From: Gloeobacterales cyanobacterium
GTDB taxonomy: Bacteria; Cyanobacteriota; Cyanobacteriia; Gloeobacterales; PMM-0068
Reading direction: 5' to 3'
Assembly: GCA_038245785.1 (NCBI GenBank)
Contig: JBBRSB010000001.1
Location: 96,001 to 160,000 of the forward strand
DNA: 64,000 nucleotides
Of the stretch, positions 1 to 64,000 are shown piece by piece. Position numbers and translations under genes: made by a program. The notes beneath the pieces were generated by a model. It did no database searches, was not told where the DNA came from, and saw only the letters and a list, made by a program, of their open reading frames with translations. The stretch's first letter is position 1. Every line of letters begins with the position of its first letter.

Positions 1-74
1 CGTCCTGAACCGCCACCTACACTCTATTAGAGCCGAATACGGTATCGATAATGCAGGTGCCTGGGATTGAGTCT

Positions 75-455
75 TTATGAGGGCAAACGTCTCAAAAACC
101 AGTCATAGAGCAGTTCAGGCAAGGGTGCGGGCTGCCAAGAAAATCTCATTTCTTCACAAATTCGGATCCCCATAGGCGTGAGTCGGAAAGAATTGGTAAT
201 CCCTTGACCATCTACTTCCCGGCGGAGAACCCCAACACGAATCAGCCAGAGGAGTTCATCTTCCACTTCGAGTAGTCTGACACTCCTCTGAGTAAAACCC
301 TTTTGCTGTCCCACTTCTCCAACAAAATTTTGGAGCGGAATGCTTCCTGAAACCATCTTCCGGGTAGCCTCAGAAGTCAGTACCGAGCTCAGGAGTGCCC
401 GTTTGGCTCTATCAAGGGTACTTTGAGGCGGGTTCAAGAGAAAAGATGGACGCAT
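75..455 (-). CDS. Conserved cyanobacterial hypothetical protein (Npun_F0494-like)
   Basis: Motif LLWLIRVGVLRREVDGQGITNSFRLTPMG recognised as typical of this family. Confidence 0.8.
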   Translation of the reverse strand: MRPSFLLNPPQSTLDRAKRALLSSVLTSEATRKMVSGSIPLQNFVGEVGQQKGFTQRSVRLLEVEDELLWLIRVGVLRREVDGQGITNSFRLTPMGIRICEEMRFSWQPAPLPELLYDWFLRRLPS

Positions 456-670
456 GCGCTTTTCTTAAAGATGCTTAATATAATTTTACTATGGTTCTCA
501 CAGTCCTTATTCTTGTAACGCTGGGAAGTTGGGCCGTGTACCTACTTCAGAAAGGCTACCACCGCAAAGAGGCAGCCTTTATTTTGGCAGGCACTTTAGT
601 CAGTGCCACAGCAGGAGCTGTGCTCTATGTTCACCATTTAATGTCTCAAGTCTGGGCTCACTTGGGCTAG

Positions 671-1864
671 CTAAATTGCTCCCCATATCCAAAGAGCTAC
701 CTGACGACAGAGAGACGCCGCTGTCAGACCAGCATAGGTGCCAATTACATTTCCTAAAATCGCCATTAATAGGCCCACAGGCGCTAAGCCTGCGCGGTAG
801 GTCTCTGCCACAATCGGGGTTGAAACTACGCCTCCTGTGTTTGCCTGAGAACCTGCGGCAAACAGGGCCATCGGAATCCGCAACCATCGAGCAACAACAA
901 GTAGAATGCCTGCATGGAAGGCAATCCAGACGACTCCAGCCACCAGAAATAACGGAAATTGACGAATCTGAGCGAGGTCACCCTGAGCGCCCAAGGCTGC
1001 AACTACGAGGTAGAGCATGCCGTTTCCTAGTTTAGAAGCCCCAGCATTTTCAAAGACGCGTAAGGGGCTAAGAGAGAGTAAAAGTCCGACAGAAGTAACG
1101 ATCAGGAAGCCCCAAGTTTTGTGAGAGATGATGGCTCCCAGCTCTGGAAGCGCTTTTCCGGCAGCAAAAGATAGCCAACCAATGCTAAAAGCCAAACCCA
1201 AGAGAATCATCAAGGTAGGCGTCGTCAGAGGTTTAGCCGCTTGCTGAGCAGCTTGGCGGTCATTGGTAGCTTGAGCAAGGGCTTCTAAGGTTTTGGGGTC
1301 TGCCCTGGTAAAACGGTCAAATTGATCCTGATAACGACTACAGAAGAGCAAAATCAAGGTCCAGCTATAGCCCACCAAAAAATCCATCCCTACCGCTACC
1401 CCAAAAATCGTATCTGGGGTTTTGATACTTTCTTTGACAGCCAACATATTGGCAAACCCTCCGGTCCAGGAACCGGATAGAGCACCTAAGGCAGACCAAG
1501 CATCCACAGGCAGCCATCGCCCAAAAATCAATAGAACTAAGGGCGCTCCCAGGACGATGCCCACACTTCCGAGCAAGGTCATAATCAGGGCTGGACGACC
1601 AATCTTAAAGACTCCGGCCAGATCGGTGCCGAGGAGCAAAAGGACTAAAGCGGCAGGTAATAGAGTCCCAGAAAGCAAGGGGTAAAGAGGAGAATCCTTT
1701 GGTGTTATGCCTAGCGCCGTCATGCCTGCGGGTAGGGCATAGATCCAAACTACTGGAGGAACGAGGTCAAAAAGATTCTTGAGTACTTTTTGTTCAGATA
1801 GCCAGAAAACAAGTGCAATAAAGCCTAGGAACCAAGCCAGAAGAGCAGTAGGGTCAGAAATCAA
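671..1864 (-). CDS. DUF819-family multi-pass membrane protein
   Basis: 397 aa, about 10 hydrophobic segments, GSWTGGFANM and GSQANTGG motifs; TTG start. Confidence 0.8.
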   Translation of the reverse strand: MISDPTALLAWFLGFIALVFWLSEQKVLKNLFDLVPPVVWIYALPAGMTALGITPKDSPLYPLLSGTLLPAALVLLLLGTDLAGVFKIGRPALIMTLLGSVGIVLGAPLVLLIFGRWLPVDAWSALGALSGSWTGGFANMLAVKESIKTPDTIFGVAVGMDFLVGYSWTLILLFCSRYQDQFDRFTRADPKTLEALAQATNDRQAAQQAAKPLTTPTLMILLGLAFSIGWLSFAAGKALPELGAIISHKTWGFLIVTSVGLLLSLSPLRVFENAGASKLGNGMLYLVVAALGAQGDLAQIRQFPLFLVAGVVWIAFHAGILLVVARWLRIPMALFAAGSQANTGGVVSTPIVAETYRAGLAPVGLLMAILGNVIGTYAGLTAASLCRQVALWIWGAI

Positions 1865-2363
1865 AGCAAGTAGCCCTTAGAACTAGGGTTAGCTTACCCT
1901 ATACCCTACTATTTTGTGCTTGGCTAAATGCTCCCCATTGAGATGCTTGGGACCGTACAATTACTTGCGCATTAGCCTATGGCATTTTGATGAATCAGAG
2001 TGAGCTGGGATAGGTCTAATCTTCCAATGAATTTTTATCCCTAATACCCCGTCCGCTTGTGGTGAAGAGTGTCAATAAGGGATTTCAATGGAACAGCTCA
2101 ATTCCCTATGGGCTTATTTGACGAAAATGCAATTAACAAGGTCGATTCCCCTCGTTTTGCTGCAATAGACTTGCGATTGCTTGCTCTTCGTGCTGAGGCA
2201 AAACGTTCCACGTTCAACTAAAGACTTAAGTTTAAATACCTAGCACATCAACGAAAGTAGGTAATCTCAGCTAACTTTCGTTGAGCATAGTCAAGACGTT
2301 TTTCAGATGTTTTTTCCGCTTAAATTTCTAAGATAAGACAATAAATACAGGAAATACTACCTA

Positions 2364-3089
2364 ATGGAAATTGCAACCAGCCCAGACACATCCAAATCAG
2401 TTACCAACTTGAAAGCTAAAGCCCATGAGAGTCTTGCTCCATCATCCTCAACGATCTTCAGAAAGCTGAAATGGGCTTATTTCGTAGGTGCTTCCGCCCT
2501 TATTTCTACTGCACTGATCGGTACTGCAGCCCATGCCCAAACCCCAGAGAAGCAAGCCCTGAAGTTTGATATGGTGCGTTCAGCTGGAGTGGTGAAAGCG
2601 GGATGTGTAGTTGAGGCATCCGCAAAAGTAAGGATTGTGTCCAGAGGTCCTGTTGAGATCATGGATGTGAAGGTCAAGGGGTTACCACCCAAAACCAACT
2701 TCGATTTCTTTGTAATTCAAGTGCCTAACGCACCCTTCGGCCTGTCTTGGTATCAAGGCGACATCGAAACGAATGAAGAGGGAGAGGGCTTCCAGCGATT
2801 CGTCGGACGCTTCAACGAAGAGACCTTCATCGTAGCGCCTGGGTCTGCGCCTGCCCCGTTGGTGCACAGCTCGCCCATTCCCGATGCCACGATGAATCCG
2901 CCAACAGGCCCGGTCCATACGTTCCATCTAGGGCTCTGGTTCAACTCACCAGAAGATGCAGCGAAGGCAGGATGCCCGAACACTCTGACCCCCTTCAACG
3001 GGGAGCATAATGCAGGCATCCAGGTCTTGAACACGAGCAATTTCGCTGATGGAGAAGGACCGCTAATCCAAGTAAAACCAAAGCCCTGA
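2364..3089 (+). CDS. Secreted hypothetical protein
   Basis: 241 aa ORF with signal-like hydrophobic stretch ending AHA-Q, followed by a beta-rich domain with two Cys. Confidence 0.7.
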   Translation: MEIATSPDTSKSVTNLKAKAHESLAPSSSTIFRKLKWAYFVGASALISTALIGTAAHAQTPEKQALKFDMVRSAGVVKAGCVVEASAKVRIVSRGPVEIMDVKVKGLPPKTNFDFFVIQVPNAPFGLSWYQGDIETNEEGEGFQRFVGRFNEETFIVAPGSAPAPLVHSSPIPDATMNPPTGPVHTFHLGLWFNSPEDAAKAGCPNTLTPFNGEHNAGIQVLNTSNFADGEGPLIQVKPKP

Positions 3090-3505
3090 TTCTAAAATTG
3101 AAAGAATCGTCCTATCAGCAAGTGAGGGGCAAGATTGACAAACTGTTTTCTTTTTGCTTCCGTAAAAAGAAGTGGTTTAGTCAAGCTGGAAAAGTATGAT
3201 TTTGCCCCCTCGCTTTCATAGCGCAGCCAATGATACGTGTCTTGCTTTTGTTAGACCGATAAGGTTTGGCTAAGATTTCTGATGCTTAAAAAACTTTTAC
3301 GGATGTGGGTGATCTATCTAACACGCTCCAGCGTGCATATAGCAGAACCAAAGAATTGAAGTTAGAGACTACACCAATCATAAGTCTAGCAACCAACAAT
3401 AAGGAGATAAAACATGTATCCATATATAGTCGGCTCCGTGGGTGGAGATCTCCGTCGATATAGTCAGGCAACAGAAAGCAGAGCCCGACATCTAACTTCA
3501 CCACC

Positions 3506-3629
3506 GCCTAACCCCTCTCTCAACTCGGACCCTGCCTGCTGTGCCTTCCGTTCTCTCTCAGCTTCCCGCTTCCTCGACTCTGCTCAGCGCCTCGGTGCAG
3601 ACGTGGCCGGTTAGCTTCTTTCGTTAGCC
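3506..3629 (+). mobile_element. Integron attC recombination site
   Basis: R'' GCCTAAC (3506-3512), 5-nt spacer, L''-like TCTCAACT, variable centre, L'-like GGTTAGCT, then R' GTTAGCC (3623-3629). Confidence 0.75.
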
Positions 3630-3673
3630 ATCACTTAATAAATAACCTTTAGCTCTTGTGTACGGAGGAAGCT

Positions 3674-3895
3674 ATGCGAGTGTCATTTGGTAGCATGACA
3701 GCCAATGCGTGGGGAAGAAGTTTTCTACGTCATTTCGCTACTGAAGTGAACGCAGCTGTCCCCAAGGAGAGCTATGACCTCGTGGAACGAAACCGTGCTG
3801 CTGCCCAACTCCTCTTCAGTAGTCGCCGTCAAACATTGCCAGAATCACAAGCACGAACAATTCTTGAGATGTGTTCTCTTTTACTGGCTGGCTAA
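3674..3895 (+). CDS. Small putative gene-cassette protein
   Basis: GGAGG RBS then ATG about 45 nt after the attC; stop lies in TGGCTAA, the complement of the cassette-start TTAGCCA. Confidence 0.5.
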   Translation: MRVSFGSMTANAWGRSFLRHFATEVNAAVPKESYDLVERNRAAAQLLFSSRRQTLPESQARTILEMCSLLLAG

Positions 3896-4127
3896 AGAGA
3901 GCTGGGAGCGACGCTAGGCGATTCGCAGACAGCGTTCAATATTGTCAAAGCAGCGTTTCATCAGACGTACCAGACGCTCGCCAAATTCATGTACCGCCCA
4001 TTGCTGTGGTTCTCACGCGATCCAATGAAGCTGAAGTGTTTTTGCTACAGCTATCAGGGGTTCTAGCCTTTTTGGCTTTCCCAAAAGGGTTATCCTCATC
4101 TGAGCCATGCCAAGGATTGGCCCTTCT

Positions 4128-4305
4128 TCAGGAATTGCTTTGCAACCAATCGGTCAGGTTAGACAACTGGGCGAAACCTAGAAGCGCTTCACCCAAAGCT
4201 TTAAGCTGCAGCAGGGATAGCGCTTGGATTTGCACCTTAACGCTCGTGGGTAGGTTGCCGAGCCTTCGGGTTAGTTGGCGCAGGACGAGCCTGACTTCAC
4301 CCGTT
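4128..4305 (-). pseudogene. DUF4351 C-terminal domain remnant
   Basis: LVLRQLTRRLGNLP...IQALSLLQLKALGEALLGF...LTDWL; no N-terminal partner domain. Confidence 0.7.
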
Positions 4306-4519
4306 TCGACGCAAACTCGCAACTTTCGCTGCTTGTAGGTTGAACTGACTCGTCTCTGTGGCCCCATTTCTCGCCCTACGGCGTACAGCCGTTAGCCATT
4401 ATCCTGCTCTGTACAGCCCGTACTTTTCTCTCCCTAACCAGTTAGGCAGCGACTGTCTGGCCAACTTTGGTGCATTTCAACATGTTGCGAGGCATTCATA
4501 ACTAAAGTAAGCTAACTCT

Positions 4520-5001
4520 ATGTTTTATATTGATCTATTTAGCACATTGCAACGCTATCAGGTACAGTACGTGCTGATTGGCGGGCTAGCTGTTTCTTTG
4601 CACGGCGTAGAGCGCACTGCGATGGATATTGACATCACGGTTGCCGTGCAACCCGATAACCTGAACGCCCTGATTGCAATGGCACAAGCACTTAAATTAA
4701 GCCCCGTATTGCCTGTACCGCTTGAGAGTTTACTTGACTTAAATTTACTCAAAAAATGGCATGATGAGCGCAATCTAAAAGCCTTTGAACTTAAAACAGA
4801 TGAACTGACTGGCGTAACACTTGATATACTCCTTCTTCCACCGATTGATTTTGCAGGTATAGCCGTGCAGTGATTTTTGACATTGCTAATACCCAAGTAA
4901 AAGTGGCTGCAATTGATGATTTAATTGCCATGAAAAGCGTTGTGGGGCGCGAAATCGATTTAATGGATATTGAACATTTGAATACGATTAAACACTTATG
5001 A
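4520..5001 (+). pseudogene. Frameshifted nucleotidyltransferase (DUF6036/AbiEii-like)
   Basis: YVLIGGLAVSLHG..TAMDIDI motif; ORF stops at 4873 but the C-terminus (VAAIDDLIAMKSVVGREIDLMDIEHL) continues in another frame to TGA 5001. Confidence 0.7.
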
Positions 5002-5165
5002 ATGCACCAGCCGACCCATTAAAAACAGAAACAAGAGCTTATAAAGTAAGTCGCGAGCGCTTAATTGCATTCAAAGCACTCACCGCATCACAGCGATTGC
5101 AGTGGGTTGAAGAATCCGCCGCATTTTTGCGCTTAGCCAAAACTAGCCGTGAAGCAAATAAATAG
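4998..5165 (+). CDS. 55-aa hypothetical protein, probable partner of the nucleotidyltransferase
   Basis: ATGA overlap with upstream stop; MNAPADPLKTETRAYKVSRERLIAFKALTASQRLQWVEE...; too short for the ORF track. Confidence 0.55.
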   Translation: MNAPADPLKTETRAYKVSRERLIAFKALTASQRLQWVEESAAFLRLAKTSREANK

Positions 5166-5513
5166 CCATGCTGCACAAGAATTTACAAATTAAAGGAGTC
5201 TGACCCCATTGATTTCAAGTTGAAATTTCTTTAGAAGGTTGACTGCACTTATAAGCAGTATTATGGTTTGGCATGGCTAACTTGGCCCATTTTCATTTAT
5301 TTTGTTCAATGAGTGAACCTGAGCTTGGATAAGGCTAATTTTCCAATAGGTTTTAACTACAGATAGTGTTATAAGAAGCTTTATTAGAGCACACAGCGAG
5401 TGAGCCTTTGCTCCAACGTAAAGAAATTCTAAAAAAGATTAAGAGAAGCTGCGAAGTCTGAGCGCACTCATTTTTTTCTTCGACCATATAAGTATAAGTA
5501 TTAAGTCATCGAT

Positions 5514-7370
5514 ATGGACAAAGTTCCTACCTCTGAAGACGATCTTACCTTCCTCGGATGGGGCATCCTTGGAGTGGTTATTTTAAGCTTGGGATTTATG
5601 TTTTTTGCCCCCTCTGTGCCATCGGTTCAAAATATTCCCTACAGTCAGTTTTTACAGGAAGCCAATAGTGGAAAAATTGAGGAAGTTACGCTTTCTAATC
5701 AACAAATTGTCGGCACCTATCGCCATAATGCTGCCCTTAAAACTGAACGCTTTAGAACAATCCCTGTGCCTGATGCAAACCTGCTCCCAGTCCTCCAGCA
5801 GAATGGAGTCACCTTTGATGGTTCGGTGGAAGCCACTGGTTTTAGTGGTGGGATTGCCTGGCCTATCCTGATCTTTGCCTTTCTAGGGCTGGGCTGGCTT
5901 TTTAGTCGAAGAAGCAGCCCAGAAAAGGGATTGATGTCTTTTAGTAAAAGTGGAGCCCGCTTGTCTACAGGGATTGGAGCGCCCAAAACAACCTTTGCCG
6001 ATGTAGCTGGGGTAGATGAAGCCAAGCAAGAGCTTATGGAAGTAGTGGAATTTCTGCGCAACCCTCAGAAATTCACTCGTTTAGGAGGGAAAGTCCCCAA
6101 AGGGATTTTACTCATCGGTCCTCCCGGAACAGGAAAAACTCTGATAGCTAGAGCCTTAGCGGGCGAAGCAGGCGTGCCGTTCTTTTCGATTGGCGGTTCT
6201 GCTTTCGTAGAGATGTTTGTCGGGGTGGGTTCTGCGCGGGTGCGAGATTTATTTGAACAGGCTAAGACCCAAGCCCCTTGCATTATTTTTATCGATGAAC
6301 TGGATGCTATCGGGAAGTCAAGGGGTAACAATCCGATGATGTCCAATGATGAACGAGAGCAAACGCTGAACCAGTTGCTCTCCGAAATGGATGGCTTCGA
6401 CCCCACGGAAAATATTATTGTCGTTGGCGCCACCAACCGTCCAGATGCCCTAGACCAGGCACTCTTACGCCCTGGTCGGTTTGATCGTCAGGTGCTGGTA
6501 GACCGTCCCGATAGAAATGGCCGTTTGGCAGTATTAAACCTATATATCCGGAAAGTGCCGCTATCAGAAAATGTGGATTTAGACCTATTGGCGGCTGAAA
6601 CGATGGGCTTTTCAGGAGCAGACCTGGCTAACCTGATTAATGAAGCAGCGCTTTTGGCGGCCCGGAGAGATGCCCCGTCCGTAGAAATGAAAGATTTGAA
6701 TGAGGCCTTAGAACGCTTGATTGCTGGATTGCAGAAAATAGGGCGGGTGCTGAATACACAAGAACGCATGACCGTCGCCTATCACGAAATCGGTCATGCC
6801 ATTGTCGGCAGTAGTGTCCTGGGCTCTAACCCATTGCGCAAAATTTCGATTATTCCACGGGGGCAGCAAGCCCTAGGCTATACCCTGCAACTTCCCCAGG
6901 AAGACCGCCATCTGCGTACCCGAACAGAACTGTTTGGTCAGCTTGCCACGCTTTTGGGCGGAAGGGCAGCGGAAGATTTGATATTCAACGGAGAGGTTTC
7001 CACCGGAGCTGCCAATGACCTTGCCAAAGTTACAGAGTTAGCGGAGCAGATGGTGACCCAACTAGGCATGAGCCATGACCTCGGAAATGTTTGCTATCTG
7101 CGCGAAGGTCGGAATTTTTTGGAAGATAGCGATGGTATGGGACGACGCAAAACCAGTGAAGCCACCGCTCAGATGATTGACCGAGCTATTCGAGATTTGG
7201 TGGACGAAGCCTACGACCAAGCAATGGCTACTCTGCGCCAAAATCATCCTCTCTTAGAAGAGATGGCCCAGAGTCTTTTGACCCATGAGTGCCTAGAAGG
7301 TGCTTATTTAGAACAATTCCTGCAAAAAATTAAGGGACGGACTTTAAATGTTAAGGCAATCCATTCTTAA
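5514..7370 (+). CDS. ftsH: ATP-dependent zinc metalloprotease FtsH
   Basis: Two TM helices, Walker A GPPGTGKT, Walker B IIFIDELD, SRH ALLRPGRFDR, HEIGH zinc motif. Confidence 0.97.
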   Translation: MDKVPTSEDDLTFLGWGILGVVILSLGFMFFAPSVPSVQNIPYSQFLQEANSGKIEEVTLSNQQIVGTYRHNAALKTERFRTIPVPDANLLPVLQQNGVTFDGSVEATGFSGGIAWPILIFAFLGLGWLFSRRSSPEKGLMSFSKSGARLSTGIGAPKTTFADVAGVDEAKQELMEVVEFLRNPQKFTRLGGKVPKGILLIGPPGTGKTLIARALAGEAGVPFFSIGGSAFVEMFVGVGSARVRDLFEQAKTQAPCIIFIDELDAIGKSRGNNPMMSNDEREQTLNQLLSEMDGFDPTENIIVVGATNRPDALDQALLRPGRFDRQVLVDRPDRNGRLAVLNLYIRKVPLSENVDLDLLAAETMGFSGADLANLINEAALLAARRDAPSVEMKDLNEALERLIAGLQKIGRVLNTQERMTVAYHEIGHAIVGSSVLGSNPLRKISIIPRGQQALGYTLQLPQEDRHLRTRTELFGQLATLLGGRAAEDLIFNGEVSTGAANDLAKVTELAEQMVTQLGMSHDLGNVCYLREGRNFLEDSDGMGRRKTSEATAQMIDRAIRDLVDEAYDQAMATLRQNHPLLEEMAQSLLTHECLEGAYLEQFLQKIKGRTLNVKAIHS

Positions 7371-7462
7371 CTAAAACTGTACTTTTTGTAACGATTCTGA
7401 ATAGTTATTATGAGAGCAAGCAAATCCTCTTTGAGACTGCTCATCGCTAAGGTTACAAAGAT

Positions 7463-7491
7463 AAAAGCCCTAGTGCTTTGGCATTAGGGCT
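7463..7491 (-). terminator. Intrinsic terminator downstream of hrcA
   Basis: Stem agccctagtgc/gcattagggct with adjacent A-run (U-tract on - strand) between convergent ftsH and hrcA. Confidence 0.55.
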
Positions 7492-7525
7492 GAGGACGCA
7501 GTTAGGAGGTATCTTATGGCTTATT

Positions 7526-8662
7526 TTAGTTCTTCTCCTCTGGTTTCGTATGGTTTTTAATAACTTCTTTAGGTATAGATACCTTTTTTGACGTCTCTAG
7601 CTTTGATGTTTCTGGATGACTACGGGAGTAAAGGGCAGCCGTGAGATGCTCTGCTGTCGCTTGTACAGACGCAATTGCCCGGTCGTACTGTAAACGGGTG
7701 GGACCGAGAATGCTCACGGAGCCGACGGGAACCCCATCTTGTTCATAGGTCTGAGATACCAAAGTACAGGCTTGCATCGGTTCTAAAGGATTTTCCGACC
7801 CAATGCGAATCGTCACCTTGCTCTGGGCAGTGAAGTCCTGAGGGGCAATCAGGGAGCCAAGTTCTTCTCTCTGTTCTTCTAGGAGGCTAACTAGAGCCTT
7901 TACCCGATAGGGGTCTAGAAATTCTGGTTGGCTGAGGACTGCATGTACACCACTGATGAAAATTTGCTCTGTCTGAGGTCTAGTGATGGTTTGCCGAACC
8001 AGATCAAAAAGCCCGCGCACGAAATCTGCCCACTGGCTAAATTCTCGATGAAGTTCTCCCAATTGCTGAGTGGAGAGGTCCGTTAGCGGTTGCTTGGTCA
8101 GCGTCGCATTTAAGAAATTATTCAGCAGCTCTAGCTCTTCTGACTGTGTGGCCTCGGGCAATTCTACAATCAGCGACTGCGTATGATACGAATCGGTGAC
8201 CACAATCAGCATCGCTCTGCGTTCATCAATAGCGACAAGCTGCAGATGACGGATTTGAGGATGTTGACCCCTAGGTGCTGTGACCATGGCGACATAGCCG
8301 CTCAGGGAAGACAAAATGCGGGAAGCCCCTTGCAGAAGACTCTCCAGGCTACGGCATGAATGGTTATCCAGCGCACTGGACAAGGCTTCAGTCATAGACT
8401 GGGCCAAAAATGCCGGCGGTTCTAACAGCTCATTGACATAGACGCGATAGCCAAAGTCAGAGGGGATGCGTCCGGCAGAAGTATGAGGTTGGAATAGTAA
8501 ACCCGCATTCTCAAGCAAGTTCATGACATTGCGAATTGTGGCTGAACTAACCCCAAAATCAAATTGCTCCGTAAGGGTTTTAGAGCCAACAGGTTCTGCC
8601 GTAGCGATGTAGCAACGCACCGTGGCTTGAAAAATTTGTTGCTGGCGGGAATTGAGTTTCAT
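7526..8662 (-). CDS. hrcA: Heat-inducible transcription repressor HrcA
   Basis: YIATAEPVGSK, SSATIRN, QPHTSAGRIPSDFGYR, ILGPTRLQY motifs. Confidence 0.97.
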   Translation of the reverse strand: MKLNSRQQQIFQATVRCYIATAEPVGSKTLTEQFDFGVSSATIRNVMNLLENAGLLFQPHTSAGRIPSDFGYRVYVNELLEPPAFLAQSMTEALSSALDNHSCRSLESLLQGASRILSSLSGYVAMVTAPRGQHPQIRHLQLVAIDERRAMLIVVTDSYHTQSLIVELPEATQSEELELLNNFLNATLTKQPLTDLSTQQLGELHREFSQWADFVRGLFDLVRQTITRPQTEQIFISGVHAVLSQPEFLDPYRVKALVSLLEEQREELGSLIAPQDFTAQSKVTIRIGSENPLEPMQACTLVSQTYEQDGVPVGSVSILGPTRLQYDRAIASVQATAEHLTAALYSRSHPETSKLETSKKVSIPKEVIKNHTKPEEKN

Positions 8663-8896
8663 GAAAACCTCTTGCCTATAGGCTGATTACAGAAAGGCTC
8701 GTGGCTGTTTATGAATAGAGGTTTTTCTGGTGGTAAAACAGTGGTCTTGTGCACGTTTAGCTAGCTTCGGTTTAATAGATAGTTGGACCATATTGTACCC
8801 GTATCCCTTGATCCGTGCGCATCTCCGCTGGACATAATCGTTTTGACCATACCTGTGGGAGCTGATAGTCCACGAGGGATGGTTTAAGATTGGCGC

Positions 8897-10021
8897 ATGG
8901 CTATCGTTTCTTCCCACAGTCCCCAACCGTCTAACCAACCTCCTGAGCAGCCCGCGACTAATAAAGCTTCTAAGGTAGTTAAGTCTGTGGAGCCTTTACT
9001 CCAAGGTACTACTTTGGATACCGAGGAGCAGGGTAACCAAGAAGAAACTATCCGTCCCCAATCGATGAATGAGTACATTGGCCAGAAAGCGCTCAAGGAT
9101 GTTTTGTCTATTGCGATTCAGGCGGCTCAGTCACGGGGTGAATCTTTAGACCATCTCCTGTTCTACGGTCCGCCTGGTTTAGGAAAAACAACAATTTCTC
9201 AGATTCTGGCCCAGGCGATGGGGGTCAAGCTCCATCTAACCAGTGCCCCCGCTCTTTCCAGTCCCAAGGATATTGCCGGACTTTTGGTGAATATCCAACC
9301 TGGAGACCTTCTGTTTATTGATGAAATTCATCGACTGCCAAGGGTCAGTGAAGAAATTCTCTATCCGGCAATGGAAGATTTTCGCCTGGACATCACGATT
9401 GGGAAGGGCCGTAGTGCCCGGATCACCAGTATCAACCTGCCCAAATTCACCTTGGTCGGCGCCACTACTAAAATTGGTGCGTTGACTTCTCCTTTGAGAG
9501 ACCGCTTCGGCCTGGTCCAACGTTTGCGCTTCTATGAATTGGATGAACTGGAGGCGATTGTTACCCGCACCGCTCGCCTATTAGAGATTGCGATTGAACC
9601 GATGGGGGCGAATGAATTGGCCCGTCGCTCTAGAGGTACGCCCCGGATTGCCAATCGCTTACTGCGCAGAGTCCGCGACTATGCCCAAGTGAAAGCAGAA
9701 GGGACAATCACTCAAGATGTAGCCGCCAAAGCCCTAGAACTGTTTAATGTCGACCCGATGGGCTTAGATTGGACGGACCGCAAGCTGCTCCAAACTTTGA
9801 TTGAGAACTATGGCGGTGGCCCCGTCGGTCTTGATACTTTGGCGGCGGCCACGGGAGAAGACAGCCAGACTTTGGAAGAAGTGTATGAGCCTTATCTATT
9901 GCAAATTGGCTACTTGCAACGGACGCCGCGAGGAAGAATGGCAACGGCAAGCGCCTATCAACACTTAGGCTATCAAGCGCCTCAGATGCCTGTTGAACAG
10001 ATCCCTTTAGATATGAGTTAG
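8897..10021 (+). CDS. ruvB: Holliday junction branch-migration helicase RuvB
   Basis: [50 protein letters not shown]. Confidence 0.98.
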
Positions 10022-10082
10022 GTTGCCCAGATGTTCTCTATACAATAGAAGCCACAGCTTGGCCCCTTGGAGGCTGCTACCT

Positions 10083-10646
10083 ATGGTCCAAACACCATCC
10101 AAAATCCTAACGTTAGAAGAGTTTCTGAAACTGCCGGAAACCAAACCTGCCAGTGAGTACGTTGACGGTCAAATTATTCAAAAACCGATGCCAAAAGGTA
10201 AACACAGCACGATCCAACGAGATTTGATGTTCGCGATTGAGGCTGTATTGAAGCCCAAACGGATTGCACGAGCCTTTCCTGAGCTGCGTTGTACATTTGG
10301 TGAGCGGTCGACCGTGCCCGATGTATCTGTGTTTCTCGCTGAGAGAATTCCTCGCGATGAGAAGGGTGAAGTTGCCAACTTGTTCCAGATAGTCCCTGAT
10401 TGGACCATTGAGATTTTGTCCCCGGACCAGAGCCAGACTAGAGTTACCAAAAATATTCTGCATTGTCTAAAAAATGGAACGCAGATGGGTTGGCTCATTG
10501 ATCCGGAAGAACAGACGGTGTTTGTCTATCTACCAAAACAAGAGCCGCAAATATTCGATGATCTAGAGCAGCAGCTTCCTGTCCCAGCTTTTGCTGCTGA
10601 GTTGCAATTGAGTGTGGGTGAATTATTTGGTTGGCTTTTGGAGTAA
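10083..10646 (+). CDS. Uma2-family (DUF820) endonuclease
   Basis: LTLEEFLKLPETKPASEY, PELRCTF, PDWTIEILSPDQ, GWLIDP; ATG 10083 preferred. Confidence 0.92.
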   Translation: MVQTPSKILTLEEFLKLPETKPASEYVDGQIIQKPMPKGKHSTIQRDLMFAIEAVLKPKRIARAFPELRCTFGERSTVPDVSVFLAERIPRDEKGEVANLFQIVPDWTIEILSPDQSQTRVTKNILHCLKNGTQMGWLIDPEEQTVFVYLPKQEPQIFDDLEQQLPVPAFAAELQLSVGELFGWLLE

Positions 10647-10651
10647 TTTTC

Positions 10652-10945
10652 ATGAAGCTAGACCGTATTACCAGTAGCCCGAATCGAATGAATGGTCAGC
10701 CCTGCATTCGCGATCTGCGCCTCACGGTTCGTCGGCTACTTGAATTGCTAGCAACTTATCCAGATCGACAAGAATTGTTTCAAGAATTTCCAGAACTGGA
10801 AGAAGAAGATATTCAACAAGCATTAGTTGTTGCCAGCAATAAAAGACTGCGATCATTAGGTTTGGATACAGGAGTGTTTACTGTTCCAGATGACTTTGAT
10901 GCACCCTTGCCTGAAGATATCCTAGATGCATTTGAGGGCAAGTAA
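10652..10945 (+). CDS. DUF433-domain antitoxin with a DUF2281-like C-terminal tail
   Basis: DRITSSPNRMNGQPCIRDLRLTV (DUF433) plus LGLDTGVFTVPDDFDAPLPEDILDAFEG. Confidence 0.8.
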   Translation: MKLDRITSSPNRMNGQPCIRDLRLTVRRLLELLATYPDRQELFQEFPELEEEDIQQALVVASNKRLRSLGLDTGVFTVPDDFDAPLPEDILDAFEGK

Positions 10946-11028
10946 GAATTCTGTTAGATACGTATATATTCTTGGGGCCCAGCGCTAACTTATACCAGTC
11001 CTAATAAGATAAAACAGACCAAATCTCC

Positions 11029-12396
11029 TCAGCGTCCGCCCACAACCACATTAGCAATGCGAATATGAGGACCGCCTACGGCAACAGGAAGCGGGGATTG
11101 GCCGCCCTTGCCACATCCGCCATTGAGCCAAAGCTGGTCAGAACCAATCGCTTCGATATCTTTGAGGGATTGGAATACATTTCCGGTCAGGTTTACATCG
11201 CTTATAGGTTCGGCGATTTTGCCGTTGCGGATCATATAGCCTTCCGCTGCCGCAAAGGTAAACATCTCGCCATTCGTTTGACCGCCCAACATCCGTACGG
11301 CGTAGATGCCTTCTTCGATATCGCGGATCATGTCGTCAAAGGATTGGTCTCCGCCAAGGATGCCAGTGTTTGTCATCCGCACAATCGGAGGATGAGTCGC
11401 TCCCATAGCGCGGGCATTACCCGTGGGCTTTTCATTCAACTTGCCAGCGGTTTCTCGATTGTGAAGCCGTTGAGTGAGGATGCCATCTTTAATCAGGTAC
11501 TTGCATTGAGCAGGAACCCCTTCATCGTCATAGACCAAGCTACCGGGCAGATTAGGAATCGTAGCGTCATCCACCACCGTCAAACTGGGATGGGCAATCG
11601 GTTCGCCCAGGACCAACAGTTCTTGCATCCGGGGATTTTCATAGACAAAATCAGCTTCTGAAAGATGACCAAAAGCCTCATGCATGAATACGCCTGCCAG
11701 ATAAGGGTCGAGCACGACCGTGTACTGTCCACCTTTCACGGGTTTGGCCTCTAGCTGTCCCAAAGCTCGTTTCGCCGCCCCATGAACCTGCTCTTCCAAG
11801 CCTTCTAAAACATTGAAATCAGTACGGGAATGAACTGATTCAAACCCTTGTCGGACCGTAGCACCGTCTCGTACTACTACGCCAAACCGTCCAGACACAT
11901 CTAGACGCTCCTGTTCCAAAGCCGTCCCGATCGAATTGACAAAATAGGTGGTACGAAAACGGTCAGAGATGCCCACCATCGTCGTTTGGATGCGTGGGTC
12001 TAGCTGGAGCAGTAAATCGTTGTACTTCTGGGCTAAAGCTCGTTTTTCAACTAGGGAAACTCCCCTGGGATCTCGGCCCAAAGCTACCCGCACCGTATCT
12101 TCCACGGGGTCTACGGCAGCCAAATGAGTCTGCTCATGGCCCACCAGTTTTGCCTGGGCAATCGCCTCCGCCACTCGGTTCTCTAGACCTTCCAAGCTAT
12201 TGAATGTAACGAAACTCCAGCCACCTTTATGACAGGCCCGTATTCCTCCAGCTAGAGAGAAATTCCGGTCCACCGAATCCAAGAGTGCGCCGCGAAAGCC
12301 GAGACTGGTAGACTCACTCTTCTCGAGCCGGATTTCCAAGTAGTCCACTTGATCGCGGTAGGGTTTGAGTGCATCAAGGAGCCGTTGTTTCATCAC
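11029..12396 (-). CDS. tldD: TldD/PmbA-family metalloprotease (TldD-like)
   Basis: HEAFGHLSEAD zinc motif, YDDEGVP, RMTNT, CGKGGQ..PV..GGPH. Confidence 0.9.
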   Translation of the reverse strand: MMKQRLLDALKPYRDQVDYLEIRLEKSESTSLGFRGALLDSVDRNFSLAGGIRACHKGGWSFVTFNSLEGLENRVAEAIAQAKLVGHEQTHLAAVDPVEDTVRVALGRDPRGVSLVEKRALAQKYNDLLLQLDPRIQTTMVGISDRFRTTYFVNSIGTALEQERLDVSGRFGVVVRDGATVRQGFESVHSRTDFNVLEGLEEQVHGAAKRALGQLEAKPVKGGQYTVVLDPYLAGVFMHEAFGHLSEADFVYENPRMQELLVLGEPIAHPSLTVVDDATIPNLPGSLVYDDEGVPAQCKYLIKDGILTQRLHNRETAGKLNEKPTGNARAMGATHPPIVRMTNTGILGGDQSFDDMIRDIEEGIYAVRMLGGQTNGEMFTFAAAEGYMIRNGKIAEPISDVNLTGNVFQSLKDIEAIGSDQLWLNGGCGKGGQSPLPVAVGGPHIRIANVVVGGR

Positions 12397-12526
12397 ATTT
12401 GCCTAGCTAATACCGGGTCTTTTCATCATACTCGGGCACCCATTACCCATTGATATTCACAGACGACAAGTCGTTTGCATACTGTCAAAAATTGCTCAAA
12501 AAGGATGTTTCTCCCCCAAACTTGGC

Positions 12527-12621
12527 AGGGCTGATTCATTCTTCGAAAGGAGGCATAGGGGATCAGGCCTCTAGACATACCCCTCAGTCCCGTAAGGGAC
12601 TGAGGGGTATGAAACAGCTCT
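12527..12621. mobile_element. MITE-like element with imperfect 13-bp terminal inverted repeats and an internal 16-bp hairpin
   Basis: agggctgattcat ... atgaaacagctct (11/13 complementary); internal stem catacccctcagtccc-GTAA-gggactgaggggtatg (12576-12611). Confidence 0.45.
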
Positions 12622-12638
12622 TGGGGCCAGGGGGACTT

Positions 12639-12674
12639 AAAAAAGGGTACGGATACATGACGTATCCGTACCCT
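12639..12674 (-). terminator. Intrinsic terminator of the 12704-13273 gene
   Basis: 13-bp perfect stem agggtacggatac/gtatccgtaccct followed by a U-run on the - strand, 30 nt after the stop. Confidence 0.75.
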
Positions 12675-12703
12675 CCATAACCTGTGAACTTTTATTTAGA
12701 AAC

Positions 12704-13273
12704 TTACGAGCCGAGCTTAGCCACGAACTTCGCTAGAGCCGCTTTATTTGCTTTGAGCAGAGCATTATTCTGCACAGCCTTGCTTCCTTCTGCGAGGGGA
12801 GCGGGTGTACCCAGGTCAATTCCTAGTTTTTCCGCAGCACTCTTGAGGACTGCCCGATTCTGCAAAAGCGTGGCTTGATTCTGATCCACTACCGTTCCTT
12901 CCGTTGAGGGAGGGGTATCAATAGGAGTAGTCCCAGCCTTGGCGGCAATTGCTTTGAAGGTGAGCTGGTTCTTTAAAAAGAGAATGCGATTCTTTTCAGC
13001 TGGAGTACTCTTTCCTTCGAAAGAGGCGATTAGGCTCTTTTCAGCCTCCGTACCAAAATTTGCGTCACCGCCCATCTTGGCTAAAATCTTGAGCGCTGTT
13101 TCTCTATTTTCTTGGACAAGCTTGCCATTTTCTAGAAGGATGGCTTCATCGCCAGCACTAGCACTCTCAGCCATGGCAGGAAGCTGCACGAAGCTAGGAA
13201 CAAAGGCAAATCCTGTGCTCAGAATTCCTGCAGCTACCAAACTCATGCTGATCTGTAAGATTGAACGATTCAT
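12704..13273 (-). CDS. Exported hypothetical protein with four helical repeats
   Basis: Signal peptide ending AMA-E; AAGGAG RBS; four N-x6-N...K-x-G repeats. Confidence 0.75.
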   Translation of the reverse strand: MNRSILQISMSLVAAGILSTGFAFVPSFVQLPAMAESASAGDEAILLENGKLVQENRETALKILAKMGGDANFGTEAEKSLIASFEGKSTPAEKNRILFLKNQLTFKAIAAKAGTTPIDTPPSTEGTVVDQNQATLLQNRAVLKSAAEKLGIDLGTPAPLAEGSKAVQNNALLKANKAALAKFVAKLGS

Positions 13274-13638
13274 CAGTAAACTCCTTAGACCTATCTGTTG
13301 AAAAATGAAAACGATTGCCCTTCCGTAGAGGACTACTCAAAATTGCATGGCGTATATATAAATTTTTGTGTAATTCGACACCAAATACCCACATTCATGC
13401 AGATATTGCATGAAACTGATACGCACTCAGCTCAGCTTATGAATGCACTATCAGGATTCCTCATGCTTCATGCGAAGAGAATACTAGAACGCTGTCCGTA
13501 CTGCTTCTAGGAGCGTTGTGCACAATGTGAACCTTGACATAAAGACTATAGAGTACAGATAATCAAGGACTGTTCAATTTGCTCGGACCAGGGATAAGCG
13601 GGTTTTCCCCTCCTGTACGGCGTTAGATGAAGGTAATT

Positions 13639-14037
13639 ATGGGTTACGCAATTATTGAATCCGGTGGTCGGCAGTTACGGGTGGAAGTCGGTCGTTTCTA
13701 TGACTTAGATCTCCTTTATAGTTCTGCTGATGAAGATAGAGTTTTGCTAGAAGAAGGGGCCGATTTGAGCTTCGACCGTGTACTTATGGTACGCGCTGAT
13801 GAAGAGAACCTGACCGTGGGGCAGCCTTATGTAGAAGGTGCCGTAGTCAAAGGTAAGGTCCTTCGCCACGGGAAAGCCCGCAAAATAATCATCTACAAGA
13901 TGCGTCCGAAGAAAGGCTATCGTCGTAAGAAAGGACACCGTCAGCAATATAGTCGCTTCATGGTGGAATCTATCGAAATCAAAGGGCAGGCTATTGCCGC
14001 TCCTGCAGAAGCAGCCCCGGCTAGAGAAGCAGCTTAA
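13639..14037 (+). CDS. rplU: 50S ribosomal protein L21
   Basis: YAIIESGGRQLRV, GQPYVEGA, RRKKGHRQQYS. Confidence 0.97.
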   Translation: MGYAIIESGGRQLRVEVGRFYDLDLLYSSADEDRVLLEEGADLSFDRVLMVRADEENLTVGQPYVEGAVVKGKVLRHGKARKIIIYKMRPKKGYRRKKGHRQQYSRFMVESIEIKGQAIAAPAEAAPAREAA

Positions 14038-14073
14038 ATTCAGTCCATATTCAGTCAGTAAGGGAAAGAAGTC

Positions 14074-14343
14074 ATGGCACATAAAAAAGGTACAGGCTCT
14101 ACGCGGAACGGTCGGGATTCCAATGCTCAACGCTTGGGCGTCAAGCGCTACGGCGGTCAGGTTGTTCGCGCCGGAAATATCTTGGTTCGTCAACGGGGCA
14201 CCCACTTCCATCCTGGCAACAATGTGGGCCGGGGCTCTGATGACACCCTGTTCGCTTTGATCGATGGCGAAGTCATCTTCGAGCGCTTAGGCAAGAGCCG
14301 TCAGAAAATCAGCGTCTACGCCAAGGCTGCTGTATCTGCTTAA
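14074..14343 (+). CDS. rpmA: 50S ribosomal protein L27
   Basis: [24 protein letters not shown]. Confidence 0.99.
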
Positions 14344-14434
14344 TTTTGGGGGCAGGCCTTTCCGGATCGGATGATGCAGGCAAGTTCTATACCCCTGTAT
14401 CATAGGAAAGGCTTGCCCTAATTTGTATTAATTC

Positions 14435-15481
14435 ATGCCCCGTGCCAAACTCAGCGATGCCGAACGCCAAGAACTAATTCGGCTTTACCAAACTACAGAT
14501 GCCACGGCGATTACCCTGGCAGAAAAATTTGATATCAGTGTGAGCACGGCTACTCGGATGCTCAAGGCAAACCTCCCCGAAGCGGAGTATCAAGAGCTCT
14601 CTAAGGGAAAGCGGAAAAGAGGGGTGGAAACGCGAGGGACTTCGACGGTAACTGTCGAGGCGACACCTGAAGCTCCTTCCGAGCCTATTGAGGCAATGAC
14701 GGCTGAAGTCGTGGGGTCCGAAGTGGCTACAGATGAAGTCATAGTATCCGAGGATCTGGCGGCTGAGCCGATAGCTGCTGAAGTGCCCGAAGTCGCCACA
14801 GAACCATTGGTCACGCCCACTCGCTCTAAGCGACCTCCCCGCATTTCGCGAGCAAGGGCTGCTGCCAACGCTGCCGCAGAAAAGGCTGCTGCCGAAAAAG
14901 CTGAATTGCTTGATTCCATCCCTGTCTTTACAGAAGGACGTGATCCTCAACCAGAAATTTCGGCCCTGGAATATTTTGATCAAGGTAGCGACACTCAGGA
15001 GCAGGGAGATCTAGATGCTTCGCCCGTGGATGTGCAAACTTTTGAAGACCTAGAACTGCCGCGCATCTGCTATATCGTGGTGGACCGTGCATCAGAATTG
15101 GTCGCTCGTCCCTTACGGGATTTCCGACAATTGGGCACCATGTCTGCTCTTGATGCAGACGCACTAGCGATTCCTGTGTTTGATAATCATCGCTGGGCCC
15201 GTAAGTTTTCCAATCGTTTCCAACGTATTCTGAAAGTCCCTTCCTATCTTCTCGATATCACGCGGCACTATCTGGTGGACCGAGGTATTACCAGAGCAAT
15301 CATGGGCAAAAAAGTCTACTCTTTGGAGCGAGAAGGAGTCTCTGGAGACCAAGTTATGACCATGGTTTCGGACGAGGAAGAATTGCTCTACACAACGGCT
15401 AGCTTTGGCGATCTTGATGACTTCAACGAGTCTGATGATTCTAATGATAATGATGACGATGCTTCCTTTGAGGACGAGTAG
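14435..15481 (+). CDS. Conserved cyanobacterial hypothetical protein with N-terminal HTH, low-complexity linker and acidic tail
   Basis: [34 protein letters not shown]...[13 protein letters not shown] domain. Confidence 0.75.
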
Positions 15482-15483
15482 CG

Positions 15484-16296
15484 ATGGTTGCAACCCAGTC
15501 TGCCCTTGATACCCTCGTAATCGCAGGCCGCACTTTTTCTTCCCGCCTGTTCACGGGGACCGGAAAATATCGCAACTTTGAGGAAATGAACCAAGCGCTT
15601 TCTCAGAGTGGCTGTGAAGTGATCACAGTCGCGGTAAGAAGAGCTGAAATGGGCGCTGCTGGCCATGTGGGATTGACCAAAGCGATCGATTGGACTCAGT
15701 ACTGGATGCTGCCGAATACCGCTGGTTGTGCCGATGCAGAAGATGCAGTACGGGTGGCCTTGCTCGGTCGAGAAATGGCCAAGATTCTGGGCCAAGAGGA
15801 CAATAATTGGGTCAAATTGGAAGTCATCCGCGACCCCAAAACCTTGCTGCCGGACCCGATCGGCACCTATGAAGCAGCAAAAATACTGGTTGCCAAGGGT
15901 TTTGCGGTTTTACCCTATATCAATGCTGACCCAGAACTGGCCCGTCATCTTTGGGAAATCGGCTGTGTGACGGTCATGCCCTTGGGCTCTCCGATTGGTT
16001 CGGGACAGGGCATCAAAAACATAGAGAATATTCAAATTATCATCGAGCGCTCACCCGTTCCTGTAGTGGTGGATGCTGGGATTGGAGTGCCTTCTGAAGC
16101 GGCCCAGGCTATGGAAATGGGAGCCAGTGCCCTCTTGATCAATACTGCTATCGCTCAGGCCAGTGACCCTGGAATGATGGGAAAAGCGATGGGGCAGGCT
16201 ACCCAGGCAGGACGCTTGGCCTATTTGGCGGGCAGAATTCCTAAACGAACAGAAGCCGCCGCCAGTTCGCCACTCGTTGGACGGATTACTCCATGA
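15484..16296 (+). CDS. thiG: Thiazole synthase
   Basis: [46 protein letters not shown]. Confidence 0.97.
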
Positions 16297-16991
16297 AGAT
16301 AGGGATTGTTGTTTTTCCCGGAACGAACCGAGAACGAGATGTGGCCCAGGTGACAGAGGGTTTACTTGGCTGCCCTACACGCTTTCTGTGGCATCAGGAC
16401 ACGGATCTAGCGGACAGTGATGTGGTGATTCTGCCTGGTGGTTTTAGCTACGGCGATTACTTGCGGTGCGGGGCCGTGGCGCGTTTTTCCCCGATCATGC
16501 AGGCGGTGCGTCAGCATGCGGAGCGCGGCGGCTATGTGCTTGGGATTTGTAATGGCTTCCAAGTATTGACAGAATCAGGACTCTTGCCAGGAGCCTTGGT
16601 GCGCAATCGGGACTTGAAGTTTATCTGTGACTGGGTGCACCTGCGGGTAGAAAACACGGATGCTCTATGGACTCGTGCCTATAGCAACGGCCAAGTTATT
16701 CGGGTGCCGGTGGCCCATGGGGAAGGTTGCTATTATGCAGACCCCGATACGATCCAGCGTTTAGAAGATAACCAGCAAGTAGTTGTCCGCTATTCCGATG
16801 CTCACGGGGAGTGCTCGGAGGCAGCTAATATCAATGGCTCTTTGAACCATATTGCCGGAATTCGTAATGAGCGAGGCAATGTGGTAGGCCTCATGCCCCA
16901 CCTTGAAAATGCTTGTGACCCAGCATTGGGAAACACGGACGGCCTCAAATTCTTCGAAGGCATGGCCGCTGAAGTACTGGCTCTTATCTAG
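16293..16991 (+). CDS. purQ: Phosphoribosylformylglycinamidine synthase subunit PurQ
   Basis: [31 protein letters not shown]. Confidence 0.97.
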
Positions 16992-17010
16992 TTAGCTATT
17001 AGACAAACAA

Positions 17011-17032
17011 AAAAGCTCCTTAGGGAGCTTTT
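17011..17032. terminator. Bidirectional terminator between purQ and the RRM gene
   Basis: aaaagctcc-ttag-ggagctttt between convergent genes. Confidence 0.7.
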
Positions 17033-17050
17033 CAATGTTCTATTCAATTT

Positions 17051-17359
17051 TTAGTAACGAGGACGCTGTTCACGCCGTCCGCCACCACCGCTACCACCAC
17101 CGCTGCGTTGCTCGCGGGGCTGCGCTTTGTTAATACGAAGCTGCCTACCGTCAAATTCAACACCGTCAAATTCCTGAATAGCAGCGTCTTCCTGCTTATC
17201 ATCCTCTAGTTCTACAAAAGCAAAACCTCTGGGACGACCAGATTCACGGTCAGTGGGGATACTTATAGACTTTACAGGTCCTATCTCCTCGAACATCTCG
17301 CGGATATCGGACTCACGGGCACGAAAGGGAAGATTCCCTACAAAAAGGGTCATGGTCAA
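17051..17359 (-). CDS. RRM RNA-binding protein (cyanobacterial Rbp, Gly-rich tail)
   Basis: RNP2 LFVGNL, RNP1 RGFAFVEL, GGGSGGGG tail. Confidence 0.93.
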   Translation of the reverse strand: MTMTLFVGNLPFRARESDIREMFEEIGPVKSISIPTDRESGRPRGFAFVELEDDKQEDAAIQEFDGVEFDGRQLRINKAQPREQRSGGGSGGGGRREQRPRY

Positions 17360-17602
17360 CTAGCCTACTATGGTCTCGTTTATTCTAGACCAGATCTTTT
17401 CAAAATTAGCGAGTTTTGTTCTGGTTATTTTAGATTTCTTGCTAGAAGACCTTTCATTTCAAGAGTGATTTTTATTGGCTTTAAATTATCTCCTTACACC
17501 TTAGAAATGTATCCGGTGACACGAATTCGCGGTTGCTCTGATATTCCTGCAAGAAGATAAATATCCCTCCTGCAGAGCTTTTCGGGCAGTAGAAAACGCA
17601 CA

Positions 17603-18166
17603 TTACAAAGATGGAAATTCTGTCTTTAATGCAGCCAGCAATGTAGTAATTTGGTCTTGATTGATACGATAGATCAGATAGTTTCCCCGACGGCGTGGAG
17701 CACTGGCAGGTAGGGGTTGCCCCGCTTCGATACAGAAATCTTCAAAAAACGTTCGCAATTCCAATGCCACATAGCAATCTTTTCCCTCTTGAGCTTCCAC
17801 CGCTTGACTATTTTCTAGGGCTCCATAGAGGGCGCGGGCCTGTTTACCCTGTAGAAAGTCGTATTCCTGGATGGCAATCGCCTGCATAAGGTAGCGCGCT
17901 TGACCGTAGGGCAGCTTAAGCCTACGGACTAAGGTTTTAACCTGGGGCATTTCCTGGGGAAGAACAGAGCGATAGAGGTCTACTACCCGTTTGCGGGTCC
18001 ATTCAGAGATAGAAAGGGGGCGCTCTTCTCCTCGAATCCAGGCGCAGTATTCCTGGACAGCCAGCGCCAAGAGGTGTTCCATCTGGTCCGGCGTGGGGTT
18101 CGGCTTGCCCGTGAGACTGACCAAGGCATCTTCTAAATCTTTGTGGAGGGGAGCAGAAAGTTTCAT
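17603..18166 (-). CDS. Hypothetical protein
   Basis: 187 aa ATG ORF filling the gap between rbp and psaE; no family recognised. Confidence 0.6.
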   Translation of the reverse strand: MKLSAPLHKDLEDALVSLTGKPNPTPDQMEHLLALAVQEYCAWIRGEERPLSISEWTRKRVVDLYRSVLPQEMPQVKTLVRRLKLPYGQARYLMQAIAIQEYDFLQGKQARALYGALENSQAVEAQEGKDCYVALELRTFFEDFCIEAGQPLPASAPRRRGNYLIYRINQDQITTLLAALKTEFPSL

Positions 18167-18393
18167 GGCTGGAGGCAGAGCGCAACAGAAAAGTTATAAC
18201 CCCTTTCTCCAAGAAACACTACCCATAGAGTTAAATCTGCATTAACTACTATCTGTAGGGAGTGTTGAGAACCTGTAAGGAGGTCATCTATACGGATTGG
18301 CGCAGCGGTCCATGTATTGCAAAATGTGTACGAGTCTGACGAGGATAAAGAGGCGATGATAATTTCTTAGATAGTCTTCATGTTAAGAAAACT

Positions 18394-18588
18394 ATGGCTC
18401 TTGAGAAAAATGCTAAAGTGCGCGTCCTACGTAAAGAATCTTATTGGTTCAATGATGTGGGCACCGTCGTCTCTATTGACCAGAAGACGACTTCTATCTA
18501 CCCAGTTACGGTACGTTTTGAGCGGGTTAATTACTCCAACCTCAACACCAACAACTTTGGCGTGGAAGAACTTGAAACGGTCCGTTAG
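18394..18588 (+). CDS. psaE: Photosystem I reaction centre subunit IV
   Basis: [22 protein letters not shown]...[12 protein letters not shown]...TNNF. Confidence 0.97.
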
Positions 18589-19421
18589 TGCCTGAACTTC
18601 CAGAGGTTGAAACGGTCCGGCGGGGATTAATCACTTCTCTGGTAGGCCAAAAGGTTACTGCGGTTGAAGTGCTTCGGCCGCAATCTATTGGCTCCCCTAC
18701 CCCCGTAGATTTTGTGAAAAATTTGCTGGGGCATGTTTTCTTAGATGTGTCGCGCAGAGGCAAGTATCTCCTGATTCATCTGGACCAGGGGGCGCATTTG
18801 GGAATTCATCTGAGAATGTCTGGTCGCTTGTTGGTGACTGCAGCAGACCAGCCTCTGGGTCCCCATGTGCGGGTGCGGATCTTGCTGGAACAGAATAGGG
18901 AACTGCGTTTTGAAGACATGAGGGTATTTGGACGGCTTTGGTATGTGCCCCAAGGGAAAGCTATAGAATCTGTGATCACGGGGCTGCAGCATTTAGGACC
19001 AGAGCCTTTGGCCAATTTTTCTGGCAAAGACTTGGAGATTCGTCTCAAAAAACGGACCCAGCCAATCAAGACTGTCCTCCTAGACCAAAGAGTCGTGGCG
19101 GGGATTGGCAATATCTATGCCGATGAGTCGCTTTTTGGGGCCAAGATTAATCCGCTGAAACCCGCTCAGTCTCTAACTATAGAAGAACTTGACACCCTGG
19201 CCACCGTGATCCAATCAACCCTAAATCGCGCCATAGAGCTGGGCGGTTCTACGTTGAGGGACTACACCGATAGTCGTGGCGTAAACGGAAACTATCAAGA
19301 AGAAGCTTGGGTCTATGCTCGTAAAGGAGCTCCCTGCCGCACCTGTGGAACCCTGGTGGAAAGAATACGTCTTGCAGGGCGTTCTACCCACTTCTGCCCC
19401 TACTGCCAGCCTCTGAACTAG
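18588..19421 (+). CDS. mutM: Formamidopyrimidine-DNA glycosylase
   Basis: MPELPEVET, HLRMSG, GIGNIYADE, C-terminal zinc finger CRTC...FCPYCQ. Confidence 0.98.
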   Translation: MPELPEVETVRRGLITSLVGQKVTAVEVLRPQSIGSPTPVDFVKNLLGHVFLDVSRRGKYLLIHLDQGAHLGIHLRMSGRLLVTAADQPLGPHVRVRILLEQNRELRFEDMRVFGRLWYVPQGKAIESVITGLQHLGPEPLANFSGKDLEIRLKKRTQPIKTVLLDQRVVAGIGNIYADESLFGAKINPLKPAQSLTIEELDTLATVIQSTLNRAIELGGSTLRDYTDSRGVNGNYQEEAWVYARKGAPCRTCGTLVERIRLAGRSTHFCPYCQPLN

Positions 19422-19559
19422 GGTGTAGAATACGCTTAATGAGCCGCTCCTGCCTGTTTAAAAGTATGCATCTCCAAAAGAAGTACAATCCCCCCTGTCT
19501 CAGCACGGGCGCGCCTTCGCCTTTCTATCTGCACGCAAGCTTAGAGGTTGTACAGATCC

Positions 19560-21344
19560 ATGGCTAATGTTTCCGCCCCAGTCTTAGAGCCTCAAGAAGA
19601 GTTTCAGGTTCCGGCGCAGCCCAGAGTGGTTAGTTTCGGGTCTAGAGCCTGTGCGGCCCTAGTCGATGCCGCTATCGTCATTGCCATTCCCTATCTTTTA
19701 GCCTGTGCTGGATTTGTAGCCATCGATGGTGCCAGTAGTTTACTTAACGGCAAGCCTTTTGCGCTCGACAAAGCAGTTCAACAAGTGCTCTTCCCAGAGC
19801 AACTGTGGAAAACGATTGGTTCGATTGAACCCGTTCTCACCGCCCAGAATCGGGATGCTCTCCTAGGACAACTAGCGGTTGCCGCGCAGCCCTTTCTGAA
19901 CGTCATGGCCGTGACCAGCGTTTTATCCCTTGTCTTTTTTGCGTTTAACCATTTAATGCTGCCCAGCATTGATGGTCAGTCAATTGGGAAAAAACTGGCT
20001 GGGCTCAGGATTGTACAGGAGGATGGAAATCCCCTCAGTCTGAGTCGTCTTTTTCTACGCAATGTGGTGGGCTACGGCCTTTCGAGCATCTTCTTGGTGG
20101 GCTACCTGTTTGCATTGGTGGACCCACAAAGGCGAGCTTGGCACGACTACATCAGCAAAACCAGAGTGGTCTGGGATTCCAAAGATACGGCGCTAAGAGG
20201 AGGTTTTATTTCCTCTTTCATGTTCCATCTCTTGGCCGTGTCCTCATCGATTCTGGTGATCTATTTCCTCAAATTCTTGATCTTGTGGCTGAAAGCTATA
20301 GGCTTACCGATTCCAGCCCTAACCACGCCACCCACTCAATACGATCCAGTGGAATACACGCTCTCCAACGCGGCCAAGCCTCCTAAAACAGAGCGCAGAT
20401 CTAATGCAAATTCTGTGGCTGGAGGAAAGCGCAATCCTAAATTAGTTGTATCTCCAGGTCGTCCTAGCGCCGCTAAAGCAGCGCAGCCAAAGGCTTCCAA
20501 GCAGCCTGTTGCCAAGAGTGAGCCTGAGCCAGCTCCCAAGGCAGCGCCTAAAGTAGAGAAGATTAAAAAAGTAGAACCTCCTAAGCCTCGTCGTCCGGTC
20601 GTAGTCCGCCAGAAGGCTCCCGAGCCTAAGCGCGAAGAGCCGAAGCCCTTGGTTCGTCAAGAGCCTGAACCAAAACCAAAGCCTAAGGTTGCTGAAACGC
20701 CTAAGCCAAAACCAACCCCTCCAGCGAAGCAAGAAGAAACGCCTACTGCCCCTCCCCAACCTGTAGCCAGTAAGCCAGAACCTGCTCCGCCAGAGCCAAC
20801 GCCTCCAGAGCCGAGCGAACAAACTGAACCGACGGAGGAAGCTCCACAACCGCGTACTACCAGAAGATCTACCGTGGGCGGTTCTGGTTTAGCAGAGGGA
20901 CGGAGAACCCGTAGGTCATCCAATTCTTCTGCTCTAGGTGGCCCCCTTGCCCGCAGTTCTGGCTCTGGAGCTGGAGGGGTCGGGAATTCCGACTTGTTCA
21001 ATCCGGACCGGGATGGTCCGGGAGAGGGCATTGATGCGGCGAAGGACGTAGACTTCGGTCCCTATATGGCTGAGTTGCAGCGTCGGGTAAAACGTAACTG
21101 GATTCCTCCAGAGCAGGGAAATTCACGCCGCAGTGTGCTGCGTTTCAGTATAAGTCGCAATGGAGAAGTATCCAACTTAAGGGTGGGTAAGAGTTCTGGC
21201 AATCCAGACTCCGATGCAGCGGCTATGGATGCGGTACGTAGAGCAGCCCCTTTCCGCGCCTTACCTACTGCCTATAAACAACGCAACATCGATATCCAGT
21301 TCACCTTCGATATCAATGTCTTTGGTGGAGATGTGACAAACTAA
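19560..21344 (+). CDS. RDD domain / Pro-Lys-Glu linker / TonB-TolA C-terminal domain fusion protein
   Basis: R..AALVD, QSIGKKLAGLRIV, RRAWHD (RDD); long PEPK linker; YMAELQRRVKRNWIPP...SSGNPDSDAAAMDAVRRAAPF (TonB_2/TolA-like). Confidence 0.8.
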   Translation: MANVSAPVLEPQEEFQVPAQPRVVSFGSRACAALVDAAIVIAIPYLLACAGFVAIDGASSLLNGKPFALDKAVQQVLFPEQLWKTIGSIEPVLTAQNRDALLGQLAVAAQPFLNVMAVTSVLSLVFFAFNHLMLPSIDGQSIGKKLAGLRIVQEDGNPLSLSRLFLRNVVGYGLSSIFLVGYLFALVDPQRRAWHDYISKTRVVWDSKDTALRGGFISSFMFHLLAVSSSILVIYFLKFLILWLKAIGLPIPALTTPPTQYDPVEYTLSNAAKPPKTERRSNANSVAGGKRNPKLVVSPGRPSAAKAAQPKASKQPVAKSEPEPAPKAAPKVEKIKKVEPPKPRRPVVVRQKAPEPKREEPKPLVRQEPEPKPKPKVAETPKPKPTPPAKQEETPTAPPQPVASKPEPAPPEPTPPEPSEQTEPTEEAPQPRTTRRSTVGGSGLAEGRRTRRSSNSSALGGPLARSSGSGAGGVGNSDLFNPDRDGPGEGIDAAKDVDFGPYMAELQRRVKRNWIPPEQGNSRRSVLRFSISRNGEVSNLRVGKSSGNPDSDAAAMDAVRRAAPFRALPTAYKQRNIDIQFTFDINVFGGDVTN

Positions 21345-21363
21345 GTAACTAGGTGGAATTAAG

Positions 21364-21440
21364 AAGACCCCCTATAGTCCCCCTACCCTCCAGGAAGGCT
21401 TTGCCTGGTGCAAGGGGGACGGCGATAGCCGGGGGTTCTT
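21364..21440. repeat. Nested palindromic intergenic repeat
   Basis: aagaccccc...gggggttctt enclosing gtccccct...agggggac; 19-mer ggacggcgatagccggggg (21417-21435) recurs at 29404-29422. Confidence 0.6.
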
Positions 21441-21452
21441 AAGCCCACCCAC

Positions 21453-23084
21453 TTATCTGCGCTCTACAGACTCTTTTGCAGGCAGAGGTATTTTTTGCCA
21501 GCCTTTCTTGGAGATACCAGAATGGGCTACCCATTGCGGGTTCTGGCTCGGGTAATCCCGGCGAAAATGGGCTCCTCGGCTCTCTGTGCGCTGTAGAGCA
21601 CTCTGGACGGTCAAAGCACCTAAGGTTAGCAGATTCCAAACTTCCAGGCCTTCGCGGGTCAGTGCACTGTCTCCATAGATGGGAGCTTGCGCCTCTAAAT
21701 CCATCCCCATCTCTTCCATCCAAACACGGATAGCCTCTGCTGCTTGCCGTAATCCTTCCTCATCTCGCACCAATCCTAGGGATTTGCTCATTAGCCTGGG
21801 CAAAATGCTTCGGATATGGTGCATAGAAGACTGTTCGGCCTTCTTGAGGGGCTTAGGCATAGGGGTTGGAGGCTCTGGATAGTCTTCTATGGAGTGAGGG
21901 ACTTCAGTGACAGACAGGGCAATGCGACGGGCAAAGACAAGACATTCCAGGAGTGAATTGCTGGCCAGGCGATTGGCTCCATGTACGCCTGTACTCGCCA
22001 CTTCTCCCACGGCATAGAGCCCCGGCACAGAAGTTTTTCCCCATAAATCCGTAGCTACTCCGCCCATAGTGTAGTGGGCTGCAGGAGCTACAGGAATCAG
22101 GTCTTTCAATACATCCAAACCAAAATGCTTACAGACCTGACGGATGGTCGGAAAACGTCGCTCAATCACTGCTTGACCGAGGGGACGAAAATCAATCCAA
22201 ACCATGTCCGAGCCTGTTTTTTGCAATTGAGAAAAGATAGCTCGGCTGACTACGTCTCGGGGAGCTAGTTCTCCAGCGTCGTGATAGTCCTTCATGAATC
22301 GGTAGCCTTGGATGTCGAGCAGATGAGCTCCCTCTCCGCGCACGGCTTCGCTAATCAAAAAACGGGGTGCCCCTTCCAGACACAATGCCGTGGGGTGGAA
22401 CTGAATAAACTCCAAGTCTTGTAGCAGGGCTCCCGCCCGGTAGGCAATGGCCTGACCATCGCCCGTACATACGGGGGGATTGGTCGTATGGCTAAAAAGA
22501 CGGCCAAATCCGCCAGCAGCTAACACAGTGACGGCAGTTGCTAAAACTTCCGTCCCTTGAGCGGTATAGATATAAACTCCACGGCAGTGCCTCTGACCAT
22601 CGGCACCCTCCACCCTCCAGAGGTCAAGGGCCAACGCTTCCTCGAAAATAGTCAAATTCTTACGCAACAAAATTTCTTCAATCAAGGCCCGAATCAGTTC
22701 CTTGCCCGTGGCATCGGCTGCATGCAGGATACGAGGTCGAGAATGGGCTGCTTCTAAAGTAACGGCAAGACGGCCTTGATAACGGTCAAAGGCTACACCC
22801 AAGTCTAAGAGTTCTTGGATGCGGGCAGGGGCTTCTTCAACGAGGATTCTGACAGCATCGATCTCACATAAGCCAGCCCCTGCCTTTAAAGTGTCCTCTT
22901 CGTGAAGCAAGAAAGAATCGTCCGGTTCCGTGACCGCTGCAATGCCTCCCTGTGCCCATTGACTGGCTGAGATCTGGAGATTTTCTTTTGTAACAAGCGC
23001 AATATTCCAGTGTTCCGGGAGTTTGAGGGCCGTGTAGAGCCCAGCGGCCCCGGTGCCAATGATCACCGCATCAAATTTCTGCAT
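21453..23084 (-). CDS. nadB: L-aspartate oxidase
   Basis: IIGTGAAGL, SQWAQGGIAA, EAAHSRPRILHA, QFHPT, HGANRLASNSLLE, ESRGAH. Confidence 0.97.
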   Translation of the reverse strand: MQKFDAVIIGTGAAGLYTALKLPEHWNIALVTKENLQISASQWAQGGIAAVTEPDDSFLLHEEDTLKAGAGLCEIDAVRILVEEAPARIQELLDLGVAFDRYQGRLAVTLEAAHSRPRILHAADATGKELIRALIEEILLRKNLTIFEEALALDLWRVEGADGQRHCRGVYIYTAQGTEVLATAVTVLAAGGFGRLFSHTTNPPVCTGDGQAIAYRAGALLQDLEFIQFHPTALCLEGAPRFLISEAVRGEGAHLLDIQGYRFMKDYHDAGELAPRDVVSRAIFSQLQKTGSDMVWIDFRPLGQAVIERRFPTIRQVCKHFGLDVLKDLIPVAPAAHYTMGGVATDLWGKTSVPGLYAVGEVASTGVHGANRLASNSLLECLVFARRIALSVTEVPHSIEDYPEPPTPMPKPLKKAEQSSMHHIRSILPRLMSKSLGLVRDEEGLRQAAEAIRVWMEEMGMDLEAQAPIYGDSALTREGLEVWNLLTLGALTVQSALQRTESRGAHFRRDYPSQNPQWVAHSGISKKGWQKIPLPAKESVERR

Positions 23085-23240
23085 TGAACCATTCTACGAG
23101 TTTGGCCACGAGTCCGGTCTACGGAGTCACTAAGTAAACAGATTCAGCACCTATAGATTCTGGTGTTCATCGGCTAGCTGAATCGCGGATCTCATACCAT
23201 AGAGAGAGAAGGCACACGCTTGCATTGCTAGGAGAAATTC

Positions 23241-24209
23241 ATGGTGTCCCCCGCTGTTTCTACGTTTTCCCCCTCATTGAACCTGTTCCAAGAAATTGAT
23301 CGGTTGAAAAGGGAAATGAATGCTGTGATCCTGGCCCATTACTACCAAGAGCCAGACATCCAGGATATTGCAGACTATATGGGAGATTCTTTGGGCTTAG
23401 CCCGGCAAGCGGCGGATACCCGTGCCGAGGTAATCGTCTTTTGCGGTGTGCACTTCATGGCAGAAACTGCCAAAATTCTTAACCCCACCAAACAGGTCTT
23501 GCTGCCGGATCTAGATGCAGGCTGCTCCCTGGCCGAGGGCTGTCCAGAAGACCAGTTTGCCGCTTTCTGTAAAGAGCATCCAGACCATACGGTGATTAGC
23601 TATGTCAACTGCACCGCAGGCGTCAAAGCCCTCAGTGACATTATTTGCACTTCCTCCAACGCAGTCGCCATTGTCAATCAAATTCCTAAAGACAAACCGA
23701 TTATTTTTGGGCCTGACAAAAACTTGGGTCGCTATGTGATGGAACAGACGGGCAGAGAGATGCTGCTTTGGCCTGGGTCCTGCATTGTGCATGAGATGTT
23801 TTCTGAGAAGAAGTTACTCCAACTCAAAGTCCAATACCCAGAAGCTGAAGTGATTGCCCACCCCGAATGTGAAGAGCCAGTTTTGCGCCATGCTGACTTC
23901 ATCGCTTCCACTACGGGCCTTTTGCGGTACACCCAGCGCAGTGCCAAGAGTAGCTTTATCGTAGTGACAGAAGCAGGAATTATCCATCAAATGCAGCAAG
24001 CCTCTCCCCGCAAAAAGTTCATTCCTGCTCCTCCCAATAACCAATGCGCCTGCAACGAATGCCCCTACATGCGGCTTAATACGTTGGAGAAAGTCTATCT
24101 CTGCATGAAAAATCGTACGCCAGAGATTGTGATGGAGGAATCTATTCGTGTGAAGGCTCTGGCCCCCATTCAAAAAATGCTAGACATGAGTCTTTCAACG
24201 GCAAGTTGA
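23241..24209 (+). CDS. nadA: Quinolinate synthase
   Basis: [44 protein letters not shown]. Confidence 0.97.
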
Positions 24210-24251
24210 GGAATATGTCACAATCATCTCGAAGCATTGTGTAGGTGAACG

Positions 24252-25562
24252 TTGACCCGCGTTATTTTGGTTCGTCATGGACAGAGTAATTGGAACGAAC
24301 GGGGTCTGATTCAAGGCCGCAAGGACGAATCTATCTTGACCGCTAAAGGTCTTGAGCAGGCTCTTAGCGTGGCGCGGGCACTGAAGACGGTGTCGATTGA
24401 CCAGTGCTTTTCCAGCCCGCTACAGCGGGCGCGTGAAACCGCACGGACCGCCGTAGAAAGTCACGGCCTAGAACCAAAATTCTTAGACAGTCTGTGCGAG
24501 ATTAACCTCACTTCTTGGGAGGGACTGGCCCATCAAGACGTAAAGACACAACAACCGGAGGTCCATGCTCAGTGGCACCATCATCCTGAAACTTTTGAAT
24601 TGGATGGCCGTCTGCCTGTTGTAGAACTGTGGCAACAGGCCCAGGTCGCCTGGGAAGCTATTTTTGCCCGTGCCCAAGAACTGCCTGAACGGGCCGGACG
24701 CAAAACTCTCCTGGTAGTGGCCCATAATGCCATCAACCAAGCCTTGCTCTGCACAGCACTGGGACTACCGCCCAGTGCTTTCCGCCGTTTCCAGCAAGAC
24801 AATGCGGGGATCAGTGTCCTATCTTTCCCTGAGAAAGGTCCTGTAGTGCTGGAATCGATGAATCAGACCGCCCACAATGGGCAACCTTTTCCCCGACGGA
24901 AAGAGAAAGGAGGAAGAATTCTTCTGATCCGTCATGGCGAAACCGATTGGAACCGGGCAGAACGTTTCCAAGGACAAATTGATATTCCCTTGAATGAACA
25001 GGGAATGGCCCAAGCGGAAAAGGCCGGAGAATTTTTGAAAGGCACGCAGCTTGATTTAGCCTTTTGCAGTCCTTTGTCTCGCCCTCTAGAGACCTGTAAA
25101 ACGGTGCTTGCTCATCATGGAGAAGTTCCCTTAACCCTGATAGATGACCTGCAAGAAATTTCCCATGGACTCTGGGAAGGAAAACTCAAAGAAGAGATTC
25201 AAGCTCAATTTCCTGGAGCCCTAGAACAGTGGGCTCAAACGCCCCAAGTCGTCCAGATGCCTGAAGGAGAAAATCTGCAACAGGTATGGGAGCGCTCTTT
25301 GCGGGCATGGCAGGATTTAGTAGAAAAAACAGGAGACCATACGGCGCTGGTTGCCGCCCACGATGCTATCAATAAAGCGATTGTGGCTGGGGTTTTAGGC
25401 TTACCCCCTGCTTCTTTTTGGACTTTTAAACAGGGCAATGGGGCGGTGACCATCTTTGACTATCCCGATGGTCCTCAAGGAAAGCCCGTTCTGGCTGCGG
25501 TCAACCTGACCTCTCACCTGGGCGGAGGGATTTTTGACTGTACGGCAGCGGGTGCGCTGTAG
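24252..25562 (+). CDS. Tandem-domain histidine phosphatase (phosphoglycerate mutase family)
   Basis: Two RHG motifs (LVRHGQS, LIRHGET), each with a downstream AH motif. Confidence 0.92.
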   Translation: MTRVILVRHGQSNWNERGLIQGRKDESILTAKGLEQALSVARALKTVSIDQCFSSPLQRARETARTAVESHGLEPKFLDSLCEINLTSWEGLAHQDVKTQQPEVHAQWHHHPETFELDGRLPVVELWQQAQVAWEAIFARAQELPERAGRKTLLVVAHNAINQALLCTALGLPPSAFRRFQQDNAGISVLSFPEKGPVVLESMNQTAHNGQPFPRRKEKGGRILLIRHGETDWNRAERFQGQIDIPLNEQGMAQAEKAGEFLKGTQLDLAFCSPLSRPLETCKTVLAHHGEVPLTLIDDLQEISHGLWEGKLKEEIQAQFPGALEQWAQTPQVVQMPEGENLQQVWERSLRAWQDLVEKTGDHTALVAAHDAINKAIVAGVLGLPPASFWTFKQGNGAVTIFDYPDGPQGKPVLAAVNLTSHLGGGIFDCTAAGAL

Positions 25563-25671
25563 ATAGCTCCTTTGTGGGATCGCCCTCAAGGCTGGGGAAA
25601 TATAAAACAGCGCTGTAGGCTTATAGCCAAGAGAAACGGTTAAATTAGGAACAGCATAACTACGAGGTCTT

Positions 25672-26328
25672 ATGCTCGAAGCGATCCAGCCTTATCTGGA
25701 AACCTATGGTTACTGGGTAATTGCTCTTATTATTCTTTTAGAAAATGCTGGAGTGCCGCTGCCGGGCGAAACAACACTGATCCTTGGAGGTGTTCTAGCT
25801 AACCAGGGTGCGCTTAGTCTTCCCTTAGTGCTCTTAGCAGCCATTACCGGAGCAATTATTGGGGATAACTGCGGTTACTTTATTGGCCGACGCTATGGGC
25901 GGGGCTTAGTCCTTAAGTTTGGCAAGAATTTTGGTCTTTCTCCAGCAAAATTCGCTAAAGCGGAGGAAGGATTTCTAAAAAATAGCGCTTGGGCTGTATT
26001 TTTTGGTCGTTTTATCGTTCTTCTAAGAGTTTTAGCTGGTCCACTGGCAGGGATCACCCAAATGCCCTGGCCCAAATTTTTCTTGTTCAACGCTATGGGC
26101 GCCATCGCTTGGGCCAGTGCTATTGGAACAGCAAGTTATATCTTTGGTCAGCAGGTAGAAACCTTCTTCAAAGACTTGGGTATTTGGGCTTTAGTGATTA
26201 CGGTGGTGCTGGTAATTGGATTCTCTGTAACGCGTACCTACTTTGAAGAACGCAAGCTAGAACAAGAAATTAAGGAAGCGGAAAAAAAAGATGAAACCGT
26301 AGCTCCCCCTGAGAAAATTTCTAAGTAG
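25672..26328 (+). CDS. DedA-family membrane protein
   Basis: LENAGVPLPGE, GDNCGYFIGR, FFGRFIVLLR. Confidence 0.93.
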   Translation: MLEAIQPYLETYGYWVIALIILLENAGVPLPGETTLILGGVLANQGALSLPLVLLAAITGAIIGDNCGYFIGRRYGRGLVLKFGKNFGLSPAKFAKAEEGFLKNSAWAVFFGRFIVLLRVLAGPLAGITQMPWPKFFLFNAMGAIAWASAIGTASYIFGQQVETFFKDLGIWALVITVVLVIGFSVTRTYFEERKLEQEIKEAEKKDETVAPPEKISK

Positions 26329-26352
26329 CTTAGGCCTGTGAGGAGTGCGCAA

Positions 26353-26619
26353 ATGCCGTGGTTTGCCAAAATTGAACGAGGGATTGTAGACAAACCGATC
26401 TTTGACCGGCATGTGGCTGCGCACAAAGAGTATGTACAACAATTAAATGAAAAGGGTCACCATGCCCGCACCGGATATTGGAGAGAACGCGGCGGTGGCA
26501 TGTTGCTATTCGAGGCCGCTTCTATGGATGAAGCCCTGGCCATCGTCGCCCAAGACCCTCTTGTAGAGAGTGGTTGTGTAGAATATCAATTGCACGAATG
26601 GGTGGTAGTCGTTGAATAG
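26353..26619 (+). CDS. YciI-family protein
   Basis: HVAAHKEYV, GGGMLLFEAAS, DPLV. Confidence 0.85.
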   Translation: MPWFAKIERGIVDKPIFDRHVAAHKEYVQQLNEKGHHARTGYWRERGGGMLLFEAASMDEALAIVAQDPLVESGCVEYQLHEWVVVVE

Positions 26620-26628
26620 CTGAAACCT

Positions 26629-27777
26629 TCAAATACTAACCACCGTTCTTAAAACTGCCAATAGTTTTTCTATTTCCCAAGGCTCATTAAAGTAGTGCAC
26701 AGAAGCCCTAAAGCATAGAGGCTGTGGGATCATCCGTACATAAACTTTTTGAGCTTCTAACTGTTGAACGATGCGAATCAGTTCTTTAGGAGTAGTGAGG
26801 GCAGGTGCATGCCAACAGACCAATCCAGCCTCCGGGGCTTCAGAGTGAATCGGCTCCAGTCCAGGAATATCTTGCAACCCTAACCAGAGTTGCTTCGCTA
26901 ATTCCAGAATCCTTGCGTATCGCTCTTCCCTCGTCCCAAAGGATTGATGCAGCTTGAGAGACTGTGCCAGCCCAAAAAATAATTCACTGGGCAAGGTTGC
27001 CACTTCGAAGCGTTGCCCATTCTTATACCAGGGAAAAGGTTCTACATAGGCAGAAGCACTGCGCCATCCCACATAGGTAGGCCGGATCTGTTCTAAAATC
27101 TCTGGCCGAATATAGAGATAGCCAATTCCTGCTGGCCCCATCCACCACTTATGGCAGGTAGACCCATAAAAATCCACACCACATTCCTCAAAGGCAGCGG
27201 GGATCACCCCTGAACTTTGGGCTCCATCCCAAAGCACCAGTGCTCCCTGTTTGCGACAAACTGCTGTAATTTCTTTAATCGGCAGAACCTGGCCTGTATT
27301 CCAGAGGACATGAGAGAGGAGAATCAATTTTGTATTTGGCTTCAATGCTTGTTCAATCGCTGTCACAGGGTCTTGAGCGCCCAAGAGGTCGAACTTTTGT
27401 ATTTCCAAGTTATATCGTTGAGCCACGGCATGGGCAGGCAGAAAGGCTCCCGGATGTTCACAGTCTGAAATCATCAGCCCATCTCCGGCCTGCCAGTCTA
27501 AGCCCCACAGGGGGATATTCATGCTGTGGCTGGTACTTTCCGTAAAACTCAGAGCGTCAGGACTACAGCCCAAAGAGTCGGCCAAAAGCGAGCGGGTCTG
27601 GGTAATCTGCCCTGTGATCCACTGTTCGGCCTCCATCGAAAAAGGTCCCCGCCGCTGGACGGCTCGATAGGCTGCGCTAATCGCCTCGATGGTCGATTCA
27701 GGCAGTAATCCCTGACCACCATGATTAAAATACAGCCGATTTTCTAGGGTTAATTCAGTCCTGAAGGGATGGGGCAT
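26629..27777 (-). CDS. Class-V PLP aminotransferase (cyst(e)ine lyase / CefD-like)
   Basis: YFNHGGQG, SHVLWNTG, DGAQSSG, STCHKWWMGP (PLP Lys), RASVHYFN. Confidence 0.88.
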   Translation of the reverse strand: MPHPFRTELTLENRLYFNHGGQGLLPESTIEAISAAYRAVQRRGPFSMEAEQWITGQITQTRSLLADSLGCSPDALSFTESTSHSMNIPLWGLDWQAGDGLMISDCEHPGAFLPAHAVAQRYNLEIQKFDLLGAQDPVTAIEQALKPNTKLILLSHVLWNTGQVLPIKEITAVCRKQGALVLWDGAQSSGVIPAAFEECGVDFYGSTCHKWWMGPAGIGYLYIRPEILEQIRPTYVGWRSASAYVEPFPWYKNGQRFEVATLPSELFFGLAQSLKLHQSFGTREERYARILELAKQLWLGLQDIPGLEPIHSEAPEAGLVCWHAPALTTPKELIRIVQQLEAQKVYVRMIPQPLCFRASVHYFNEPWEIEKLLAVLRTVVSI

Positions 27778-27874
27778 AAGCTATGAGAAAATGAAAGGAA
27801 TCCAGAGTACGATAGAGAAGCGGCTAATCACCGGAAAACCCGTCGGAATTAGAGTGATTGAGGGTACCTCGTTC

Positions 27875-28147
27875 ATGGTTAAGGTTATCATCCCCGCCCC
27901 CTTGCGGCGCTATGCTCAAGAACAAGAATCCCTTGACCTAGAAGGGCACACCGTCCAAGAGGTTCTTGCCAATCTCATCGGCACCTATGGTGACTTGAAA
28001 AAGCATCTCTACACGGAAGAAGGTAAACTGAGAAACTTCGTCAACGTCTATGTCAACGACGAAGATATCCGGCATCTGCAGCAGGAAAAAACTCCGATTA
28101 CAGAAGGTGCCACCGTTAGCATCGTGCCTTCTATCGCTGGCGGTTAA
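27875..28147 (+). CDS. MoaD/ThiS-family sulfur carrier protein
   Basis: FVNVYVNDEDIR and C-terminal PSIAGG. Confidence 0.92.
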   Translation: MVKVIIPAPLRRYAQEQESLDLEGHTVQEVLANLIGTYGDLKKHLYTEEGKLRNFVNVYVNDEDIRHLQQEKTPITEGATVSIVPSIAGG

Positions 28148-28179
28148 TTTTCGACTCCTAACTAAGATTTAGAATACTC

Positions 28180-29358
28180 ATGCTCAACCCAGATCTTGCA
28201 ACCATTAATTTGACGCCCGATGATTACGAGCGTTACTCTCGCCACCTGATTCTTCCAGAAGTGGGTGTGGATGGACAGAAGAAACTGAAAGCCGCTTCTG
28301 TTCTGTGTGTCGGTACCGGAGGACTTGGTTCTCCCCTGGCTCTGTATTTGGCAGCAGCGGGTATTGGACGGATTGGTCTCGTCGATTTTGATGTGGTAGA
28401 CCGTTCGAATCTTCAACGCCAGATTATTCATGGCGAAGAATGGGTTGGCAAACCCAAAGTTCAGTCAGCCGCCCATCGAATTAAGAGCATCAATCCCTAT
28501 ATCCAAGTGGACATTCACGAAGTTCCGTTTACTTCTGAGAATGCTCTGGAAATCGGCAAAGATTATGACCTGATTATTGATGGAACGGATAATTTCCCGA
28601 CCCGCTATTTGGTCAACGACGCCTGTGTTCTTTTAGGCAAGCCGAACGTCTATGGTTCTATCTTCCGTTTTGAAGGTCAGGCCACGGTCTTCCACTACGA
28701 GGATGGTCCTTGCTATCGCTGTCTTTATCCAGAACCACCGCCTCCAGGATTAGTCCCTAGCTGTGCGGAAGGCGGGGTCTTGGGCATTCTGCCTGGCATG
28801 ATTGGCGTTATCCAAGCCACGGAAGCGGTCAAAATCATCCTTGGCGTTGGCACGACCCTTAAAGGTCGCCTGATGCTCTATGATTCCTTGAAGATGCAGT
28901 TCCGGGAACTTAAGCTCCGGCGCAATCCCGAATGCCCTGTGTGCGGTGACCACCCAACGGTGACCAAGCTGATCGACTATCAAGAGTTCTGTGGTATTCC
29001 CCAAGCTGAAGCAGAGGAAAAAGCAATGGCGATTCCTGAAATCACGGTTAAAGAGTTAGCGGCTAAGTTAGATCAACCTGGCGTTGTCCTGATTGATGTG
29101 CGCAATCCCAATGAGTTTGAAATTGGGCGTATTCCTGGTTCTGTCTTGATTCCTTTGTCAGAGATTGAGGATGGTCAGGGCGTAGCAAAGGTGAAAGAAC
29201 TGGCAGACGGCAAAGAGCTTTATGTCCACTGCAAGATGGGCGGACGTTCAGCCAAAGCCTTACAGGTTCTCGCTGAAAAAGGCGTCCATGGAACGAATGT
29301 CAAAGGCGGCATTAATGCTTGGTCTGAAGAAGTAGATTCTTCTGTGCCGAAGTATTAA
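28180..29358 (+). CDS. moeB: MoeB/MoeZ adenylyltransferase-rhodanese fusion
   Basis: RYSRHL, GTGGLGSP, SNLQRQ, CYRC, PSCAEGGVLG, rhodanese HCKMGGRS. Confidence 0.95.
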   Translation: MLNPDLATINLTPDDYERYSRHLILPEVGVDGQKKLKAASVLCVGTGGLGSPLALYLAAAGIGRIGLVDFDVVDRSNLQRQIIHGEEWVGKPKVQSAAHRIKSINPYIQVDIHEVPFTSENALEIGKDYDLIIDGTDNFPTRYLVNDACVLLGKPNVYGSIFRFEGQATVFHYEDGPCYRCLYPEPPPPGLVPSCAEGGVLGILPGMIGVIQATEAVKIILGVGTTLKGRLMLYDSLKMQFRELKLRRNPECPVCGDHPTVTKLIDYQEFCGIPQAEAEEKAMAIPEITVKELAAKLDQPGVVLIDVRNPNEFEIGRIPGSVLIPLSEIEDGQGVAKVKELADGKELYVHCKMGGRSAKALQVLAEKGVHGTNVKGGINAWSEEVDSSVPKY

Positions 29359-29363
29359 GTGAC

Positions 29364-29424
29364 TCCTAGCCTCCCGTAGAGAAGCTAACTCCTAGGGCAA
29401 GAAGGACGGCGATAGCCGGGGGAT
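29364..29424. repeat. Degenerate copy of the 21364-21440 intergenic repeat
   Basis: Shares exact 19-mer ggacggcgatagccggggg. Confidence 0.5.
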
Positions 29425-30131
29425 TACGTTCGCTTTAATTAAGCCTACCCAACTCAATATCGCTCAATGTAGGGCCTGATTCGTAACACCATAGGGCTTC
29501 AACTTTCAGATACCAAAAAATCAGCATCCGCGTCTCTGGTTGGAGAAACCTCCTTGCGGGATTACCTGGCGAAGTATGGCATGCAGATAGCTCCCTTATT
29601 TCCAGATTTAGCCCAAGAGTTAAAAAGATTTCCTAGGCCATCAAATAGTTAGCTAAAGCATTGATTACGGTTACCTTGCGCCTAATCTAATTCCTGCAGG
29701 GCTGAGCGTATAGCTATAAGTCAGTTGCAGCCTAACGCAAATTTAAGAATGCAAACTATTCACGTAAGTGGATTTACTAGAATTTTTCCATTGCGGAACT
29801 TTTTGTTTAAGAGAACATCATGAGTGAAATCCTAAAGAGTCATGTTCATCAAGTAACAAATAAATATTGCTTGAAGTAGCTCCAAATATAATCTACTTCA
29901 ATGGGTAGAGCTTTGATGGTCTTCTAGATCTCAGTTTTCCCACCACAGCCTTTTTCAAGCATAGCTCCGTGAAGGCCAAGTCTTATGATTTTAGACCCTG
30001 TTTCCTAAGTGTAAAGACACTTAAAAACACGTAAAAACACGCAGATAACTAATTGGTGAAAGTAGATAGTTTACTAAGTGCTGTGCTTGAGCATCGATCG
30101 AACGTTAGTCTTAACCTCTCAATAATATTCT

Positions 30132-31148
30132 ATGAAAAACACCGTAGCTGCAGTGGTTGTCACGTTTAATCGGAAACAACTCCTTTCAGAATGTTTGGAT
30201 GCTCTGCTATCACAAACATATGCTCTAAACAAGATCATCTTGATTGACAATGCTTCTACGGACGGAACCTATAAATTCTTACGAGAGAAAGGCTATTTAG
30301 ATAACTCTTTGATTAATTATATTTGTTTGTCTGAGAATACAGGAGGCGCGGGGGGCTTTCATGAGGGTGCAAGGAGGGCCTACGAAGATGGCTATGAGTG
30401 GATTTGGTTAATGGACGACGATGCTGAACCTCAGTTCGATGCCCTGGAAAAGTTGGCGCAACACTTCGGCCGCGATAAGAACACTGCCTTGGCCTCTACC
30501 GTTATGACCTCGGGACTCATTGCCTGCGAACATAGAGGACTGATTGATTTTCAAAAAGTTTTTCCCACGCTCCAAACACCTTTGCCCATCGGTTCTTACC
30601 AACAGAAGATTGTAGAAATTGATATGGCTTCCTTCGTCGGTATTTTGGTAAACAGACAGATCATTGACAAGATAGGACTGCCAAGAAAAGAGTTTTTTAT
30701 CTATCATGACGATACGGAGTACTGTATTCGCCTAAGGCAAATAGGAAAGATTTTCCTTATTACAGATAGTATTATTTTTCATAAATCTGAATCTGAAAAG
30801 TTAAGAAAAAAGGTGGACTTTCAGGGTGTTAAATTCTCAATGAATCCCCATGATAAGCTATGGTTTGAATATTTTGAAAGACGGAACTTGGTTTGGCTAG
30901 GTATAGTCCATGGAAAAAAAAGACTAGCCTTTTATCTGGGTCTTCTTTTCTATTATTTTAGAAGTCTTCTTAAAATAATTCTTTTTGCTGACTTTAAGCT
31001 TAAGCGCGCTGATTTGTTAACAGCCTCATACTATGATGGCTTAAAAGGAAACTTTGGCAAAAATACTAAGCCAAAAGAAATCTTGTCCGACGAAGGTTTT
31101 AAAAAAAATCAACTACATGTTCAAACGCTTCAAGATTATGAATCCTAA
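30132..31148 (+). CDS. GT2 glycosyltransferase (rhamnosyl/galactofuranosyl-transferase-like)
   Basis: VVVTFNR, IDNASTDGT, ENTGGAGGF, WLMDDD, DDTEY. Confidence 0.92.
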   Translation: MKNTVAAVVVTFNRKQLLSECLDALLSQTYALNKIILIDNASTDGTYKFLREKGYLDNSLINYICLSENTGGAGGFHEGARRAYEDGYEWIWLMDDDAEPQFDALEKLAQHFGRDKNTALASTVMTSGLIACEHRGLIDFQKVFPTLQTPLPIGSYQQKIVEIDMASFVGILVNRQIIDKIGLPRKEFFIYHDDTEYCIRLRQIGKIFLITDSIIFHKSESEKLRKKVDFQGVKFSMNPHDKLWFEYFERRNLVWLGIVHGKKRLAFYLGLLFYYFRSLLKIILFADFKLKRADLLTASYYDGLKGNFGKNTKPKEILSDEGFKKNQLHVQTLQDYES

Positions 31149-32967
31149 ACAGGAATCAAGAGGTGGTAACACAAAGACTATCCAGTTACTCCTTCCCTTC
31201 TTTAAAGACTATCCCTGGCTCATTCCTAGCATTGTCATCCTTGGGACCCTATCCTCTTTGTGCGAAGGGATTGGGCTGGGCTTATTCATACCATTCATCC
31301 AAAGTTTGAGCAGAACTGAAATCCATACCACGGGGAATCGTTTCATTGACTTTGGGAATGGTTTGTTTTCTCACGTTGCTTTGGAGTATCGTCTTCCCCT
31401 GATTGGCCTCTGTATCTTCGGCAGCATTGTCCTCAAAAATGCTTTAAGTTATGGCAACTTGATGCTCTTTTCCTGGTTCAACGGCTGTATTGAAGATCAA
31501 TTGCGTTCCAAAGTTCACCAGCAAATTTTGGACCTGGCGGGTGAATTTATAGAACTGATTCCATCCGGGAAACTGATCAACATGCTGGATGGTGAAACGG
31601 CGCATACAGGGCGCTCTTTGGGCATTTTGGTTAGCCTAATCGTTTGTGTTTGTACGATTGCCGTCTTTACGCTGCTCCTCTTGCTCATCTCCTGGCCGTT
31701 AACGTTGGTCGTAGGAGGATTCATGGCCCTGATCTCCTGGTCAATTCAACTGGTTAAAGGCCGCGTACAGAAGCTAGGAAAAAAAGCGGCTGAGACCAGA
31801 AATACTCTTGCTATACAAATGTTGGAGAACTTGTCGGGACTGAGCGTGATTCGTTCTTTCACCCGAGAAAGAAGCGAACAACAATGTTTTGACGCTAATT
31901 CTCAAAATGTTCGCAATGCGGCTTTTCAGCTAAAAGCGTTAGCCAGTGTTGTAACCCCGCTCTCAGAGATTCTTGCCACTGCTTTGCTGGCAGCGGTACT
32001 TGTGATGGCAGGCCCCTTACTCTTTAAAGACCAGGCTGTTGCTTTGCCGACTTTGCTTACGTTTATTTTTATGCTCTACCGTCTACAGCCTCAGGTTCGG
32101 ATGTTAGATGATTATCGATTGTCTCTGGCTTCCCTGGCCAGCCCAATTGAGCGCGTGGTCGGGTTTTTGGAACGGTCTGACAAACCCTATATCTGTTCTG
32201 GTCCCCGTCCTATTCCCCACTGGAAAGAGGCCATTCGATTCGATCACGTTACCTTCTGCTATGGAACATCAGAATCACCAGCGTTGCAAGATATCTCGTT
32301 TGCTATTCCCAAAGGGAAAACTACTGCTTTAGTGGGTCCTTCTGGCGCAGGCAAATCCACCATTGCCAAACTTATCCCGCGCTTCTACGAAGTGACGGAA
32401 GGTGAAATTTATTTGGACCATGAGCCCCTATGTTCTTATAACCTCACCGATTGGCGTTCCCAAATTGGCATTGTCAGTCAGGATGTTTATGTCTTTAACA
32501 CCACGATTCGAGAAAACATTGCCTACAGTCGCCCGGAGGCCAGCTGGGCGCAAGTTGTGGCGGCTGCCCAACAAGCAAATGCTCATGAATTTATCAGTCA
32601 ACTGCCTCAAGGCTATGACACCGTTGTTGGGAACCGAGGCATTCGGCTTTCTGGGGGTGAACAACAGCGGATTGCAATTGCTCGAGCCGTACTGCTGGAC
32701 CCTAAGATTTTAATTCTTGATGAGGCGACCTCGGCCTTGGACCCTATTTCTGAGCGTCTCATCCAGGAGGCTTTAGCCCGGCTCACGCAGAACCGTACGG
32801 TGATTGTCATTGCTCACCGATTCTCTACTATCGAGCAGGCTGACCAGATTATCGTTTTAGAAAGAGGACGCATTGTAGAGCAGGGTAGTCGTCAGTACCT
32901 GCTTGACCGTAAAGGACTTTATACGCGTCTTCACGAACTGCAAGTTCCTGGTCTTTCCACTGATTAG
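31138..32967 (+). CDS. ABC exporter, fused TMD-NBD (MsbA/HepA-like)
   Basis: TM domain, GPSGAGKST, LSGGEQQR, ILDEATSALD. Confidence 0.93.
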   Translation: MNPKQESRGGNTKTIQLLLPFFKDYPWLIPSIVILGTLSSLCEGIGLGLFIPFIQSLSRTEIHTTGNRFIDFGNGLFSHVALEYRLPLIGLCIFGSIVLKNALSYGNLMLFSWFNGCIEDQLRSKVHQQILDLAGEFIELIPSGKLINMLDGETAHTGRSLGILVSLIVCVCTIAVFTLLLLLISWPLTLVVGGFMALISWSIQLVKGRVQKLGKKAAETRNTLAIQMLENLSGLSVIRSFTRERSEQQCFDANSQNVRNAAFQLKALASVVTPLSEILATALLAAVLVMAGPLLFKDQAVALPTLLTFIFMLYRLQPQVRMLDDYRLSLASLASPIERVVGFLERSDKPYICSGPRPIPHWKEAIRFDHVTFCYGTSESPALQDISFAIPKGKTTALVGPSGAGKSTIAKLIPRFYEVTEGEIYLDHEPLCSYNLTDWRSQIGIVSQDVYVFNTTIRENIAYSRPEASWAQVVAAAQQANAHEFISQLPQGYDTVVGNRGIRLSGGEQQRIAIARAVLLDPKILILDEATSALDPISERLIQEALARLTQNRTVIVIAHRFSTIEQADQIIVLERGRIVEQGSRQYLLDRKGLYTRLHELQVPGLSTD

Positions 32968-33012
32968 CCCTCTGTCTTAAAAGTCTGAAAAGTTACACGC
33001 TTCAAAACTAAA

Positions 33013-35244
33013 ATGCTCATGAACGTATCTGTCATAATCCCTGCTTGTAACGCGGCAGAAACTATAGCTGAGACGCTGGAATCTCTATGCTCTCAGACTT
33101 TTGGGAATTGGGAAGCCGTGGTAGTTATCAACGACTCCAGCGATGAAACCGATGCTGTGGTAACAGGTTTCTCAAAACGAGATTCTCGGATTCGGACCGT
33201 AAGCCAATCGCAAAAGGGCGTAAGTGCTGCTCGGAACACGGGCCTTAGCCTGGCTCGTTTTGAATGGATACTCTTCTTAGATGCTGATGATTGGATTGCC
33301 CCTTCTTATTTTGAGCAGATGATGGCTGTTCTCTTACGAACCCCTGCGCTGGATGCTGTTAATTGTGGTTGGGCTCGTGTCGCCAGTGATGGAACTACCT
33401 ACCGCTACAGTAATGACTGTTCATCGGGAGATATATTCTCTAGGGCCGCCCATGTTTGTCCCTTTGCCATGCATGCCTGCATTGTTCGTCGTGCCCTCAT
33501 TCAGTCCGTTGGCGGCTTTGATATTTCCTTATCAAGCTGTGAAGACTGGGATCTCTGGCAGCGGATTGCTCGTACAGGTGCTCGCTTCGCTGCCGTAAAT
33601 GAAATACTTGCCTTCTATCGGGTACGCCCAGGTTCATCCTCTACGGATGGAGTCCAGCTGTTGACGGATGGCCTTCTGGTCCTTACACAGGGGTACTCTC
33701 CTGATCCGCGCGTAATGAACCCGAAACCCAGTCATGCTGAGGGTCTATCCAGAGAAACCCTCAGTATTTGCAAGATCCGTTTTGCCAGCTGGTGTGCAGG
33801 ACTTCTCCTGGGTCGCCATGAAGATGCTCGCCCCCTGCTTAGCCTCCTAGACTATGGGCCTATTCCCCAACTGGAGCCAGCGGTGGTGGGTCGCTGTATC
33901 TTTGAAGCTGGGGTTTTACCTGGGGGCTTTGCCCCTGTGGCCTGGATCAAACTATGGCCTCAAATTGGACGACATATTGATACATTCCTGCTTGCGCTTG
34001 AAGAGCACCTTCAACATCCAGGATTGGCTCGTTACGCTCGTGCTTCTTTAGAGAGAGAGATTTTAGATCATGCCTCAACCCTATGGCCGCAGACCATTGG
34101 AGCTACCTATGCAGTGCATATTGAACTTACAGAGTCCATACCCGATATTTTTCCGCCCGCTTTAGTCGAACGCCTTCTATGCAGTGTCGAACTGAAGGGG
34201 AGACGTATCGGCACAGTTGTCTTACCCGCGCTCTATGGGCCCGTTTACGGACCCGCTATTGCAAAGGCTATTATTCATGAATTTACGCGTGGTTTTTTAC
34301 GACCTTCCACTAACCTCAGCAAGCGATTCGTTCCAAACGTACAAAAATTTAAGCAGGACAAGAGCTTTTCAGAAAGAGTGGCTAATTTCCTATCACGAGT
34401 AGGCCTAGCTGCTCTTCGGCTCGTTGCTTTAAGCCTTTTAGTCCAAGGACGCTTGAGGAATCGGCTCAATAGGTCTTTCAGCCGTTCCCGACCTTCTTCA
34501 GAATCATCAAAATCTGAGCTTCCTGCTGATAAGCCATCGGTCACCGAGCAGCTTCCTATTCTTATGTACCACCGCATAGCCTCATCGGGTTTACCAGATC
34601 TAGCCCGTTATCGTGTAACTCCCGAAGCCTTTGAGGAGCAGCTTCGTTATTTAAAAGATGCAGGATTTTATAGCATTAAGCTTGAGGACTGGCATGCTGC
34701 TGTGCAGGCGAGGAAATCTCTGCCAGAACGGGCAGTGCTCATTACTTTTGATGATGGATATTTAGATTTTCAAACCTATGCCTGGCCCCTGCTAAAGCGC
34801 TATGGCTTCTCAGCCACGGTTTTTCTGGTCTCTGGTAATGTCGGTCAATTTAATAGCTGGGACCAAAAGAACTATAAAGAGGAAGTCCCTCTTCTTGGAT
34901 GGGAGGATATCCTCCAGCTTCAACGGGAAGGCGTGGAGTTTGGCTGTCATTCGGTAAGCCACGATCCAATGACTAAACTTTCTATCAAAGAAGTTATGTA
35001 CGAGGGCACACAAGCACAGTTAGTCCTTGAGCGAGAGCTAGGCAAGAAGATGGTTGCTTTTGCCTATCCTTACGGCGATGTCGACTGGGTAGTTCAGCAT
35101 CTTATTGAAGATTGCGGCTATACGTTTGGTTTATCTTGCCGTTCAGGTAAAAGCGCTTTTCAAGATTCATTAATTGCTCTACCTCGTATTGAAATAAAAG
35201 GCTCGGATAGCTTACAAGAGTTTATCAGAAAGCTCAACGAGTAG
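33013..35244 (+). CDS. GT2 plus NodB-type polysaccharide deacetylase fusion
   Basis: SVIIPA, FLDADD, EDWDLW (GT2); ILMYHRI, ITFDDGY, FGCHSVSH, FAYPYG (CE4). Confidence 0.9.
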   Translation: MLMNVSVIIPACNAAETIAETLESLCSQTFGNWEAVVVINDSSDETDAVVTGFSKRDSRIRTVSQSQKGVSAARNTGLSLARFEWILFLDADDWIAPSYFEQMMAVLLRTPALDAVNCGWARVASDGTTYRYSNDCSSGDIFSRAAHVCPFAMHACIVRRALIQSVGGFDISLSSCEDWDLWQRIARTGARFAAVNEILAFYRVRPGSSSTDGVQLLTDGLLVLTQGYSPDPRVMNPKPSHAEGLSRETLSICKIRFASWCAGLLLGRHEDARPLLSLLDYGPIPQLEPAVVGRCIFEAGVLPGGFAPVAWIKLWPQIGRHIDTFLLALEEHLQHPGLARYARASLEREILDHASTLWPQTIGATYAVHIELTESIPDIFPPALVERLLCSVELKGRRIGTVVLPALYGPVYGPAIAKAIIHEFTRGFLRPSTNLSKRFVPNVQKFKQDKSFSERVANFLSRVGLAALRLVALSLLVQGRLRNRLNRSFSRSRPSSESSKSELPADKPSVTEQLPILMYHRIASSGLPDLARYRVTPEAFEEQLRYLKDAGFYSIKLEDWHAAVQARKSLPERAVLITFDDGYLDFQTYAWPLLKRYGFSATVFLVSGNVGQFNSWDQKNYKEEVPLLGWEDILQLQREGVEFGCHSVSHDPMTKLSIKEVMYEGTQAQLVLERELGKKMVAFAYPYGDVDWVVQHLIEDCGYTFGLSCRSGKSAFQDSLIALPRIEIKGSDSLQEFIRKLNE

Positions 35245-35298
35245 TCAGCTATTCCTGCAATAAGCTAAAAAACTCTATCTCAATTAAAGACAAGCTAA

Positions 35299-36330
35299 AT
35301 GAAAGAAAAGTTGGTCGCATTTTCGACTGAAGAAATTAAAAAAATAATTTTGTCAGATTTTCCTGACTTTATCATTGAAGATATTCATTTTCTTACACAA
35401 GGTTGGGATAATTTTGTCTACAGGGTAAATAGTAGATATATTTTTAGATTCCCAAAGAGTTCATATAACGAACATCAACTAAAGACAGAAATTCTCTTGC
35501 TTAAAAAGCTTTCAAGTCAGGTTTTTGTGCCTGTTCCTGTCTTTCAATTCATCGGCAAAGAATCCTCAGTAGTGTTTTCTCCAGCTGCTGAAAGTAAGCT
35601 TACAAGGAGAATACAATTATTGAAAAAAATCGCACGTCGAGGCATACCCATAGATGATTTCAGTAAGCTAAGAGCAGTGCTATATAATAAAATTTTTGTA
35701 GGGTATGAAGAAATCCATGGCTCTGCTCTAAAAAAGAACGTTCTGAGTCAACTTTCAGCAGAGCAGCAGGATGAAGTCGCACAGGTAATTACTAGGTTTT
35801 TGTCATCTTTACATTCTTTCTGCATTGATGAAGCAAGGAATATAGGGATTGATGAACGACATAATAAAAAACATTACGAACTTCTTTTCAATGAAGTTCA
35901 AAGTTCTATATTTCCTCGTTTGATACCAGAACATTGCAGCATCATATCAGAGCTATTTTATAGCTATATCAGTGACGTGGAAAATCATGTCTATCAGCCA
36001 GCACTACTGCATGGAGATTTATCTTCTAATCATATTCTGTTTGATAAATCTATGGATAAAACAACAGGGATTATAGATTTTGGAGAAGCTTGCATAGGAG
36101 ATCCAGACTATGACTTAACTCATCTAGCGTGGGATTATGGTGAGGACTTCTTAAAAGTTATGCTCAAGTATTATGCTGCTAAAGACCCAAATAGGCTACT
36201 GAAAAAGCTGAAGTTCTTCCAGTGTTTTCATCGTTTGGACATTATGTGCTACGGCGTAAGAACAAAAGACAAAGAGCTCTTTAATAAGGGTTGGATATTA
36301 CTCAGAAAGACTCTTCCTGAGCTTGATTAG
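35299..36330 (+). CDS. Aminoglycoside phosphotransferase (APH)-family kinase
   Basis: GWDN, FRFPK, Brenner motif LHGDLSSNHIL, GIIDFG, DPDYDL; visibly AT-rich. Confidence 0.88.
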   Translation: MKEKLVAFSTEEIKKIILSDFPDFIIEDIHFLTQGWDNFVYRVNSRYIFRFPKSSYNEHQLKTEILLLKKLSSQVFVPVPVFQFIGKESSVVFSPAAESKLTRRIQLLKKIARRGIPIDDFSKLRAVLYNKIFVGYEEIHGSALKKNVLSQLSAEQQDEVAQVITRFLSSLHSFCIDEARNIGIDERHNKKHYELLFNEVQSSIFPRLIPEHCSIISELFYSYISDVENHVYQPALLHGDLSSNHILFDKSMDKTTGIIDFGEACIGDPDYDLTHLAWDYGEDFLKVMLKYYAAKDPNRLLKKLKFFQCFHRLDIMCYGVRTKDKELFNKGWILLRKTLPELD

Positions 36331-36680
36331 CCAGAGTTTATCTGACATCCTCATTTATATAAGTATCTGGTGCAAACAGGTCATGAATGAGCAGGTCGAA
36401 TCTATAAAGATGAATAAGAGCTGGTAAGTTGAACTCCTGACTGATCAAATTTCATCAGATGCTATGTACGGTCTTTGTCAATTCAAAGACGTGGTTTCCA
36501 ACATTTTGCCTGAAGGTTCATGATTGGGTTCAATTCTGGATAATCCCAAAACATTTCGCCGTACGTCGTGTAGCAGACGCGACATGTCATGTCTCTACCG
36601 CACACAAACAGGGGATAATGGCAATTGGGTGGAATGGCATACCTATGCGGAAACCAGAATCATAAAATTGCCTATCAACA

Positions 36681-38951
36681 TTAACCATCTTGCCGCAAAT
36701 CTAAGGTCAACGGATATTCAGGACTGATATATAAAGTGGGCACGCTAACTTTTCCTGTGGCGGGTTTAAGCGCCATAAATCGTTCTTTCATACGGGATGT
36801 TGCTTCTTGAGGACTGGTGGGAAACTTTTCATAGGCTTCCCCATTGGGTCGATTCACATGGTATATACAACCGCCTAGGGATTTTTCTTCTTGAGTATCG
36901 ATTAGGTTAAATACCAGGGGGCTGTGGGGATCGATAGAAGGGTGTAAGGACGCAGCAAATTGTCTCGCTCGAAAACGTACCCCGCCTAAATATTCACCAG
37001 GTGTTCCTGTTGATTTTAGAGGGACTAGTCGATCATTACAGGTCACGACATAATGAGATGAAAAGTTATCCTCTTCTGAAGAGCTTCCTATTGCTCCGCG
37101 CAGCGTAACTTGCATCCGTTCCATAGAAGAGTCTACATAGCGAGCTGTCTGGCCTCCTATAGTTTCTTCTCCCAATACATGCCACGGTTCAATCGCATGG
37201 TGCAACTCTAATTGGAGCGCAGTATGGTCAAGTGCCTGTAGCGTAACGTCACCATAACGGGGAAAACGAAATTCAAAGAAAGGCTCAAACCATTCGGACT
37301 TGAAGGGATAACCTGATTGCTCTAGATCGGCTATTATCTCCTTTAAATCTTCCCCAAGGTAATAGGGCAGCATAAAACGATCGTGCAGTGTAGTTCCCCA
37401 GCGAATGAGACGCTCCGTATATGGTTTTTCCCAAAACCAAGCAACTAACGCACGAATCAGTAGCATTTGGAGCAAGCTCATCTGCACATGGGGAGACATA
37501 GAAAATGCTCGAAATTCTAATAGCCCCAACTGCGTACGATAATTTTCCATGGGGAATAATTTATCAATACAAAAGGCAGTGCGATGCGTGTTGCCTGTGA
37601 CATCTATTAATAGATTGCGCAATAGGCGATCCACTAAGAATGCAGGCACTTCTTGGTTAGGTTTTAAGGTTTGAAAGGCAATTTCCAACTCATATAAACT
37701 CTCATGCCGAGCCTCATCAACCCGAGGAGCTTGACTGGTAGGACCCACAAAAAGTCCGGCAAATAAATAGGAGAGACTGGGATGGTTTTGCCAATAGCTA
37801 ATCAAACTCCGCAGTAAATCGGGGCGTCGCAGGAGTGGGCTTTCTTCGGTAGTTCGACCGCCAATCGTGATGTGTGCGCCTCCACCCGTATCTACACGAC
37901 GACCATCTTTGGCATATTTCTCGATGCCAAGACCACATTTTTCAGCCTCTTCCTGGAGTATGGTGTGGATTTTGATTAGATCCTGCCAACTGGCTGCCGG
38001 ATGAATATTCACCTCAATCACACCAGGGTCCGGTGTAATTTGGAAACCAATAATCCCTGCATTTCCAAGAGGAGGATAGCCCTCAATTAAAATGGGAATT
38101 CCTGCTTCTCCTGCACTGTCTTCAATGGCCGCAATTAAATCGGCATACCCTCTAGCTGAACTAAAGGGAGGAAGAAAAACGTGCAAAAGTCCGTCTCTCA
38201 CTTCTATACTCAGCGCTACTCGAATCGAATTATCAGGTGACGCAACTGGGATAGGACTGGGAGCAATGGATTCACTATCCAGAGAAACAATTGCTTCTTC
38301 CTCCAAGTCTTCCACCCAAGGAATCATCCCTAAAGGTAAACGCAATCCCAGAGGAGAATAGCCTTGGATGAGTTGGAGCCTATTTTCCGGTGGGGTCCAG
38401 CGACAGCTTTGCCAATGTAAGGGCAATTCTTCTTCCCGGCGGACTGCCAAGAGAGGCAAAGTGTAACCAGCTAGCTCATTGGTTTCAGGTTCATAGGCAG
38501 GCAGTACATATTCTGGTGATATCCCTAAGCGTTGGATTAAAGCCTGGATGAAAATAGCTACTTCTTGCTGGGTATGGCTATAATCCTTGCCTTCCATAGC
38601 GAGGAGCTTAGGATTGCGCCAAAGGGGAACCCCATCTTCGCGCCAGTAACAAGCCAAAGCCCATCGGGGCATCGCTTCTCCGGGATACCATTTCCCTTGC
38701 CCATAGTGCAATAGCCCACCTTGGGCAGAGAATCTAGGACCAAGGCGACTCAGCAGTTTTCTGGCTAATGCTCGTTTCTCGTCTCCCAGTGCTGCAACTT
38801 GCCATTGCAAAGATTCAAAGTCGTCCGTGGAGACAAAAGTAGGCTCTCCTCCCATGGTCAAGCCGACACCCAAGCGGTTGAGCTGTTTTTCTACCTGTTG
38901 CCCTAATGCATCAATCTCTCGCCATTGCTCTTCGGTATAGGGGTGGCTCAC
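36681..38951 (-). CDS. DUF2126 putative amidoligase (no N-terminal transglutaminase domain)
   Basis: LTMGGEPTFVS, GQGKWYPGE..PRW, TPDPGVIEVN, TGGGAHITIGG, GLLEFRAF, EYPLTLDLR. Confidence 0.88.
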   Translation of the reverse strand: MSHPYTEEQWREIDALGQQVEKQLNRLGVGLTMGGEPTFVSTDDFESLQWQVAALGDEKRALARKLLSRLGPRFSAQGGLLHYGQGKWYPGEAMPRWALACYWREDGVPLWRNPKLLAMEGKDYSHTQQEVAIFIQALIQRLGISPEYVLPAYEPETNELAGYTLPLLAVRREEELPLHWQSCRWTPPENRLQLIQGYSPLGLRLPLGMIPWVEDLEEEAIVSLDSESIAPSPIPVASPDNSIRVALSIEVRDGLLHVFLPPFSSARGYADLIAAIEDSAGEAGIPILIEGYPPLGNAGIIGFQITPDPGVIEVNIHPAASWQDLIKIHTILQEEAEKCGLGIEKYAKDGRRVDTGGGAHITIGGRTTEESPLLRRPDLLRSLISYWQNHPSLSYLFAGLFVGPTSQAPRVDEARHESLYELEIAFQTLKPNQEVPAFLVDRLLRNLLIDVTGNTHRTAFCIDKLFPMENYRTQLGLLEFRAFSMSPHVQMSLLQMLLIRALVAWFWEKPYTERLIRWGTTLHDRFMLPYYLGEDLKEIIADLEQSGYPFKSEWFEPFFEFRFPRYGDVTLQALDHTALQLELHHAIEPWHVLGEETIGGQTARYVDSSMERMQVTLRGAIGSSSEEDNFSSHYVVTCNDRLVPLKSTGTPGEYLGGVRFRARQFAASLHPSIDPHSPLVFNLIDTQEEKSLGGCIYHVNRPNGEAYEKFPTSPQEATSRMKERFMALKPATGKVSVPTLYISPEYPLTLDLRQDG

Positions 38952-38975
38952 GCTGGGAGATTCCTCTTGGGTGAA

Positions 38976-39611
38976 TTAAACAAGACGGTGACCACAACTA
39001 GAACAGAAGCGGTCTTCAGGCTCGACGGCGGTGCCACATTGACTGCAAAAGCGGCGGGTGCTCGTTGTACCTGCCGCCGCAGGCTTATCGGCAGCGATAG
39101 GTGGACTTGGAGTTTTTGGAGTACTCGAAACTGCAGGCGAACCCATGCGCATTTCCATATCTCCCATCCGCATTTCCATGGGGTTCATCTGCATGCCCCC
39201 CATGCTCATCGGTTTCATGGGCTCCATCGGCTTCATCGGGCTCATCTGCATCCCTCCCATATTCATCGGCTTCATCGGCTCCATCGGAGGCATAGAAGAG
39301 GAAGGGATACCCGCCACTTGTTGTACTTGCATTTGCTGAGAACCGCTGAGGGAGGGCGATCCTGCCATCACCTGCATGCTACTTCCTTGGATATGAATAA
39401 AATGTTCGCCCTGCGCTGTGGTAACTTTCAGAACCGCTCCGCCTGTGGTCTGAAAAATTTCAGGGGGAACACTCCAAGCTCCTGTATGAAAACCAGTACT
39501 GGACTGCTGCTGTTGTCCAGGACCACCGCTCATAGTGGTGACAACTGTCTGCGTTCCCTGATTATCAAGATAAATTCTTTGGCCTGTGCCTAGCTCGCAT
39601 GCATAAGCCAT
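38976..39611 (-). CDS. Zinc-ribbon protein with Met/Pro-rich repeats
   Basis: MPPMEPMKPMNMGGMQM repeats; C-terminal FCSQCG...FCSSCG. Confidence 0.8.
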   Translation of the reverse strand: MAYACELGTGQRIYLDNQGTQTVVTTMSGGPGQQQQSSTGFHTGAWSVPPEIFQTTGGAVLKVTTAQGEHFIHIQGSSMQVMAGSPSLSGSQQMQVQQVAGIPSSSMPPMEPMKPMNMGGMQMSPMKPMEPMKPMSMGGMQMNPMEMRMGDMEMRMGSPAVSSTPKTPSPPIAADKPAAAGTTSTRRFCSQCGTAVEPEDRFCSSCGHRLV

Positions 39612-40057
39612 AGGCGCCTCATCAGTATGAAAAAGTTCTTTTATTGTCATCTTTCGGTAGTGACAGATTGCTGATTCTTAACAATTGTATTAGCTGAAAG
39701 TTTATGGTGATACCTCTGTAGCGCATACATACAGGAGACTGATCAATCTGGAGCGCTTATCATGCTGATTTTGCATGGAAACGATAACGTTAATGCATCA
39801 TAAATTACTCGACTCAGCGCTCTAATTACCAGATGTTTTGCATTAAGAAATCTACCGTTCATTCATTAATCACAGTTGTAGTGGTGCATATCTCCATTGA
39901 TAGGCACAGAAGTACGAAATTCTGCAAATACAGCGGAATCCTCTTTCTCCAAGAAGATAGATGATAATTCTTAATCTTTCTTTGTCCAGGGTTACAATTG
40001 ACGGACGCTGATATTTATATCAACCGCAATTATGGAATGGTTTGCCCACGTTGACCC

Positions 40058-40324
40058 ATGAACGCTGAGCCTCAAGTCAAAACCACCATATTCGACACCC
40101 AAGCGGGTTTTGAGCATTTTTGGGCTGGATTGAAACGAGAGGGCTTCCGCAAGGTAAAAGTGCTATATCACGGACGCACCCGCCGATGGAAGGTGGAAAC
40201 CCTCTGTGAAAATCTGGATGACCCAGAACGCCTGCAAAAATTGGAGCATGAGGCCAAAGATATAGAGGAAGCCGCCCAGCATCTTGAGCGGATGGTCTAC
40301 CCGCCTAGGTCTTGGGATGAATGA
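40058..40324 (+). CDS. Hypothetical protein
   Basis: 88 aa ATG ORF in an otherwise empty gap. Confidence 0.5.
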   Translation: MNAEPQVKTTIFDTQAGFEHFWAGLKREGFRKVKVLYHGRTRRWKVETLCENLDDPERLQKLEHEAKDIEEAAQHLERMVYPPRSWDE

Positions 40325-40469
40325 AGTTACATCACCTTGTCATCTGAGACTAGAGGTTGGACCATAGAGACACGATAAGGTCAACCATTGGCTAAACTCT
40401 AGCGCCTAGAGATAGTGAGCAAAGCAGTTTGAGTTTTGGGTGAATCGGAAGGGGAGTAGCTAAAGCACG

Positions 40470-41663
40470 ATGAACGCGCAAAAGACGCGGGAGCAATCTA
40501 TCAGTCCTAGAGACTGGTCGTGGCCTTTCTGGCCACTAGTACCTCTTTACCCATACGGTAAGCGGCGGACCCTCCGTCAAGAAGTGCTTAAAGACACCAT
40601 CTGGACGTTTGACCAAATTCAGGGTGTTTTATACGTCGTCACACCGATTCGCATGACCGTCGTAAAACTCGATGAAGGCGGTTTGTTTGTTTTTGCTCCA
40701 ATTGCCCCAACCCGAGAGTGTATCCGGCTTGTTAAAGAACTAGTGGCAGAACATGGGGATGTCAAATACATCATCCTGCCCACCGTATCCGGCCTAGAGC
40801 ACAAAGTATTTGTTGGTCCTTTTGCTAGACGTTTTCCCCAGGCCCAGGTTTTCATGGCACCCAACCAGTGGAGCTTTCCCCTCAATCTCCCCCTTAGCTG
40901 GTTGGGCTTACCTTTAGGGCGTACCCATCTGCTTCCAGAAGACAGTAACAAAGCTCCCTTTACCAATCAGTTTGACTACGCTATTCTCGGCCCTATTGGG
41001 GTTGGTCAACCCTATGAAGAAGTAGCCTTTTTTCACAGACGAACCCGTACACTACTTATACTTGATGCAGTAGTTTCCATCTCAGAAGACCCCCCTGCTA
41101 TCGTCCAACTGGACCCCTATCCCTTACTGTTTCATGCCAGAGATAATGCCTTCGATATCGTCGAAGATACAGAGGAAAATCGACGCAAGGGCTGGAAACG
41201 CATCTCTCTATTCACATTCTATTTCCAACCAAGTGCCTTGCATGTAATTGGCTTAAAGCAGGCGTTCCGCGATGCCTGTAAAGCTCCAGACCGCTCTAAG
41301 AAAGCATATTTCGGCCTCTTCCCCTTCCGCTGGAAACCCATCTGGGAGGAATCTTTTGCTTCTCTGCGAGGCGGCGGACGTCTATTTGTAGCCCCCATTT
41401 TGCAAGCGCTGATTCTGAACCGAGCGCCCCGGCAAACCTTGGAGTGGGCTGATAAAGTAGCAAGCTGGAATTTTCAACGCATCATTCCCTGTCATGCAGA
41501 CTCACCGCTTGAAGTTGGTTCTCAGCAATTTCGGCAAGCCTTTGCCTTCCTAGAAAAGAAATCGTTAGTAGAGGGAAAAAATCATCTTCTTCCTGAAGCA
41601 GACTTTGAATTGCTTAGAAAAATTGAGAAAGCGCTGTCTCTACCGCCTCCACCCGCAAATTAG
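40470..41663 (+). CDS. DUF4336-family protein
   Basis: WPFWPLVPLYPYGKRRT, IRMTVVKL, GLEHK, IIPCH. Confidence 0.88.
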   Translation: MNAQKTREQSISPRDWSWPFWPLVPLYPYGKRRTLRQEVLKDTIWTFDQIQGVLYVVTPIRMTVVKLDEGGLFVFAPIAPTRECIRLVKELVAEHGDVKYIILPTVSGLEHKVFVGPFARRFPQAQVFMAPNQWSFPLNLPLSWLGLPLGRTHLLPEDSNKAPFTNQFDYAILGPIGVGQPYEEVAFFHRRTRTLLILDAVVSISEDPPAIVQLDPYPLLFHARDNAFDIVEDTEENRRKGWKRISLFTFYFQPSALHVIGLKQAFRDACKAPDRSKKAYFGLFPFRWKPIWEESFASLRGGGRLFVAPILQALILNRAPRQTLEWADKVASWNFQRIIPCHADSPLEVGSQQFRQAFAFLEKKSLVEGKNHLLPEADFELLRKIEKALSLPPPPAN

Positions 41664-41961
41664 CTAGTGAATATAATTCTCTATCTCTCTCTGTTACATT
41701 TCATAATATTTTTTCGCAAGCATTTTCTGAGTGCTTAGGGCAAGGCTCACTCTTCTAAATGCTCTCCTAAAGAGCATTCCAGCTCTATTAGCGCCTATTC
41801 TAATAGATTTAGGTAAGGGGCAAAAGACCAAGCTCAGAATCCTCAGATATGACAACTTCCTTAAAACTAAAGATCTGTAGGCTTCCACGTTGCACAATCC
41901 ACACTAGCTAGAATTAAACTCCTGCTCCTTAGACACCCTCTTAATAGGCCACCCCTCCACT

Positions 41962-44900
41962 ATGAACAGCAACGAACTGCCCGCGAAACAAGGTCTGTAC
42001 GATCCACAGTTCGAGCATGACGCCTGTGGTGTCGGCTTTATCGTGCACATGAAAGGACATAAGTCTCACGATATTGTGACGCAGGCTTTGACCATTCTGG
42101 TGAACCTTGACCACCGGGGAGCTTGTGGTTGCGAGACGAATACGGGGGACGGAGCAGGCATTCTGATGCAGGTACCGCACAAGTTCCTGAAAAGAGTAGC
42201 GCAGGCAGAAAACATTACCCTGCCCGAAGCAGGGCAGTATGGCGTCGGCATGATTTATTCCTCGACCGATCCTGCTGCACGGGCGAAGAGCCGACAGATT
42301 TTTGAAAAGATTGCATCCGAGGAAGGCCTAGATGTTCTGGGCTGGCGCAATGTGCCGACGGATAACTCATTGCTGGGGGATACCGCCAAGTCTAGCGAAC
42401 CCTTTGTGGAGCAGGTATTCATTCAACGACCCGCAGATTTGGCAGACGATTTGGCTTTTGACCGTAAGCTCTACGTCATCCGCAAGCTAGCGCACAATGC
42501 CATCCGCGCAACCAAAATAGACGCCTGTTGGTATCCCTCCAGCCTCTCCTGCCGCACGATTGTCTATAAGGGAATGCTGATGCCCATACAGGTGGGGCAA
42601 TATTATCCTGAGCTCCACGATCCAGATGTGGAGAGTGCCTTGGCCCTGGTTCACTCCCGATTCAGCACCAATACCTTCCCTAGTTGGGAGCGCTCCCATC
42701 CCTATCGCTACATCGCCCACAACGGCGAAATCAATACGATGCGCGGCAACATCAATTGGATGATTGCCCGACAATCGATGTTCCAGTCGGAGCTGTTTGG
42801 AGAGGATATCCAGAAGATCCAGCCTGTGATCAACATCGATGGCAGCGACTCGACTATTTTCGACAATGCGCTTGAACTGATGGTTCTAGCCGGGCGGTCA
42901 CTACCCCATACGGTGATGATGATGATTCCTGAGCCGTGGACGGCTCATGAGTCGATGAGCGATGAGAAAAAAGCTTTTTATGAATACCACTCCTGCCTGA
43001 TGGAGCCGTGGGATGGCCCAGCATCCATCGCTTTCACCGACGGTACAATGATTGGCGCGGTGCTTGACCGTAACGGCCTCCGCCCCTCCCGTTACTACGT
43101 GACCAAAGACGATCTGGTGATCATGGCTTCGGAAGCAGGCGTACTGCCGATCGAACCGGAGCGGGTAGCAGAGAAAGGCCGCTTGGAACCAGGCCGGATG
43201 TTCCTGGTGAATATGGAAGAGGGCCGCATTGTCACAGACGAAGAAATTAAGCACCAAATTGCGACGGAGCATCCCTATCGCCAATGGATCAACCAACATA
43301 TGGTTGAACTGGCAAGCCTGAAAGATGCGCCTGAATTGCCAGCATTAGATACTCTGCCTCTGCTGCAACGCCAGATGGCCTTTGGCTACACCTTTGAAGA
43401 ACTGCGCATGTTATTGACACCGATGGCCCGTGATGGTGTCGAGGCCATTGGAGCAATGGGTTCGGATACGCCCCTGGCCGTGCTTTCTGACCGCCCTAAA
43501 CTACTGTATGAATACTTTCAGCAACTCTTTGCCCAGGTGACGAACCCACCGATTGATTCTATCCGCGAAGAAATTATCACTTCGGCGGAGACGACCATCG
43601 GTTCTGAGCGCAACTTGCTCAAACCCGAGCCCGAAAGCTGCCATTTGATTGAGCTGAAAACACCGATTCTCAGCAACGAAGAGCTGGCCAAGCTTAAGTA
43701 TTTAGCTAAGACCGAGATGCAGGAGACCGAGACGCGAAATTTCGCGTCTTTACTGCTCCCTATCCTTTTTGATCCAAAGTCTGGGAGGCAGGGTCTTGAG
43801 CAGGTGATGGATGAGCTTTTTGCAAAGGCAGATGAGGCCATTGCCGCAGGGGTGAGCATCCTTATCCTTTCCGACCGAGGCGTGGATAAAGATAAGGCTC
43901 CCATTCCGGCACTGCTTGCGGTTGCGGGACTGCATCACCACTTGATCCGTGAAGGCACCCGTACACGGGTGGGTCTTGTGCTCGAATCGGGTGAACCACG
44001 GGAAGTCCATCACTATGCAACCCTAATTGGCTATGGCTGCGGAGCGATCAATCCCTATCTTGCTTTTGAGACGCTGGATGACATGATTGGTCAAGGCTTG
44101 CTGGTGGATGTTGACCATAAGACTGCCTGCAAGAACTACATCAAAGCCGCAACTAAAGGGGTTACCAAAGTTGCTTCAAAGATTGGGATCTCGACGTTGC
44201 AGAGCTATCGTGGGGCTCAGATTTTCGAAGCGATTGGTCTGAATCAGGCGGTTGTTGACAAATACTTCACTTGGACGGCCTCTCGCATTGAGGGTGCGGA
44301 CCTGGAAGTGATTGCGAAAGAAGCAATTTTGCGACACGGTCATGCCTTCCCAGACCGTCCCGGAGATGGTCACACCCTCGATGTTGGCGGTGAATACCAG
44401 TGGCGTAAGGAAGGGGAAGCGCATCTGTTCAGCCCAGAGACGATTCACGCCCTGCAAAAAGCGGTGCGTGGCGGTAGCTATGAGATGTACAGACAGTACG
44501 CCGCCTTGGTCAACGAGCAAGGGCAGAAGTACTACACCTTGCGCGGACTGCTGGAGTTCAAGCAGCGAGCATCGGTACCGATTGAAGAAGTCGAGCCAAT
44601 CGAAGCGATCCTGAAGCGCTTCAAAACCGGGGCGATGAGCTACGGCTCCATCTCCAAGGAAGCCCACGAAACCCTGGCGATTGCGATGAACCGGATTGGC
44701 GGCAAATCGAACACGGGTGAAGGGGGCGAAGATCCTGACCGCTACACCTGGACCAATGAGCAGGGCGACTCGAAAAATAGTGCGATTAAACAGGTTGCCT
44801 CCGGTCGTTTCGGTGTTACCAGTCTCTATCTCTCCCAGGCTAGGGAACTTCAGATCAAGATGGCACAGGGCGCAAAACCGGGTGAGGGAGGACAGCTTCC

Positions 44901-46581
44901 TGGCAAGAAGGTCTATCCCTGGATTGCAAAGGTGCGCCACTCGACGCCAGGCGTGGGACTGATCTCGCCGCCGCCACACCACGATATCTACTCCATCGAA
45001 GACCTGGCCGAATTGATTCATGACTTGAAGAATGCAAACCGAGCGGCACGGATTAGCGTCAAGCTCGTGTCTGAAGTTGGGGTCGGGACGATTGCGGCGG
45101 GCGTTGCGAAGGCACACGCGGACGTCGTCCTGATCTCAGGCTATGACGGAGGGACAGGCGCTTCTCCTCAGACCTCGATTAAGCATGCGGGATTGCCCTG
45201 GGAACTGGGTCTTGCTGAAACCCATCAAACCCTCGTGCTGAATAATCTGCGTTCCCGGATTGTGGTCGAAACCGATGGCCAGATGAAGACAGGCCGGGAT
45301 GTGGTGATTGCTGCGTTGCTGGGAGCCGAAGAGTTCGGTTTTGCCACTGCTCCTCTAGTTTCGCTCGGCTGCATCATGATGCGCGTCTGCCATCTCAACA
45401 CCTGCCCAGCCGGGATTGCCACGCAGGACCCCTATCTCCGTCAGAACTTCACAGGCGACCCTGCCCATGCTGTGCATTTCATGACCTTCATTGCCCAGGA
45501 AGTGCGTGAGCTGATGGCCCAACTTGGTTTTCGCACCCTTAATGAAATGGTGGGCCGCACCGACGTGCTCGATCCGAAGAAAGCAGTGGCCCACTGGAAA
45601 GCGAAGGGTCTCGATTTCTCGAAGATTCTCTATCAGCCACAGGTCGGACCAGAAGTAGGTCGCTATTGTCAGATTCCTCAGGACCACGGCCTCGAAAAAT
45701 CCCTCGACATGACCGTATTGCTTGACCTCTGTAAAGCAGCGATTGAGAAGGGTGAATCGGTGAAGACAGATCCGCCGCTCCCGATCAAAAACGTGAATCG
45801 CGCCGTCGGTACGATTCTTGGCAACGAAATCACCAAGCGTCACTGGGAAGGCTTGCCCGAAGATACGGTTCACCTGCATTTCCAAGGCAGTGCGGGTCAA
45901 AGCTTTGGCGCCTTTGTGCCCAAAGGGGTCACCCTCGAACTGGAAGGCGATGCCAATGACTACCTCGGCAAAGGACTCAGCGGCGGCAAGATCATGCTTT
46001 ATCCACCAGCCGCTTCCACCTTTGTGGCAGAGGATAACGTCATTGTCGGGAACGTAGCCCTCTATGGGGCGACCTCCGGTGAGGTCTATATCCGAGGAAT
46101 TGCTGGGGAACGTTTCTGTGTCCGCAACTCAGGCGTGAACACCGTCGTTGAAGCCGTCGGCGACCATGGCTGCGAATATATGACCGGAGGAAAAGTCGTT
46201 GTCCTCGGGCGCACCGGACGCAACTTTGCAGCGGGTATGAGCGGTGGGGTTGCCTACATCCTCGATGAGCAGGGTGATTTTGCAACGCGCTGCAATACGC
46301 AGATGGTTGGCTTGGAAAAGCTGGAAGATCCAGAAGAGATTCACGATCTTCGTCAGTTGATTCAGAACCATGTGGACTATACCCAAAGCCAAAAGGCGAT
46401 CCAGGTCCTGGCAAACTGGGAAGCGATGCTGCCTAAGTTCGTCAAAGTGATGCCAAGGGACTACAAGCGCGTACTGCAAGCGCTGCAAGAAGCTCTAAAA
46501 AGCGGCTTGAGTGGCGACGATGCCCTTGATGCCGCTTTTGAAGCGAATGCCCGCGACGTTGCGCGTATCGGTGGTAGCTAG
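41962..46581 (+). CDS. gltB: Glutamate synthase large subunit
   Basis: [38 protein letters not shown], 3Fe-4[18 protein letters not shown] domain. Confidence 0.98.
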
Positions 46582-46595
46582 AATTCATAACTGCT

Positions 46596-46622
46596 GTAGG
46601 GAGAACGGCCATTCATCCCTAC
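46596..46622. repeat. GTAG-type REP-like palindrome in the gltB-gltD spacer
   Basis: gtagggagaacggccattcatccctac, an imperfect palindrome bounded by GTAG/CTAC. Confidence 0.5.
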
Positions 46623-46658
46623 GCCCTCTTACCGAATGGCCATTCTTGAGACACGACC

Positions 46659-48137
46659 ATGGGAAAACCAACTGGCTTTATTGAATATCTCCGCGAAGCA
46701 CCTTCTGAAGTAGAACCGCTCGAACGCATCCGCAACTGGGATGAATTCCACCTGCCGATGGAAGAGGAAAAGCTCCGCACCCAAGGAGCTCGCTGTATGG
46801 ATTGTGGCATCCCGTTTTGTCACACGGGTAACGTGATCAGCGGGATGGCCAGCGGCTGCCCCGTCAATAACCTGATCCCTGAATTCAACGACCTTGTCTA
46901 TCGAGGACTCTGGCGTGAAGCCCTGGATCGTCTGCACAAGACGAATAACTTTCCCGAATTCACAGGCCGCATTTGTCCTGCCCCCTGCGAAGGGGCCTGT
47001 GTCCTTGGCATCAATAACCCTCCGGTCACGATTAAGAACATCGAGTACTCGATCATCGACAAAGGCTGGCAAGAAGGTTGGATTACTCCCGAACCTCCGG
47101 CCAAACGTACCGGGAAAAATGTTGCCATCATCGGCTCCGGTCCTGCTGGTTTATGCGCCGCCGCCCAACTCAATAAAGCAGGGCATTGGGTGACCGTATT
47201 TGAACGGGCTGACCGTCCGGGTGGTCTCCTGATGTATGGTATTCCCAACATGAAGCTGGACAAGGAAGAAATCGTCCTTCGCCGTCTAAACGTGCTGGAA
47301 GACGAAGGCGTCAAGTTCGTCTGCAATACAGAAGTGGGCAAAGACCTGCCTGTGGAAAAGCTACTCCTAGACTTCGACTCCGTCGTCCTCTGCACCGGAG
47401 CGACCAAACCCCGCGACTTGCCGATTGAAGGCCGCCAGCTAGAAGGTATCCATTTTGCGATGGATTTCTTAACGGCAAATACAAAGGCAGTTCTAGATCG
47501 TGGCGAAACCTCAATGTCTGCTGCAGGCAAAGATGTCGTCATTATCGGTGGTGGGGATACAGGTACGGACTGTGTTGGCACCTCGATTCGTCACGGCTGC
47601 CGGAGCCTAGTACAGCTTGAGATCATGCCCAAGCCACCATCGGCTCGTGCGGCGGATAATCCTTGGCCCGAATGGCCCAAGGTCTATAAAATGGACTATG
47701 GCCAAGAGGAAGCGGCGGCTAAGTTTGGGGAAGACCCACGCGGTTATGTGACTACCGCCACCAGGTTCGAAGGCGATGAAAATGGACAGGTGAAAGCGGT
47801 TCATACCATCCAGGTGCAGTGGCAGAAAAATGACAAGGGACAATTCATTCCGGCACATGTCCCTGGCACTGAACAAGTCCTGCCTGCCCAACTTGTTCTT
47901 CTGGCAATGGGCTTCCTCGGTCCTGAGCAACCGTTACTCAATGCCCTTGGGGTAGAGCGTGACCCACGCAGCAATGTGAAAGCCGACTATGGTAAGTATG
48001 CCACTAGCATTCCTGGCGTCTTTGCCGCCGGTGATTGCCGCCGTGGGCAGAGCCTCGTCGTCTGGGCTTTCAACGAAGGCCGTGGTGCTGCCCGTGAATG
48101 TGACCTTTACCTAATGGGTAGTACTGATTTACCCTAG
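46659..48137 (+). CDS. gltD: Glutamate synthase small subunit (NAD(P)H-dependent)
   Basis: [56 protein letters not shown]. Confidence 0.98.
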
Positions 48138-48209
48138 GAGGATAGCTTCTACTGTCCAGCCCCTCGTTTTGCTTCTGAAGCCAATACACGAAGAAAAAAG
48201 GAAAGGAAC

Positions 48210-48422
48210 ATGATGCAGTTTTCTCCACAAACCGTCTACGACAACCTCAAGCTGCTTGAGCGTGTGGACGTTGCTACCAGCGCACTCTACCGCCAACTAG
48301 CGCAAGATGCACTGGGAGATCCAGAAGTCAGCCTTGCCTGGAGACAAGCTATTGCCGACCGCCTCAATCAAGCCAACTATCTTCTTGGGAAGCGGACCGT
48401 AGTCGATAACGATAGCTATTAG
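48210..48422 (+). CDS. Small hypothetical protein
   Basis: 70 aa, AAGGA RBS, directly after gltD. Confidence 0.6.
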   Translation: MMQFSPQTVYDNLKLLERVDVATSALYRQLAQDALGDPEVSLAWRQAIADRLNQANYLLGKRTVVDNDSY

Positions 48423-48463
48423 ATGGTTGACTCTTATTGGACTACTGACTGCTTTAATGCCCG

Positions 48464-49168
48464 CTAAATGGTGAACTCTTCGACCAAAGAGGCCTCTAGC
48501 TGTTTCAACACCGCTTTCGCTCCAGCTTCAGAGGATGCAGGATTCTGTCCTGTAATTAGATTGCCATCGCTCACTACGTAGGACTGCCAGTCTTCTGACT
48601 TGGAATATTTGCCGCCATTCTTGTTCAGCTCATCTTCCACCAGGAACGGTACGATCTCAGTCAGGCCAACCGCTGCTTCCTCAGTGTTGGTAAAGCCTGT
48701 TACAGATTTATTTTGGACTAGAGGAGTGCCATCGGGCGCTTTCGTATGGCGCAATACGCCAGGAGCATGACAGACGGCGGCGACAGGCTTGCCCGCAGCA
48801 TACATAGCTTCAATCAAGGCAATGGAGTCGGAATCTTCAGCCAGATCCCACAGCGGACCGTGGCCACCGGGATAGAACACGGCATCATAGGCTTCAGCGG
48901 ATAGGCTCGACAGCTTTACCGTATTCGCCAAAGCAGTTTGCGCCGCTTGATCTCCTCTAAAGCGAGCGGTTGCCTCGGTTTGAGCATCCGGCTGGTCACT
49001 TTTAGGATCAAGCGGTGGTTGTCCGCCTTTGGGAGAAGCGAGCGTAATTTCGGCGCCTCCATTTTTGAAGACGTAGTAGGGAGCCGCAAACTCCTCTAAC
49101 CAAAACCCCGTTTTTTTGCCACTATCGCCCAACTTGTCGTGGGAAGTCAACACCATCAAAATTTTCAT
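48464..49168 (-). CDS. DJ-1/PfpI (Hsp31-like) type 1 glutamine amidotransferase-like protein
   Basis: TGFWLEE, YPGGHGPLWDL, AVCHAP, ITGQNPAS. Confidence 0.93.
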   Translation of the reverse strand: MKILMVLTSHDKLGDSGKKTGFWLEEFAAPYYVFKNGGAEITLASPKGGQPPLDPKSDQPDAQTEATARFRGDQAAQTALANTVKLSSLSAEAYDAVFYPGGHGPLWDLAEDSDSIALIEAMYAAGKPVAAVCHAPGVLRHTKAPDGTPLVQNKSVTGFTNTEEAAVGLTEIVPFLVEDELNKNGGKYSKSEDWQSYVVSDGNLITGQNPASSEAGAKAVLKQLEASLVEEFTI

Positions 49169-49222
49169 CGTTATTTCCTTTGTGTTTGTTTAGTCTGTAC
49201 ATTTAACCGATCGCAAAGCCGC

Positions 49223-50287
49223 TTACTTCCAAGCGCGTTCATATTGAACCGGCGTCGGTACCGCCTGACGCAGTTGTTTCGCAGCCTGCAGCGCCCAATA
49301 GGGATCACGCAGCATTTCTCTAGCGAGTAACACCATATCCGCCTGACCTGTACGGATAATCTGGTCAGCCTGCGCGGGTGCAGTAATCATGCCAACAGCT
49401 CCGGTAGCGATGTTTGCTTCGCGTCGGATCCGATCGGCAAAAGAAGTTTGATAGCCTGCGCCCACCGGAATCTTTTCACCCGGCACAATCGCACCCGAAG
49501 AACAATCGATGAGATCAACGCCCAGTGATTTCAATTTATCGCTGAGCGCAATACTTTGTTCAAGGTCCCAACCATTAGGAACCCAATCGGTTGCAGAAAT
49601 GCGAACCCAAAGCGGTGTCTGATCAGGCAGAATATTGCGCACTGCCTGAACGACTTCACCTAAAAACCGAATGCGATGCTCAAAACTGCCACCGTACTCA
49701 TCTGTCCGTTGATTGCTCAAGGGAGACAGAAATTCATGCAGCAGGTAGCCGTGAGCCGCATGAATCTCAATCACGTCAAATCTAGCTTCGAGGGCGCGCC
49801 GAGCTGCGTCCACAAAGGATGTCGTCAGATTTTTAATGTCTTCGATACTGAGCGCGGTCGGGTCGAGGCTGTCTGACTTAAATGGAATGGCGCTGGGCGC
49901 AATCGGGGTCCATCCCCCTTGAGCTTCGGGAAGCACATCTCCGCCCTCCCAAGGTGGAGACGTGCTCGACTTTCGACCCGCATGAGCAAGCTGAATGCCA
50001 GCAACAGCGCCATTGCGATGAATTAACTCCACAATTCGCGCCAACATTTCAATGTGGGCATCTTGCCAGATTCCTAAATCTTGGGGCGTGATGCGACCTT
50101 GCGGCTCGACTGCCGCTGCCTCCGTCATCACAAGACCTGCCCCTCCAACAGCCCGACTGACGAGATGAACAAGATGCCAATCGTTCGCGAATCCATCTTC
50201 GCTGGAATATTGGCACATAGGAGAAACTGCAATCCGATTCCGGAAGGTAACACCCCGTTGGTCCAATGGTTCAAATAAATGCGGCAT
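49223..50287 (-). CDS. NADH:flavin oxidoreductase (Old Yellow Enzyme, YqjM/NamA-like)
   Basis: NRIAVSPMCQYS, QLAHAGRK, EIHAAHGYLLHEFLSPLSNQRTDEYGGS. Confidence 0.95.
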   Translation of the reverse strand: MPHLFEPLDQRGVTFRNRIAVSPMCQYSSEDGFANDWHLVHLVSRAVGGAGLVMTEAAAVEPQGRITPQDLGIWQDAHIEMLARIVELIHRNGAVAGIQLAHAGRKSSTSPPWEGGDVLPEAQGGWTPIAPSAIPFKSDSLDPTALSIEDIKNLTTSFVDAARRALEARFDVIEIHAAHGYLLHEFLSPLSNQRTDEYGGSFEHRIRFLGEVVQAVRNILPDQTPLWVRISATDWVPNGWDLEQSIALSDKLKSLGVDLIDCSSGAIVPGEKIPVGAGYQTSFADRIRREANIATGAVGMITAPAQADQIIRTGQADMVLLAREMLRDPYWALQAAKQLRQAVPTPVQYERAWK

Positions 50288-50425
50288 ATTTGCAAACCGA
50301 TGAATCAGTGCTACTTCGTTCAAGGCTTTAAGGGCCTATATCGTCCATTCTGTCGCTTTATCTTCAGCGTGGCATCAGCCCATAGACGTGTGAGTGTGTT
50401 GGGCGGCCCCTAAAAACTGGATTGA

Positions 50426-51394
50426 TCACGGGCTTTGTGGGAACAACTCGCTCATGCGGTCGAGGATGTGCTTCTGCATGACCGTGCGGATGGTCGATTG
50501 CTCGACAATCATCAGGAGGTGGCCCCCTCTCTCGAAACGGACCAGCCTTGCACCTGGAATTGTGGAAGCAGCGAACGCAGCATTGTGGTAGAGCTGCAGG
50601 GTGTCGTCTGTGGCATGGAATACCAGGGTCGGGGCTTGGATCGCGGCTATCCTCTCACCTGGCAGTGTAGCCTTGTTATCGAAAGCAACACCGGCAGCTC
50701 GCAGCGAAACCGGGTTCATATAATCAATCAAGTGTTCAACCCATTCCCGCTGCTGGGGGATAAGACCGGCAATGACTGCGTCGTTGGCCCCCATCAACCC
50801 CATGAACTGCTTTTTGAACAGCTTGGTGATGGCCCAGTAAGGCAGGTCATACTTAAAGATAGTCGTCAGCATCTCGCCTTTCTGGTTCGCCTGCGCTTGG
50901 TCTTGTGTGGCTGAAGCCGCGACACCGCAAGAAATGAGTGTAAGCGAGGATACCCGTTCAGGGTGCAATACGGCAAAAAGTAGAGCTGAAGGGCCACCAT
51001 GAGATATAGCGACGACCGCAACTTTTTTGATGCCCAGCTGGTCGAGCAAATACGTGTAGGCATGGGCTTGGTCGTCCCAGGTGGCACCCTCGCGGAAGGT
51101 CGAGCGCAGATATCCAAAGCGCGAAGGCGTAATCCAGTGGAATTGCTCACCCAGCACGGCCTGCGCAAGGAGTTCGCCCTGATCGTAGCCGCCGCCGCTT
51201 CCGTGGATCACCAGGACCGCAGGACCTGATCCACCTTCGGTGTATTCGATATCCCCATAGGGTGAAGTTATGACAGTGCTCTTTCCCCGGACCCGTTCAT
51301 AAGCTCGATTCATATCCCAGAGATAGGCCGCTGAAACCAAAACCACCGCTGCGATCAACCCTATCGCCATCCAGCGTAGAATCCTTCTTAACAT
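50426..51394 (-). CDS. Membrane-anchored alpha/beta hydrolase
   Basis: N-terminal TM, IHGSGGG, nucleophile elbow AISHGG, DD acid, GGH; AAGGAG RBS. Confidence 0.88.
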   Translation of the reverse strand: MLRRILRWMAIGLIAAVVLVSAAYLWDMNRAYERVRGKSTVITSPYGDIEYTEGGSGPAVLVIHGSGGGYDQGELLAQAVLGEQFHWITPSRFGYLRSTFREGATWDDQAHAYTYLLDQLGIKKVAVVAISHGGPSALLFAVLHPERVSSLTLISCGVAASATQDQAQANQKGEMLTTIFKYDLPYWAITKLFKKQFMGLMGANDAVIAGLIPQQREWVEHLIDYMNPVSLRAAGVAFDNKATLPGERIAAIQAPTLVFHATDDTLQLYHNAAFAASTIPGARLVRFERGGHLLMIVEQSTIRTVMQKHILDRMSELFPQSP

Positions 51395-51472
51395 CTTTCT
51401 CTCCTTCAATGTTGGGCGGCATCTGCCTTTCTCAGTCGCTGTCTGGAACGAGAGAGTCAGCGAAACGTAGAA

Positions 51473-51658
51473 GTGATGTGGTTGCTCAAGGGCTTAACGC
51501 CAGACCATAAAACGATAGCGGACTTTCGCAAAGAGCATTACAAAGCACTCCAGAAAGTGTTTCGAGAATTCATTGAGCGGTGTGAAGCGCTGGAATGGTT
51601 TGCGGAGAAATCATGGCGATTGACGCCAGCAGATGGTCGAGCACATGAAGACTCATAA
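51473..51658 (+). mobile_element. IS1182-family transposase fragment
   Basis: WLLKGLTPDHKTIADFRK matches the DUF772 signature; no DDE core. Confidence 0.75.
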
Positions 51659-51674
51659 ATCCCTCTGACCCGCT

Positions 51675-52451
51675 TTAAGAACAGAATTCCTTATGGACAG
51701 CGGCTGCGATACTTTTAGAAATTTGTGTTGCTAGCAAAGCGCCTTTTTGGAGACTTGCTCCTTTAGCCGAAGATAAAACTCCTGAGGCGGGCACTAGCGA
51801 AGTATCCGCTGGATAGAGATCATAGGGGGGAAACTCGGCAGGACCATCACTCGGGATCAGGTCCAGATGCACTAACTCTGGATAGTAGTGAAGCATAAGA
51901 GAAGTCTCAATCACGGCGGCATGTTCCAGGGCAAAGCCAGGAAAACCTTCGGGGAAGACTTCTTTCAGCGTTTGTTCGCTACAAAAATCCCAATATTCCA
52001 AGCGCATCACCTGCACGGCTGCCGTTTTTCCTAAATCCCGCATCGCCAACTCAATGCCTTCGGTCAGGAACCATTGGTTTTCATAATGACCATCGATAAA
52101 AGCGATATGGCGGACTTGGTGACGGGCTAATTCGCGGATGATATCTCGGGTCATTTGACTCAGGCTATTGCCATCCAAACTGGTAGTGCCGGGAAAGTGC
52201 TGTCCGCCGCCGCAGCGAGGCTGGGATTTATAGCCATAGTTCAACGTGGGGGCGACCAAACCGTTTACTTCTCTGGCCACGCTTTGGGCAACAGCCGTGC
52301 AGAGGAGGGCATCGGTGCCAAGCGGAAGATGGGGACCATGCTGCTCTAGAGAACCACAGGGAATGAAAACCACCAAATTTTCCTGGGAAACCCGTCTTTG
52401 GAATTCAATCCAACTTATAGAACTCATCAGTACGGGGTCTACCTGTGTCAT
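51675..52451 (-). CDS. Creatininase-family cyclic amidohydrolase
   Basis: GSLEQHGPHLPLGTD, DGHYEN, EHAAVIETS metal ligands. Confidence 0.92.
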   Translation of the reverse strand: MTQVDPVLMSSISWIEFQRRVSQENLVVFIPCGSLEQHGPHLPLGTDALLCTAVAQSVAREVNGLVAPTLNYGYKSQPRCGGGQHFPGTTSLDGNSLSQMTRDIIRELARHQVRHIAFIDGHYENQWFLTEGIELAMRDLGKTAAVQVMRLEYWDFCSEQTLKEVFPEGFPGFALEHAAVIETSLMLHYYPELVHLDLIPSDGPAEFPPYDLYPADTSLVPASGVLSSAKGASLQKGALLATQISKSIAAAVHKEFCS

Positions 52452-52465
52452 CTCCTGCTCTACTC

Positions 52466-53227
52466 CTAAAGAATCGTTTTTGCGCCATCCACTAGAAGCG
52501 TGGCTCCATGCAAGAGTTCTGGAGCATCACTAGCCAGGAAGAGGGCTACCTGGGCAATCTCTTCAGGACGGCCAAGCCGCCCAATCGGCATCGTGGCGAT
52601 CCCAGCGGCCCGCGCAGCACCAGGATCTGCTTCAGTGTCAAACTCCCTTTGAAGCAGTTGGGTATCCACGGGGCCAGGGCAGAGGGCATTGATGCGAATA
52701 TGGTCCTTTGCATATTCGAGGGCCAAGGCACGGGTGAAAGATAACACCGCTCCTTTACTGGCACAGTAGGCGGTGTATAAGGGTTGGGCAACCACTGCCA
52801 ATTCGGAGGCTGTATTGATAATCACACCTCCCCCTTGTTGCTGCATCCCCGGAATAACCTGTTGGCACAGGTAAAAGACAGACAGGAAATTGACTGCCAG
52901 GGTCCTCTCCAAGGTTGCTTCTTGGACATGGACAAAAGGTTCAATGACAGAGATGCCTGCATTGTTATAGAGAATATCGACCCGCCCATAGGTGGCATAG
53001 CAATGTTTGACTACTTCCACTGCCGCATGGTGGGAAGAGAGATCGGCTAAGTGGAACTGAAAGCTCAGTTTTTGTTTATGGAGTCGCTCAGCAAGCTCTT
53101 GGCCTGCTCTCTGGTCACAATCGACGCCAAAAACGGACGCACCCTGAGCGGCAAAGAGTTCAGCCGCTGCTCTGCCAATTCCAGCGCCTACCCCCGTAAT
53201 CAGGGCAACCTTGCCATCTAATCTCAT
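52466..53227 (-). CDS. SDR-family oxidoreductase
   Basis: TGVGAGIG, NNAG, YCASK, GRLGRPEEIA. Confidence 0.93.
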   Translation of the reverse strand: MRLDGKVALITGVGAGIGRAAAELFAAQGASVFGVDCDQRAGQELAERLHKQKLSFQFHLADLSSHHAAVEVVKHCYATYGRVDILYNNAGISVIEPFVHVQEATLERTLAVNFLSVFYLCQQVIPGMQQQGGGVIINTASELAVVAQPLYTAYCASKGAVLSFTRALALEYAKDHIRINALCPGPVDTQLLQREFDTEADPGAARAAGIATMPIGRLGRPEEIAQVALFLASDAPELLHGATLLVDGAKTIL

Positions 53228-54226
53228 TCACACAGCCGTCAAGAAGGATACGCCAACAGCACCGATAAACTCTTTGGAGTCCTCAGAGGCTTGGGTTGGT
53301 GCCATGTAATCAGGGCTCATTACCCGCTCCACTCGGTATTTGTGGAAGTTCGCCAAGAGAGTACGCACAGGCAGCACTTGACCATCCCCTTCTCCATAGA
53401 GCGTTTCATGCAATGCAGGGAGTTCATACCAAGGGGCTCCTGTCTTCGTATGGTGAGCATTATGGTAGACAAAGTTCAACGTTAAGAGATTTAGCAAAGG
53501 ATAGCGTGTAGAAATTAAATTTGAATAGGTGTTTTGGTGCTCGTAATCTCGGTCACGATTTTCTATCCCTGGAGCCTCTTCATAGCCCTCAATCGCATAG
53601 GCTTCATAGGTGTGCTGATAGGCATCAATGAAGCGCATCGCATGGATGAAGATTAAGTATGAGAGTGCATATAAGAGAACTGCTTGAGGGGAAAGGAGTG
53701 CGAAAACCGATAGAAAGCCGACGCGGGTCAGAAATATAAAAATGACTTCAATTCGTCTCTCTTTTCTAATAAAGGCAGAGGCAACAACATAGGCTTTCAT
53801 GATAAATTCAACGGCTGGAACATAGGCCCACTCAAGCGCAAGTACTATTTTCCGCAAAGTGGGCTTTGTGCGTAAAAATTCTTTAAAATCAAACGTAATC
53901 ACGTCAGCACGGTCTACATGATGACGAATATGCTTATGTCTGAGGTCTTTAGATCTTGCATAGCAAGCTCCATTAAGCCAGCTTAAAAGAAGTACAAAGT
54001 TTGAATTCATCCCTCGGCGTCTAAAGATAGTTTCGTGCAGTAGTTCATGCGTAAAAAAAGCCGAATATATAAGGGTATGGGTGACTAGCAATACCCCTAA
54101 GAAGTTCCAGACAACTGATGCTTGAAGTAGCATCCATAGGCCAAAAAAATAGCCTAAGAAAGTATAGCTAAGCCCTAAGAAATTAGGCCAAAACCCGTCT
54201 GGATACCGCCAAACACTACTGGTCAT
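53228..54226 (-). CDS. Membrane fatty-acid desaturase-superfamily di-iron enzyme
   Basis: Three His boxes HELLH, HIRHH, HNAHH; multiple TM segments. Confidence 0.88.
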   Translation of the reverse strand: MTSSVWRYPDGFWPNFLGLSYTFLGYFFGLWMLLQASVVWNFLGVLLVTHTLIYSAFFTHELLHETIFRRRGMNSNFVLLLSWLNGACYARSKDLRHKHIRHHVDRADVITFDFKEFLRTKPTLRKIVLALEWAYVPAVEFIMKAYVVASAFIRKERRIEVIFIFLTRVGFLSVFALLSPQAVLLYALSYLIFIHAMRFIDAYQHTYEAYAIEGYEEAPGIENRDRDYEHQNTYSNLISTRYPLLNLLTLNFVYHNAHHTKTGAPWYELPALHETLYGEGDGQVLPVRTLLANFHKYRVERVMSPDYMAPTQASEDSKEFIGAVGVSFLTAV

Positions 54227-54455
54227 GAAACATGCCTCAGAAGCAAGAAAGAAAGAATTACTTAGCCTATTCTATGGCTTTCGCAGGTTTTTGCTCCTCC
54301 GTGCCACCATACGAATGCCTTTTTTGGACCAGACCTTCTGGGAACATAGCACTCAAGCAACAGAGCCCTAAAAGTCCATAATCTACTTTATCCCAATCGA
54401 TAGATTGTTTTCGTATTCACAGCAACATGCTGACTATGACACAGATGCAAAATAA

Positions 54456-54469
54456 GTAGCTTCCAATAC
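54456..54469. promoter_or_regulatory. Putative NtcA-binding site
   Basis: GTA-GCTTCCAA-TAC (GTA-N8-TAC) in AT-rich context, 56 nt upstream of the binding-protein gene; downstream -10 imperfect. Confidence 0.5.
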
Positions 54470-54525
54470 AATTTAAAAACTTTCTGAATGTTACTCCTAA
54501 TTAAAATATTTATGGTTCATTCGTA

Positions 54526-55551
54526 ATGCCTACAACAAGCCTTCCTCTGCGAGCTAGCTTTGCTATCTTCGCATTAGCTTCAAGCATTTTAATCACTCCT
54601 ATGGCTGCACATGCAGTTCCTGTGAAGGTGGGGGTCGTTACTTGGATTGGTTATGGACCTCTATACATTGCTGACAAGTTAGGCACTTTTAAAAAGTATG
54701 GCGTGGATGTAAAACTTGTTAAGTTTCAAGACCCGGCTTTAATTCCGCCAGCAATAGAAAGTAATGCCCTTGACGGAGGTACGCTGACCTATGATGAAGT
54801 GATTGGCGTTACAGCTAAAGGCTGGAAACATCCTGCCGTATTAACGCTTGATTACTCTAATGGAGCCGATGCGATTGTAGCTGATAGTTCTATCAAAAGC
54901 ATTAAAGACTTCAAAGGAAAAAAGGTCGCTTTCAATCCTTTGTCACCCTCTGATTTTCTACTTTCCTATGCTTTGCAAAAAAATAATATGACGGAGAAAG
55001 ACATAAAACCAGCCAATATGTCTCCAGAAGCAGTGCCTGCTACCCTCATCTCAGGAGCAGCTCCCATTGGTGTCACCTATGAACCAAGTGTGTCCCAACT
55101 CCTATCGGCTAAGTCCCAGCGGACTTTCAGGGTCATCTTCTCTTCTAAGGATGCTCCAGGACTGATCACCGATGTCTTATCCTTCAAGAAAGACTACATC
55201 AGCAAAAATCCAAAAGAGGTCAAAGCTATTCTTCAAGCTTATCTAGATAGTTTGGACTATATGAAAAAGAATCCTAAGGAAGCTAATGCTATCATCGGTA
55301 AGTGGATGGACCTCTCAGAGAAAGAAGTTCAATCCCAACTAACAGGGGTCTTTAATCCCAACTTAAAAGAAATGATGAGCAACTTCACCAAGAGCAATAA
55401 GATTGACTCTTTCTATCGCAGTGGTCCGCTTATTAGTGATGTTTTAATCAAGAAGAAGCAAATTACTAAGGGACCTAATATAGAAGAGACTATTGATACT
55501 CAGTTCCTAACCGAGCTGCTCAAACCTGCTCAGGTTTCTGCTAAACCGTAG
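54526..55551 (+). CDS. NitT/TauT (SsuA/NMT1-like) ABC substrate-binding protein
   Basis: Signal peptide ending AHA; WIGYGPLYIA, DYSNGADAIV, LITDVL. Confidence 0.88.
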   Translation: MPTTSLPLRASFAIFALASSILITPMAAHAVPVKVGVVTWIGYGPLYIADKLGTFKKYGVDVKLVKFQDPALIPPAIESNALDGGTLTYDEVIGVTAKGWKHPAVLTLDYSNGADAIVADSSIKSIKDFKGKKVAFNPLSPSDFLLSYALQKNNMTEKDIKPANMSPEAVPATLISGAAPIGVTYEPSVSQLLSAKSQRTFRVIFSSKDAPGLITDVLSFKKDYISKNPKEVKAILQAYLDSLDYMKKNPKEANAIIGKWMDLSEKEVQSQLTGVFNPNLKEMMSNFTKSNKIDSFYRSGPLISDVLIKKKQITKGPNIEETIDTQFLTELLKPAQVSAKP

Positions 55552-55606
55552 TAAGATCAAATCGTGAGTAGGAATTTTTAGTTATTGACCAATAGCCAGT
55601 AGCTCT

Positions 55607-56662
55607 CTACACTCCCAACCCCAGTTTTTCCCAGAGCGCATCTCGGCCCCCCTTTACACAATGCACCCGGCTTTCCTTCTTGAGGTGCGCCAAGACCCGA
55701 TTAATCGTCGGGCGGCTCACTGTTGGACAAGCCTTTTGGATATCCGAAATCTGGAATTGCTGGGGTAGACGAGCAATCGTGTCGGCAACCATCTCCCGTT
55801 TTGCTCCTTTCTGGGTTGTCACCACGCCAACCCGTTGCTCAAACCCGCGGTAGGCACTCAATACCACGCCCAGAAAATATTCCCACCAGGGCAACAGCTC
55901 ATGCTCTCCTTCATGCCATCTTTGAGAACATCGCTGAAGCGTTTCATCGTAACTTTCCTTCGTGCGCTCTATGATCGCTTCTAAGCTGATGTACCGCCCC
56001 ACTTCATATCCAGCTTGGTACAGCAATAACAACGACAACAGCCGCGCCATACGACCATTTCCATCTAAGAAAGGATGGACGCACAGAAAATCTAAGCTAC
56101 AGGTCGCAATCAGCAACAGGGGCTCAATCGTTCCTTCCTGCCAGTACTGATTAAAGTGCCCATGGAGTTCCTGCATCGCCTGAGGTGTGAGGTAAGCCGG
56201 AACGGGACGAAAGCGCACAACCGTTGTTCCATCGGCACGAGTTTCTCGAATATCGTTGTCAGATCCTTTCCAGACCCCGCCTTGAATCGGCAGAAACTGG
56301 GTTAAATCCCGATGGAGTTGCAGCACCAGACCAGGGGTAAAGGTCATGCCGTCATAGTTTGCATGGATGCTATTTAGCACCTCCCGATAGCCCAAGATCT
56401 CCTGCTCGGAGCGACTTTGGGGACTAACTTTATCCGCCATCAACAACTGGAGACGTTGGGGCACGGTGGCAATCCCCTCAATGCGGTTAGACGATTCCGT
56501 ACTTTGAATCACGGCAATCTGTCTCAAGCTTTCTAAAACCTGAGGCGACTGATTTTGAAACAGTGCTTGCTTCCCCTTGTACTCGCCCAACAGCCGAATG
56601 GTCTGCAAGAGCGATTGGGGAATCGGTTGACGTTCAATGACACCAGAAACAAAGGATTGCAT
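55607..56662 (-). CDS. Fic-family AMPylase with C-terminal winged helix
   Basis: STESSNRIEG, canonical HPFLDGNGRMARL, C-terminal VSRPTINRVL HTH. Confidence 0.93.
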   Translation of the reverse strand: MQSFVSGVIERQPIPQSLLQTIRLLGEYKGKQALFQNQSPQVLESLRQIAVIQSTESSNRIEGIATVPQRLQLLMADKVSPQSRSEQEILGYREVLNSIHANYDGMTFTPGLVLQLHRDLTQFLPIQGGVWKGSDNDIRETRADGTTVVRFRPVPAYLTPQAMQELHGHFNQYWQEGTIEPLLLIATCSLDFLCVHPFLDGNGRMARLLSLLLLYQAGYEVGRYISLEAIIERTKESYDETLQRCSQRWHEGEHELLPWWEYFLGVVLSAYRGFEQRVGVVTTQKGAKREMVADTIARLPQQFQISDIQKACPTVSRPTINRVLAHLKKESRVHCVKGGRDALWEKLGLGV

Positions 56663-56888
56663 AAGTCCCTAAACATGATCACATGAGTCCTAGATGATCA
56701 TGTTAACGAGATCATGATCACATTGCTCGGCATAGACCAAAAAGATTAACTTTTCTTCCCATGTAAGATAGTTTGGCCTTCTGTCCACGACTGTCACAGG
56801 CGATTGCCCCTTCGCAAAGCCTGCGTGGCCTACCCCATAGTCATTCCAGACCTGCTCCAAAAGACGAATTTATAAGAATTTCAGTATG
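56466..56888. repeat. Copy 1 of a ~400-bp direct repeat (fic 5' end plus upstream region)
   Basis: Aligns with 57750-58156; near-identical over the first ~260 bp, then diverging. Confidence 0.85.
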
Positions 56889-57020
56889 TCTTTGATCTCG
56901 ATTTTGAGGATCCGTTACTGGATAAAGCCTAAAAGCGTCGGAGGAGTTAGACTCAGAATCAAGGCATTGCTCGGTGCCAGGAACATACACTACGATATGG
57001 CAGATGAAGAAGGAGAGAAA

Positions 57021-57257
57021 ATGCTGAATGGACTTCGGCAAAAAACAGTCGTGCAGCCCGATGGTGTAGTTACCATTCAATCATCGGAATTACCGTTAGG
57101 AGCGACAGTGGAAGTCATTGTTCTCGTAGAACCGCAGCCGTCTGAACTTCCAGAACTTAGCCTTACGAGTTTAATCGGCACGGCTAAAGGCAGCTTTGCA
57201 ACACCTGAAGAGGCAGATCGGTTTATTCGACAAGAACGGGATTCATGGGAATCCTAG
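57021..57257 (+). CDS. Putative antitoxin (AbrB-like N-terminus)
   Basis: AAGGAG RBS; VVQPDGVVTI..LPLGATVEVIVLV; ends ADRFIRQERDSWE and overlaps the PIN gene. Confidence 0.75.
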   Translation: MLNGLRQKTVVQPDGVVTIQSSELPLGATVEVIVLVEPQPSELPELSLTSLIGTAKGSFATPEEADRFIRQERDSWES

Positions 57258-57688
57258 ACATCATTCAGGGCAATTTGGTGTATCTGGATGTCAATATCTG
57301 GATATATGCCTTGGAGGGCTACCCTGATTTTTGGGAGGAGATAACGCTGCTCTTTCAGGCTATTGATCGAGGAAATTTGAAAGCAGTCACGAGCGAACTG
57401 TCTTTGGCAGAAGCTTTAGTCAAGCCTATGCAACTCCAGAATGAATCCCTTCAAAAAGCTTACAAGACAGCGATATCCAACCGTCAAAATGTTGCAGTCC
57501 TTCCGGTGGAGCGCGAGATTTTGATTCAAGCTGCTCAATTGCGCTCAACGAGTAAGTTAAAACTCCCCGATGCGATTCATGGAGCTACTGCACTGAAAGC
57601 TCAATGCACTTCATTTTTGACCAATGACCGAGCTTTTAAGGAAATCACTAATCTTCATACTGTGCTTTTGTCAGAGGTCATTGAATGA
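57245..57688 (+). CDS. VapC-family PIN-domain toxin
   Basis: YLDVNIWIY, SELSLAE, KLPDAIHGATA, FLTND. Confidence 0.9.
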   Translation: MGILDIIQGNLVYLDVNIWIYALEGYPDFWEEITLLFQAIDRGNLKAVTSELSLAEALVKPMQLQNESLQKAYKTAISNRQNVAVLPVEREILIQAAQLRSTSKLKLPDAIHGATALKAQCTSFLTNDRAFKEITNLHTVLLSEVIE

Positions 57689-57749
57689 AAAACAGATTGA
57701 TAAATTTTTGCCTAAATAGTTAGCAGATTCTAAGAAGAGCTAGACAGGA

Positions 57750-57947
57750 GTGGCAATCCCCTTAATGCAGTTAGACGATTCTGTATTTTGAATCACGGCA
57801 ATCTGTCTCAATGTTTCTAAAACCTGAGGTGACTGATTTTGAAACAGCGCTTACTTCCCCTTACGCTCGCCCAACTGCCGAATAGTCTGCAAGAGCGATT
57901 GGGGGAATCGGTTGACGTTCAATGACACCGGACACAAAAGATTGCAT
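57750..57947 (-). pseudogene. Truncated, frameshifted duplicate of the fic 5' end (repeat copy 2 extends to ~58156)
   Basis: Extra G (ggggg vs gggg) and a CAA>TAA change relative to the intact copy; about 65 codons retained. Confidence 0.85.
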
Positions 57948-58170
57948 AAGTCCCTAAACGTGATCACATGAGTCCTAGATGATCATGTTAACGAGATCAT
58001 GATCACATTGAGCGACGCTAATCAAAAAGATTAACTTTTCTTCCCATATGAGATAGCTTGGCCTTCTTATCACGGGTGACCGCCCCCTCAAAGAACCTAC
58101 AATGCTTATTCCGTAGTCACTTCAGACCCGCATCAAGAGATTGACATTTCAGTATCTACATCCCTGAGTG

Positions 58171-61100
58171 CTACTTCCCGGCATAGTTTTTGCAGGTTTG
58201 CTTTGCTTCCTTTGCCACATCAGTTTTAGGCTGAATAAGGCTGGGATTGTCGCGCAACTGATCGCAGGCGATTTGCAGTGAATGTTTCCAAGAAATATCC
58301 CAGATCCTTACCGTTCCGCCCTTGCTCCCACTTAAGATACGTTTGCCATCCGGACTGAACGCCACTGAAGTGACCAAAACATTATTATATTTGGAGAATT
58401 TGCCGATTTTGGAGGGTTGGCCGATTTTGAAAGGTTTGCCAATGGCTTCACCCGTGACGGCATTCCAAATCCTTACTGTCTTGTCGTTACTACCATTGAC
58501 AATGCGTTGGCCATCCGGACTAAATGCCACTGAAGTGACTGTATCCTCATCTTTGATGGGTTTGCCGATCGCTCCTACTGTGGCCACATTCCAAATCCTT
58601 ACTGTCTTGTCATTACTTCCACTGACAATACGTTGGCCATCGGGGCTGAACGCCACTGAATTAACATTAGCCTCATGACCGTTGAAAGGCCTGCCGATAG
58701 GTTGTCCCGTAGCCGCATCCCAAATCCTTATCGTTCCATCCCTACTACTACTTAAGATGCGTTTGCCATCGGGACTGAACGCAACTGAAGTGACTAAAAC
58801 ATCATAATATTTGGAGGGGTTAACAATTTTGGAGGGTTGGCCGAGTATGAAAGGTTTGCCAATGGCTTCACCCGTGGTCGCATTCCCAATCCTTACTGTT
58901 CCGTCATAACTAACACTTAAGATGCGTTTGCCATCGGGGTTGAACGCCACAGAAGTGATCCCATACTCATTACCTTTCAAAGGTAAAGGTTTGCCAATAG
59001 CTTCAGTCGTAGCTGCATTCCAAATCCTTACCGTTCCGCCAAGCCTGCCACTAACAATGTCTTTGCCATTAGGACTAAACGCTACTGAAGTGACTGTATC
59101 ATCCTCTTTAATCGGTTTACCCAGGGGCTTACCAGTGGCAGCTTCCCAAACCCGTATCGTTTTGTCCTCACTGCCACTGACGATGCGTTTGCCATCAGGA
59201 CTGTACGCCACTGACTTAACAACATCCGTATGCCCTTTGAGGGGTTGGCCGATGGGTTGGCCCGTAGCCGCATCCCAAATCCGTACTGTATTGTCCTTAT
59301 TAGTTCTTAAATAATCACTACTGCCACTGACGATACGTTTGCCATTAGGACTAAACGCCACTGCATTGACCGACTTCGTGTGTCCTATGAGGGCCTTGCC
59401 GATAGGTTCTCCTGTAGCCGCATCCCAAATCCTTACCGTTCCATCACGACTGCCACTGACAATGTGTTTACTATTGGGACTAAATGCAACTGAATTAACT
59501 TCAGCTTCATGGTGTAATTGATTTTGCTCCTGATTTTCCCGTATGACATCCAGTAAGCTCCCATACACAGCCTCAAATTGAGGCTGGTCAGAAAATAGAG
59601 CAAAAGCAGATTGACTCAAACCAGTTGCTGCAATTGCATTGATTTCTGCGTTTACAGGTTGGCTTGAAAGCAAAATTTCCGCATTTGTAGCCAACTGTTC
59701 AGCCCGCTGCCGCTGGGTCTGCTGCCCCTGATATGACGCAAAGGTTAATAAACCCAAAGTCAGCACAAGTCCTGTACTCAGGAATCCAAACCAAAGCTTT
59801 TGCTGTCGCCTATGCTCCCTCTCATCCTTCTCAGCTGCCTGCTTTTGGGCTTGTTCCAAATCGATAGAGGCCTTAAAAAGCTCGACTTGCAGCGGGGTCA
59901 TATCATCACCATCTCGGTCATAGTATTGCCGCAGCAAATCCAGATCGGGCGATCTCCAGAGGTTGCCCTCTGGTCGTCCATTTTTGCGCCAATAGATAGC
60001 CGATTCATCCAGTCGCCGTTGAAAGCGCAGATCGCTGCGACCGTTATCAAGCCACTTCTTCAATTGATCCCAGTTATCGAATAATGCCTCGTGGGTCACT
60101 TCAACAGTTTCTGAACTAGCATCGCCATCAGAGGCCAACGTAATTAGACGCGCACTAGGATCAGCAAACCGAGCAATCACCTGTCTGACCTCTTCAGGAC
60201 GGTCTCGATATGAAATCATTTGCTGAAGAGCTGTTCGACGACGTGTGTCTTTTGTCCCTTCTCCCAGTTGAACAAGTCCTAAAAACATCCGCCGCGCAAT
60301 ATTTTGTTCGTCAGGATTGAGATCCGAGTAGATCCGTTGTGCTTCTCCGGCCAGTGCCCCACCTACACCGCCAATTTCCGTCAGTGTCTGCGAGGGTTTC
60401 TTGCCATTTGTTAGTCCTTCCCAAATCCGTGTCAGGGCAAACTGGAGCAAGGGTAAAGCACCTTCCCGTCCTTCAGTCTGTTCAACCAGCAAGCTAACAG
60501 TAGATTCATCCAGGGCGTGTCCTGCCTGTTCCGCTGGTTTACGAATGGCGTCTCGGAGTCCATCCACACTCAGGGCAGAGACAAAAGACCCCTGCTCAGC
60601 AATCAATTGATTTAGCTGAGGATATTTCTGGGTTGCACCCAAAAAGTCGCTCCGCAGGGTAACGATCGCAGAAACCCTTTTTGCCAGGTCCTTAGATGCG
60701 CAAAGCAAATTCCCAATAAACGCATCGCGCTCAGCCTCATCTTCGCAAAGAGTATAAACCTCCTCCAATTGATCCGCCAAAACTATGAGCGGAGAGATAG
60801 CAATATCCGGCAACACATCCGCAATCCGACGTAACCCGTCATATTCGCCGTTTGCATTTTTCTTAGCCAGTTCCTCAGCAAACTCACGGGTCTTCGCCAC
60901 AGGGGTAAGGTCATTGGTCGCAATTCGTGCCAGAACTGTCGCTAGTGCTTCTAAGGGATGACTTCCAGGCACCAGCACTGCAACCTTAGGGTGCTCACGT
61001 CCAGGCAATGGTCGTCTATCTAGTTCCGGTATCAACCCTGCTCTTGCCAAGGAAGACTTTCCCGAACCCGATGGACCATAAATTGGCAATAGACGAATAG

Positions 61101-61404
61101 CAGATGGGGAATCATGCAGACTTCTGAACTTCGCCCAAAGCTCCTGGATTTGTTTCTTTCTTCCAAAAAAGCGCTCACCGTCCGTTTCTTGAAAGGCCAA
61201 CAATCCTTTGTAAGGGTTTGGACCCATTTTTTTGTCAGGTTTGACATCAGACTCTTTCGGCTCAATCGGTACATTGTTATAGATGACCGTTCCATAGACC
61301 ACCATCCCGCCGCTAAGCACCTGCCCAATGGTCTGGTTGCGATCGCCCTTCACATTCTGGTTAATCGGTGGATCTGAGTCTGGAGTAAGAGGAGAATCAG
61401 GCAT
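58171..61404 (-). CDS. NLR-like STAND NTPase (nSTAND1-type) with N-terminal amyloid-like motif, TM helix and WD40 repeats
   Basis: NPYKGLLAF..FFGR, Walker A GPSGSGKSS, Walker B IVLADQLEE, LRSDF, GALPLLQFAL, VTHEAL; TM LWFGFLSTGLVLTLGLLTFASY; nine WD40 repeats. Confidence 0.92.
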   Translation of the reverse strand: MPDSPLTPDSDPPINQNVKGDRNQTIGQVLSGGMVVYGTVIYNNVPIEPKESDVKPDKKMGPNPYKGLLAFQETDGERFFGRKKQIQELWAKFRSLHDSPSAIRLLPIYGPSGSGKSSLARAGLIPELDRRPLPGREHPKVAVLVPGSHPLEALATVLARIATNDLTPVAKTREFAEELAKKNANGEYDGLRRIADVLPDIAISPLIVLADQLEEVYTLCEDEAERDAFIGNLLCASKDLAKRVSAIVTLRSDFLGATQKYPQLNQLIAEQGSFVSALSVDGLRDAIRKPAEQAGHALDESTVSLLVEQTEGREGALPLLQFALTRIWEGLTNGKKPSQTLTEIGGVGGALAGEAQRIYSDLNPDEQNIARRMFLGLVQLGEGTKDTRRRTALQQMISYRDRPEEVRQVIARFADPSARLITLASDGDASSETVEVTHEALFDNWDQLKKWLDNGRSDLRFQRRLDESAIYWRKNGRPEGNLWRSPDLDLLRQYYDRDGDDMTPLQVELFKASIDLEQAQKQAAEKDEREHRRQQKLWFGFLSTGLVLTLGLLTFASYQGQQTQRQRAEQLATNAEILLSSQPVNAEINAIAATGLSQSAFALFSDQPQFEAVYGSLLDVIRENQEQNQLHHEAEVNSVAFSPNSKHIVSGSRDGTVRIWDAATGEPIGKALIGHTKSVNAVAFSPNGKRIVSGSSDYLRTNKDNTVRIWDAATGQPIGQPLKGHTDVVKSVAYSPDGKRIVSGSEDKTIRVWEAATGKPLGKPIKEDDTVTSVAFSPNGKDIVSGRLGGTVRIWNAATTEAIGKPLPLKGNEYGITSVAFNPDGKRILSVSYDGTVRIGNATTGEAIGKPFILGQPSKIVNPSKYYDVLVTSVAFSPDGKRILSSSRDGTIRIWDAATGQPIGRPFNGHEANVNSVAFSPDGQRIVSGSNDKTVRIWNVATVGAIGKPIKDEDTVTSVAFSPDGQRIVNGSNDKTVRIWNAVTGEAIGKPFKIGQPSKIGKFSKYNNVLVTSVAFSPDGKRILSGSKGGTVRIWDISWKHSLQIACDQLRDNPSLIQPKTDVAKEAKQTCKNYAGK

Positions 61405-61856
61405 CAAGACAACTCATTCGTCACATTCCCCTGAACAGTGCCATATACTACTTGACCACCCTTCATCTGCCCAATTACCTGATTTTGATTCCCGGTGACA
61501 GTTTGGACAACTTGGAGTCCAGGAGTGCCATCAGGAGCGTTTTCTTGGAGAATTCGAGCGATCTCTTTGGTCAGTTCTTTATCCTGCTCTAATATTTTTT
61601 GTAATTGTCGTTTGAGGGCAATTCTCGACTCTTCATCCTCTGGATTATTCGCCACATCCGCAGCGGCTTCTTTTGCCGCTTCCTTGGTCTCCACCTTAGG
61701 ACTTAACTTCTCCCAAACCGCCTGTGCCTTACCCCAAGCCGCCTCGCCAAACTTCCCCGAAGCAGATTCAGTCGCTTTCTCCACCGCCTTTCCACCTAAT
61801 TTCAACAGAAAGGGTAAGAACGGGCTGATGAACCCTGTCAAAACGGCGATTTCCAT
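61404..61856 (-). CDS. Small helical (Bell-like) putative effector with C-terminal amyloid-like signalling motif
   Basis: Hydrophobic N-terminus (VLTGFISPFLPFLLKLG), helical body (FGEAAWGKAQAVWEKL...LKRQLQKILEQD), low-complexity tail; TGATG overlap with the NLR. Confidence 0.8.
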   Translation of the reverse strand: MEIAVLTGFISPFLPFLLKLGGKAVEKATESASGKFGEAAWGKAQAVWEKLSPKVETKEAAKEAAADVANNPEDEESRIALKRQLQKILEQDKELTKEIARILQENAPDGTPGLQVVQTVTGNQNQVIGQMKGGQVVYGTVQGNVTNELS

Positions 61857-62217
61857 GTTCAAATCCTTATTTGAAAAAACCATTACCCATAACTTGCAAT
61901 ATCAGGAGCTAAGTTGCGACATGCCAGAATTCCAAGATTTTCACATACCCAGCATGACACGTAGATATCCAAGTGTAATCATACTGAGTTGAAGCAGAAA
62001 GTCAATTGAAAGATCTTTCGGTTAATTTGGTGAGCTTTTAGCCGATTTTGACTTTCCTGCAATTTTATTTGATTTGGTCGAACATTAGGTTGTGGGGAAC
62101 GGCTCCATCCACCGTGAGGATAAGAGGCGCAGAAAGCAAGCGGTGACTATACTCAAGTTATCTACCTCTACTCCAGTAGCTTTTTGAGCGAATATTTATT
62201 CTAAGAGTTGATCAAGC

Positions 62218-62514
62218 ATGCTTACCACGACTGACATTGGTACATTAATCACTCGTTCTTCAGAAATCGGGAGTGGTCGTCCGATGATTGCGGGCACGAG
62301 AACCTCGGTAAGGCGCGTGGTTGTTCTATATAAACAAGGTGCAGGTGCAGAAGAAATAGCCCGTCGCATGAGTCATCTCAGCCTTGCCCAGGTTTATGCG
62401 GCACTAGCTTACTATCATGCCAACCGCGACGAGATTGAAGCAGATTTGGCTGAAGAGGAAGCTGAATATTCCAGATTAGCAGCAGCACACGGTAAAAATG
62501 CTGGACAGAGCTAG
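62218..62514 (+). CDS. DUF433 antitoxin
   Basis: GRPMIAGTRTSV, LSLAQVYAALAYYHANRDEI. Confidence 0.9.
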   Translation: MLTTTDIGTLITRSSEIGSGRPMIAGTRTSVRRVVVLYKQGAGAEEIARRMSHLSLAQVYAALAYYHANRDEIEADLAEEEAEYSRLAAAHGKNAGQS

Positions 62515-62516
62515 GA

Positions 62517-62891
62517 ATGGGCAAAATTCTGCTGTATCTTGATGAAGACTCAATGGATCAGGACTTTGTACAGGCGCTGCGGTCACGCAATGTCGATGTT
62601 CTGACCGTTGCAGATGCAGGGATGTTCTACAGGACAGATGAAGAGCAGCTCGCCTGGGCAGCAGAACATTATCGAGTCATTTTCAGCTTCAATACAAGAG
62701 ATTTTTATCGCTTGCACACGATTTTGCTGGAGCAGGGATTGTCTCATGCAGGAATTGTGCTAGCACCGCAACAGCGATATGGAGTGGGCGAACTCATGCG
62801 CGGAGTTCTAAATTTGATTAATACTAAGTCGGCAGAAGAGATGGTTAGTCAACTAGAATTTCTGAGTGATTGGGTCCCAGGAGAAAGATGA
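62517..62891 (+). CDS. DUF5615 PIN-like toxin
   Basis: LYLDEDS, DEEQLAWA, FSFNTRDF, HAGIVL; follows DUF433. Confidence 0.88.
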   Translation: MGKILLYLDEDSMDQDFVQALRSRNVDVLTVADAGMFYRTDEEQLAWAAEHYRVIFSFNTRDFYRLHTILLEQGLSHAGIVLAPQQRYGVGELMRGVLNLINTKSAEEMVSQLEFLSDWVPGER

Positions 62892-62957
62892 TCAATTGCC
62901 AGAACAACAGAGAGAAAATTGCAAAGTTATCAATCAACTTACTCAACAGGCAGAACT

Positions 62958-63134
62958 ATGACAAATGAAATCCCTCCAGTAACCCAAAAAGCCTTAGAAA
63001 TGCTCAAAAAAGTTGCCGCTGAGACCCTCGATCGTAAGCGTCGCCTGGGTCATTATGCCGTCATCTGGCGCGATGGGAAACCTGTGGCGATTGGTGAAGA
63101 TGCGCCGGATAGCCTTCGAGACAATTGCCCCTAA
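62958..63134 (+). CDS. Small hypothetical protein
   Basis: ALEMLKKVAAETLDRKRRLGHYAVIWRDGKPV resembles small proteins usually found beside predicted ATPases. Confidence 0.55.
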   Translation: MTNEIPPVTQKALEMLKKVAAETLDRKRRLGHYAVIWRDGKPVAIGEDAPDSLRDNCP

Positions 63135-63137
63135 GAA

Positions 63138-64000
63138 TTACGGTTCTTGTGGAGCTTGGAGAGACTCCATCGATTTGCTCGGAAGTCTTGCTTCGCGGAT
63201 CAGGTGGGCGTAAGTTTCTGAAGGTCTGTCCCCAAGATGGTCTTCAACCAGTCGATTGGTGCCCTTAGCAAAGTCGATCGAGAGAAGGCCGAACCGAGGC
63301 GTGTAGGAACCCCATTCGTAGTTATCCATCAAGGACCAGTGCATGTAGCCAGCGATTGGGACACTTTCTGAGAGCAGACGCAGAACTTGCTGGACGTGCG
63401 CCTGTAAAAACTCGCTGCGCAGTAGCTGGTCAGGACGATGAAGGGCAATGCTGTTGTCAGGTCTGCGGCGCATGGCCATCCCATTTTCAGCAATCAGGAT
63501 CGGGCGAGGGGCAAAATTCTGAGCGTAGTACTTGCAAAAGAAGTGTAAACCTTCTGGAAGGCTGCGCCAGTCCCACCACTTGCTCATAACGCCACTCATC
63601 AGCCAGGAAGGTAAACCACGAGTGGGAAACTCGAAGTCAGAAAAAGTTGGCAGGCGGAAGCTGTGTGCAAGAAAAGGATCGTAATAGTCGATGGCGACAT
63701 AATCGAAGACTGAGTCGCGTGGAGATACTTCCAGTTCATGCAGGTAGAGGTTTAGGTGCTGGCTATTAAACGTGCGATAGCCGAACCAATTAGAGATCCA
63801 GTGAGCGAAGCGGCCCACTTGGTAGGGAAGGTCATGGCGAAAAGGTAAATTGGCGGTTACCATTGCCGCTTCGAAGCGCTTAGCCTGGTCATAGATGTAC
63901 TCATGAAGTTGTGTGGGTGCAACCTTTCTTTCCCGAAGACTGAGCAAATCCCAAAGAACTTTGTCGGACCAGTAGAGATCGCTGGAATAGGTGTTGATCG
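63138..64000 (-). CDS. Glycoside hydrolase family 1 protein (5' part outside the window)
   Basis: Nucleophile IAENG, GYMHWSLMDNYEWG.Y.PRFGL; frame stays open to the window edge. Confidence 0.88.
   Translation of the reverse strand, partial: INTYSSDLYWSDKVLWDLLSLRERKVAPTQLHEYIYDQAKRFEAAMVTANLPFRHDLPYQVGRFAHWISNWFGYRTFNSQHLNLYLHELEVSPRDSVFDYVAIDYYDPFLAHSFRLPTFSDFEFPTRGLPSWLMSGVMSKWWDWRSLPEGLHFFCKYYAQNFAPRPILIAENGMAMRRRPDNSIALHRPDQLLRSEFLQAHVQQVLRLLSESVPIAGYMHWSLMDNYEWGSYTPRFGLLSIDFAKGTNRLVEDHLGDRPSETYAHLIREARLPSKSMESLQAPQEP

Follow-up and report, generated by a model that had tools for sequence, protein, structure and literature searches.

Two overlapping genes in the window, which is the whole stretch of 64,000 nucleotides that was analysed, probably form a module of the Bell/BASS-NLR type that serves cell death or defence. 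The first gene encodes a small helical effector and the second gene encodes a large STAND receptor. The C-terminus of the effector and the N-terminus of the receptor carry the same short motif, and this pairing recurs in related loci. By analogy with known systems, we infer that the motif forms amyloid, that the effector attacks the membrane and that the pair acts against phages.

Gene pair and locus

The features of the locus are given below in positions of the window.

61978-62005, minus strand: promoter-like site upstream of the operon (TTGACT-16-TATGAT, 10/12 matches; weak evidence)
61404-61856, minus strand: effector gene (CDS of 150 aa in the list of open reading frames)
61542-61856, minus strand: predicted all-helical globular (Bell-type) domain of the effector, residues 1-105 (AlphaFold2 model)
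61797-61850, minus strand: N-terminal hydrophobic helix of the effector, residues 3-20, after Glu2 (Kyte-Doolittle, AlphaFold2)
61434-61505, minus strand: effector-side motif, residues 118-141 (BLASTP, Smith-Waterman)
61407-61529, minus strand: wider low-confidence tail of the effector (AlphaFold2, pLDDT <50)
58171-61404, minus strand: receptor gene (CDS of 1077 aa from ATG, with motif, nSTAND1 NTPase, hydrophobic helix and WD40 repeats)
61285-61359, minus strand: receptor-side motif, residues 16-40 (BLASTP, Smith-Waterman)
59968-61215, minus strand: nSTAND1 NTPase domain (PF20703, Pfam E = 2.7e-108)
61054-61077, minus strand: P-loop GPSGSGKS in the nSTAND1 domain
59740-59796, minus strand: single hydrophobic, transmembrane-like helix of the receptor, residues 537-555 (Kyte-Doolittle 1.8 over 19 residues)
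58240-59499, minus strand: WD40 region of nine repeats, the presumed sensor (Pfam WD40 E = 1.3e-101, 9 stretches)

Both genes are co-directional open reading frames on the minus strand. The effector stop codon TGA (61406-61404) and the receptor ATG (61404-61402) form the TGATG junction reported in the earlier note and overlap by one base. The effector start was placed at a methionine because it is invariant in 20/20 aligned homologues, and AAGGA lies immediately 5' of this start. Six promoter-like sites were seen in the upstream region of the operon compared with a chance expectation of 5.3, and the promoter and terminator scan of the locus did not rise above shuffles. The neighbours of the locus include toxin-antitoxin-like genes (Fic, PIN, and DUF433/DUF5615), as in defence islands. 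Among the sequencing runs listed, the stretch is present in the DNA runs of one sediment-metagenome study only and in no RNA run.

The shared motif and its recurrence in related loci

The motif consists of 24 residues in the effector and 25 residues in the receptor and is rich in Q, N, G, and V. The alignment that had been noticed between the tail of the 150-aa protein and the STAND N-terminus was reproduced, with 16 of the 24 aligned residues identical over 25 columns with one gap. BLASTP of the effector against the receptor gave 20/38 identities (E = 4e-07 for this single comparison) and nothing else significant outside the motif, in agreement with the claim that the two proteins are otherwise unrelated. 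The Smith-Waterman score of the motif is 82, compared with a mean of 38.2 for shuffled sequences (sd 5.6, max 66), and 0/1000 shuffles reach it. The two DNA copies do differ synonymously as had been noted. Different codons are used at 11/16 identical residues and nucleotide identity is 46/72, so the two copies did not arise by recent duplication or gene conversion at the DNA level. Receptor residues 1-64 match no Pfam domain.

The tails of the effector family contain 14% Q, 13% N, 20% G, 16% V, and 10% I, with 2% K, 0% P, and 1% L, and are also rich in T. This composition fits the published BASS bias, using the criterion given in passages of Dyrka 2020 (bioRxiv 10.1101/2020.01.06.895854). When the effector tail and the receptor N-terminus were modelled as a complex, in two copies each, the score was 0.02 (mark 0.32). 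A full-text literature search with the motif peptide strings gave no match.

The BASS1 cluster of the Dyrka 2021 supplement includes a cyanobacterial sequence, A0A2W4ZHR4_9CYAN, whose tail is nearly identical to that of the locus. Among the supplement entries listed, only one sequence has the tail type of the locus, under BASS1, and most BASS1 samples look unlike the locus motif apart from A0A2W4ZHR4_9CYAN. BASS1 is called actinobacterial in the Dyrka text. The earlier suggestion of a possibly new BASS motif holds with regard to the ten logos described in Dyrka 2020, which do not include the locus motif, and fails with regard to the near-identical tail already under BASS1. Judged by this resemblance, the locus motif is not wholly new. 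A full-text search found no match for BASS12 and BASS13, and found BASS11 in its preprint only.

The Pfam EAD10 model matches the tails of 2/83 effector-family members above threshold, neither of which is the locus protein. The effector has no match to Pfam EAD1-10 at E<=1 among the matches listed. The receptor has none at E<=1 among the best 25 of 70 families, and its residues 1-536 have none to Pfam EAD models at E<=0.001.

The next gene opens with a matching motif in 16/16 loci that have the tail type of the locus (13 loci once two identical and one near-identical locus are removed). Among all Bell loci examined that have a downstream gene, the tail matches the N-terminus in 31/38 (shuffle p<=0.01). 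The remaining 7/38 (L015, L017, L021, L023, L028, L029, and L034) exhibit no such match, so the pairing is not universal across the wider Bell family. Cognate pairs score 73.2 and non-cognate pairs 66.2 (permutation p = 0.0005, n=17), which is a modest excess with a p-value that overstates independence because the 17 pairs are phylogenetically related. The locus pair ranks 1/17 in both directions of this comparison. Several effector and receptor pairs exhibit private motif deviations that are common to both partners. The N-termini of 14 partners retain the core of the motif, and a motif pattern is matched by 73/120 NTPase homologues listed. The co-variation of motifs in homologous pairs, which had been proposed as a check, is thus seen both as matched motifs and as co-drift.

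Domains of the effector and the receptor

The AlphaFold2 model of the effector, built from an 83-sequence alignment, has six helices at residues 3-20, 25-36, 38-57, 59-70, 75-91, and 93-104 (DSSP). The block pLDDT of the helical domain is mostly 83-91, with lower values of 57 and 71 in the blocks that cover residues 21-40. The hydrophobic N-terminal helix described earlier is present, with Kyte-Doolittle 1.98 over the 15 residues 3-17, and follows an acidic residue at position 2. D or E at position 2 or 3 is found in 70/83 effector-family members. The effector has 275 homologues at E<=0.001 among 578 candidates, and the effector-family profile matched 1636 proteins at E<=0.001. The proteins retrieved by this profile have the same N-terminal domain and tails like those of the published BASS6, BASS9, BASS1, and BASS3 sets. 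The helical domain is read as a Bell domain because its family carries these BASS-type tails, which supports the earlier description of a Bell-like effector. The Bell domain is also fused N-terminally to nSTAND1 in single-chain Bell-(motif)-nSTAND1 proteins (P0129, P0131, and P0316), and effector homologues are joined to CHAT (caspase-like) domains in L039, L051, and L012.

Searches of the effector against Pfam, NCBIfam, and PADLOC gave sub-threshold noise only. The best match of the effector-family profile among sequences of solved structures was a designed protein (E = 0.045). Foldseek of the helical domain against the PDB gave nothing at E<=0.001, and the best Z of a wide VIA-align search was 4.8, which is in the noise range of helical bundles. 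These fold searches gave the domain no tie to solved pore-former or HeLo/MLKL/Bab structures. ESM Atlas returned unnamed cyanobacterial clusters only, one of which has 12% HetE-N members. Among the effector-family members, 0/83 match Pfam HetE-N at E<=0.01.

The nSTAND1 match of the receptor scores 363 bits against a cut-off of 27.1 and covers profile positions 1-378 of 379. Receptor residues 1-536 match nSTAND1 and AAA_16 only, with no NB-ARC or NACHT at E<=0.001, and a receptor that is an NB-ARC/NACHT NLR in the sense of the Dyrka 2020 passages was ruled out. The STAND NTPase, the hydrophobic helix, and the WD40 region of the STAND-TM-WD40 NLR in the earlier note are retained, and the NTPase is of the nSTAND1 kind. 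The Pfam scans found no enzymatic N-terminal effector domain, as had been claimed, and no peptidase domain.

A hydrophobic segment lies at the equivalent relative place, between NTPase and sensor, in 98/120 receptor homologues. The 15 residues on each side of this helix contain on average 4.8 K+R before it and 2.2 after it, and the number is higher before it in 92/98 homologues. Eight WD40 repeats were caught by the anchor pattern, with pairwise identity of 51-82% (mean 64%), and the ninth lies within a 100-residue segment. In the WD40 DNA, a search for tandem repeats gave one 135-nt period (1.8 copies, 76% matches) and no array of high identity. In place of WD40, some receptor relatives carry periplasmic-binding-protein (7/120) or FGE-type (5/120) domains, all of them behind such a helix. 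The hydrophobicity, the charge bias, and these domain swaps, which are the whole basis for this reading, suggest that the WD40 sensor lies outside the cytoplasm. We propose tentatively, as a possible reading, that the nSTAND1 clade with the motif is a large undescribed class of single-pass transmembrane NLR-like receptors. Their sensor (WD40, FGE-type lectin, or periplasmic-binding-protein) would be periplasmic, their NTPase and amyloid-type tag would be cytoplasmic, and an outside cue would be turned directly at the membrane into an amyloid nucleus, which in turn would arm a Bell-type membrane-attacking protein.

Mechanism, related systems and alternative explanations

In the proposed mechanism, the WD40 sensor, which probably sits on the outer face of the cytoplasmic membrane while the NTPase and the motif lie within the cell, would detect a cue. 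The NTPase would oligomerise and the N-terminal motifs would cluster into a cross-beta nucleus, which may template a like fold on the effector tail. The N-terminal helix of the effector would then be released and inserted into the membrane, and the cell would be killed or arrested. Passages of Dyrka 2020 report that BASS1 and BASS3 form fibrils and prions, and in E. coli, abortive infection is carried out by the Bab/Agp pair, which has the BASS11 motif (Ibarlosa 2024).

The locus resembles the Bell/BASS/NLR pairs of filamentous bacteria, as described in passages of Dyrka 2020, in many characteristics. Both have a helical effector of about 100 residues whose first helix is hydrophobic and whose residue 2 or 3 is acidic, and in both a Q/N/G-rich motif of about 25 residues is placed C-terminally in the effector and N-terminally in the receptor. 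Both also have collinear overlapping genes, a STAND receptor with WD repeats, and a cyanobacterial host. According to these passages, Bell occurs as a short protein of its own and, less often, as the N-terminal domain of an NLR, and both forms are seen here. However, the models in these passages are five-helix bundles whereas the AlphaFold2 model of the locus effector has one helix more, and the receptors are NB-ARC/NACHT whereas the locus receptor is nSTAND1 with a hydrophobic helix between NTPase and WD40. Bab/Agp (Ibarlosa 2024) likewise combines a small helical Bell-related executioner that has a C-terminal amyloid motif with a large neighbouring sensor that has the same motif N-terminally, and membrane attack after templating is proposed. 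Its motif belongs to another family, Bab is shorter (109 aa), and its function has been shown experimentally whereas the locus pair is known from sequence and models. In fungal HET-S/NWD2, a helical pore-forming protein similarly has a prion-forming tail that is templated by the N-terminus of a NACHT-WD receptor, and this tail has two pseudo-repeats. However, no sequence or fold relationship to the locus was found (Pfam, Foldseek, VIA-align).

The EAD-coupled STAND/nSTAND1-FGS systems in passages of Kaur 2020 (PMC7159879) and 2021 (PMC8195603) also have an nSTAND1 with a short N-terminal adaptor common to the neighbouring effector and a variable C-terminal sensor (WD40, FGE-type). They differ in that adaptors are treated as domains and not as amyloids, and lectin-type sensors as intracellular. 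The same passages contain no link of nSTAND1 to Bell or amyloid signalling. The locus motif could be such a conventional homotypic adaptor (EAD sensu Kaur et al.), which would dock the small protein onto the NTPase at a fixed ratio, for example by adding a beta-strand, and would not template an amyloid that propagates itself. EAD-coupling is described there for nSTAND-type systems, EAD10 matches two effector-family tails so that such tails are already catalogued as adaptors, and the amyloid nature of the locus motif is assigned by analogy. We nevertheless regard this explanation as unlikely. The length of about 25 residues, the Q/N/G/V/I-rich and K/P/L-poor composition, and the C-/N-terminal placement are those of motifs proven to be amyloid prions (passages of Dyrka 2020; Ibarlosa 2024), the near-identical tail is filed with BASS1 in the supplement entries seen, and AlphaFold2 predicts no stable fold for the effector tail. 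A chance similarity between two low-complexity segments, or a functionless recent local duplication, would agree with the compositional bias of both segments. This origin has next to no probability and is refuted by the shuffles, the codons, and the recurrence of the pairing in every related locus of the tail type.

In the EACC1-caspase modules in passages of Kaur 2020 and Evans 2025 (PMC12642450), the gene of a small death effector that acts on membranes lies 5' of the gene of a large partner with a sensor, and EACC1 is activated by the neighbouring caspase. The CHAT fusions of effector homologues would fit an effector that is an EACC1-type protease-gated pore former, freed by cleavage and not by templating. 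This is highly improbable, as the locus operon and its receptor have no protease domain, the effector matches no Pfam EACC or EAD model, and EACC1 is described in these passages as one TM helix with alpha+beta extensions, in contrast to the predicted all-helical effector domain. Amyloid templating by the receptor remains the preferred reading. Alternatively, a module that works in this way may serve a purpose other than phage defence. The exposed sensor could read a periplasmic or extracellular cue (such as contact with kin or non-kin, damage to the envelope, or a secreted molecule) and control developmental or social cell death. The conserved helix, its positive-inside charge bias, and the domains that replace WD40 behind it agree with such a role, and passages of Dyrka 2020 report an enrichment of Bell and NLR genes in multicellular bacteria. 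However, the outside topology is a prediction, phage defence is the role of the sole bacterial BASS pair that has been studied by experiment (Ibarlosa 2024), and the toxin-antitoxin-like neighbours are those of defence islands. We consider this role somewhat unlikely.

Amyloid signalling from NLR to pore-forming executioner connects fungal, animal, and bacterial cell-death pathways, and Bab/Agp of E. coli is the sole functionally tested bacterial pair found in the literature searched. The locus extends the amyloid-signalling design to a further STAND clade, nSTAND1, which is very common in cyanobacteria (2713 receptor homologues at E<=1e-20 among 8000 candidates scored). The receptor is nSTAND1 and not NB-ARC/NACHT, and screens restricted to NB-ARC/NACHT would therefore largely miss this clade. 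The locus is a compact single-copy test system because a Bell gene and a strong nSTAND1 gene each occur once in the genome. If the helix truly puts the sensor outside, these proteins would be NLR-like receptors of extracytoplasmic cues, and it may be asked whether phage adsorption, neighbours, or envelope damage is sensed. Such an outside-in NLR death switch would be unlike the cytosolic bacterial NLRs that have been studied to date.

Organisation of the gene pair and its shared motif

The operon consists of two co-directional ORFs on the minus strand. Both ORFs and the surrounding features are listed below.

61404-61856 (-): effector ORF, 150 aa, with the ATG at 61856 as the best start
58171-61404 (-): receptor ORF, 1077 aa, with the ATG at 61404
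62005-61978: promoter-like hexamer pair upstream of the operon, no commoner here than in shuffles
55607-56662 (-): gene of a Fic/DOC protein, flanking the operon
56886-57688 (+): small gene and PIN-domain gene near the operon
62218-62891 (+): DUF433 and DUF5615 pair near the operon

The ATG at 61856 is preferred as the effector start because all 20 aligned homologues have this Met and AAGGA is located just 5' of it. At the TGATG junction, the receptor ATG and the effector TGA stop have the A at 61404 in common. The toxin-antitoxin-like neighbours (window 55607-57688 and 62218-62891) are compatible with a defence island and prove nothing. The genome contains one Bell gene (Bell being a helical effector domain), one strong nSTAND1 gene, and two marginal matches besides.

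The comparison of effector and receptor by BLASTP yielded one significant segment (20/38 identities, E = 4e-07), the remainder being noise. The core alignment pairs effector residues 118-141 (61434-61505) with receptor residues 16-40 (61285-61359), and 16 of 24 residues are identical. The motif has a conserved N-Q-x-I-G-Q core. Different codons encode 11 of these 16 identical residues, and 46/72 nucleotides are the same. The motif has a Smith-Waterman score of 82; none of 1000 shuffles scored as high (mean 38, maximum 66). Based on the shuffle test, the codon differences, and the nucleotide identity, the match that the earlier note had described from the sequence alone is real and old, with conservation acting on the protein sequence. 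The family tails are composed of Q, N, G, V, I, and T at 86% and of K, P, and L at 3.5%, a composition that fits the published bias of bacterial amyloid signalling sequences (BASS).

The effector as a Bell-type protein

The effector has nothing above the cut-off in Pfam, NCBIfam, or PADLOC. Of 578 candidates, 275 are homologues at E<=0.001. The best 120 of these 275, with the window's own protein excluded, are mostly about 146 aa long and 66-80% identical. The few named organisms among the homologues listed are cyanobacteria and one Nanopelagicaceae bin. The exhaustive search with the effector-family profile retrieved 1636 proteins at E<=0.001. Of 401 genomes sampled across the phylum, this one included, 27 contain a Bell-type match (E<=1e-10); such matches are present in 18 of 156 genera.

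The AlphaFold2 model, built from 83 diverse sequences, has effector helices that span residues 3-104 with block pLDDT mostly 83-91, and a tail (residues 110-150) with pLDDT below 50. Helix 1 is hydrophobic and is preceded by Glu2; of 83 family members, 70 have D or E as their second or third residue. It has been reported that a hydrophobic N-terminal helix with an acidic position 2/3 is the signature of Bell, HeLo, MLKL, and RPW8 N-termini (text of Dyrka 2020). The supplement of Dyrka 2021, whose README maps cluster names to BASS numbers, provides samples of Bell-side motifs, and the tails of the profile hits were set against these. Judged by these tails, the helical domain of the effector is read as a Bell domain, since the same N-terminal domain carries tails of the published BASS6, BASS9, BASS1-like, and RHIM-like BASS3 types.

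The Pfam threshold of EAD10 (an effector-associated domain) was passed by the tails of two of the 83 family members, as listed below.

P0221, residues 107-145: EAD10 match in Bell-family tail
P0245, residues 115-143: EAD10 match in Bell-family tail

At least one such tail has thus already been catalogued as an EAD by the Aravind group. EAD10 is reported on TPR-GreA/B-C-PIN proteins in the text of Kaur 2021 (PMC8195603). Agp, whose motif is named BASS11 in the text of Ibarlosa 2024, has the TPR-GreA/B-C-PIN architecture. EAD10 and BASS11 may be two names for one tag.

The Bell domain also occurs in other combinations, among them relatives longer than the effector. The L-numbers denote effector-type loci from species genomes and metagenomes, and the P-numbers denote proteins from the homologue and profile searches.

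L039:258-1406: Bell, motif, and CHAT (caspase-like) in one protein, by Pfam
L051:4001-5185: Bell, motif, and CHAT in one protein, by Pfam
L052:4001-5170: Bell, motif, and CHAT in one protein, by likeness to L051
L012:1498-2538 (-): CHAT ahead of Bell

The next gene in L051 and L052 encodes a protein of about 410 aa that begins with a matching motif; the Pfam scan of the L051 protein identified no family. In P0153, a Bell-type domain with a motif tail follows a TIR domain (residues 8-107, Pfam E 3.5e-16) in one fused protein.

The receptor and matched motifs across related loci

Residues 64-479 of the receptor are an nSTAND1 NTPase (E = 2.7e-108), and neither NB-ARC nor NACHT matched the receptor at E<=0.001. 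Nine WD40 repeats are located C-terminal of the NTPase; the eight caught by the anchor pattern are 51-82% identical to one another. A single hydrophobic stretch (residues 537-555) separates nSTAND1 from WD40. The receptor survey covered the best 120 of 2713 homologues. A hydrophobic stretch is found 380-520 residues past the P-loop in 98 of these 120, and K+R in the 15 residues before the stretch exceeds that after it in 92 of the 98 (means 4.8 vs 2.2). WD40 is replaced in 12 of the 120, by an FGE-type domain in five and by a periplasmic-binding-protein domain in seven, and all 12 keep the stretch. The stretch, the K+R bias, and these domain swaps fit a single-pass receptor, N-in/C-out, whose predicted sensor would be outside the cytoplasm.

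The motif pattern was matched in 73 of the best 120 receptor homologues. The others share the NTPase core, but their N-terminal motifs are either close to the pattern or of quite another kind. P0293-P0306 and P0348-P0375 are nSTAND1 homologues that are 56-72% identical over 600 residues with quite different N-terminal motifs, which points to probable frequent tag swapping. At least two other recurrent motif types occur N-terminally on nSTAND1, one of which resembles the Bell tails of P0197, P0224, and P0257. Modular swapping is what would be expected of a signalling tag.

The loci contain 47 ORFs with a Bell-type domain, and 38 of them are followed by a co-directional ORF of >=150 aa within 400 nt. 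The effector tail was compared with the first 90 residues of this neighbour, and a motif match (shuffle p<=0.01) was identified in 31 of the 38. The window's tail type has a matched neighbour in 16 of 16 loci. Thirteen loci remain once L042 and L048, duplicates of L003 and L046, and L041, a near-duplicate of L003, are dropped. The 16 partners are nSTAND1-like in nine loci, other P-loop proteins in four (two of them, in L004 and L007, NB-ARC-TPR by Pfam), and proteins with no visible P-loop in three. Where the tail is of another type, the neighbour begins with that same type (e.g., L013, L025, L031, L032, and L038).

Cognate pairs score 73.2 and non-cognate pairs 66.2 (permutation p = 0.0005, 17 pairs that are kin-related, so that their independence is overstated). 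In both directions the window pair comes out first of 17, since its two partners both end in a VVYGTV stretch that is absent from the other effectors. Private agreements within the pair are likewise found in L007, L012, L014, L043, and L051. The expectation of the earlier note that homologous pairs keep matched motifs is borne out by this recurrent pairing and co-drift.

No match was found in seven of the 38 loci (L015, L017, L021, L023, L028, L029, and L034). The first six share one other tail type, have the Bell ORF around position 1400-1930 of each locus, and have a P-loop gene 39-114 nt downstream, whose called N-terminus contains no matching motif. Loss of the motif, a partner located elsewhere, or a miscalled start would each account for this. 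The effector gene of L006 (761-1446) is in two frames, on a contig of about 2.8x coverage by its name, with the downstream matched-motif gene intact; in L005 (5001-5243) only the first 36 profile positions of the effector are left. Both cases could reflect decay or errors of assembly. In L008, an effector with the window's tail type has no downstream partner (L008:10-654 and 729-1163). A WD40-repeat gene, similar at the C-terminus to the L003 receptor, ends 75 nt before this effector, so this contig may have the two genes in reverse order. In P0129, P0131, and P0316, Bell, with or without the motif, stands ahead of nSTAND1 in a single chain; some of these chains could be artefacts of read-through on one contig each.

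Mechanism and status of the motif type

The favoured mechanism is amyloid templating followed by membrane attack. Clustered receptor N-termini would template the amyloid fold onto the effector tail, and helix 1 of the templated effector would attack the membrane. The experimental support comes entirely from relatives. It has been reported that fibrils and prions are formed by both BASS1 and BASS3 and that receptor-side motifs convert effector-side ones (text of Dyrka 2020), and that Bab/Agp, a pair with the BASS11 motif, acts in abortive infection, its helical domain moving to the cell periphery (text of Ibarlosa 2024). The main rival is that the same motif serves as a non-amyloid adaptor; amyloid templating is favoured over it on the results for BASS relatives and the tail composition. 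An EACC1-like protease-gated mechanism does not suit the operon, which has no protease.

The earlier note had suggested that the motif may be new. The peptide strings of the motif were absent from the papers covered by full-text search; figures and preprint supplements may bear on its assignment. The tail of the cyanobacterial Bell protein A0A2W4ZHR4_9CYAN has a near-identical core and was placed in the BASS1 cluster in the supplement of Dyrka 2021, and P0155, a close relative of that tail, matches the effector profile at E = 4.7e-34. BASS1 is described as actinobacterial in the text of Dyrka 2020. The motif type has thus been included in a published set, yet the published text gives it no description of its own.

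The main text on nSTAND1 in Kaur 2020 (PMC7159879) and Kaur 2021 (PMC8195603) mentions neither amyloid nor Bell. Related lectin-type sensors are treated as intracellular in the text of the latter; here the sensor is probably located outside. The operon shares the known design and differs from it in three points: its receptor is of the nSTAND1 clade, the membrane helix of that receptor is conserved, and the sensor probably lies outside. In cyanobacteria the motif type is abundant as well, but the published classification hides it.
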